Positions 1 to 25,025 of a stretch of DNA of 25,025 nt are shown in pieces; positions within the stretch are counted from its first letter, which is position 1, and each line of letters opens with the position of its first letter. Origin of the DNA: Bacilli bacterium. GTDB taxonomy: Bacteria > Bacillota_I > Bacilli_A > RF39 > UBA660. The position numbers were made by a program, and so were the translations under genes. The notes under the pieces are model-generated. The model searched no databases and had not been told where the DNA came from. It saw only the letters and a program-made list of their open reading frames with translations. The stretch lies in the NCBI GenBank assembly GCA_028708005.1, contig JAQVZV010000001.1:1-25025 (forward strand), in the 5' to 3' direction.

Positions 1-13
1 CCATACTACCTAC

Positions 14-2119
14 TTAATTATCATTATTAAGCGCTTCTTTACGAGAAAGGTTTAATCTTCCTTTTTTATCATAACCAACTGCTTTAACAATAATCTCATC
101 ACCTAGTTTAACAACATCTTCCGTTTTATTAACTCTTTCATTTGCTAATTGTGATATATGAACTAGTCCTTCACAACCAGGCCACAACTCTACAAAACAT
201 CCAAAATCTTCAATCTTAACAACTTTCCCTGTATATATTTTGCCTTCTTCTATTTCTCTAGCAATATCTTCAATAATACTTATTGCTTTATCTATCATGG
301 CATAATCATTGTGATATACGATAACTCTACCATCATCTTCAATATCAATTTTTACATCTCCACAATCTTCTATAATCTTAGTAATCGTCTCACCACCACG
401 ACCAATAACATCTTTGATCTTAGCCGGACTAATTTTAATTTGTTTAATCTTTGGCGCATAAGGACTAAGTTCTTTACGAGGAGAGTCAATAACACTTTCC
501 ATAACATCTAAAATTTGTAATCTTGCAATACGAGCTTGTTCTAAAGCTTCTTTCAAGATTTTTTTGTTAATTCCTTTTATTTTGATATCCATTTGAAGAG
601 CACATATACCATCTTTAGTACCCGCCACTTTGAAATCCATATCTCCCATATGATCTTCCATACCTTGAATATCAGTCAAAATAGTATAATCGTCACCATC
701 ACTGATTAATCCCATAGCAATGCCTGCTACTGGAGCTTTAATAGGAACACCCGCTGCCATCAGTGACATACAGCCGGCACATATACTAGCTTGACTAGAA
801 GAACCATTACTTTCTAATATTTCAGATACAACTCTAATCGTATATGGAAACTCTTCTTCACTTGGTATAACTTGTAGTAAAGCTCGCTCGCCTAAAGCAC
901 CATGGCCAATTTCCCTTCGACCGGGCGCACCATAACGCCCTGTTTCACCCACACTAAATTGAGGGAAGTTATAATGAAGCATAAATCTTTTACCATCTTC
1001 AACACCAAGGCCATCTAATATTTGATGTTCTCCAATAGCACCTAATGTGGTAACACTTAATGCTTGTGTCTGACCCCTAGTAAACATTGCCGAACCATGA
1101 GTTCTTGCTAAAATGTCAACCGCCCCATGTAAAGGCCTAATTTCATTAATACCTCTACCATCAGGTCTTATCTTATCTTCCGTTATTAAACGCCTTACTT
1201 CTAACCATTCAATTTCATCAAGAATACTCTTTACATTACTAATTATTCGATTTTTATTTTCATCATCATTATGTTTTTCTTCATATAATTTAACTATTTC
1301 TTCTTTTAACTCATCAATTGCATCATATCTTCCTATTTTATCTTTTATCTGAATACATGCAATCATTTTATCTTTAGCTATTTTGTTTATTTCTTCTTTT
1401 AAACCTTCATCAATAGTTGAAACTTCAAACTCCATCTTTGGAACGCCAATTTCATCTATAATTTGCTTTTGGAAAGCCACTAATTCTTTTATAGCCTCGT
1501 GTCCAAATAACATAGCTTCTAACATAACGCTCTCTGATACTTCTTTACTGCCTGCCTCTACCATATTAATAGCTGTTGCTGTACCTGAAATAGTTAACAC
1601 CAATTCGCTTTTTTCCATTTGCTCAGCTGTTGGATTGATAATAAAATCACCATCAACTCTACCTACTACAACACCTGCTACAGGTTCTTCATATGGTATC
1701 TTGCTTATAGCTAACGCTAGCGAAGAACCAAACAAAGCTGTCATCTCTGGCGAATTATCTTGATCAACCGAAAGAACAGTATTAATTACTTGTACTTCGT
1801 TCCTAAAACCTTCTGCAAATAATGGTCTAATAGGTCTATCGATTAAACGAGCCGCTAACGTTGCATTTTCTGTTGGCCTTCCTTCTCTTTTGATAAATCC
1901 ACCAGGTATTTTACCAACCGAATATTGCCTTTCTTGATAAATTACCATTAGTGGAAAAAAGTCACCTTCAGATGCCGTTTTTGAAGCAACAGTTACCGTT
2001 AAAACAGCTGTATCACCATATCTAACTAATACTGACCCATGAGCCTGTTTAGCAAACTCACCATGTTCAACGATTATTTCTCTTCCTCTAAAATTAAACT
2101 TAAATTCTTTCTTATCCAT
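14..2119 (-). CDS. pnp: Polyribonucleotide nucleotidyltransferase (PNPase)
   Basis: 701 aa; two RNase PH domains ([34 protein letters not shown]), then KH and S1 domains; GGAGG RBS at 2126-2130 (minus); follows rpsO as usual. Confidence 0.98.
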
Positions 2120-2133
2120 ATTAACCTCCCTCT

Positions 2134-2160
2134 AAAAGAAAAGACACTCAAAATAGTGCC
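2134..2160 (-). terminator. Intrinsic terminator after rpsO
   Basis: Minus strand GGCACT-ATTTTG-AGTGTC followed by TTTTCTTTT; stem abuts the rpsO stop codon. Confidence 0.75.
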
Positions 2161-2429
2161 TACTTTCTTAAATTCAATTTTTTAATTAATTCACGATATC
2201 TCTTTACATCATGTTTAACTAAATAATTTAGTAAACTACGACGTTTACCAACTTTTATCAACAAGCCTCTTTTAGAATGAAAATCATGTTTATGTTCTTT
2301 TAAATGTTCTGTAAGTTGTTCAATTTCTTTTGTTAAAATTGCTACTTGAACTTCAACTGAACCGGTATCATTCTCATCACGTGCAAATTTCTTAACTAAC
2401 TCTTGCTTGTCATCTTTCCTTAAAGCCAT
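2160..2429 (-). CDS. rpsO: 30S ribosomal protein S15
   Basis: [25 protein letters not shown] and [10 protein letters not shown] motifs; start moved to ATG at 2429 (MALRKDD, 89 aa) because GGAGG lies just upstream. Confidence 0.98.
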
Positions 2430-2454
2430 TTTATTCCTCCTAACTTTTAATATA

Positions 2455-2504
2455 CACCTCAATCCTAGTAAACGACGGAGTTATCAATTACCAAGATTAG
2501 GTAG
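2455..2504 (-). ncRNA. Firmicutes-type S15 (rpsO) autoregulatory leader
   Basis: Minus strand: 11-bp stem AATCTTGGTAA/TTACTAGGATT enclosing a small GAT-AACTCC-GTC hairpin, between the promoter and the rpsO RBS; resembles the known Firmicutes S15-binding leader. Confidence 0.7.
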
Positions 2505-2511
2505 CAATAAT

Positions 2512-2540
2512 AATATACCCTATATCTTATGATAAATCAA
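2512..2540 (-). promoter_or_regulatory. sigmaA-type promoter of rpsO
   Basis: TTGATT-17 bp-TATATT on the minus strand directly upstream of the S15 leader. Confidence 0.6.
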
Positions 2541-2569
2541 GGGGTTTGAGTATAATTATTTATAACATT

Positions 2570-3442
2570 TTATATCAGCATCTTATATGGCTTTGCTTTT
2601 GTTACATCCTTATTATAAGTCTGATAAATTGCTATTAACTCACCATCGGGATTAATTATCTTTATCATATTGTCATCTAATGTTTTCTCAATAATAGATC
2701 CATTCCTTATATTTTTTTCTAAATCCTTATCAACAGAAATACTTTTTAAATTTGGTAACGCCTCATCTAATGTTAATAACTTATAATCACCTTTAGCAAC
2801 ATTATCCAATGAATAACAATCATTTATTGTAAAATATCCTTGTTTAGTTCTCCTCAAATCAGACATACATGTAGGATAACCCAATTTTAAACCTATATCC
2901 CTAATTAAACTACGTATGTATGTCCCCTTTGATACAGAACACTTAATCTTAAAGATAATTTTGCCACCAATATCTTCTAAGTCTCCTATCAAAGATAAAT
3001 CATATATTTCTACTTCTCTTTTGGGCAATTCAATTGTTATATTATTTCTAGCATAGTCATAGAGCTTGCGCCCGCTCACTTTGACAGCACTATATTTGGG
3101 AACTTCTTGATTATAAATACCTATAAAACCCTTTAATACAGTTAAAACCTGTCCTTTAGATATATCTACATCATTAACTTCCTTCAAAACAGTTCCATCT
3201 ATATCAAGGGTATCAGTTCCTATTCCAACTGTAACCTCTGCTATATACTCCTTATTATAATTTGTGATAAGATCGCTTATTTTAGTAGCCTTACCTATAC
3301 AAAGTACTAAAACACCTGTAGCTAAAGGATCGAGAGTCCCGGTGTGACCTACGCGTTTTATGCCTATAATACGGCTAACCTCATTCACAACATCCCTACT
3401 TGTTATTCCTTTAGGCTTATCAACGACAATAATTCCATTCAT
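2570..3442 (-). CDS. truB: tRNA pseudouridine(55) synthase
   Basis: VDKPKGITSRDVV, GHTGTLDPLATGVL (catalytic Asp) and CSVSKGTYIRSL motifs; located after rbfA. Confidence 0.97.
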   Translation of the reverse strand: MNGIIVVDKPKGITSRDVVNEVSRIIGIKRVGHTGTLDPLATGVLVLCIGKATKISDLITNYNKEYIAEVTVGIGTDTLDIDGTVLKEVNDVDISKGQVLTVLKGFIGIYNQEVPKYSAVKVSGRKLYDYARNNITIELPKREVEIYDLSLIGDLEDIGGKIIFKIKCSVSKGTYIRSLIRDIGLKLGYPTCMSDLRRTKQGYFTINDCYSLDNVAKGDYKLLTLDEALPNLKSISVDKDLEKNIRNGSIIEKTLDDNMIKIINPDGELIAIYQTYNKDVTKAKPYKMLI

Positions 3443-3458
3443 CTATATCACCAACATT

Positions 3459-3467
3459 ATCATAACA
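3459..3467 (-). promoter_or_regulatory. Possible extended -10 promoter for truB
   Basis: TGtTATGAT on the minus strand just downstream of the infB-operon terminator. Confidence 0.4.
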
Positions 3468-3497
3468 TAAAATAATGGATAGATTATATTCCATCCA
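3467..3497 (-). terminator. Intrinsic terminator after rbfA
   Basis: Minus strand TGGATGGA-ATATAA-TCTATCCA followed by TTATTTTAT. Confidence 0.6.
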
Positions 3498-3842
3498 TTA
3501 TTCATTATTAATATTTTTGATAATTCTTTCTATATTATCTGCATATGCAATTGATTCATCATAAATAAACACCAAATCGGGCATTGTTCTAATCTCAAAG
3601 CGTCTTCTACCTAATTCTCCTTTGATAAAACCTTTGGCATTATTTAAATCTTCAATTATCTTCTCCTTCTTATCATCAAAGATATTGGTAACATATACTT
3701 TGGCATAACTCAAATCATTAGCTAATTGAACATCTGTCACAGTAACCATTTTTAAATCTTGATCTCTTATTTCATTGGCAATGATATCACTAATTTCATT
3801 TTGAAGACTGCTTGCAATCCTCTTGATTCTAATTGTATTCAT
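3498..3842 (-). CDS. rbfA: 30S ribosome-binding factor A
   Basis: 114 aa; VTVTDVQLANDLSYAKVYV and IRTMPDLVFIYDESI motifs; directly after infB. Confidence 0.96.
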   Translation of the reverse strand: MNTIRIKRIASSLQNEISDIIANEIRDQDLKMVTVTDVQLANDLSYAKVYVTNIFDDKKEKIIEDLNNAKGFIKGELGRRRFEIRTMPDLVFIYDESIAYADNIERIIKNINNE

Positions 3843-3843
3843 A

Positions 3844-5949
3844 TTATTTTTTCACTTCCACTAACTCATAAGCTTCAATAATATCTTGTTCTTTTAAATC
3901 ATCATAGTGTTCAATCGTAATACCACATTCAAAACCACTTTTGACTTCCTTAACAACATTCTTTTCTCTTTGAAGACTACTTATATTACCATCATATATT
4001 ACAATACCATCTCTTATAATACGAGCTTTGGAATCATTCTTAATAAGACCACTTAATATATAGCAACCTGCAATCGTGCCTGTTTTAGAAAATTTGAATA
4101 ATTTTCTAACTTCTGCCTGTCCCAAAGTTTTCTCTTCATATGTAGGATCTAATAAACCTTTCATAGCAGCTTCTAATTCCTCAACTGCTTTATATATAAC
4201 ATTATATAATTTGATATCAACAGAGTACTCTTTAGCTGTTTCCACAGTTGTAGTATTTGGTCTGACATTAAAACCTATAATAATAGCATTAGATGCATTA
4301 GCTAAAACAACATCACTTTCTGTTATAGTACCCGTACCACTCCTTATTATATTTATGTTAACGCCTTCAACTTCAACCTTTTGCAAAGCATTTCTAACCG
4401 CTTCTTCGCTTCCCTTAACGTCAGCTTTTACAATGATATTAATCTCCTTTATTCCTTCTTGTATCTTAGAAAATAAAGCTTCTAATGATAACGGTTCCCC
4501 CATAACACGAGTTTTTTGTTTAACTGCCGTTTGGCGAGCTTCAGCGATAGAGCGGGCTTGTTTTTCACTTTCAAAAGCCATAAACTTGTCGCCTGCTGTT
4601 GGAATATCATTTATTCCGGTAACTGATACTGGCATTGATGGTAGGGCTTCTAAAATTTCCTCATCATTATCATTTTTCAAAGTCCTAACTTTCCCATATG
4701 ATGTTCCTACTACAATTGGATCACCTATTCTTAAGGTGCCATTTTGAATAAGTAAAGTCACCATTGGCCCGACACTTTTATCAAGTCTTGCTTCAATTAC
4801 AGAACCAAGTGCATATCGATTAGGATTGGCTTTTAGCGATTGCATTTCAGCGATTAAAAGAATGTTTTCTAATAGTTTGTCAATACCATCACCAGTAGCT
4901 GCCGATACTTTTACAAATAAGGTATCGCCTCCCCATTCTTCTGGGGTAAGACCACAAGCTGCCATTTCAGTCATAACTTTTTCCGGATTTATACCTGGCT
5001 TATCCATTTTGTTAATAGCTACAATGATTGGGACTTTAGCTGCTTTAGCATGATCAATCGCTTCTTTGGTTTGAGGCATAACACCATCATCAGCAGCAAC
5101 AACGATAATAACAATATCAGTTATACTAGCACCTCTAGCACGCATCTCGGTAAAAGCTGAGTGCCCCGGAGTATCAATAAAAGTTATTTTTTGACCCTCA
5201 TATGAAACTTGATAAGCTCCAATATGTTGCGTTATCCCACCCGCTTCATCACTAACAACACTGGTTTTTCTAATAGTATCTAAAAGAGTAGTTTTGCCAT
5301 GGTCAACATGGCCCATGACCGTTACAACTGGAGGTCTAGGTGTTAAATCTTCTTCAGCATCAGTTATTTCTAGATTTTCAAAATTAACTTCATCTTGTGT
5401 CTCTTCCCTTTTTAAATCTTTTCCATAATCTAATACGGCAACTGATGCCTCATCAAACGATATTGACTGATTAAGACTAAGCATAACGCCTAGAGTCATT
5501 AATTTCTTGATTAAATTAATACCATCTACATCAAGCGCTGATGCTAAGTCGCTAACTGTCATCCCCTCTTTATATATAACAATATTATCATCTTGGTCAG
5601 CTTTATTAGATATTAGTTTTTCTTTATGTTTATACATTTGCTTACGTTTATTTGCAAAATCATCACTCGTAGTATTGCTTTTCTTTTTCAATTTCTGAAT
5701 CTTTATAGTGTCATCTACTTTTAGGTTGACTTTCGAAATGATTTCCTCTATTTTTTCATCATCAATTTCTTCCTCGAAAGGTTCAAACTCTACCACTGCA
5801 TTTTCAAATATATTATCTAAAGCGATAATATGTTCTTCTTCAAGTAGATCATTTTCGTTTTCTACAGGTATTTCTAATTCCATACATTTTTTAAGTACGA
5901 TATTTACATTTTTACCAATATCATTTGCGTAATCTAAAACACTCATCAT
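3844..5949 (-). CDS. infB: Translation initiation factor IF-2
   Basis: [37 protein letters not shown] and AINKMD GTPase motifs; C-terminal GFECGI. Confidence 0.99.
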
Positions 5950-5973
5950 ATTCGTTCACCTCTTTCGTATATT

Positions 5974-6234
5974 TTATTTACTAATAATATTTTCTAATTC
6001 ATCATATACACTACTCGGGATAGATGCTTCTAAATGATGATCTAATTGTTTTTCTATTCTTGCCCTTTTTATAACATCCATATCTCTTTTAAGATATGCA
6101 CCTCTTCCGTTTGCTTTGCCAGTTTCATCAATAAATATATTCCCTGTATTATCTTTGACGATCCTTATAAGTTCACCTTTAGAGCATTTTTCTTTAGTTA
6201 CAACACATGTCCTAAGTGGTACTTTTTTCACCAT
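5974..6234 (-). CDS. ylxR: YlxR/RnpM family RNA-binding protein
   Basis: PLRTCVVTKEK, ELIRIVK and GKANGRGAYL motifs; canonical position between nusA and infB. Confidence 0.93.
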   Translation of the reverse strand: MVKKVPLRTCVVTKEKCSKGELIRIVKDNTGNIFIDETGKANGRGAYLKRDMDVIKRARIEKQLDHHLEASIPSSVYDELENIISK

Positions 6235-6239
6235 TAAAC

Positions 6240-7415
6240 TTACTCATCCCCTTCAGTTTTGATATTTATCCCTTCATTAGCCATATCTTCTAGTGTCTTA
6301 ATATTTATATTATAATGAGTTAATTTGGTTGCTAAACGAACATTTTGACCCTTGCGACCAATTGCTAAAGAAAGATTATCCCCTTCAGCTACAACAATCG
6401 CTTCTTTTCGTTTCTCATCAGTTATATAAACATCTATATTACGTGCTGGACTTAAAGCATTCTTAATAAAAATTGCTGGGTCTTTATCATATTGAATTAA
6501 ATCAATCTTTTCACCCTTCAATTCCTTTAAAATCCTTTCAATCCTCTCGCCGTGTTCACCAATACATGATCCAATAGCATCAATTTTTCTATTTTCAGAA
6601 TAAACTGCTATTTTACTCCTAACGCCAGCTTCCCTAGCTATACTATAAAGAACAACATGTCCATCATGTAATTCTGGGATTTCAAGTTCTAATAAACGTT
6701 TAACAAAACCATAATGAGTTCTTGATAATAAAACCTTTGGTCCCTTAGGAGTATTTTCAACTTTAGTTATATATACTTTTAATGAATTGCCCATTATTAC
6801 GGTTTCCCCAGGTATAATTTCCTTTTTAGGTAAAATACCATGAGTACGGCCTAAATCAATGTAGTAATTTAAAGCATCTTCTCTTGACGCAATACCTACT
6901 ACTAACTCATCTTGTTTACCTTCAAACTCATCCATAATGCTAACACGTTCGGCTTCTCTAATTTTTTGCATAATAACTTGTTTTGCTGTTGAAGCTGCAA
7001 CTCTTCCAAAATCTTTAGGAGTAACCTCCTCTTCAATCGTTTCACCAACTTGAATATTAGGAACTTTTTTCCTAGCATCTTCCAAAGTAATTTTAACAAT
7101 ACTCTTAGCCGGAACTTTTTCCTTTTCATTTTCATCTTCTACAGAAATAGTCTCATCGGTAGGAGCTACGTCCTCCATTATAGGTTCCTCTACTTGATTA
7201 TCGTCTTCTATCTTATCGACAACTGTTAAAATAGAATGAACCTTAATATCACCCGTTTTCCTATCCAAGTCTACTCTTACATTAGTAAGTGCATTAAAAT
7301 TTTTCTTATATGCAGTCGCTAATGCTAACTCCATAGCTTCAAAAACAATATCTTTAGAAATGTTCTTCTCGGCAGCGATGTGATCAACTGCCTTTATAAA
7401 TGCGCCTTTGTCCAT
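6240..7415 (-). CDS. nusA: Transcription termination/antitermination factor NusA
   Basis: FGRVAASTAKQV, IAREAGVRSKIAV and LSLAIGRKGQNVRLA motifs (S1 plus 2 KH); acidic insertion in the N-terminal domain. Confidence 0.97.
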   Translation of the reverse strand: MDKGAFIKAVDHIAAEKNISKDIVFEAMELALATAYKKNFNALTNVRVDLDRKTGDIKVHSILTVVDKIEDDNQVEEPIMEDVAPTDETISVEDENEKEKVPAKSIVKITLEDARKKVPNIQVGETIEEEVTPKDFGRVAASTAKQVIMQKIREAERVSIMDEFEGKQDELVVGIASREDALNYYIDLGRTHGILPKKEIIPGETVIMGNSLKVYITKVENTPKGPKVLLSRTHYGFVKRLLELEIPELHDGHVVLYSIAREAGVRSKIAVYSENRKIDAIGSCIGEHGERIERILKELKGEKIDLIQYDKDPAIFIKNALSPARNIDVYITDEKRKEAIVVAEGDNLSLAIGRKGQNVRLATKLTHYNINIKTLEDMANEGINIKTEGDE

Positions 7416-7672
7416 TATTTATCGCCTCCTTTGGTTTTTGAACACACATCCAAAACATATGTATCGTTAATAATATCTTCTTTATCAATAATGGGACTAA
7501 TAATATTAGTAGCTGCTACACAATCATCTACATTAATATAAGGATCTTTATCAATTATAATTCTTAAAACATTAGTATTCTCTTCCTTTTGATATGTAAT
7601 AGTATCAATCTTAATATTAATTTCTGCTAAATGCTCCTCAATCAAACGTTTAATAATACTTTCAATTTCCAT
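7415..7672 (-). CDS. rimP: Ribosome maturation factor RimP, N-terminal domain only (85 aa)
   Basis: LRIIIDK, INVDDCVAATNIISPIID and YVLDV match RimP-N; first gene of the nusA operon; stop overlaps the nusA ATG (TAATG). Confidence 0.85.
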   Translation of the reverse strand: MEIESIIKRLIEEHLAEINIKIDTITYQKEENTNVLRIIIDKDPYINVDDCVAATNIISPIIDKEDIINDTYVLDVCSKTKGGDK

Positions 7673-7691
7673 AATATTCTCCTTAATTTTA

Positions 7692-7713
7692 AAGAGTGAG
7701 ATGTCTCACCCTT
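7692..7713 (-). promoter_or_regulatory. rimP-leader hairpin
   Basis: Minus strand AAGGGTGAG-ACAT-CTCACTCTT(T) between promoter and rimP RBS; same position and shape as the conserved rimP-leader of Firmicutes. Confidence 0.65.
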
Positions 7714-7725
7714 CCTGTCCAATAC

Positions 7726-7734
7726 ATTATATCA
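7726..7734 (-). promoter_or_regulatory. Extended -10 promoter of the rimP-nusA-infB operon
   Basis: TGaTATAAT on the minus strand 13 bp upstream of the leader hairpin. Confidence 0.6.
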
Positions 7735-7781
7735 TATAATTAATTTTTTTGTATATTTTTCAACAACTATTAAGTTAAATT

Positions 7782-7790
7782 TGCTATAAT
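7782..7790 (+). promoter_or_regulatory. Extended -10 promoter for the CPBP/metallophosphoesterase pair
   Basis: TGcTATAAT followed by an AGGAGG RBS at 7802-7807. Confidence 0.55.
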
Positions 7791-7812
7791 ATATCTATAA
7801 TAGGAGGTAAAA

Positions 7813-8451
7813 ATGAACAAAAAAGTTAAATCAACATTAATTATCCTCTATTACTTTATTTATACGTTCTTCATATATATACCTTTTTCTATCTTAAATA
7901 TTGAAATAGTTGGCGTTCTCTTATTTGGTATATCACTTATTTATATATATCGAGAGGACTTCAAAAATTATCTTGATGATTTTAAAAAAAATGGTCGTAA
8001 ATATTTAAAATTAGGCTTTAATTATTGGATTATCGGACTTTTGATGATGATTGTTTCTAATATTATAATTAGTTCATTATCTCCTATATCTATGCCAGAA
8101 AATGAACAGGCAGTTAGAGAAGCTTTAAAATTAAGTCCTTATATTATATTTCTATCTTCGGTTATTAATGCTCCATTGATTGAAGAATTAATATTTAGAA
8201 AGACACTCTTTGATATTTTTAAAAACAAAACCTTGTTCGTTATCTTTAGTGGATTGTTATTTGGAACATTTCATGTCATTGGCGTTGCAACCTCAATCTA
8301 TAGTTGGTTATATATTATTCCTTATTCAGCATTAGGAATAGCTTTTGCTTATGCCTATACTAAGACAAATAATTTGCTCACACCAATATGCTTACATTCA
8401 TTCCATAATTTTATTACGATTGTTCAAATTCTATTGTTTTTAGGAGGTTAA
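7813..8451 (+). CDS. CPBP (CAAX protease-like, Abi) family intramembrane metalloprotease
   Basis: Multiple TM segments; APLIEELIFR (EExxxR), FGTFH and CLHSFHN motifs; strong RBS. Confidence 0.9.
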   Translation: MNKKVKSTLIILYYFIYTFFIYIPFSILNIEIVGVLLFGISLIYIYREDFKNYLDDFKKNGRKYLKLGFNYWIIGLLMMIVSNIIISSLSPISMPENEQAVREALKLSPYIIFLSSVINAPLIEELIFRKTLFDIFKNKTLFVIFSGLLFGTFHVIGVATSIYSWLYIIPYSALGIAFAYAYTKTNNLLTPICLHSFHNFITIVQILLFLGG

Positions 8452-8452
8452 A

Positions 8453-9334
8453 ATGAAAAGGAAGTACCGTTTAAAGAAAAAATATAAAATCATAATCATT
8501 ACATTAACAATTCTAACCTTAATCCTACTATGGTCTCGATATATAAGCACATCTGGGCTAATAATAAAGGAATATAAAGTAGTTAACGATAATCTGCCTA
8601 CTAGTTTTGATGGATTAAAAATTGTTCATTTATCAGACATTCATTATGGTAGAACGATTAAACAAAAAGAATTAAAACACATGGTTAATGAAATAAACGA
8701 AATAAATCCCAATCTGATTTTCTTCACTGGCGATCTGATTGATCGCGATATTAAATTAACACCCAGCATAAAAAAGGAAGTAATAAACACTTTAAAACAG
8801 CTGGCTCCTACGATTGGTAAATATGCAGTAGCAGGAAATCATGATTTAGCATTTAAAGATTTTGATAATATTCTTACAGCCAGCGGCTTTATTAATCTTA
8901 CAAATGATTATGATCTCATCTATAGTAATAAATATGAAACAATTTATATCGCTGGGCTTGAATCGGAAATTGTTGGAAAACCCAACGCAGATAAAGCTAC
9001 TCAATATTTAAATAACATTCAAGATAAAGATGAAACCGAATCATATAATAATCCCTCATATAAAATACTTTTACTCCATACTCCTGACACAATAAAATTA
9101 GTAGACAAGTATGATTTTAACTTAGTATTGGCAGGGCATTCTCACAATGGTCAAATAAGATTACCAATTATTGGTGCAATAACAAAGCCGCAAGGCGCGA
9201 AACAATTTTATAATCCTTATTATAAAATCAATAACACAGATTTATACATTTCAGGGGGATTAGGAACCTCTACAATGAACTTTAGGTTATTCAATAAACC
9301 ATCATTTAACTTTTATAGATTAGTAAAAAAATAA
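8453..9334 (+). CDS. Calcineurin-like metallophosphoesterase (YkuE-like) with N-terminal membrane anchor
   Basis: LSDIH, TGDLID, AGNHD, LLLHTPD and LAGHSHNGQ metal-binding motifs; basic-then-hydrophobic N-terminus. Confidence 0.9.
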   Translation: MKRKYRLKKKYKIIIITLTILTLILLWSRYISTSGLIIKEYKVVNDNLPTSFDGLKIVHLSDIHYGRTIKQKELKHMVNEINEINPNLIFFTGDLIDRDIKLTPSIKKEVINTLKQLAPTIGKYAVAGNHDLAFKDFDNILTASGFINLTNDYDLIYSNKYETIYIAGLESEIVGKPNADKATQYLNNIQDKDETESYNNPSYKILLLHTPDTIKLVDKYDFNLVLAGHSHNGQIRLPIIGAITKPQGAKQFYNPYYKINNTDLYISGGLGTSTMNFRLFNKPSFNFYRLVKK

Positions 9335-9369
9335 ACCTTGTTAAATATAAGAGAAACGTGATACTAATC

Positions 9370-9396
9370 ACCTTTAATTCCCTCCCTCATACAATA
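9370..9396 (+). promoter_or_regulatory. Candidate sigmaK-dependent promoter
   Basis: AC(9370-71)-16 bp-CATACAATA(9388-96) exactly fits the B. subtilis sigmaK consensus AC-16/17-CATANNNTA; the -10 also fits sigmaE (CATACAHT). Confidence 0.6.
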
Positions 9397-9415
9397 AAAT
9401 GAAAGGAGAGATATA

Positions 9416-9595
9416 ATGTTTGGATTAGGACGTCCTTTTATGTTTGGCAGAAGGCCCGGCTTTGGCTACGGGTTTGGTCGCGGTGGTTTCTTTTTGCCTT
9501 TTACACTTGGAGCTGTAACAGGAGCAGCTTTAACGCCTTATTACAGACCATACTATCCGCCATACTTCCCGCCATATTATCCATATCTTTATTAA
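9416..9595 (+). CDS. Small Gly/Phe/Pro/Tyr-rich protein, YmaG-like spore coat protein (59 aa, absent from the ORF track)
   Basis: AAAGGAG RBS, ATG 9416, TAA 9593-95. MFGLGRPFMFGRRPGFGYGFGRGGFFLPFTLGAVTGAALTPYYRPYYPPYFPPYYPYLY has the GRPF/GFGYGFGR, small-residue helix, then YP-rich tail architecture of B. subtilis YmaG. Confidence 0.85.
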   Translation: MFGLGRPFMFGRRPGFGYGFGRGGFFLPFTLGAVTGAALTPYYRPYYPPYFPPYYPYLY

Positions 9596-9597
9596 TA

Positions 9598-9628
9598 TTA
9601 AAAATCCTTACTAAAAGGATTTTTTTAA
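9598..9628. terminator. Bidirectional terminator between the YmaG-like gene and the kinase
   Basis: AAAAATCCTT-ACTAA-AAGGATTTTT with A and T tracts on both sides; overlaps the kinase stop codon. Confidence 0.7.
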
Positions 9629-10849
9629 TGGTAAAAAAATGGTTACCCTTGTTCCCACATTGGATTTTGACTTATATTCGATATGCCCTTCGTGGGCTAC
9701 GATTATTTCGTTAGAGAATTTTACCCCTAACCCAGTTCCACTTTTTTTAGTTGTAAAAAAGGGTTCCCCAATCTTTTTTAATTGTTCTTTGGTCATACCT
9801 ATACCATTATCAGCTATTATTATAACTAATGATTTAGATGTTGTTTTAACGTTAAATTTTATTACCCCCTTTTTATCATATGGAATAGCTTCTACTGCAT
9901 TCTTTATAATATTTATAAAGACTTGTTTTAAACGATTATAATCCCCTTCAATATATTGTTCTTCGTCAATTAGGGAACAATCGAATTTTATTTTTCGGCC
10001 TTGGAATGTTAAACTTGATATTTCTAAAACATCTTGTAAAAGAACTGATATATCCATTTCTCTTTTTTCAACTTTTAATTTAGTAAGCATCATAAAATCT
10101 TCCATCAGCGTTAGAGTTCGCTCTATCTCTTGTTTAATGATAGGAATATACTTTTTTACATGATTATCATTATTAGTATCAAACATATCTAAATAGCCTT
10201 TGCAAACAGCTATAGGGTTTTTTATTTCATGTGTGATTTTGAACAAGGAATCCCTCAATTGTTTCTGATGTTCTAATTCTTTCAACGTCATATGAAGATT
10301 CATAGTTTTTTCACTTTGATCCATAAAATAACAAATTAGATGAGTAGTAACATAAAAAGATAATGATAAAATAAAAATTTCGTTGATCATATCTAAGCGA
10401 CTATTGATAAAATTATATGGTTCAATAATAATAAATGCTATTTTTATTATTGTAAAAACACTAATAATTGTTATTTTACTTTCATTTCGTCTTTTCAATA
10501 TATATATAAATATAAAGTATATTAAAAATTCAACAATAACATAAATTGGATTTATCTTTAATGAATAAACATAGTATAAACCGACACATAAAGAAAAGAT
10601 TATAATAGCAAGTTTCTTGCTTTTTAAATAGGCAATTAAAAGCGGAACAGTCAGTAACATCATTCTAATCGCAACATGAGGTGTATCACATTTAAGAATG
10701 AGATATAAAGACGTATAAAGCGCGAAGTCAAACAAGATATTTCTAGCCCTAGCACTTAAATTATGCTCACTAGTTGCAAATAAAAAATAACTAAATAACG
10801 GAAACAATATAAAAACAGAATTTAAAAACAACGTTTCTATAATATTCAT
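9611..10849 (-). CDS. Orphan membrane sensor histidine kinase, KinB-like (sporulation kinase type)
   Basis: About 5-6 N-terminal TM segments starting MNIIETLFLNSVFILFPLFSY (compare KinB MEILKDYLLHICFILFPILLY); H-box HEIKNP, N-box NIIKNAVEA, G1 DNGIGM, F-box FFTTK, G2 GTGLG; start set at ATG 10849 (GGAGG upstream); no adjacent response regulator. Confidence 0.85.
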   Translation of the reverse strand: MNIIETLFLNSVFILFPLFSYFLFATSEHNLSARARNILFDFALYTSLYLILKCDTPHVAIRMMLLTVPLLIAYLKSKKLAIIIFSLCVGLYYVYSLKINPIYVIVEFLIYFIFIYILKRRNESKITIISVFTIIKIAFIIIEPYNFINSRLDMINEIFILSLSFYVTTHLICYFMDQSEKTMNLHMTLKELEHQKQLRDSLFKITHEIKNPIAVCKGYLDMFDTNNDNHVKKYIPIIKQEIERTLTLMEDFMMLTKLKVEKREMDISVLLQDVLEISSLTFQGRKIKFDCSLIDEEQYIEGDYNRLKQVFINIIKNAVEAIPYDKKGVIKFNVKTTSKSLVIIIADNGIGMTKEQLKKIGEPFFTTKKSGTGLGVKFSNEIIVAHEGHIEYKSKSNVGTRVTIFLPLKKSF

Positions 10850-10893
10850 TCCCTCGCCTCCCATTGTCATTATAAATAGTTAAAGTGTAATAT

Positions 10894-10902
10894 TTTGTCG
10901 AA
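10894..10902 (+). promoter_or_regulatory. Spo0A box (0A box) upstream of the kinase
   Basis: TTTGTCGAA is a perfect TGTCGAA core with the extended TT; about 45 bp upstream of the kinase ATG and 21 bp upstream of a minus-strand TATAAT (10869-10874). Confidence 0.55.
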
Positions 10903-10980
10903 AAATAAACTAATTAAATGAATAATGGTGGATATTGATTTGTTTTTTGATTATTTGTCAGATATTATCCTTTCACAAAC

Positions 10981-11007
10981 AAAAAAATAATCAATGATTA
11001 TTTTTTT
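10981..11007. terminator. AT-rich inverted repeat / likely terminator after the EIIB-like gene
   Basis: AAAAAAATAATC-AAT-GATTATTTTTTT overlapping the EIIB stop codon. Confidence 0.5.
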
Positions 11008-11315
11008 AAGTCGTCGATATACTTCTTTAGCTTATGGCCATCTGTTCCTAAAATGATTTTTAATTGATTATCTATCTCCACAATCCCTTTGGCTCCTAAT
11101 CGTTGAATAGCATCTTTATTGACGATCGAAACATCCTTAAGTGTTACCTTGAATCTCGACATATTTACTTCGATGCTTATAATATTATCTTTGCCACCTA
11201 AATACTCAACCAATTTATTAGCTTCAATGTGAAAGTCTTTCTTATTAGCTTTTATAACAACCAAAGCTATTATTACTAATACAACTACTATAATTAAATA
11301 TTGTATATATTGCAT
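10998..11315 (-). CDS. Stand-alone PTS EIIB (glucose-family fold) with N-terminal TM anchor, lacking the catalytic Cys
   Basis: LGGKDNIISIEVNMSRFKVTLKD aligns with the EIIB motif LGGxxNIxxxxxCxTRLR; Cys position is Asn (codon 11163-11165); start ATG 11315 with AGGTGA RBS; TATAAT at 11333-11338. Confidence 0.8.
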   Translation of the reverse strand: MQYIQYLIIVVVLVIIALVVIKANKKDFHIEANKLVEYLGGKDNIISIEVNMSRFKVTLKDVSIVNKDAIQRLGAKGIVEIDNQLKIILGTDGHKLKKYIDDLKK

Positions 11316-11366
11316 TCTTATCACCTGTTCATATTATACTATAAATATATCTAAAATAAAACCAAA

Positions 11367-11378
11367 ATATAGGTATTC
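11367..11378 (+). promoter_or_regulatory. GerE-type binding site upstream of the cotY/Z-like gene
   Basis: ATATAGGTATTC is 12/12 to the GerE consensus RWWTRGGYNNYY, ending 7 bp upstream of the putative sigmaK -35. Confidence 0.45.
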
Positions 11379-11385
11379 CATATAC

Positions 11386-11412
11386 ACTCTTTTATTATCA
11401 ACGAATATGTTA
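11386..11412 (+). promoter_or_regulatory. Candidate sigmaK-dependent promoter (one mismatch)
   Basis: AC-16 bp-AATATGTTA (consensus CATANNNTA) 33 bp upstream of the cotY/Z-like ATG. Confidence 0.45.
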
Positions 11413-11444
11413 TTATTGAAAATAAATAAAGGGGTGGAATATAT

Positions 11445-11891
11445 ATGTGTAACAATAATACAGATTGCAAGTGCATAAGTGATATATTAAAGGTTATTAA
11501 TATTCTTCAAAAGAAAGCTTCTCGTCATGACGAGTGCGAAGATATCTGCGATCGCAGAACACTTGGTCCTACTTGCTTCGAAGAATTTAACACAAGGCCA
11601 GTTCAACTATTCTTATGCTGCAATAACGGAAATGAACCTTTAATAATGCCAACTACTAAAGGCCCAATAACACAAACAACTTGCTTTTCAGATGTATTCA
11701 GAGTAGAGAAAGTTGATGACTGCTGTGCTACTTTTAGAGTCCTAAAACAAAAACAAAAAGTAGATGGAGGAGCAGATTTGAATATAAGCTGTTGGGAACA
11801 CTTTGAACCAACTTGCTCTTTCTTTACACTCGATCTAAAATGTGTCTGCATTATTAGATGTTTAGAGGATACTTTCGTAGATTGCTTATAA
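11445..11891 (+). CDS. CotY/CotZ family cysteine-rich spore coat/crust protein
   Basis: 148 aa with 17 Cys; CISDILKVINILQ, NTRP, FRVEKVDDCCATFRVL and DLKCVCIIRCL match the CotY/CotZ pattern; GGGGTGG RBS. Confidence 0.88.
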   Translation: MCNNNTDCKCISDILKVINILQKKASRHDECEDICDRRTLGPTCFEEFNTRPVQLFLCCNNGNEPLIMPTTKGPITQTTCFSDVFRVEKVDDCCATFRVLKQKQKVDGGADLNISCWEHFEPTCSFFTLDLKCVCIIRCLEDTFVDCL

Positions 11892-11892
11892 T

Positions 11893-11922
11893 AAAGAGAC
11901 CACAAATAAATGTGGTCTCTTT
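11893..11922. terminator. Bidirectional intrinsic terminator
   Basis: AAAGAGACCACA-AATAAA-TGTGGTCTCTTT, a perfect 12-bp stem between convergent genes. Confidence 0.85.
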
Positions 11923-11925
11923 TTG

Positions 11926-12252
11926 TTAAAACCTTATATCTCTTATATCATTAATATCAATTGATTCTTCATCTATCGTTATAAGTTTGTTATTCATCAT
12001 TCCAATAATATCTTTGTGTATTATAGATTTATCTTTTAAGGTAATAATTGTGCTCATTTTATAAACATAATTAGGAGAACTAAACATTTCGTCTATCTTT
12101 TCTTTAACATCTTTAGTATTCGTCTCGGAGATATCAATATAGTCATTTCTTTCTTTCGTCTTATATTCTAAAGCCGAATAAAATACCGTATCATTGTTTA
12201 CTATTTTCTTTTCAATTTTATTGACATAAAGATCAGGCAGCTTTTTTTTCAT
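11926..12252 (-). CDS. Hypothetical protein (108 aa), candidate sporulation protein
   Basis: AAGGGTG RBS; acidic/basic soluble protein with beta-rich C-terminus; perfect sigmaK-type promoter upstream; shares a terminator with the cotY/Z-like gene. Confidence 0.75.
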   Translation of the reverse strand: MKKKLPDLYVNKIEKKIVNNDTVFYSALEYKTKERNDYIDISETNTKDVKEKIDEMFSSPNYVYKMSTIITLKDKSIIHKDIIGMMNNKLITIDEESIDINDIRDIRF

Positions 12253-12275
12253 ATATCAACACCCTTATCTATAGG

Positions 12276-12302
12276 TATTTTATGCATCATTATTTCAAAA
12301 GT
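12276..12302 (-). promoter_or_regulatory. Candidate sigmaK-dependent promoter
   Basis: Minus strand (GCA)AC-16 bp-CATAAAATA is an exact AC-16-CATANNNTA; overlapped by a GerE-like 12-mer CTATAGGTATTT (12269-12280, 11/12). Confidence 0.6.
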
Positions 12303-12354
12303 TGCAACATGAAAAAAGTTATTAGGTGTATAATATAATTATAATGGTGGTGAT

Positions 12355-13497
12355 ATGATGAAAAGTGTTTCAAAATATAAAGTTGAACTTGGCATTGTCA
12401 TTCCACTTATTCTTTTTTTTATCATAAGTATCCTGACCATCTATAGTGCTGGAAATATAATTCCCAGCACCATGGGAAACATTGCTTTAAAACAAACTCT
12501 ATGGTATATAGTGGGATTTGCAATCGCATATTTTATTATGTATATAGGTGTGGATTACTTGCTTAAATACGCATGGTTTCTTTATGGAACGGGCGTTTTA
12601 AGTCTTGTCTTATTATTGTTTATAGGAACCCCCATAAATGACGCTAGATGTTGGTTCGCCATTGGTAACATTGCCACCATCCAACCTAGTGAGTTTATGA
12701 AAGTGTTCCTTATCCTCGCCTTAGCAAAAGTCATTGATGAATTTAACACCAGCAACTCAAAGCCAACTTTGAAAGAAGAATTTTATTTATTAATAAAAGT
12801 TTTTATTATTGCAGCTATCCCATCTGTTTTGACATTTCTTCAGCCTGATACAGGCATTGTAATAATTTACTTTTTTATAACAATGACGATGTTATTAATT
12901 TCTGGTATACGATATCGCTGGTTTGTAATCATTTTTAGCATTATATTATCCATCGGAGGCATTTTCCTAAGCCTATATTTCTTTAAAAGCGACCTTTTTA
13001 TTAATATCTTTGGGACAAACTTCTTCTATAGGGTCGATCGTCTATTGGATTGGCAAAGTGGTGACGGAATGCAATTAGGTAATGCTATGACAGCAATTGG
13101 TAGTTCTGGACTGTTTGGTTTTGGATTAAAGGGAACCCCTATTTATTTCCCTGAAGCACATACTGACTTTATCTTTTCGGTATATGCTAGTAACTTCGGT
13201 TTAATAGGCTCTACTTTTCTAATTGGGTTGCTTACCTTCTTCGATTTAAAAATAATAACTATAGGGCTTAAAAGCAATCAAAATAGCAATAAGTATATCA
13301 TTGCAGGTATCACAGGCATGCTCTTATATCAACAAGTCCAAAGTATTGGTATGAATATAGGTCTATTACCAATTACAGGAATAACACTTCCCTTTATTAG
13401 TTATGGCGGATCGAGTCTTTTAAGTTATATGATTATCGCAGGTATTATCTTTAATTTATCTAATCAAACCCTAAGATTCTGGAATATAAAAAAATAA
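12355..13497 (+). CDS. rodA: SEDS family peptidoglycan polymerase, RodA-like
   Basis: About 10 TM; IQPSEFMKV, LQPDTG, FPEAHTDFIFS and GLLPITGITLPFISYGGSSLLS; overall pattern closest to B. subtilis RodA (FtsW/SpoVE not fully excluded). Confidence 0.85.
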   Translation: MMKSVSKYKVELGIVIPLILFFIISILTIYSAGNIIPSTMGNIALKQTLWYIVGFAIAYFIMYIGVDYLLKYAWFLYGTGVLSLVLLLFIGTPINDARCWFAIGNIATIQPSEFMKVFLILALAKVIDEFNTSNSKPTLKEEFYLLIKVFIIAAIPSVLTFLQPDTGIVIIYFFITMTMLLISGIRYRWFVIIFSIILSIGGIFLSLYFFKSDLFINIFGTNFFYRVDRLLDWQSGDGMQLGNAMTAIGSSGLFGFGLKGTPIYFPEAHTDFIFSVYASNFGLIGSTFLIGLLTFFDLKIITIGLKSNQNSNKYIIAGITGMLLYQQVQSIGMNIGLLPITGITLPFISYGGSSLLSYMIIAGIIFNLSNQTLRFWNIKK

Positions 13498-13517
13498 CCA
13501 CTACTGTTGGTTATTTT
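13491..13517. terminator. Intrinsic terminator after rodA
   Basis: AAAATAACCA-CTACTGT-TGGTTATTTT. Confidence 0.7.
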
Positions 13518-13586
13518 AATTTATACACGTGCCAAGACAAAGGGAGTTCTTTTAAAAGAAAACACAATACTAATTTAATAAATATG

Positions 13587-14060
13587 CTATTTAACTTTCA
13601 ATTCATCTATTTTATGAGATAACAACTTCCAGTTTTCATCATATTCAAAAAATCCATTTATTTTTTTACCTTCTAAAGCGTAATGTAGCCAATACTTATA
13701 ATCCTCAAACATTTGGTCATATGGTATCTTATCCAAATCAAACCAATATGGTTTCATCTCTTCACTTTCTTGAGGCTCACCGATCCAATTAGTGGAGACA
13801 AATAAATGAAATAGTACATTTGCTTTGGTGCCTTTATAAAATTCTACAAACTCCATTACCCCGACTTTACTATAGTCTGTTGGAGTCACCAATATTTCTT
13901 CTTGAGTTTCTCTAATCATTGCCATTTCCGGTGTTTCATCCGCTTCTAATTTACCACCAACACCATTAAATTTGCCTTCACCAAATCCTTGCTTTTTCAT
14001 AGCAAGCATTACTTGATTGTCTTTTCTTAATAGTAGTAAAGTAGTTTCAATTCTATTCAT
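13587..14060 (-). CDS. Nudix hydrolase, MutT/MTH1 (8-oxo-dGTPase)-like
   Basis: KKQGFGEGKFNGVGGKLE and Nudix box GKLEADETPEMAMIRETQEE; ESEEMKPYWF and PYDQMF typical of the MTH1-like family; GGAGG RBS. Confidence 0.85.
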   Translation of the reverse strand: MNRIETTLLLLRKDNQVMLAMKKQGFGEGKFNGVGGKLEADETPEMAMIRETQEEILVTPTDYSKVGVMEFVEFYKGTKANVLFHLFVSTNWIGEPQESEEMKPYWFDLDKIPYDQMFEDYKYWLHYALEGKKINGFFEYDENWKLLSHKIDELKVK

Positions 14061-14171
14061 CTTTACCTCCGACTTTAAGTTTACATATTTAAATATATTG
14101 CTACCACAAGCATATCATAATAATATTTAAAAACAAAGGTCCATAAATCTTTATATTTATGAATATAACAT

Positions 14172-14212
14172 AAAAATAGATTGCTTCTGAGATTGAAGCA
14201 ATCTATTGTTTT
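14172..14212. terminator. Intrinsic terminator after tRNA-Ala
   Basis: AATAGATTGCTTC-TGAGATT-GAAGCAATCTATT perfect 13-bp stem, T tracts on both sides. Confidence 0.8.
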
Positions 14213-14221
14213 TCTAACATC

Positions 14222-14298
14222 TGGTGGAGAATAAGGGATTCGAACCCTTGACCCCCTGCTTGCAAAACAGGTGCTCTAGCCAGCTGAGCTAATTCCCC
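14222..14298 (-). tRNA. tRNA-Ala(TGC)
   Basis: GGGGAATTAGCTCAGCTGGCTAGAGCACCTGTTTTGCAAGCAGGGGGTCAAGGGTTCGAATCCCTTATTCTCCACCA: full cloverleaf, G3:U70 Ala identity pair, TGC anticodon, encoded CCA. Confidence 0.97.
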
Positions 14299-14363
14299 AA
14301 ATATGAAAAGGTTAAGTAGGCTCAAAACCTTCTCTTCACCGCAACTTTAATAGTTGCGTTATG

Positions 14364-14392
14364 ATTATAACATAATAAAATTGAAAAAACAA
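14364..14392 (-). promoter_or_regulatory. sigmaA promoter of tRNA-Ala
   Basis: TTGTTT-17 bp-TATAAT with extended TG (TGtTATAAT), minus strand, just outside the IS target duplication. Confidence 0.65.
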
Positions 14393-14403
14393 CATCATTT
14401 TTA

Positions 14404-14418
14404 ATTATCTTTACTTAA
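14404..14418. repeat. Left target-site duplication (15 bp)
   Basis: ATTATCTTTACTTAA is identical to 17310-17324 and abuts the IS left end. Confidence 0.92.
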
Positions 14419-14450
14419 CGTTAGTTTTTATTTGGAATTCCGTTTTAATG

Positions 14451-14479
14451 TAGAAAACTGAAATAAGTGTGGTTATAAT
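14451..14479 (+). promoter_or_regulatory. Resident transposase promoter (copy 2 at 15904-15932)
   Basis: TAGAAA-17 bp-TATAAT, followed by an AAGGAGG RBS. Confidence 0.6.
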
Positions 14480-14518
14480 AAGATTTATGTTTCTTTGCCA
14501 TGAAGGAGGATAAAAAAA

Positions 14519-15649
14519 ATGAAGGAATGGAAACATTTATCAATAGATCAAAGAAAAGTTATTTCCTCAGGAATATCTCATAATTATAAATTAAAAAATA
14601 TTGGTGAAGCTTTAGGTTTTGATCCAACGAGCATTTCAAAAGAAGTTAAAAGAAATAGAATTGCTATTACTGTTGGACTAAATATAAATAATTGTAAAAG
14701 AGTTAATAGGTGGCCTTATGTTTGTTCTGGATGTAATAAAAGATATAATAATTGTCCATTTACTAAGTATAAATACGATGCACAGTCCGCACAAAGGAAA
14801 GCTGATGTCAATTTAATTAACTCTAGAAAAGGTTTAGATATTGACTCTGATACTTTTAAAAAGTTAGATGAAACTATTAAAGAAGGTATTGAAAACAAGA
14901 AATCTCTTTATCAAATAAAAATAGAAAACAAAGATAATATTGATAAATCTATAACTACATTATATAGATATGTAAATAATGGTTATTTAACTACTAAAAG
15001 AATGGATTTACCTTATGCAGTTACTTATAAAAAAAGGAAGCACAATAAAAAGTATGAATACTCCGAAAATAACAATATTGACAGGAGTGGTCATACTTAT
15101 CTTGATTATCTGGCTTATTTACATAAGCATCCAGGAATCTACGTCTGGCAACTAGATTTCCTTGGGTCTATAAAGACAGATAACAATAATATTCTATCAT
15201 TTATGTTGCCTAATTTGCAATTTATTATTATAGATTTGATAAAAAGTCCAAATTCAGAAAAAGTAGTTTCTTTTTTTGACAATCTTGAAGAAAGAATTGG
15301 AATCGATGCATTTATAGAATTAATCCCAGTTATTTTAACAGATAGAGATCCTAACTTTACAGATATTAATGGGATTTGTTTTTCAAAAGCCACTGGTGAA
15401 GAAAGATGTAAGTTATTTTTCTGTGATCCATATGTATCTAATCAAAAACCAAATGTAGAAAATGTTAATAAACAGCTTAGATTATTTTTCCAAAAGGGAA
15501 AAACAATAGATAAATATCAAAAAAAAGATATTAAAAACATAAATCAAACACTACTTAATAGACCATTAAAATCTTTAGATGGAAATACTTCAAAAGAAGC
15601 ATTTATTAAAGTATTTGACGAGGAATTATTTAGTAAATTGTTTAATTAA
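14519..15649 (+). CDS. IS30-family transposase (376 aa)
   Basis: N-terminal KHLSIDQR...SISKEVKRN HTH; DDE triad in WQLD, ILTD and QKPNVENVNKQLR (IS30 signature QKxxxExxNxxxR). Confidence 0.92.
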   Translation: MKEWKHLSIDQRKVISSGISHNYKLKNIGEALGFDPTSISKEVKRNRIAITVGLNINNCKRVNRWPYVCSGCNKRYNNCPFTKYKYDAQSAQRKADVNLINSRKGLDIDSDTFKKLDETIKEGIENKKSLYQIKIENKDNIDKSITTLYRYVNNGYLTTKRMDLPYAVTYKKRKHNKKYEYSENNNIDRSGHTYLDYLAYLHKHPGIYVWQLDFLGSIKTDNNNILSFMLPNLQFIIIDLIKSPNSEKVVSFFDNLEERIGIDAFIELIPVILTDRDPNFTDINGICFSKATGEERCKLFFCDPYVSNQKPNVENVNKQLRLFFQKGKTIDKYQKKDIKNINQTLLNRPLKSLDGNTSKEAFIKVFDEELFSKLFN

Positions 15650-15856
15650 TTAAACAATTTGTTGGCAGAGAAACAAAGTACCAAAACGGAAGTAAGTTTA
15701 AAAAACGGACTTTAGTCTGTTATTTTAGCGTGCGATGATATTAAAACTTTTATATAAATTAAAGGACTTATTTCCGTTTTTGTTATACTTTTTCGGAAAT
15801 AAGTCTGATATTCTAATATTTTTATTGAAAAACTGCATTTACTCTAAAAATTTACG

Positions 15857-15871
15857 CATTTTTTTAGGAAC
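15857..15871. other. 15-bp IRR-IRL junction spacer CATTTTTTTAGGAAC
   Basis: Only sequence between the two IS copies; same length as the TSD but a different sequence. Confidence 0.85.
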
Positions 15872-17309
15872 CGTTAGTTTTTATTTGGAATTCCGTTTTA
15901 ATGTAGAAAACTGAAATAAGTGTGGTTATAATAAGATTTATGTTTCTTTGCCATGAAGGAGGATAAAAAAAATGAAGGAATGGAAACATTTATCAATAGA
16001 TCAAAGAAAAGTTATTTCCTCAGGAATATCTCATAATTATAAATTAAAAAATATTGGTGAAGCTTTAGGTTTTGATCCAACGAGCATTTCAAAAGAAGTT
16101 AAAAGAAATAGAATTGCTATTACTGTTGGACTAAATATAAATAATTGTAAAAGAGTTAATAGGTGGCCTTATGTTTGTTCTGGATGTAATAAAAGATATA
16201 ATAATTGTCCATTTACTAAGTATAAATACGATGCACAGTCCGCACAAAGGAAAGCTGATGTCAATTTAATTAACTCTAGAAAAGGTTTAGATATTGACTC
16301 TGATACTTTTAAAAAGTTAGATGAAACTATTAAAGAAGGTATTGAAAACAAGAAATCTCTTTATCAAATAAAAATAGAAAACAAAGATAATATTGATAAA
16401 TCTATAACTACATTATATAGATATGTAAATAATGGTTATTTAACTACTAAAAGAATGGATTTACCTTATGCAGTTACTTATAAAAAAAGGAAGCACAATA
16501 AAAAGTATGAATACTCCGAAAATAACAATATTGACAGGAGTGGTCATACTTATCTTGATTATCTGGCTTATTTACATAAGCATCCAGGAATCTACGTCTG
16601 GCAACTAGATTTCCTTGGGTCTATAAAGACAGATAACAATAATATTCTATCATTTATGTTGCCTAATTTGCAATTTATTATTATAGATTTGATAAAAAGT
16701 CCAAATTCAGAAAAAGTAGTTTCTTTTTTTGACAATCTTGAAGAAAGAATTGGAATCGATGCATTTATAGAATTAATCCCAGTTATTTTAACAGATAGAG
16801 ATCCTAACTTTACAGATATTAATGGGATTTGTTTTTCAAAAGCCACTGGTGAAGAAAGATGTAAGTTATTTTTCTGTGATCCATATGTATCTAATCAAAA
16901 ACCAAATGTAGAAAATGTTAATAAACAGCTTAGATTATTTTTCCAAAAGGGAAAAACAATAGATAAATATCAAAAAAAAGATATTAAAAACATAAATCAA
17001 ACACTACTTAATAGACCATTAAAATCTTTAGATGGAAATACTTCAAAAGAAGCATTTATTAAAGTATTTGACGAGGAATTATTTAGTAAATTGTTTAATT
17101 AATTAAACAATTTGTTGGCAGAGAAACAAAGTACCAAAACGGAAGTAAGTTTAAAAAACGGACTTTAGTCTGTTATTTTAGCGTGCGATGATATTAAAAC
17201 TTTTATATAAATTAAAGGACTTATTTCCGTTTTTGTTATACTTTTTCGGAAATAAGTCTGATATTCTAATATTTTTATTGAAAAACTGCATTTACTCTAA
17301 AAATTTACG
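15872..17309 (+). mobile_element. IS30-family insertion sequence, copy 2 (1438 bp)
   Basis: Appears identical to copy 1 (same protein; non-coding ends matched by eye). Confidence 0.9.
15972..17102 (+). CDS. IS30-family transposase (376 aa), identical to copy 1
   Basis: Same translation as 14519-15649. Confidence 0.9.
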   Translation: MKEWKHLSIDQRKVISSGISHNYKLKNIGEALGFDPTSISKEVKRNRIAITVGLNINNCKRVNRWPYVCSGCNKRYNNCPFTKYKYDAQSAQRKADVNLINSRKGLDIDSDTFKKLDETIKEGIENKKSLYQIKIENKDNIDKSITTLYRYVNNGYLTTKRMDLPYAVTYKKRKHNKKYEYSENNNIDRSGHTYLDYLAYLHKHPGIYVWQLDFLGSIKTDNNNILSFMLPNLQFIIIDLIKSPNSEKVVSFFDNLEERIGIDAFIELIPVILTDRDPNFTDINGICFSKATGEERCKLFFCDPYVSNQKPNVENVNKQLRLFFQKGKTIDKYQKKDIKNINQTLLNRPLKSLDGNTSKEAFIKVFDEELFSKLFN

Positions 17310-19640
17310 ATTATCTTTACTTAAATCAAGTGCTCTGCAAACATCTTTATATTCATTTACGAAAATGAATTCAAGATCTTCTTTAATTTCCATAGGAATT
17401 TCATCTAAATCCCTCTTGTTCTTACTAGGAATAATTATTTTTTCTAAACCGCTTCGATGAGCTCCCATAGCTTTTTCTTTTAATCCACCTATCGGTAATA
17501 CGTGCCCTTGCAATGTTATTTCGCCTGTCATGCCTACTTTATGATTAATTGGCTTATTCATGAAGGCGCTCAATAATGCAGTTGTCAATGCTATTCCGGC
17601 ACTAGGGCCATCTTTAGGAATAGCGCCTTCTGGTAAATGTATGTGAATATCGTTATTCTCAAGTAATTTATAATCAATTCCAAACTCATCATAATGACTC
17701 TTTATATAACTTATTGCAATATTAGCTGATTCTTTTATGACCTCACCTAACGAACCTGTTAAAACCAAGTTGCCTTTGCCCTTATAGAAAGTCACTTCTA
17801 TTGGTAAGATGTCACCACCAAATTGGGTATATGCTAAACCAACAGCTATTCCAATCTTATCAGCTTCTTCTTTTTCAGTATAAAAGTACTTTTGCTTTCC
17901 TAAATATGATTCTAGATTTTCCACATCTATCTTGTATCTTTTTTTCTTCTTCTCATTTGAGACAATATCGGTTACAGCCTTGCGACATATTGTCGCAATT
18001 AAACGTTCTATCTCCCTTACACCAGCTTCTTTAGTATAATGACTAATCATTTTTTTAATTGTCTCATCACTTATTTGGATGCTGCTTTTACCAAGTCCGT
18101 GATTCTCAAGTTCTTTAGGTAATATGTGTTTCTTTACAATATCTAATTTTTCATATTCAGTATAACCAGATAATTCTATTACTTCCAAACGATCTCTTAA
18201 AGGCTCTGGGATATTTGATAAATAATTAGCTGTTAAGATGAATAATATTTGTGATAAATCGTATTCTTCCTCCAAGTAATTATCATAGAAGGTTTGATTT
18301 TGTTCTTGATCAAGCACTTCTAATAAAGCACTAGCAGGGTCCCCCTTATAATCCTTTGTCATTTTATCTATTTCATCAATTAAGAATAAGGGATTTGAAC
18401 TACCCGCCTTTTTAATGCCTGATATAATACGCCCAGGATTAGCCCCTATATAAGTACGTCTGTGTCCAATAATTTCAGCTTCATCATTAACACCACCAAC
18501 TGATATTTTAACAAAGTTGCGTTTCATGCTGTTGGCAATACTTTTCGCTAAAGATGTTTTCCCAACACCTGGCGGCCCCACAAGACATATTATAGGTGAT
18601 TTAACGTCCTGCTTCATTTGTCTAACAGCCAAGAATTCAATTATACGATCCTTCACTTTATCTAAACCGTAATGTGATGCATCTAACACTTTTCTTGTTT
18701 GAATTAAATTAGTATTATCAACTGTCGTTTTATTCCACGGCAGATCCAACAACCAATCAATATAGTTTCTAACAGTACTTATTTCTGGTGAATTAGTAGA
18801 TAATAATTCATACTTTTTCACTTCTTGATTAATTCTATTTATAATTCTAGCAGGATATCTATCCTCATCAATTTTGCTCTTGATTTGGTCAATATCATTA
18901 TCTTTTAAATCTACATCACCAAGTTCTTCCTTTATTACACGTAGTTTTTCTCGCAAAATAAACTCCCTTTGTGTTGCGTCTAATTGTTTTTTTACTTCTG
19001 TATCTATTTTTTCTTCTAATTCTATCAGTTGTTTTTCTTTTTTAATATCCTCTAAGAGCATTAAAAGTCGTGTGTAAGGATTAACTGTCTTCATATATTC
19101 TATTTTGCGTTCATATGGTACCGGTATATAAGTTGCAATTATATCTGTAGCTTTAGCTATGCTTTTGATTTCTGCCATTTCTGCTATAATTCCATTACTA
19201 AGATCATGACGAGTTTCAATATAATCTTCAAACTCTTTTATTAATTTACGCATCAATATTATTTCATCTTTTGGAGTAATAGCAAATTGAGTAGTATTAC
19301 CTACTGTCCCTTCTAATATTTTGGGATTTTCTTCGCGATTGCTATAACCTTGAACAGATACCCTATTCAATCCCACAATTATAGCTCTTGTAATTCCGTT
19401 ATGAAGTTCCATCTTTAATTTTATCTTACCCATAATAGCGATTTTAGGCAATTGAGCTACATTGACAGATTCTTCTAAAGGATTGGTGAGTGGAACAATT
19501 AAAACATTGCTATCATGCATTTTTTCTGCCAATTCAAATGTATCTTTATCTATATCACTATTTACTTCTAATCTTATTTCTGAATACGGTAATAATACTA
19601 CACCCCTAAGTAGGATTACTGGTAAAGTTGTATTGACCAT
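17292..19640 (-). CDS. lon: ATP-dependent protease La (Lon), C-terminus extended by IS sequence
   Basis: LPVILLR N-domain, Walker A GPPGVGKTS, LIDEIDK, catalytic PKDGPSAG; ATG 19640 with GGAGG RBS; last 5 residues RKFLE and the stop lie inside the IS. Confidence 0.97.
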   Translation of the reverse strand: MVNTTLPVILLRGVVLLPYSEIRLEVNSDIDKDTFELAEKMHDSNVLIVPLTNPLEESVNVAQLPKIAIMGKIKLKMELHNGITRAIIVGLNRVSVQGYSNREENPKILEGTVGNTTQFAITPKDEIILMRKLIKEFEDYIETRHDLSNGIIAEMAEIKSIAKATDIIATYIPVPYERKIEYMKTVNPYTRLLMLLEDIKKEKQLIELEEKIDTEVKKQLDATQREFILREKLRVIKEELGDVDLKDNDIDQIKSKIDEDRYPARIINRINQEVKKYELLSTNSPEISTVRNYIDWLLDLPWNKTTVDNTNLIQTRKVLDASHYGLDKVKDRIIEFLAVRQMKQDVKSPIICLVGPPGVGKTSLAKSIANSMKRNFVKISVGGVNDEAEIIGHRRTYIGANPGRIISGIKKAGSSNPLFLIDEIDKMTKDYKGDPASALLEVLDQEQNQTFYDNYLEEEYDLSQILFILTANYLSNIPEPLRDRLEVIELSGYTEYEKLDIVKKHILPKELENHGLGKSSIQISDETIKKMISHYTKEAGVREIERLIATICRKAVTDIVSNEKKKKRYKIDVENLESYLGKQKYFYTEKEEADKIGIAVGLAYTQFGGDILPIEVTFYKGKGNLVLTGSLGEVIKESANIAISYIKSHYDEFGIDYKLLENNDIHIHLPEGAIPKDGPSAGIALTTALLSAFMNKPINHKVGMTGEITLQGHVLPIGGLKEKAMGAHRSGLEKIIIPSKNKRDLDEIPMEIKEDLEFIFVNEYKDVCRALDLSKDNRKFLE
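17310..17324. repeat. Right target-site duplication (15 bp)
   Basis: ATTATCTTTACTTAA is identical to 14404-14418; on the minus strand it encodes the last five native Lon residues LSKDN. Confidence 0.92.
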
Positions 19641-19687
19641 CAAGGCACCTCCTAAGGAAATATATTTGTTTGGTTTTAATACCCTTT

Positions 19688-19715
19688 ATTATATCTATTT
19701 GAGTTATTTTGTCAA
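19688..19715 (-). promoter_or_regulatory. sigmaA promoter of lon
   Basis: Perfect TTGACA-16 bp-TATAAT on the minus strand. Confidence 0.8.
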
Positions 19716-19716
19716 C

Positions 19717-19757
19717 AAAAAAGAACCGTAATTATACATTATAATTATGGTCCTTTT
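19717..19757 (-). terminator. Intrinsic terminator after tig
   Basis: Minus strand AAAAGGACCATAATTAT-AATGT-ATAATTACGGTTCTTTTTT (one mismatch, one G-U). Confidence 0.7.
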
Positions 19758-19767
19758 ATTTATTTAA

Positions 19768-21012
19768 TCAATTATTTTCTCTTAGCAAATCAAATATCTT
19801 TCTTGTCTTTAAATCACTCTTAATAGCATCCTTAAGTCCATGTAATTCTTTAATTTCTTCTTCTTTTAATTGATATTTAAGGGCTAGTAAAGGTATCTCA
19901 GCATCGACTTCTGCATCTGTTATTTCAATCTTCTCTGATTTAGCTATTTCGTTCATTATTAATGATTGTAAAATTCTTTTGCGTGCTGGTTCTTCGTACT
20001 CCTCGTGTAACTTTTCGTGTGTTGTGTTAGCCATTTGCATAAATTGATCTAACTTTATTCCTTGCATCATTAGATTTTGTTCTAATTGATTCAACATAAA
20101 ATGAATTTCTTCGTCAATCATCTCTTCAGGTATTTCGACATCTACATTTTTAGCTATTTCTTCTAAGATTTGTTCAACAAAAGTCTGTTGGTTAGACTCT
20201 TCTTTATGCGAGATTATTTCTTTCTCCATATATTCATATAATTCTTCTTTTGATGATACACCTTCAATATCTAAATCTTTAAAGAATTCATCATTAAGTT
20301 CTGGAATTAATTTTGTTTTAACTTCATTTATTTTGACTTTAAAAACTACTTCCTTACCTTTTAATTCCTCACTAGGATAATCCTTTGGGAAAGTAACGTT
20401 GATATCTTTTTCATCCCCAGCCTTTAAGCCGACCAATTGTTCCTCAAAACCAGGAATAAATGTTTTGCTGCCAATTTCAAGTGGATAATTTTCTCCTCTG
20501 CCGCCTTCAAAAGCGACGTCTTCTTTAAATCCTTGGAAATCAATAACCGCTGTATCACCAATTACAATTTCATCTTCTTTTAGAGCAATTTCAGCATACT
20601 GCTTTCTAAGTTCTTCAATTTCCTTTTCAACTTCTTCTTTTGTAACCTTAATACTAGGTTTCTTTAAACCAAGTTTCTTATATTTTTTGATTTTGATTTC
20701 TGGTTTGGTTATTACTTCAAATTGTATTTCAATACCGTTATCATCTATTTTTTTGATATCAATATTAGGACGTGCGACTGGTTCTATATTATTATCTGCT
20801 ATAAGTTTCTCATATGCCTCCGGTAACACAAAATCAATAGCATCCATGTATAAAGATTCTTTACCAATCTTTTTCTCATAAATATCACGAGGAACCTTGC
20901 CTTCTCTAAAACCTGCCACCTTAGTCTTTTTAACATTCTTTTTAAATGATTTATCTAAGGCGTTGTCCCATTCTTTCTTTTCTATTCTAACTGTAAATTG
21001 TTGCTTACTCAT
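19768..21012 (-). CDS. tig: Trigger factor
   Basis: GFREGKVP ribosome-binding motif; FKBP domain (FEGGRGENYPLEIGSKTFIPGFEEQLVG); GGAGG RBS. Confidence 0.97.
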   Translation of the reverse strand: MSKQQFTVRIEKKEWDNALDKSFKKNVKKTKVAGFREGKVPRDIYEKKIGKESLYMDAIDFVLPEAYEKLIADNNIEPVARPNIDIKKIDDNGIEIQFEVITKPEIKIKKYKKLGLKKPSIKVTKEEVEKEIEELRKQYAEIALKEDEIVIGDTAVIDFQGFKEDVAFEGGRGENYPLEIGSKTFIPGFEEQLVGLKAGDEKDINVTFPKDYPSEELKGKEVVFKVKINEVKTKLIPELNDEFFKDLDIEGVSSKEELYEYMEKEIISHKEESNQQTFVEQILEEIAKNVDVEIPEEMIDEEIHFMLNQLEQNLMMQGIKLDQFMQMANTTHEKLHEEYEEPARKRILQSLIMNEIAKSEKIEITDAEVDAEIPLLALKYQLKEEEIKELHGLKDAIKSDLKTRKIFDLLRENN

Positions 21013-21046
21013 ATATTTCCCTCCTCAATTTATATTACAACAAAAC

Positions 21047-21063
21047 GATTACCATAGGTAATC
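21047..21063 (-). terminator. Intrinsic terminator after greA
   Basis: Minus strand GATTACC-TAT-GGTAATC followed by GTTTTGTT. Confidence 0.6.
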
Positions 21064-21540
21064 TTATTTTATATCAACTATTTCAATATCATATTTACCG
21101 TTAGGCGAGTTGACAGTAACAACATCACCTTTTTTATGTCCGGTAATTGCTGTTGCTATAGGAGATTCATTTGATATTCGATTTTCAGATGGATCTGCCT
21201 CTTTGCTACCAACAATCATATATTCTTCAGTTTCCTCATCATCAATATATTTGATAGTAACAGTTGCCCCTATTTCTACCTTACTAAATTGAGAATTAGT
21301 AATAATAATAGCGTTTTCTACTAAAGATTCCAAATCTTGAATACGAGCTTCTAAAACTGCTTGTTCTTCGCGGGCAGCATGATAGTCAGCATTTTCTGAC
21401 AAATCACCAAGTGCGCGAGCCTCTTTAATAGCTCTAATTATTTCTGGACGGTCTTGTGATTTTAGAATTTTCAATTCCTCTCTAACTTTATCCAATCCTT
21501 CTTTTGTTAAATATATTTCTTTGCTTTTTTCATTTATCAT
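21064..21540 (-). CDS. greA: Transcription elongation factor GreA
   Basis: YLTKEG, GDLSENADY and ISNESPIATA motifs. Confidence 0.97.
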   Translation of the reverse strand: MINEKSKEIYLTKEGLDKVREELKILKSQDRPEIIRAIKEARALGDLSENADYHAAREEQAVLEARIQDLESLVENAIIITNSQFSKVEIGATVTIKYIDDEETEEYMIVGSKEADPSENRISNESPIATAITGHKKGDVVTVNSPNGKYDIEIVDIK

Positions 21541-21567
21541 TTTATCACCTCACAAGTAATCTCTAAG

Positions 21568-21596
21568 AGAATACTATAAATTAACAATTATGTCAA
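21568..21596 (-). promoter_or_regulatory. sigmaA promoter of greA
   Basis: TTGACA-17 bp-TATTCT; the -35 overlaps the TGA stop of the upstream gene. Confidence 0.65.
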
Positions 21597-22816
21597 CTGT
21601 TAATCTTAATTCTCATTAAATCATCTTTCTTTACTTTTTTTAGTAACGGAACCCTTACTATCTGTTGTGGATGCCTTGCGGCATCTAACGGCTTTCCGAG
21701 TTCATCTTTAATATATTCTATTCTAAATGAATAATTGTCTATATTAGGCCCAAATATTTCAACTTCATCTCCAATAGTAAAGAAATTTCGTTGTTCTATT
21801 ATAACTTCTTTAAGATTCTCATCATAATCTAAAACAATACCTAAGAAATCTTGGTTAGAGAGTTCAATTCTGCCAGCATAATATTGTTCTTCTACCCCTG
21901 GTTTATGAACGAAATATTGTGGGACTGCATCACGATTAGCACATCTATAAAGTATTTTTTCATAATCTTTATTATATTCATATTTATCAGGATTATTGCA
22001 GTATTCATCTATTACCCTACGGTAAGTGTGTAAGATGGTTGCTATATAATATATAGACCTCATACGTCCTTCTATTTTAAATGATTTTACGCCCATTTCA
22101 ATAAGATCTGGAATATATTTTAACATTGATAAATCTTTAGGCGAGATTGCATAATCAACATTTGTTTTAATATCGTTTTTAAGTTCATCTTGTAATGCGA
22201 AGCTCCAACGACATATTTGACTACAACCACCACGATTAGAGTCTCTCATCGTAAGATAATTTGATAATACACAACGTCCACTGTAACCACTGCACATTGC
22301 TCCATGAATAAATACTTCCGCGTCCACTCCTGTTTTATCAATAATTTCTCTTATATCATTACCTGATGCTTCGCGGCCAAGAACAATTCTTTTAGCTCCT
22401 TCTTTTTGCCAAAACTTAACAGCTTCGTAATTAATTGTTGATTGCTGAGTGCTTATATGTATCTCCATGTTTGGAATAACACGTTTAGCTAAATCTAATA
22501 CTAACGGATCAGATATTATAATAGCATCAACACCACATTCATCTAATGAAATTAAATACTCCTCGAGTCCTTCTACATCTTTACTATGAAAAATGATATT
22601 AACTGTTACATAAACCTTTGCATTATAAGAATGAGCAAAGTCACAAGCACTTTTTATTTCAGATATTGTGAAGTTATCATTATTAGCTCTAAGTCCATAA
22701 TTACGTCCACCAATATATACAGCATCAGCCCCATATATAATAGCATATTTTAGTTTTTCAAGATTACCAGCCGGAGCCAACAACTCCGGTTTATTTAATA
22801 CCTTAAATTTAGTCAT
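21593..22816 (-). CDS. U32 family tRNA hydroxylation protein, YrrO/TrhP2-like
   Basis: KPELLAPAG, GADAVYIGG, HGAMCSGYSGRC...RGGCSQICRW (4 Cys for Fe-S) and SFKIEGRM; synteny trmR-yrrN-yrrO-(udk)-greA. Confidence 0.9.
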   Translation of the reverse strand: MTKFKVLNKPELLAPAGNLEKLKYAIIYGADAVYIGGRNYGLRANNDNFTISEIKSACDFAHSYNAKVYVTVNIIFHSKDVEGLEEYLISLDECGVDAIIISDPLVLDLAKRVIPNMEIHISTQQSTINYEAVKFWQKEGAKRIVLGREASGNDIREIIDKTGVDAEVFIHGAMCSGYSGRCVLSNYLTMRDSNRGGCSQICRWSFALQDELKNDIKTNVDYAISPKDLSMLKYIPDLIEMGVKSFKIEGRMRSIYYIATILHTYRRVIDEYCNNPDKYEYNKDYEKILYRCANRDAVPQYFVHKPGVEEQYYAGRIELSNQDFLGIVLDYDENLKEVIIEQRNFFTIGDEVEIFGPNIDNYSFRIEYIKDELGKPLDAARHPQQIVRVPLLKKVKKDDLMRIKINS

Positions 22817-23699
22817 TGCTCTTCACCCTATAAATAGTTTCTTTATATAAAAAACCTTTGTCTGTTTTAGCCGGACTAGTCTCAGTTACCATTTCGCTAA
22901 TCTCATTAAGTTCTTTTTTATCATTAATACAAGAAAGCGCCTTAATATAATATTGAAATACTTTATTAAAATCACTGTCAGGAATATTTAGACTACTCAA
23001 TACTAAATAATCAATACTATCATTTAATACTGGCATTTCATCTATAACATTAATAATATGCGAACTTAAAATAACTGTTCCATTATCGTCTTCATATGTT
23101 GGATATGATTCATTACGATTCTTTTCATACATATGATAAACCTTGTCTTCTTTATACTTACCAATATACTCGCAATAACTAGTTAATAAGGCCCGACTTG
23201 AAACAAACATCGGTAAGTATCCATAACCATACATTACTAATGACATGTTTGTCTGTTTTTTGATTTCTAAGATTTGATTTAGTGTTACCTCAGTACTAAG
23301 GAGACCATACTTAACTCCCTTCTTATACCAATAATTAGATGAATAATAATTAGTAAAAGAATGGATTCCAAACCAAACAAGAGGGGTTTTTAATGATAAT
23401 GAAGTAACTAAATTAAGGACTGCTAAATCATCATATATGATGCCATCTACACCGATATTTTCTATAACTAATAAATATTCCTTTAATAAAGGAATATCAT
23501 GATTGTACATTAATTTGTTTAAACTTATAAATATTTGTTTGCCTAATTGCTTTATCCTAGAAACTATATCTTCTAACTTTGAAATTGATACTTCTAACGG
23601 GACAAGCCAACTCAAACCTTCAGCGCCTATAATAAAGCCGTCTGCGTCTTTAAAATTGGTTAAGTCAGCTGAATTATTAGGCATTACTAATATTTTCAT
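22809..23699 (-). CDS. U32 family protein, YrrN/TrhP1-like
   Basis: 298-aa ORF between trmR and yrrO; YGYLPMFVSSRALL motif, lacks the Cys cluster as YrrN does; start at 23699 or 23705. Confidence 0.82.
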   Translation of the reverse strand: MKILVMPNNSADLTNFKDADGFIIGAEGLSWLVPLEVSISKLEDIVSRIKQLGKQIFISLNKLMYNHDIPLLKEYLLVIENIGVDGIIYDDLAVLNLVTSLSLKTPLVWFGIHSFTNYYSSNYWYKKGVKYGLLSTEVTLNQILEIKKQTNMSLVMYGYGYLPMFVSSRALLTSYCEYIGKYKEDKVYHMYEKNRNESYPTYEDDNGTVILSSHIINVIDEMPVLNDSIDYLVLSSLNIPDSDFNKVFQYYIKALSCINDKKELNEISEMVTETSPAKTDKGFLYKETIYRVKSND

Positions 23700-24276
23700 T
23701 ATCATCTTTCCTTTTTTGAGAAACGGCTAAACCATCCCCCACTTTATAGAAATTGGTTTCAAACTCTTTATTATCTTTTAAAAATAAAATATACTTTTTA
23801 ATTTTATCAACTAATTGTCTTAAATTTTTCTTTTCAATTTTCTTATTTTGCTCTACTAAACCATGAAAATAAATATTATCACTGATAATAGTACCATTTT
23901 CTTTAACATTAGGTGCATATTTTTGAAAATAATCTATGTATTTACCTTTGGCAGCATCAATAAATATTAAATCATATTTTTCCTCTAGTTTTAACTCTAA
24001 CGCATCTCCTAAAATAAGATTAATTCTCTTATCTAAATCAAAACGCTTGATATTCCTTAATGCTTCTAAATATCTAACTTCATCCCTCTCAATCGTTGTA
24101 ACTATTACATTAGGACCAGATAAAGCCATATTGATAGCTGAATAACCGATTGCGCTACCTATTTCCAATATTGATTTAATATTGTTAGTCTTAATATAAT
24201 CGACTAAAAATTTCAACCCTTTCTTATCCATTATGGGTACGTTATTTTCTTCGGCATATTTTTCAATTGCTTTCAT
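23677..24276 (-). CDS. trmR: tRNA 5-hydroxyuridine O-methyltransferase (YrrM/TrmR-like)
   Basis: YAEENNVPIM, ILEIGSAIGYSA (SAM-binding) and FIDAAKGKY; position upstream of the U32 pair. Confidence 0.85.
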   Translation of the reverse strand: MKAIEKYAEENNVPIMDKKGLKFLVDYIKTNNIKSILEIGSAIGYSAINMALSGPNVIVTTIERDEVRYLEALRNIKRFDLDKRINLILGDALELKLEEKYDLIFIDAAKGKYIDYFQKYAPNVKENGTIISDNIYFHGLVEQNKKIEKKNLRQLVDKIKKYILFLKDNKEFETNFYKVGDGLAVSQKRKDDNENISNA

Positions 24277-24301
24277 ATGTGTATTAATAAAAACATCTCC
24301 T

Positions 24302-24622
24302 TTATTGTTTATCAGCAGACAAATATTTAATTATTTCTGGTGAACTCATATTTTGTTTAACCATAAACGAGCCCGTTTTCAGCTCATCAATACTATTGAT
24401 TTTCAAATATATTTTAAACACTTTAGGATTCCTGATTAGCTTTTCAGCATAAAGAGTGGTCGCTACTTCATCCATATTGTGACCATCTTTAATTTGGATT
24501 TCCTTTTCTTCTATATTATTACTAACAGGGCTCAGATAATAATTAAATAATGAGCCTACAATAATAATGAAAAAACTTAAGGAAAAAAAGAGAAAAACAG
24601 CGAAATCTCTAAACCTTTTCAC
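24302..24622 (-). CDS. Truncated MltG/YceG (TM plus LysM-like N-terminal region only; catalytic domain absent); possibly a pseudogene
   Basis: 106 aa, GTG start with no clear RBS; TM followed by IQIKDGHNMDEVATTLYAEKLIRNPKVF...LKTGSFMVKQNMSSPEIIKYL, as in the MltG N-terminus; occupies the yrrL(mltG) slot between DUF1292 and trmR. Confidence 0.7.
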   Translation of the reverse strand: MKRFRDFAVFLFFSLSFFIIIVGSLFNYYLSPVSNNIEEKEIQIKDGHNMDEVATTLYAEKLIRNPKVFKIYLKINSIDELKTGSFMVKQNMSSPEIIKYLSADKQ

Positions 24623-24648
24623 AATATTTAAATGATATCAAAACGAGC

Positions 24649-24930
24649 TTATTGCTCGCCTGCTTCCCCTTCTTTATTTTGTAAACTATCAAGAATTGTT
24701 TCGATGATTTTCCACTCTTTTTCAGTTTCGATTTCTCCTAAAGTGGTTTTATCATTGTCAGGTTCATAAGTTGATGCGTATACTTTAGTATTACCTTCTT
24801 CATCCGTTGAATTATCAGTATAAATAATATAATGCTTACCTGTTTCATCTGAGTCAAATGTAAATAGTACTTCGCATTTTACCTCTTTCCCTTGATCATC
24901 AATAACAGTAAAAATATTCTTTTCTTCCAT
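24649..24930 (-). CDS. DUF1292 (YrzB-like) acidic protein
   Basis: FTVIDDQGKEVKCEVLFTFDS...IETEKEWKIIETIL; syntenic after ruvX. Confidence 0.88.
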   Translation of the reverse strand: MEEKNIFTVIDDQGKEVKCEVLFTFDSDETGKHYIIYTDNSTDEEGNTKVYASTYEPDNDKTTLGEIETEKEWKIIETILDSLQNKEGEAGEQ

Positions 24931-24931
24931 T

Positions 24932-25024
24932 TTAATATCCCTTTCTATTTTTATCTAAATATGCTTGTAAAATAAAGGTTGCTGCTAATTTATCTATTGA
25001 TTTTTTCCTTTTCTTACGAGATAT
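24932..25024 (-). CDS. ruvX: Holliday junction resolvase-like RuvX/YqgF, 3' end (runs off the window)
   Basis: ...ISRKKRKKSIDKLAATFILQAYLDKNRKGY* matches the YqgF/YrrK C-terminus. Confidence 0.85.
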   Translation of the reverse strand: MSRKKRKKSIDKLAATFILQAYLDKNRKGY

Positions 25025-25025
25025 A

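Follow-up and report, generated by a model that had tools for sequence, protein, structure and literature searches.

It is likely that a late outer-coat module and a kinase for the initiation of sporulation lie side by side in the tiny genome, about 1 Mb, of an endospore-forming, uncultured Bacilli bacterium. The stretch analysed, hereafter the window, is 25,025 nucleotides long and belongs to an assembly of 0.83 Mb; its segment 9370-12302 holds a small gene for a 59-aa protein, a HisKA kinase gene, an EIIB-like gene, cotZ and a cotO-like gene (Table 1). Gene identities, synteny, the conservation and enrichment of promoter motifs, and the gene inventory are direct observations. An initial annotation had described a Bacillus-type sporulation cluster in an organism with truncated rimP and mltG, and both of these genes are indeed truncated in the window. 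The locus is real, yet systems of its kind are already known.

Among relatives, the block reads CAAX-phosphoesterase-small gene-kinase-EIIB-cotZ-cotO-rodA, an order conserved down to 35-45% amino-acid identity. Several genera have no kinase, phosphoesterase and CAAX genes at the locus, and the order there is cotZ-EIIB-cotO-rodA; the kinase, missing there in roughly one genus out of three, is no fixed part of the cluster. Is the neighborhood then meaningful, or are these real genes whose order was simply frozen in a reduced genome? Frozen order is a plausible, if not the favored, account: each gene comes with a terminator and a promoter type of its own, housekeeping genes (rodA, the CAAX protease and the phosphoesterase) are interleaved, and in several genera the kinase, phosphoesterase and CAAX genes are gone from the locus. 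However, the pairing of cotZ with cotO is found in B. subtilis as well as in three families or more, which exceeds recent inertia. The B. subtilis genes cotO (BSU_11730) and cotZ (BSU_11740) are adjacent, with consecutive locus tags (PMC7725329); therefore, the pairing is ancestral, inherited from a common ancestor with Bacillus, and the earlier view of genes dispersed in B. subtilis and newly clustered here does not hold. With the cotZ-cotO pair excepted, frozen order is largely absorbed into the best explanation: the stretch is probably neither one operon nor a dedicated "sporulation island", and is better seen as a stable neighborhood of two kinds of sporulation genes.

Table 1. Genes, promoters and terminators in segment 9370-12302 of the window
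Feature	Positions	Strand	Details
Mother-cell promoter of small coat-like gene, sigmaK/sigmaE-type	9370..9396	+	AC-N16-CATACAATA; end 19 nt 5' of ATG
59-aa Gly/Pro/Tyr/Phe-rich protein, candidate coat protein	9416..9595	+	conserved PF-LGA-TG core, Pro/Tyr tail
Bidirectional hairpin terminator, small gene and convergent kinase gene	9600..9627		-8.2 and -9.1 kcal/mol per strand, z -2.4 and -3.8
Orphan histidine kinase	9611..10849	-	~6 TM segments followed by HisKA (H-box SLFKITHEIKNP) and HATPase_c
Kinase promoter region	10869..10902	-	0A box TTCGACA (10896-10902), 21-nt spacer, TATAAT (10869-10874)
Membrane-anchored EIIB(Glc)-fold protein, without phospho-accepting Cys	10998..11315	-	fifth gene, not in the earlier list
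GerE-type box	11367..11378	+	ATATAGGTATTC (fits RWWTRGGYNNYY); 8 nt upstream of cotZ -35 "AC"
cotZ promoter	11386..11412	+	AC-N16-AATATGTTA; CATA in remoter relatives
CotY/CotZ-family cysteine-rich outer-coat (crust/exosporium basal layer) protein	11445..11891	+	Pfam Spore-coat_CotZ
Bidirectional hairpin terminator between convergent cotZ and cotO-like gene	11893..11925		-17.8 and -19.0 kcal/mol, z -7.1 and -8.5
Short CotO homologue, 108 aa	11926..12252	-	disordered N-terminus, then C-terminal helix and five-strand Sm-like barrel
Mother-cell promoter of cotO-like gene	12276..12302	-	AC-N16-CATAAAATA; end 23 nt 5' of ATG

As for the coat genes, the CotY/Z assignment is confirmed by Pfam PF10612 (E 1.1e-13; 52 bits, cut-off 24; match to model positions 8-159 of 159; 49.4 bits in a six-frame search). 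The protein, with 148 aa and 17 Cys, fits a cysteine-rich small protein of about 150 aa, and CotZ was detected in 53 of 60 genera of the family; on the spore surface, it may self-assemble as a disulfide-linked lattice.

Its convergent neighbor, which adjoins cotZ in families f1, f6 and f7 as well, had been listed as a hypothetical. This 108-aa reading frame is conserved among relatives and is identified as a short CotO homologue. The link is transitive. The protein of the window itself is below every Pfam CotO threshold (no match to PF14153 at E<=5). Sub-threshold matches to PF14153 occur in 6/23 and 11/63 members of its family (best E 9.2e-6), and no other family recurs among the matches of the 63. 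In another family of genomes, the cotZ/rodA slot holds a 112-aa protein that passes PF14153 (37.7 bits, cut-off 35), and hhalign joins the 108-aa family to this protein with 97.2% and 97.8% probability (E 3e-11 and 9e-13). The fold of the 108-aa family agrees with residues 150-223 of B. subtilis CotO; model positions ~93-180 of 182 are covered, so this is not the full-length architecture of about 227 aa found in B. subtilis.

How could these genes act together? The proposed first module would comprise cotZ and the short cotO homologue, convergent upon a common terminator, and the lineage-restricted Gly/Tyr/Pro-rich small gene nearby. Late in sporulation, sigmaK would drive the coat genes, with GerE joining at cotZ; CotE would recruit CotO, which may aid the assembly of the Cys-rich CotZ into an outermost crust- or exosporium-like shell.

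The control suggested here starts from the promoters. Motifs of the type AC-16-[C/A]ATA, claimed near three starts, were all located (Table 1). The motif is conserved in 3/3 orthologue lineages for the small gene (including L011 and the L015 group) and in 7/7 for cotZ (chance 2-9% each), while the -10 of the cotO-like gene, CATAAAAT, is conserved in 5/5. Across the whole window, the loose motif AC-N16-[C/A]ATAnnnTA is found 7 times with 4.9 expected, which is not above chance, and the rate first given for it (4e-5 per position) was about 2.5 times too low. The genome-wide scan of the strict motif, ending 14-25 nt 5' of a start codon, returned 9 sense and 0 antisense occurrences, with 0.42 in shuffles; the genes concerned are small and include spoVIF and a yqfQ-like gene, while gerE has the motif further upstream. 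The cotZ -10 of this genome begins with A, not C, and it ends 32 nt before the ATG, outside the 14-25 nt class. The arrangement of the sigmaK promoter class (AC, 16-17 nt, CATAnnnTA) is found upstream of each of the three genes, and promoters of the form AC-N16/17-CATAnnnTA are predicted to be late mother-cell, sigmaK-type, and transcribed by sigmaK.

Another reading is that sigmaE, or an extra SigE/K-like paralogue, reads the CATA-type promoters, which would make the three genes early or middle mother-cell genes. The -10 elements of the two sigma factors are nearly the same, CATACAATA fits that of sigmaE too, and the genome encodes SigE and two more SigE/K-like factors. In addition, mother-cell transcription of cotO begins early in B. 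subtilis, and distant orthologues of the cotO-like gene lack the "AC" and have instead a sigmaE-like TCATNTT 13-14 nt upstream; for the 108-aa gene, sequence alone does not distinguish sigmaK from sigmaE. However, the same motif precedes gerE in five genomes and also spoVIF, both sigmaK-dependent in B. subtilis, and the cotZ promoter has a conserved GerE-type box, so that reading by sigmaE is rather unlikely. The TAGGT core of this box, to which GerE is predicted to bind, is conserved in 7/9 aligned cotZ promoters (alignment A1). Both regulatory boxes of the initial annotation, GerE-type and 0A, are in place and conserved in orthologous promoters.

The 59-aa protein is a candidate coat protein. 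Its orthologues are conserved and lineage-restricted, and it matched no Pfam or NCBIfam family. The label "YmaG-like" reflects composition alone, and homology to YmaG, which is poorly represented outside B. subtilis (PMC7725329), is unlikely; a word-based search was uninformative. An Atlas lead (0.88) points to a 95-aa "spore coat protein" cluster.

What does the rest of the genome hold? The assembly encodes SpoIVA, the spoIIGA-sigE-sigG set, SigF-like, SigH-like and two further SigE/K-like sigma factors, SpoIIID, GerE, CotE and SpoVA (SpoVAC/EB), and it carries a SASP gene. Of the genes proposed for checking, the sigma genes, spoIVA, gerE and spoIIID are therefore present, sigF and sigK as "-like" genes. 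Spo0A is missing from this assembly because contig C114 breaks 5 nt short of the expected spo0A start; it was detected in 18 of the 18 relatives searched. With this loss confined to a contig end, and with the motifs conserved upstream of orthologues, the proposed late sporulation program stands: the organism almost certainly keeps a full endospore program, including a late mother-cell regulon of sigmaK/GerE type and an outer layer based on CotZ.

The literature cautions that the presence of sporulation genes is no proof of sporulation (PMC10868615). The lineage might no longer sporulate, its genes being relics or re-used, as in Spo0A-positive asporogenous Firmicutes; no spoIIAB is seen between the spoIIAA-like and sigF-like genes, and spore observations are nil. 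Yet dozens of sporulation genes are intact, with proteins and promoters conserved across the genera of a family with genomes of 0.7-1.5 Mb, and this speaks against relics because useless genes are quickly lost from such small genomes. Near-identical DNA from landfill, sludge, wastewater, fermentation and digester samples (at least 11 studies) fits a dispersal stage, without proving one. We regard loss of sporulation as very improbable.

The second module concerns initiation, and here "Bacillus-type" applies less well. The kinase is the sole HisKA kinase in the assembly, the other HATPase matches being GyrB/ParE-type or of MutL size, and seemingly the only orphan kinase found in the genus. "KinB-like" describes its architecture alone: the design of six TM segments, HisKA and HATPase_c stands, whereas the sensor (residues 1-200) matches no NCBIfam or Pfam model, KinB included, and the whole protein matches generic kinase models only, far below their cut-offs. 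The phosphorelay proteins proposed for checking were not recovered: no single-domain receiver of Spo0F size was found in G000, G001 or G002, from the genus, and the genus gave no SPOB_a match for Spo0B. All the genomes compared are MAGs, 86-93% complete within the genus, and because they are incomplete, Spo0F, Spo0B and other kinases should be taken as not found rather than absent. Because neither relay protein was found, the kinase is predicted to phosphorylate Spo0A directly and is probably the sporulation switch-on kinase. Initiation therefore looks phosphorelay-less, and it is the late mother-cell regulon of the "Bacillus-type" claim that holds.

Could the partner be some other response regulator, unassembled or unrecognized? 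The incompleteness of the assemblies leaves room for one, and 20 of 60 genera, a third, yielded no kinase orthologue at E<=1e-30 while retaining Spo0A; in these, therefore, other kinases must act. Against this, no response regulator adjoins the kinase in any of about 40 genomes. The congener G002 has two receivers in all; one of them, a LytTR regulator, has a partner kinase of its own, which leaves the other, Spo0A, as the only unpaired one. The kinase promoter also has an invariant 0A box, and a partner other than Spo0A is improbable. In 7/7 orthologous kinase promoters (alignment A4), neither the sequence TTCGACAA at the 0A box nor the -10 varies. Genome-wide, the 7-mer shows no enrichment (10 intergenic copies, 9.0 expected), and it is conservation that supports the box as a predicted Spo0A site. 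Its position over the -35, 21 nt from a TATAAT-like -10, would imply that Spo0A~P feeds back on the kinase, with either sign.

An intriguing addition is the EIIB-like gene, the most conserved gene at the locus. It occurs in 30/30 and 58/60 sampled family genomes at 55-90% identity, usually precedes the kinase, stays the divergent neighbor of cotZ even where the kinase is gone from the locus, and is also close to cotZ in two other families. Speculatively, and against the odds, its product may be an unrecognized sporulation component: either a sensor of nutrient or PTS state that modulates the Spo0A kinase, or a membrane factor for outer-coat assembly. If true, this protein and the sole kinase would together make up an initiation circuit that is close to minimal and lacks a phosphorelay, in Bacilli of a lineage with ~1-Mb genomes.

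Several known systems invite comparison. At the B. subtilis cotO-cotZYXWV crust locus, as here, a gene of the Cys-rich CotZ family adjoins one of the CotO family; the sigmaK-type promoter and GerE-type box at cotZ recall the sigmaK/GerE control of cotYZ, and CotE, SpoIVA, SpoVIF and GerE are likewise encoded elsewhere in the genome. In contrast, there is a single cotZ here (two tandem copies in some relatives), with no cotX, cotW or cotV nearby; the neighbors are rodA and the EIIB-like gene, and CotO, reduced here to ~108 aa, covers the second, C-terminal half of the Pfam model. In the B. cereus/anthracis exosporium, CotO joins the CotE-covered coat to a self-assembling, Cys-rich shell of CotY/ExsY type, and all three protein families are shared (PMC6222130); no sign of an interspace, BclA-type nap or cap is seen here, and the predicted layer may be either a crust or a detached exosporium.

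With the clostridial direct Spo0A kinases, the kinase shares its orphan state, a Spo0A that is the sole unpaired receiver, and a setting in which Spo0F and Spo0B were not found. It differs in belonging to Bacilli, where the phosphorelay is the rule, in a six-TM sensor without PAS, and in that phosphotransfer is a prediction here. Like B. subtilis KinB, it has six TM segments followed directly by HisKA and ATPase domains; unlike KinB, its sensor has no likeness detectable by profile models, and neither a Spo0F target nor a KapB- or KbaA-type partner was recognized.

Finally, sporulation in reduced Bacilli has already been predicted (Field 2024, PMC10868615): spore formers among reduced Firmicutes were proposed in RF39, RFN20 and ML615J-28 (PMC10868615) and in UBA1242 (PMC12306168). 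The present lineage resembles them in its ~1 Mb genomes that retain spo0A and stage genes and, like the RF39 of Field et al. (PMC10868615), has spoIIGA while spoIIAB is not seen. According to those surveys, coat proteins and the sensor kinase were mostly lost (PMC10868615, PMC12306168), whereas the present lineage has CotE, CotO, CotZ, SpoVIF and a candidate kinase, with conserved promoters. What is new is that reduced Bacilli have kept a CotE-CotO-CotZ module.

The locus (9370-12302) is on one 25-kb contig of assembly G000, which has 0.83 Mb in 140 contigs (86% complete, 30% GC). The genes discussed here, both from this region and from other contigs of the assembly, are collected in the table.

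Features of the window contig and of other contigs (C-numbers) of assembly G000
Feature	Contig	Position	Strand	Remarks
rimP	window	7418-7672	-	N-terminal domain alone, 85 aa
CAAX-type protease	window	7813-8451	+	
TM-anchored metallophosphoesterase	window	8453-9334	+	
Small ORF	window	9416-9595	+	59 aa, Gly/Pro/Tyr/Phe-rich
Histidine kinase	window	9611-10849	-	~six TM segments, directly followed by HisKA + HATPase_c
TM-anchored EIIB(Glc)-fold protein	window	10998-11315	-	
CotZ-family protein	window	11445-11891	+	Pfam 52 bits vs cut-off 24, full model; 17 Cys/148 aa
cotO-like ORF	window	11926-12252	-	108 aa
RodA-like SEDS protein	window	12355-13497	+	
IS30-type HTH_38 transposase	window	14519-15649	+	376 aa
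IS30-type HTH_38 transposase	window	15972-17102	+	376 aa
mltG/YceG-like ORF	window	24305-24622	-	106 aa, positions 1-65 of 275-position model
SpoIIAA-like STAS and sigF-like genes	C122	1753-2777		
GyrB/ParE-type gene	C88	4740-6662		full-length
GyrB/ParE-type gene	C138	1430-3343		full-length
GyrB/ParE-type gene	C94	146-2053		full-length
Small ORF	C4	10082-10342		motif-preceded
Small ORF	C31	2043-2273		motif-preceded
Small ORF	C33	598-789		motif-preceded
Small ORF	C52	14-502		motif-preceded
Small ORF	C114	475-681		motif-preceded

The CotZ assignment is solid. The SEDS gene was also considered as spoVE, which was rejected (RodA 255 bits vs SpoVE 161); with RodA best-scoring and a TATAAT-like hexamer ahead of the gene, seen by eye and unscored, it is taken as rodA. 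For the 59-aa protein, a word-based homologue search returned a single uninformative match, and all Atlas leads were below 0.9. Folding gives each of two convergent gene pairs one strong hairpin, serving as common terminator; scanning the region for generic sigma-70 promoters and terminators missed both hairpins and produced 22 promoter-like sites against 21.9 expected. The initial annotation described housekeeping genes as truncated, and rimP and the mltG/YceG-like ORF are both indeed shortened. The two transposase genes are identical and stand in tandem beside lon.

What, then, is the 108-aa "hypothetical"? The profile evidence identifies it as a putative short CotO homologue. Its family comprises 641 cluster representatives (E<=0.001) with members of ~100 aa, among which PF14153, the CotO family of Pfam, is matched by 6/23 and 11/63 members (best E 9e-6), and no other Pfam family recurs. 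Residues 150-223 of B. subtilis CotO rank third among reviewed proteins in the match to the model of the 108-aa protein. In a genome from another family (G024), the same slot holds a 112-aa protein, encoded convergently to cotZ with rodA next in line, that passes the PF14153 cut-off and matches the profile of the 108-aa family with an hhalign probability of 97-98%. In the structure model the N-terminus is disordered and is followed by a helix and a five-strand Sm-like barrel; a Foldseek search of the PDB finds generic Sm/Hfq-like barrels only (E>=0.02). The protein's profile links to CotO and its synteny led to rejection of a reading as an RNA chaperone. The genes of the locus had been called dispersed in B. 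subtilis; this fails for cotO and cotZ, whose tags BSU_11730 and BSU_11740 are consecutive (PMC7725329), and the pairing is therefore taken as ancestral. Since the assembly also encodes CotE, it has the complete CotE-CotO-CotZ axis that has been described for the crust of B. subtilis and the exosporium of B. anthracis (PMC6222130, PMC7725329).

Close and middling relatives share the synteny of the full block, and several genera have the order cotZ-EIIB-cotO-rodA without the kinase side. The constant members are cotZ, the cotO-like gene, rodA and the EIIB-like gene. The best conserved of the locus is the EIIB-like gene (58/60 genera, 55-90% identity), and every orthologue of its product has N, S or D in place of the phospho-accepting Cys. 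The gene remains the divergent neighbour of cotZ even without the kinase, and lies within 1-3 kb of cotZ in two other families. Are the EIIB-like protein and the kinase an obligate pair? Of the 40 genomes found to have both, ~36 carry the two genes side by side and in the same direction; the idea is weakened by at least six genera in which EIIB stands between cotZ and the cotO-like gene with no kinase, and by weaker TM-EIIB proteins that occur in non-sporulating families too. A predicted complex of the two scored 0.00, which is no verdict and counts neither for nor against the pairing.

The promoters of the locus point to mother-cell control. Three AC-N16-[C/A]ATAnnnTA matches had been reported close to gene starts, and all three are in place; over the whole window the motif occurs 7 times against 4.9 expected, which is not above chance. 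Upstream of the cotZ orthologues it is present in 7/7 lineages (chance 2-9% each), and it precedes the orthologues of the small gene in 3/3; for the 108-aa gene, the CATAAAAT -10 is kept in 5/5, and the intergenic DNA around the conserved motifs has otherwise diverged. Genome-wide, a strict version of this sigmaK-type promoter (AC-N16/17-CATAnnnTA), placed so that its end is 14-25 nt from a start codon downstream, is found 9 times in sense and 0 times in antisense orientation, compared with 0.42 times in shuffles (maximum 3 among 300). The nine genes behind it encode 59-162 aa; spoVIF (PF14069) and a YqfQ-like gene are among them. The stand-alone gene gerE (68 aa) has the motif as well, 48 nt ahead of its start, and does so in five genomes. 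A perfect match to the GerE consensus lies 8 nt upstream of the "-35 AC" of cotZ, and the TAGGT core is present in 7/9 aligned promoters. No RNA run is among the listed public runs that contain the locus sequence. Five ORFs of 63-162 aa, without a Pfam family, have the strict motif 14-23 nt before their start codons; this puts them in one promoter class with spoVIF and the yqfQ-like gene, and they are candidates for new spore-coat proteins of the lineage.

The assembly encodes SpoIVA (E 3e-109), SpoIIID, GerE, SpoVAC/EB and SASP; spoIIGA, sigE and sigG are consecutive, and a SigF-like factor follows a SpoIIAA-like STAS gene. Eight sigma-70-family genes are present in 0.83 Mb (contigs C12, C61, C68, C81, C96, C122 and C131): RpoD, a second RpoD/RpoS-like, SigE, SigG, SigF-like, SigH-like and two extra SigE/K-like paralogues. 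The assembly gave no Spo0A_C match, and the domain occurs in 18/18 other genomes of the family, both congeners included; genome sizes across the family are 0.7-1.5 Mb. In one of these, G002, spo0A ends 5 nt before the homology to our assembly starts, at the extreme end of contig C114 (position 4981). True absence of the gene was rejected because its expected place falls just past this end; the gap is thus an assembly break, not gene loss, and suggests that the assembler breaks at spo0A.

How would sporulation be initiated? The window kinase had been named KinB-like, which suits only its architecture, since its sensor domain matches no model. Orthologues occur in 40/60 genera (E<=1e-30). The promoter carries TTCGACAA, a predicted 0A box, with a TATAAT-like -10 21 nt downstream, invariant in 7/7 orthologues, and one lineage has tandem boxes 10 bp apart. 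Genome-wide the 0A 7-mer shows no enrichment, so conservation alone argues for the box. The other HATPase_c matches in the assembly are three GyrB/ParE-type proteins and one of MutL size, and the one other receiver, a LytTR regulator, has a kinase of its own. In G002 (93% complete), Spo0A and the LytTR regulator are the only two receivers, and the genus yielded neither a Spo0F-size receiver nor a SPOB_a match. This leaves the window kinase, by elimination, as the predicted direct kinase of Spo0A. On contig C122, the STAS gene is preceded, at a distance of 54 nt, by a perfect 0A box, and it overlaps the sigF-like start with no spoIIAB between the two genes. The lineage may lack the anti-sigma kinase SpoIIAB, as reported for RF39 by Field et al. 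(PMC10868615), who saw spoIIGA and not spoIIAB, a pattern that our assembly appears to fit. As a separate observation, the ~1-Mb genome has three full-length GyrB/ParE-type genes where two are expected; the third may be a paralogue or reflect strain mixing or bin contamination.

At least half of the sampled 31-mers from 9370-12302 are contained in 19 listed public runs, from landfill, sludge, wastewater, fermentation and anaerobic-digester metagenomes, and near-identical DNA comes from at least 11 studies besides the likely source; no listed gut run is among the 19. The organism thus seems to belong to engineered anaerobic systems and not to the gut, and the retained sporulation features could be the means by which a bacterium that is metabolically dependent gets from one landfill, sludge or digester to another.

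The general interpretation, sporulation in reduced Bacilli, is already known: it was predicted in the orders RF39, RFN20 and ML615J-28 (Field et al., PMC10868615), and sub-1-Mb genomes with sporulation genes were noted in UBA1242 (PMC12306168). Most coat proteins, along with the sensor kinase, are described as lost in reduced Mycoplasma-related orders of Bacilli (PMC10868615), and surveys report the CotE-CotO-CotZ module missing outside Bacillaceae-type Bacilli (preprint 10.1101/2022.02.25.481979). What appears new, from sequence, is the retention of this module with a sigmaK/GerE promoter code, and one-kinase initiation with a predicted 0A box. Across a whole family of ~1-Mb genomes this outer-layer axis, GerE and SpoIIID are retained, as is a sigmaK promoter code that can still be recognised, and the late regulon definable by motif is very small (~9-13 promoters in the assembly, several ahead of small proteins of unknown function). 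Such a regulon and a putative single initiating kinase make these bacteria candidate organisms in which to define a minimal endospore programme; the direct phosphorylation of Spo0A proposed here would follow the clostridial design, not that of Bacillus.

Follow-up and report, generated by a model that had tools for sequence, protein, structure and literature searches.

The window, by which we mean the whole 25,025-nucleotide stretch of DNA analysed, carries at the extreme 3′ end of a lon protease gene two copies of an insertion sequence (IS) arranged head to tail (Table 1). The window sequence bears out exactly the layout described in an earlier note, TSD(15)-IS(1438)-spacer(15)-IS(1438)-TSD(15), and we refer to the target duplication as X and to the spacer as S. 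The two copies are identical at 1438 of 1438 positions and are the sole long internal repeat of the 831-kb assembly. S is unique in the assembly and resembles neither X nor either flank of the insertion site, its 7 of 15 positions in common with X being ordinary at 30% GC. The original lon stop codon (14401-14403) lies immediately outside the left X, and the insertion extends Lon by five codons taken from the IS end, giving the C-terminus ...LSKDN-RKFLE followed by a stop. Of 16 sites, lon alone conforms to a rule in which the IS takes up the terminal five codons of a gene, and such a rule is not supported.

Table 1. Features of the tandem IS pair and its surroundings (positions in the window)
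Feature	Position	Strand	Remarks
tRNA-Ala (TGC)	14222..14298	-	Left neighbour of the insertion; intact
Target duplication X, left copy, ATTATCTTTACTTAA	14404..14418		15 bp; on the minus strand, the final five sense codons of lon (LSKDN)
IS copy 1	14419..15856	+	1438 bp, from CGTTAG... to ...TTTACG; ends matched by the G014 copies and L037
Transposase gene, copy 1	14519..15649	+	376 aa; N-terminal HTH_38, IS30-type catalytic core
Spacer S, CATTTTTTTAGGAAC	15857..15871		15 bp; separates the right end of copy 1 from the left end of copy 2
IS copy 2	15872..17309	+	Same sequence as copy 1
Transposase gene, copy 2	15972..17102	+	
Target duplication X, right copy	17310..17324		The sibling contig L134 and runs X2 and X3 show the IS end passing through X into the right flank
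lon protease gene	17292..19640	-	Pfam Lon domains; 782 aa (777 aa where the site is empty)

Judged from its sequence, the element is a divergent IS30-family IS, in keeping with the IS30-like assignment made previously. Its transposase matches Pfam HTH_38 (PF13936) over residues 4-46 (E 3.1e-10, 40.1 bits against a cut-off of 27), and the NCBIfam IS30 model NF033563 aligns over positions 13-267 of 267 (E 4.9e-21) with 75.6 bits, narrowly missing the curated cut-off of 80. There was no match to another transposase family, and Pfam rve was not detected even at E values up to 5. The residues D213 (in WQLDF), D275/D277 (in TDRD) and E314 (in PNVEN), which we take to be the candidate catalytic triad on the strength of the IS30 motifs rather than a structure, are unchanged across 31 relatives of 56-82% identity. 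The length of 1438 bp and the single 376-aa open reading frame also fit the family, a class of ~1-1.5 kb with terminal inverted repeats; the ends, CGTTAGTTTTTA... and ...TAAAAATTTACG, form imperfect inverted repeats (~19/28 by hand alignment).

Copies of this IS with at least 99.7% identity occur in other organisms and in 13 studies, and the near-identity of the IS across genera indicates that transfer was recent. One genome from a different genus of the same family (G014) has three copies, with ends identical across the 54-55 nt present at contig ends and with duplications of 15, 14 and 15 bp, while an ENA contig (L037) has one copy with a 15-bp duplication; S is absent from these insertions. 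Together with ~14 insertions of relatives, these four further insertions of the same IS back both the ends and a duplication of 14-16 bp. Over ~19 insertions of the IS and its relatives the duplication thus differs from the 2-3 bp typical of the IS30 family, and the 15-bp duplication at lon is genuine and typical of its clade. We considered S as a part of the element (a 1453-bp unit) and rejected this, as the four same-IS insertions and the ~14 from relatives all have the same end points and lack S. The case of a 15-mer shared by all copies, which the earlier note had named as fatal to its reading, does not apply, and S is both foreign to the site and outside the element.

In other samples the same site is found as a monomer or empty (landfill runs X2 and X3 and contig L135). 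L135, an independent 19.5-kb Logan contig that is 99.64% identical over 7.1 kb, reads from the left flank through one X into the right flank, and the empty site with a single X also occurs in run X3. The monomer state was found in at least two studies, and a strain with a 99.74% identical flank (0.26% diverged) carries the same insertion. As the monomer is found elsewhere and the same insertion in a related strain, with the joint in one run only, the insertion appears to be older than the joint. A sibling k=127 assembly of the occupied site stops 126 nt into the IS (contig L134), with no pass-through.

Words across the joint occur in landfill run X1 only. In Logan, a contig equal to that of X1 in flank and in length (1979 nt) is listed under SRR22315502. 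A Logan k=31 assembly of X1, independent of the one that yielded the genome, contains a 46-nt contig over 15856-15901 (the final base of the IS, followed by S and the left end), confirming the connection of S to the left IS end. The contig of the IS right end halts exactly at 15856 in X1 and continues into X in X2. The joint contig would have measured 75 nt if unbranched, and 1/4 sampled joint words is absent. Only contigs, not raw reads, were aligned to the site, and contig depths are poor measures; on this rough scale the depths in X1 are 7.0 (joint contig), 6.1 (left chromosomal junction) and 6.5-8.5 (flank), consistent with one joint per occupied chromosome. The joint therefore does not show the rarity relative to chromosomal copies that is the mark of a minicircle. 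At near-chromosomal depth it resembles a stable structure more than it does a rare intermediate, and to call the pair a “snapshot of a transposon circle”, as had been done, is an overstatement. The IS body in X1 has a depth of 17-25, ~three times that of the flank and above what the known junctions explain, indicating that other copies exist in the sample.

How the contig was built bears on all of this. The genome was assembled from short reads at k=127, with 100-N scaffold gaps, probably by metaSPAdes. For the contig to be written at k=127 there must be 127-mers that start in the right end, cross S and finish in the left end; it is likely that no single read or pair spans the 1438 identical bases, and that the dimer reflects a path looped through the graph and not a molecule that was observed, with IS copy 2 possibly being one short-read graph edge walked twice. 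Since a twice-walked edge gives both the identity of the copies and their tandem placement, these are not independent observations. SPAdes walks a simple loop according to coverage, so that the agreement between joint and junction depths is partly a selection effect. A false join through a 15-nt overlap of S-flanked junctions was considered and rejected, given that k is 127 and that the Logan k=31 assembly independently has S followed by the left IS end.

The reading we tentatively favour, to which we give a little under an even chance, is a real chromosomal dimer, formed when a circle recombined with the resident copy. A circle consisting of the IS and 15 bp of donor flank would be the expected product of IS30-type copy-out, the spacer having the length of the target duplication. 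Such a circle could meet the resident copy at the lon end by ordinary homologous recombination (Campbell-type), giving X-IS-S-IS-X; the dimer would then have arisen in the X1 population, with its inner ends joined via 15 bp from another insertion site. The monomer and the empty site found elsewhere fit the earlier proposal that a circle joined the resident copy; its other elements, co-location on one molecule and a donor of S, did not find such support. We infer the presence of the joint at the lon site on the same molecule, the circle as the incoming partner, and the origin of S. Tandem IS30-type dimers are reported to be unstable. The presence of one at ~100% in a natural population would be unexpected, which counts against a dimer.

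Copy-out should also leave a donor in the same genome, yet the searches turned up no copy with S beside it. Within this genome S has no match adjoining the IS even when 2 mismatches are tolerated; in 400 family genomes its 6 matches compare with 4 for the reversed control, which is the chance level. Neither S with the left end, nor the right end with S, nor the exact joint with any 0-30-nt spacer had a match in the genome_contigs or metagenome_contigs collections; a degenerate joint pattern had none in viral contigs, and none of the contig ends of this genome carries IS ends. Another copy flanked by S, for which the earlier note had proposed a search, was accordingly not found in any of the sets searched (the genome, the family genomes and both public collections). 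S equals the final five codons of argS in two other genera, with the stop codon just outside. The argS of this genome was considered as donor and rejected: it ends in ...APNEM, with the reverse complement CATTTCATTTGGGGC, and differs from S. We regard as improbable, and put forward as speculation, that S marks, like a barcode, a donor site belonging to a different genome, from which a circle of another family member entered and recombined into the resident IS; the argS match in two other genera and the near-identity of the IS across genera are consistent with this. Were it true, IS circles would be horizontally transferable units, with tandem joints recording their last residence, and the 15-bp-spaced geometry of joined ends would be established for an IS30-type transpososome.

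The main competitor to a real dimer, which we consider a serious possibility if a less probable one, is that a single IS lies at lon and that the assembler stitched in a joint from elsewhere, be it from free circles, or from a tandem or a re-insertion that lies at a different locus or in some other organism with the same IS. The artefact from joint reads that the earlier note had offered as its alternative stays alive in this form, since k=127 short reads cannot span the IS. A short-read graph at k=127 with 100-N gaps is the setting in which such a loop would form, and complete identity of the copies is what a twice-used edge requires. Sources for the joint are at hand in the copies of this IS in other organisms and 13 studies, including three in G014, and in the threefold depth of the IS body in X1; the Logan contig, at only 46 nt, suggests that S is also entered from a second sequence context, and the sibling assembly breaks in the manner of a monomer. 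On the other hand, free circles as deep as the chromosome would be extraordinary. In SPAdes, a tandem at another locus should add its own flank edges, which would leave no simple loop to traverse. A tandem elsewhere should therefore have broken the contig, as happened in the sibling assembly. This genome has no contig end with IS ends. Also weighing against a loop are the lack of an S-flanked junction in any collection searched and the match of the joint depth to the junction depth of the lon locus.

Transposition of the pair as a unit, in which an IS-S-IS dimer (S being the donor duplication) or a dimeric circle moved into the lon end and the monomers are later collapses, would account for both the foreign spacer and the perfect 15-bp duplication around the whole pair. 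Arrival by gene transfer would explain the absence of a donor from the genome, and is in line with the recent transfer of the IS across genera; moreover, ISApl1 dimers are transposition intermediates (PMC6349718). Against this stands the distribution of states: with the monomer in at least two studies and in the 0.26%-diverged strain, and the joint in one run, the dimer looks derived. In an IS30-type dimer, furthermore, the reactive part is reported to be the inner joint and not the outer ends that would have had to act here, and we consider such a move unlikely. IS30 targets its own ends, and a second copy could in principle have inserted beside the resident one, by end-targeting or by re-use of the regenerated target, leaving the 15-bp gap as a target duplication; a joint on contig C87 of genome G417 may be such a case. 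This route predicts X-IS-X-IS-X, but the observed spacer is not X and differs from it at 8 of 15 positions, a contradiction that leaves it scarcely credible.

We therefore view the tandem pair as a plausible but unproven case of a known transposition intermediate, and as a variant that departs only modestly from known IS30 biology. The site-foreign spacer of a real dimer would be a natural record of recombination between a circle and a resident copy, a rarely documented route to tandem IS pairs. Because a monomer plus a joint elsewhere yields the same graph, tandem IS pairs in short-read metagenome bins should not be taken at face value.

Comparable joints were found for two related IS in other assemblies, with 15 bp between right end and left end, and one related joint lies in a MEGAHIT contig that runs into non-IS DNA; none of 58 related loci had tandem copies. 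PMC6349718 (citing Olasz 1993 and Kiss & Olasz 1999) and PMC7780238 describe joined ends, circles and tandem dimers for IS30-family elements, with the spacer taken from donor flank. The (IS30)2 dimers and the circles of IS30 and ISApl1 belong to the same family as the present element and share with it head-to-tail joined ends, a spacer derived from outside the element and a spacer length equal to that of the duplication, although their spacer is 2 bp, compared to 15 bp here. In an (IS30)2 dimer formed between sister copies the spacer would come from the resident flank, while S is foreign to its site, and the present dimer is a putative one, known from a contig only. A strong junction promoter created by the joined ends would also be expected of an (IS30)2 dimer. 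Here a consensus scan of 15700-16000, which is weak evidence, showed none across the joint, the only promoter being a resident one within the left end (TAGAAA-17-TATAAT, 15904-15932).

Circle junctions of the IS256 and IS3 type (ISCth4, IS911 and IS2; PMC7780238, PMC3299598) likewise have a spacer from donor flank and serve as the integration substrate, with tandems mimicking the circle junction. Their transposases, however, belong to other families, and their spacers, at 1-8 bp, often fall short of the duplication length. Closer in duplication length are IS1630 of Mycoplasma fermentans (Calcutt 1999, in PMC7648426) and ISMhom-1 of M. hominis, also IS30-type elements with long duplications in small low-GC genomes of Bacilli/Tenericutes. 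PMC7648426 presents long duplications as a feature of a minority of the IS30 family, IS1630 and ISMhom-1 among them (6-15 bp for ISMhom-1), and describes insertions at gene 3′ ends with the frame kept, as at lon. In a comparison of duplications and targets, their duplication is widely variable whereas ours is tight (14-16 bp over ~19 insertions), and our targets are not obvious inverted repeats. We found no report of joined-end spacers for IS1630 or ISMhom-1. The IS30-family systems studied so far (IS30, ISApl1) combine a 2-bp joint with a 2-bp duplication, and here three independent 15-bp joints accompany duplications of 14-16 bp, which suggests that, within a single transposase family, the distance between the joined ends and the offset of the staggered target cut vary together.

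The window carries two identical IS copies, arranged head to tail, separated by a 15-bp spacer (S) and enclosed by a 15-bp target duplication (X). Coordinates and copy identity read from the window reproduce exactly the TSD(15)-IS(1438)-spacer(15)-IS(1438)-TSD(15) layout claimed in the earlier note. The spacer also equals the duplication in length while differing from it in sequence, as had been stated; a direct comparison finds agreement at 7/15 positions. The pair is the sole long internal repeat of its source assembly (831 kb, 140 contigs, 30% GC).

Layout of the tandem IS pair in the window, and matches to its spacer in other genomes
Feature	Position	Sequence or remark
Target duplication X, left copy	14404-14418	ATTATCTTTACTTAA
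IS copy 1	14419-15856	1438 bp
Spacer S	15857-15871	CATTTTTTTAGGAAC
IS copy 2	15872-17309	1438/1438 identical to copy 1
Target duplication X, right copy	17310-17324	X repeated
argS matches to S	L045, L048 (loci in other genomes), 1501-1515 of each	S-forward orientation

Each IS copy contains one 376-aa ORF, with an N-terminal HTH_38 domain (Pfam). The NCBIfam IS30 transposase model matches over nearly its full length (E 4.9e-21), scoring 75.6 bits against a curated cut-off of 80, and NCBIfam and Pfam profile searches matched the protein to no other transposase family and did not detect Pfam rve. In an alignment with 30-31 relatives (56-82% identity), D213 (WQLDF), D275/D277 (TDRD) and E314 (PNVEN) are invariant, and on the basis of IS30 motifs we take these to be the candidate DDE triad. 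The element is a divergent IS30-family IS of uncultured small-genome Bacilli/Tenericutes-like bacteria (hosts according to record titles), and a new long-duplication member of that family. Two cysteine groups encoded by the transposase gene (14519-15649) are likewise invariant in 31 relatives: C59, C69, C72 and C79 (residues 59-79), which follow the HTH and precede the catalytic core, and C287, C297 and C302 (residues 287-302); they may form metal-binding clusters, of a type that to our knowledge has not been described for IS30 transposases. In each copy, the end of the transposase gene, stop codon included, overlaps a perfect 26-nt palindrome, AAATTGTTTAATTAATTAAACAATTT (15635-15660 and 17088-17113).

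Other insertions define the ends of the element and its usual duplication. In G014, a genome from another genus of the same family, six contig ends bear IS termini, identical over the 54-55 nt present; joined in pairs, these make up three insertions, whose duplications measure 15, 14 and 15 bp. A further copy, 99.9% identical, is flanked by a 15-bp duplication in an ENA contig (L037), and related IS (65-82% protein identity) provide ~14 insertions with clean 14-16-bp duplications, beside which the conserved ends read CGTNNNTTTT... and ...AAAAATTTACG. S is absent next to the IS ends in all of these insertions, showing that S is not part of the element and that 15 bp is the normal duplication in this clade; an element end comprising S, which would recur in all copies, is thereby ruled out. 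Within the IS30 family, a minority of members are known to make long duplications, among them IS1630 and ISMhom-1 (6-15 bp), and ISMhom-1, like the window IS at lon, inserts at gene 3' ends (PMC7648426). The same IS, at 99.7-100% identity, occurs in G014 (three copies; L021-L026) and, across 13 studies, in metagenomes of landfill, sludge, wastewater and bioreactors (L037-L042), and was not found in two other species searched from the host's own genus. This distribution points to recent horizontal spread.

At the insertion site, lon is read from the minus strand and X supplies its final five sense codons; a tRNA-Ala is the left-hand neighbour. Insertion appends RKFLE to Lon, followed by a stop codon read from the IS end. 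An empty site with one X and a 777-aa Lon is present in a 19.5-kb Logan (k=31) contig from another run, SRR20818761 (L135; 99.64% identical over 7.1 kb). In run X3, from a different study, the empty site occurs alongside an IS|X right junction. That junction is present in run X2 as well, which shares its study with run X1, and an empty allele can be deduced there from where the contigs break. A sibling MAG contig (L134; JAQVMP010000018.1, GCA_028703555.1) has the same occupied site with a 99.74% identical flank, and ends 126 nt into the IS. The insertion at X is therefore real, polymorphic and older than some strain divergence: the lon site is a long-standing presence/absence polymorphism.

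A dimer formed in place, or an insertion beside the resident end, should leave the site's own flank as spacer, as the earlier note reasoned; since S is found instead of X, both a second insertion next to the first and dimerisation between sister copies are rejected, and by sequence S is foreign to the lon site. The search for another S-flanked copy, which that note had proposed, came back empty: none was found in the source assembly or, on either side, in genome_contigs or metagenome_contigs, and in 400 family genomes S has 6 matches compared to 4 for a control, a chance level, none adjoining an IS. Two of the six are orthologous, in two other genera (G134, G354), where S is the reverse complement of GTT CCT AAA AAA ATG, the last five argS codons (VPKKM) with TAA just outside; X is placed and oriented in the same way at lon. 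The host argS (G000:C66:5003-5020) ends ...APNEM in bases unlike S. We regard argS as a lead only for the source of S; the idea that the IS as a rule captures a gene's final five codons is unsupported.

A degenerate right end-N(0-30)-left end pattern scanned across all species genomes gave three chance matches lacking an IS, their spacers measuring 3, 7 and 11 nt, together with two genuine joints, each of exactly 15 bp, that belong to related IS. One is in G418:C86 (L112/L118, positions 1-1620), which SPAdes assembled at k=55 for a Tenericutes MAG from human gut; the contig opens with 55 nt of right end, followed by TATAATTTATTAATC, a full related IS and a right flank, CAATTTTGCTAATTA, unlike the spacer. 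This second foreign-spacer joint is again a path through a repeat and so is not decisive. The other lies in a MEGAHIT k=127 contig (G417:C87; L116, G417:C87:5000-8317, positions 3090-3318), and MEGAHIT is not known to pass twice through a repeat. Here non-IS DNA with unrelated ORFs leads into a ~70-nt solo right-end remnant, GACTTTCGTAGGATT and 138 nt of left end. Its spacer nearly matches GACTTTCGTAGAAT, which another insertion of this MAG (L122, G417:C37; L130, G417:C10) has as its 14-bp duplication, and it shares the motif GAYTTTCGTAGRAT, which occurs four times in that 1.1-Mb genome versus none for a control. The recurrence suggests a preferred, re-used target, and this joint is probably a re-insertion into such a regenerated target. 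All three joints in the clade, including that of the window, measure 15 bp, which speaks for a joint spacing that is fixed at the length of the duplication, by whichever route the joints arose.

Is the joint in the window real? Many contig ends of its assembly overlap by exactly 127 nt (e.g. C79/C98, C35/C75), others by 150-450 nt at ~99% identity, and two 100-N gaps occur. These features mark the bin as a strain-mixed, k=127 short-read assembly, probably from metaSPAdes. In a k=127 graph an edge through S can arise only if reads cross from right end through S to left end. Only one public run, the landfill metagenome X1, yielded words of the 75-nt joint (15827-15901), with 3/4 sampled words present. 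When Logan contigs from four runs (X1, X2, X9, X3) were placed on 13900-15901, one from X1 spanned 15856-15901, running from the final IS base across S and 30 nt into the left IS end; the X1 right-end contig stops exactly at 15856, marking a branch, while that of X2 continues into X, and no joint contig appeared in X2, X9 or X3. We are highly confident that the joint is real DNA in the X1 sample. Its contig measures 46 nt compared to 75 nt expected when unbranched, and 1/4 sampled words is missing; a second context may enter S there, such as a donor's left flank with a terminal G, or graph simplification may be responsible.

Whether the joint sits at lon is a separate matter. A short read or pair is unlikely to span 1438 identical bases, and left flank-IS-S-IS-right flank is one graph traversal. 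A monomer at the site and a separate IS-S cycle would yield an identical graph, and the assembler may have united them. SPAdes traverses a simple self-loop according to the loop/flank coverage ratio, provided that no more than two edges enter the IS edge and no more than two leave it; the sibling assembly, broken at the IS, is the outcome expected when this fails. In X1 the joint-specific contig has a depth of 7.0, versus 6.1 for the left junction contig and 6.5-8.5 for the flank (contig depths being rough). This match counts for a chromosomal dimer, though the loop rule itself selects in part for such agreement. So does the consideration that circles at one per chromosome would be extraordinary, and that a tandem at another locus should bring its own flank edges. 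Against a dimer here counts the IS body depth of 17-25 in X1, from which other IS copies must exist in the sample, as does the reported instability of IS30-type dimers.

On balance we lean slightly towards a true dimer at the lon site, all routes taken together, and consider a misplaced joint a serious but less probable explanation. For the dimer, the route proposed in the earlier note, in which a circle carrying S would have recombined into the resident copy, is put forward tentatively, at a little short of even odds overall; the joint, the foreign spacer and the 15-bp clade duplication speak for that interpretation, while the S-flanked donor it predicts was not found. Transposition of the pair into the site as one unit seems improbable.

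Circles and (IS)2 dimers are known from IS30 and ISApl1, where spacer and duplication are each 2 bp long (PMC6349718, PMC5821093). More generally, copy-out/paste-in elements copy their spacer from the DNA that flanks the recipient end (PMC7780238, PMC3299598). The window element works alike, although its spacer is 15 bp rather than 2 bp and foreign in origin, and a consensus scan found no junction promoter at its joint, unlike known joints. At most, the joint in the window represents a new variant of the joined-end intermediate.
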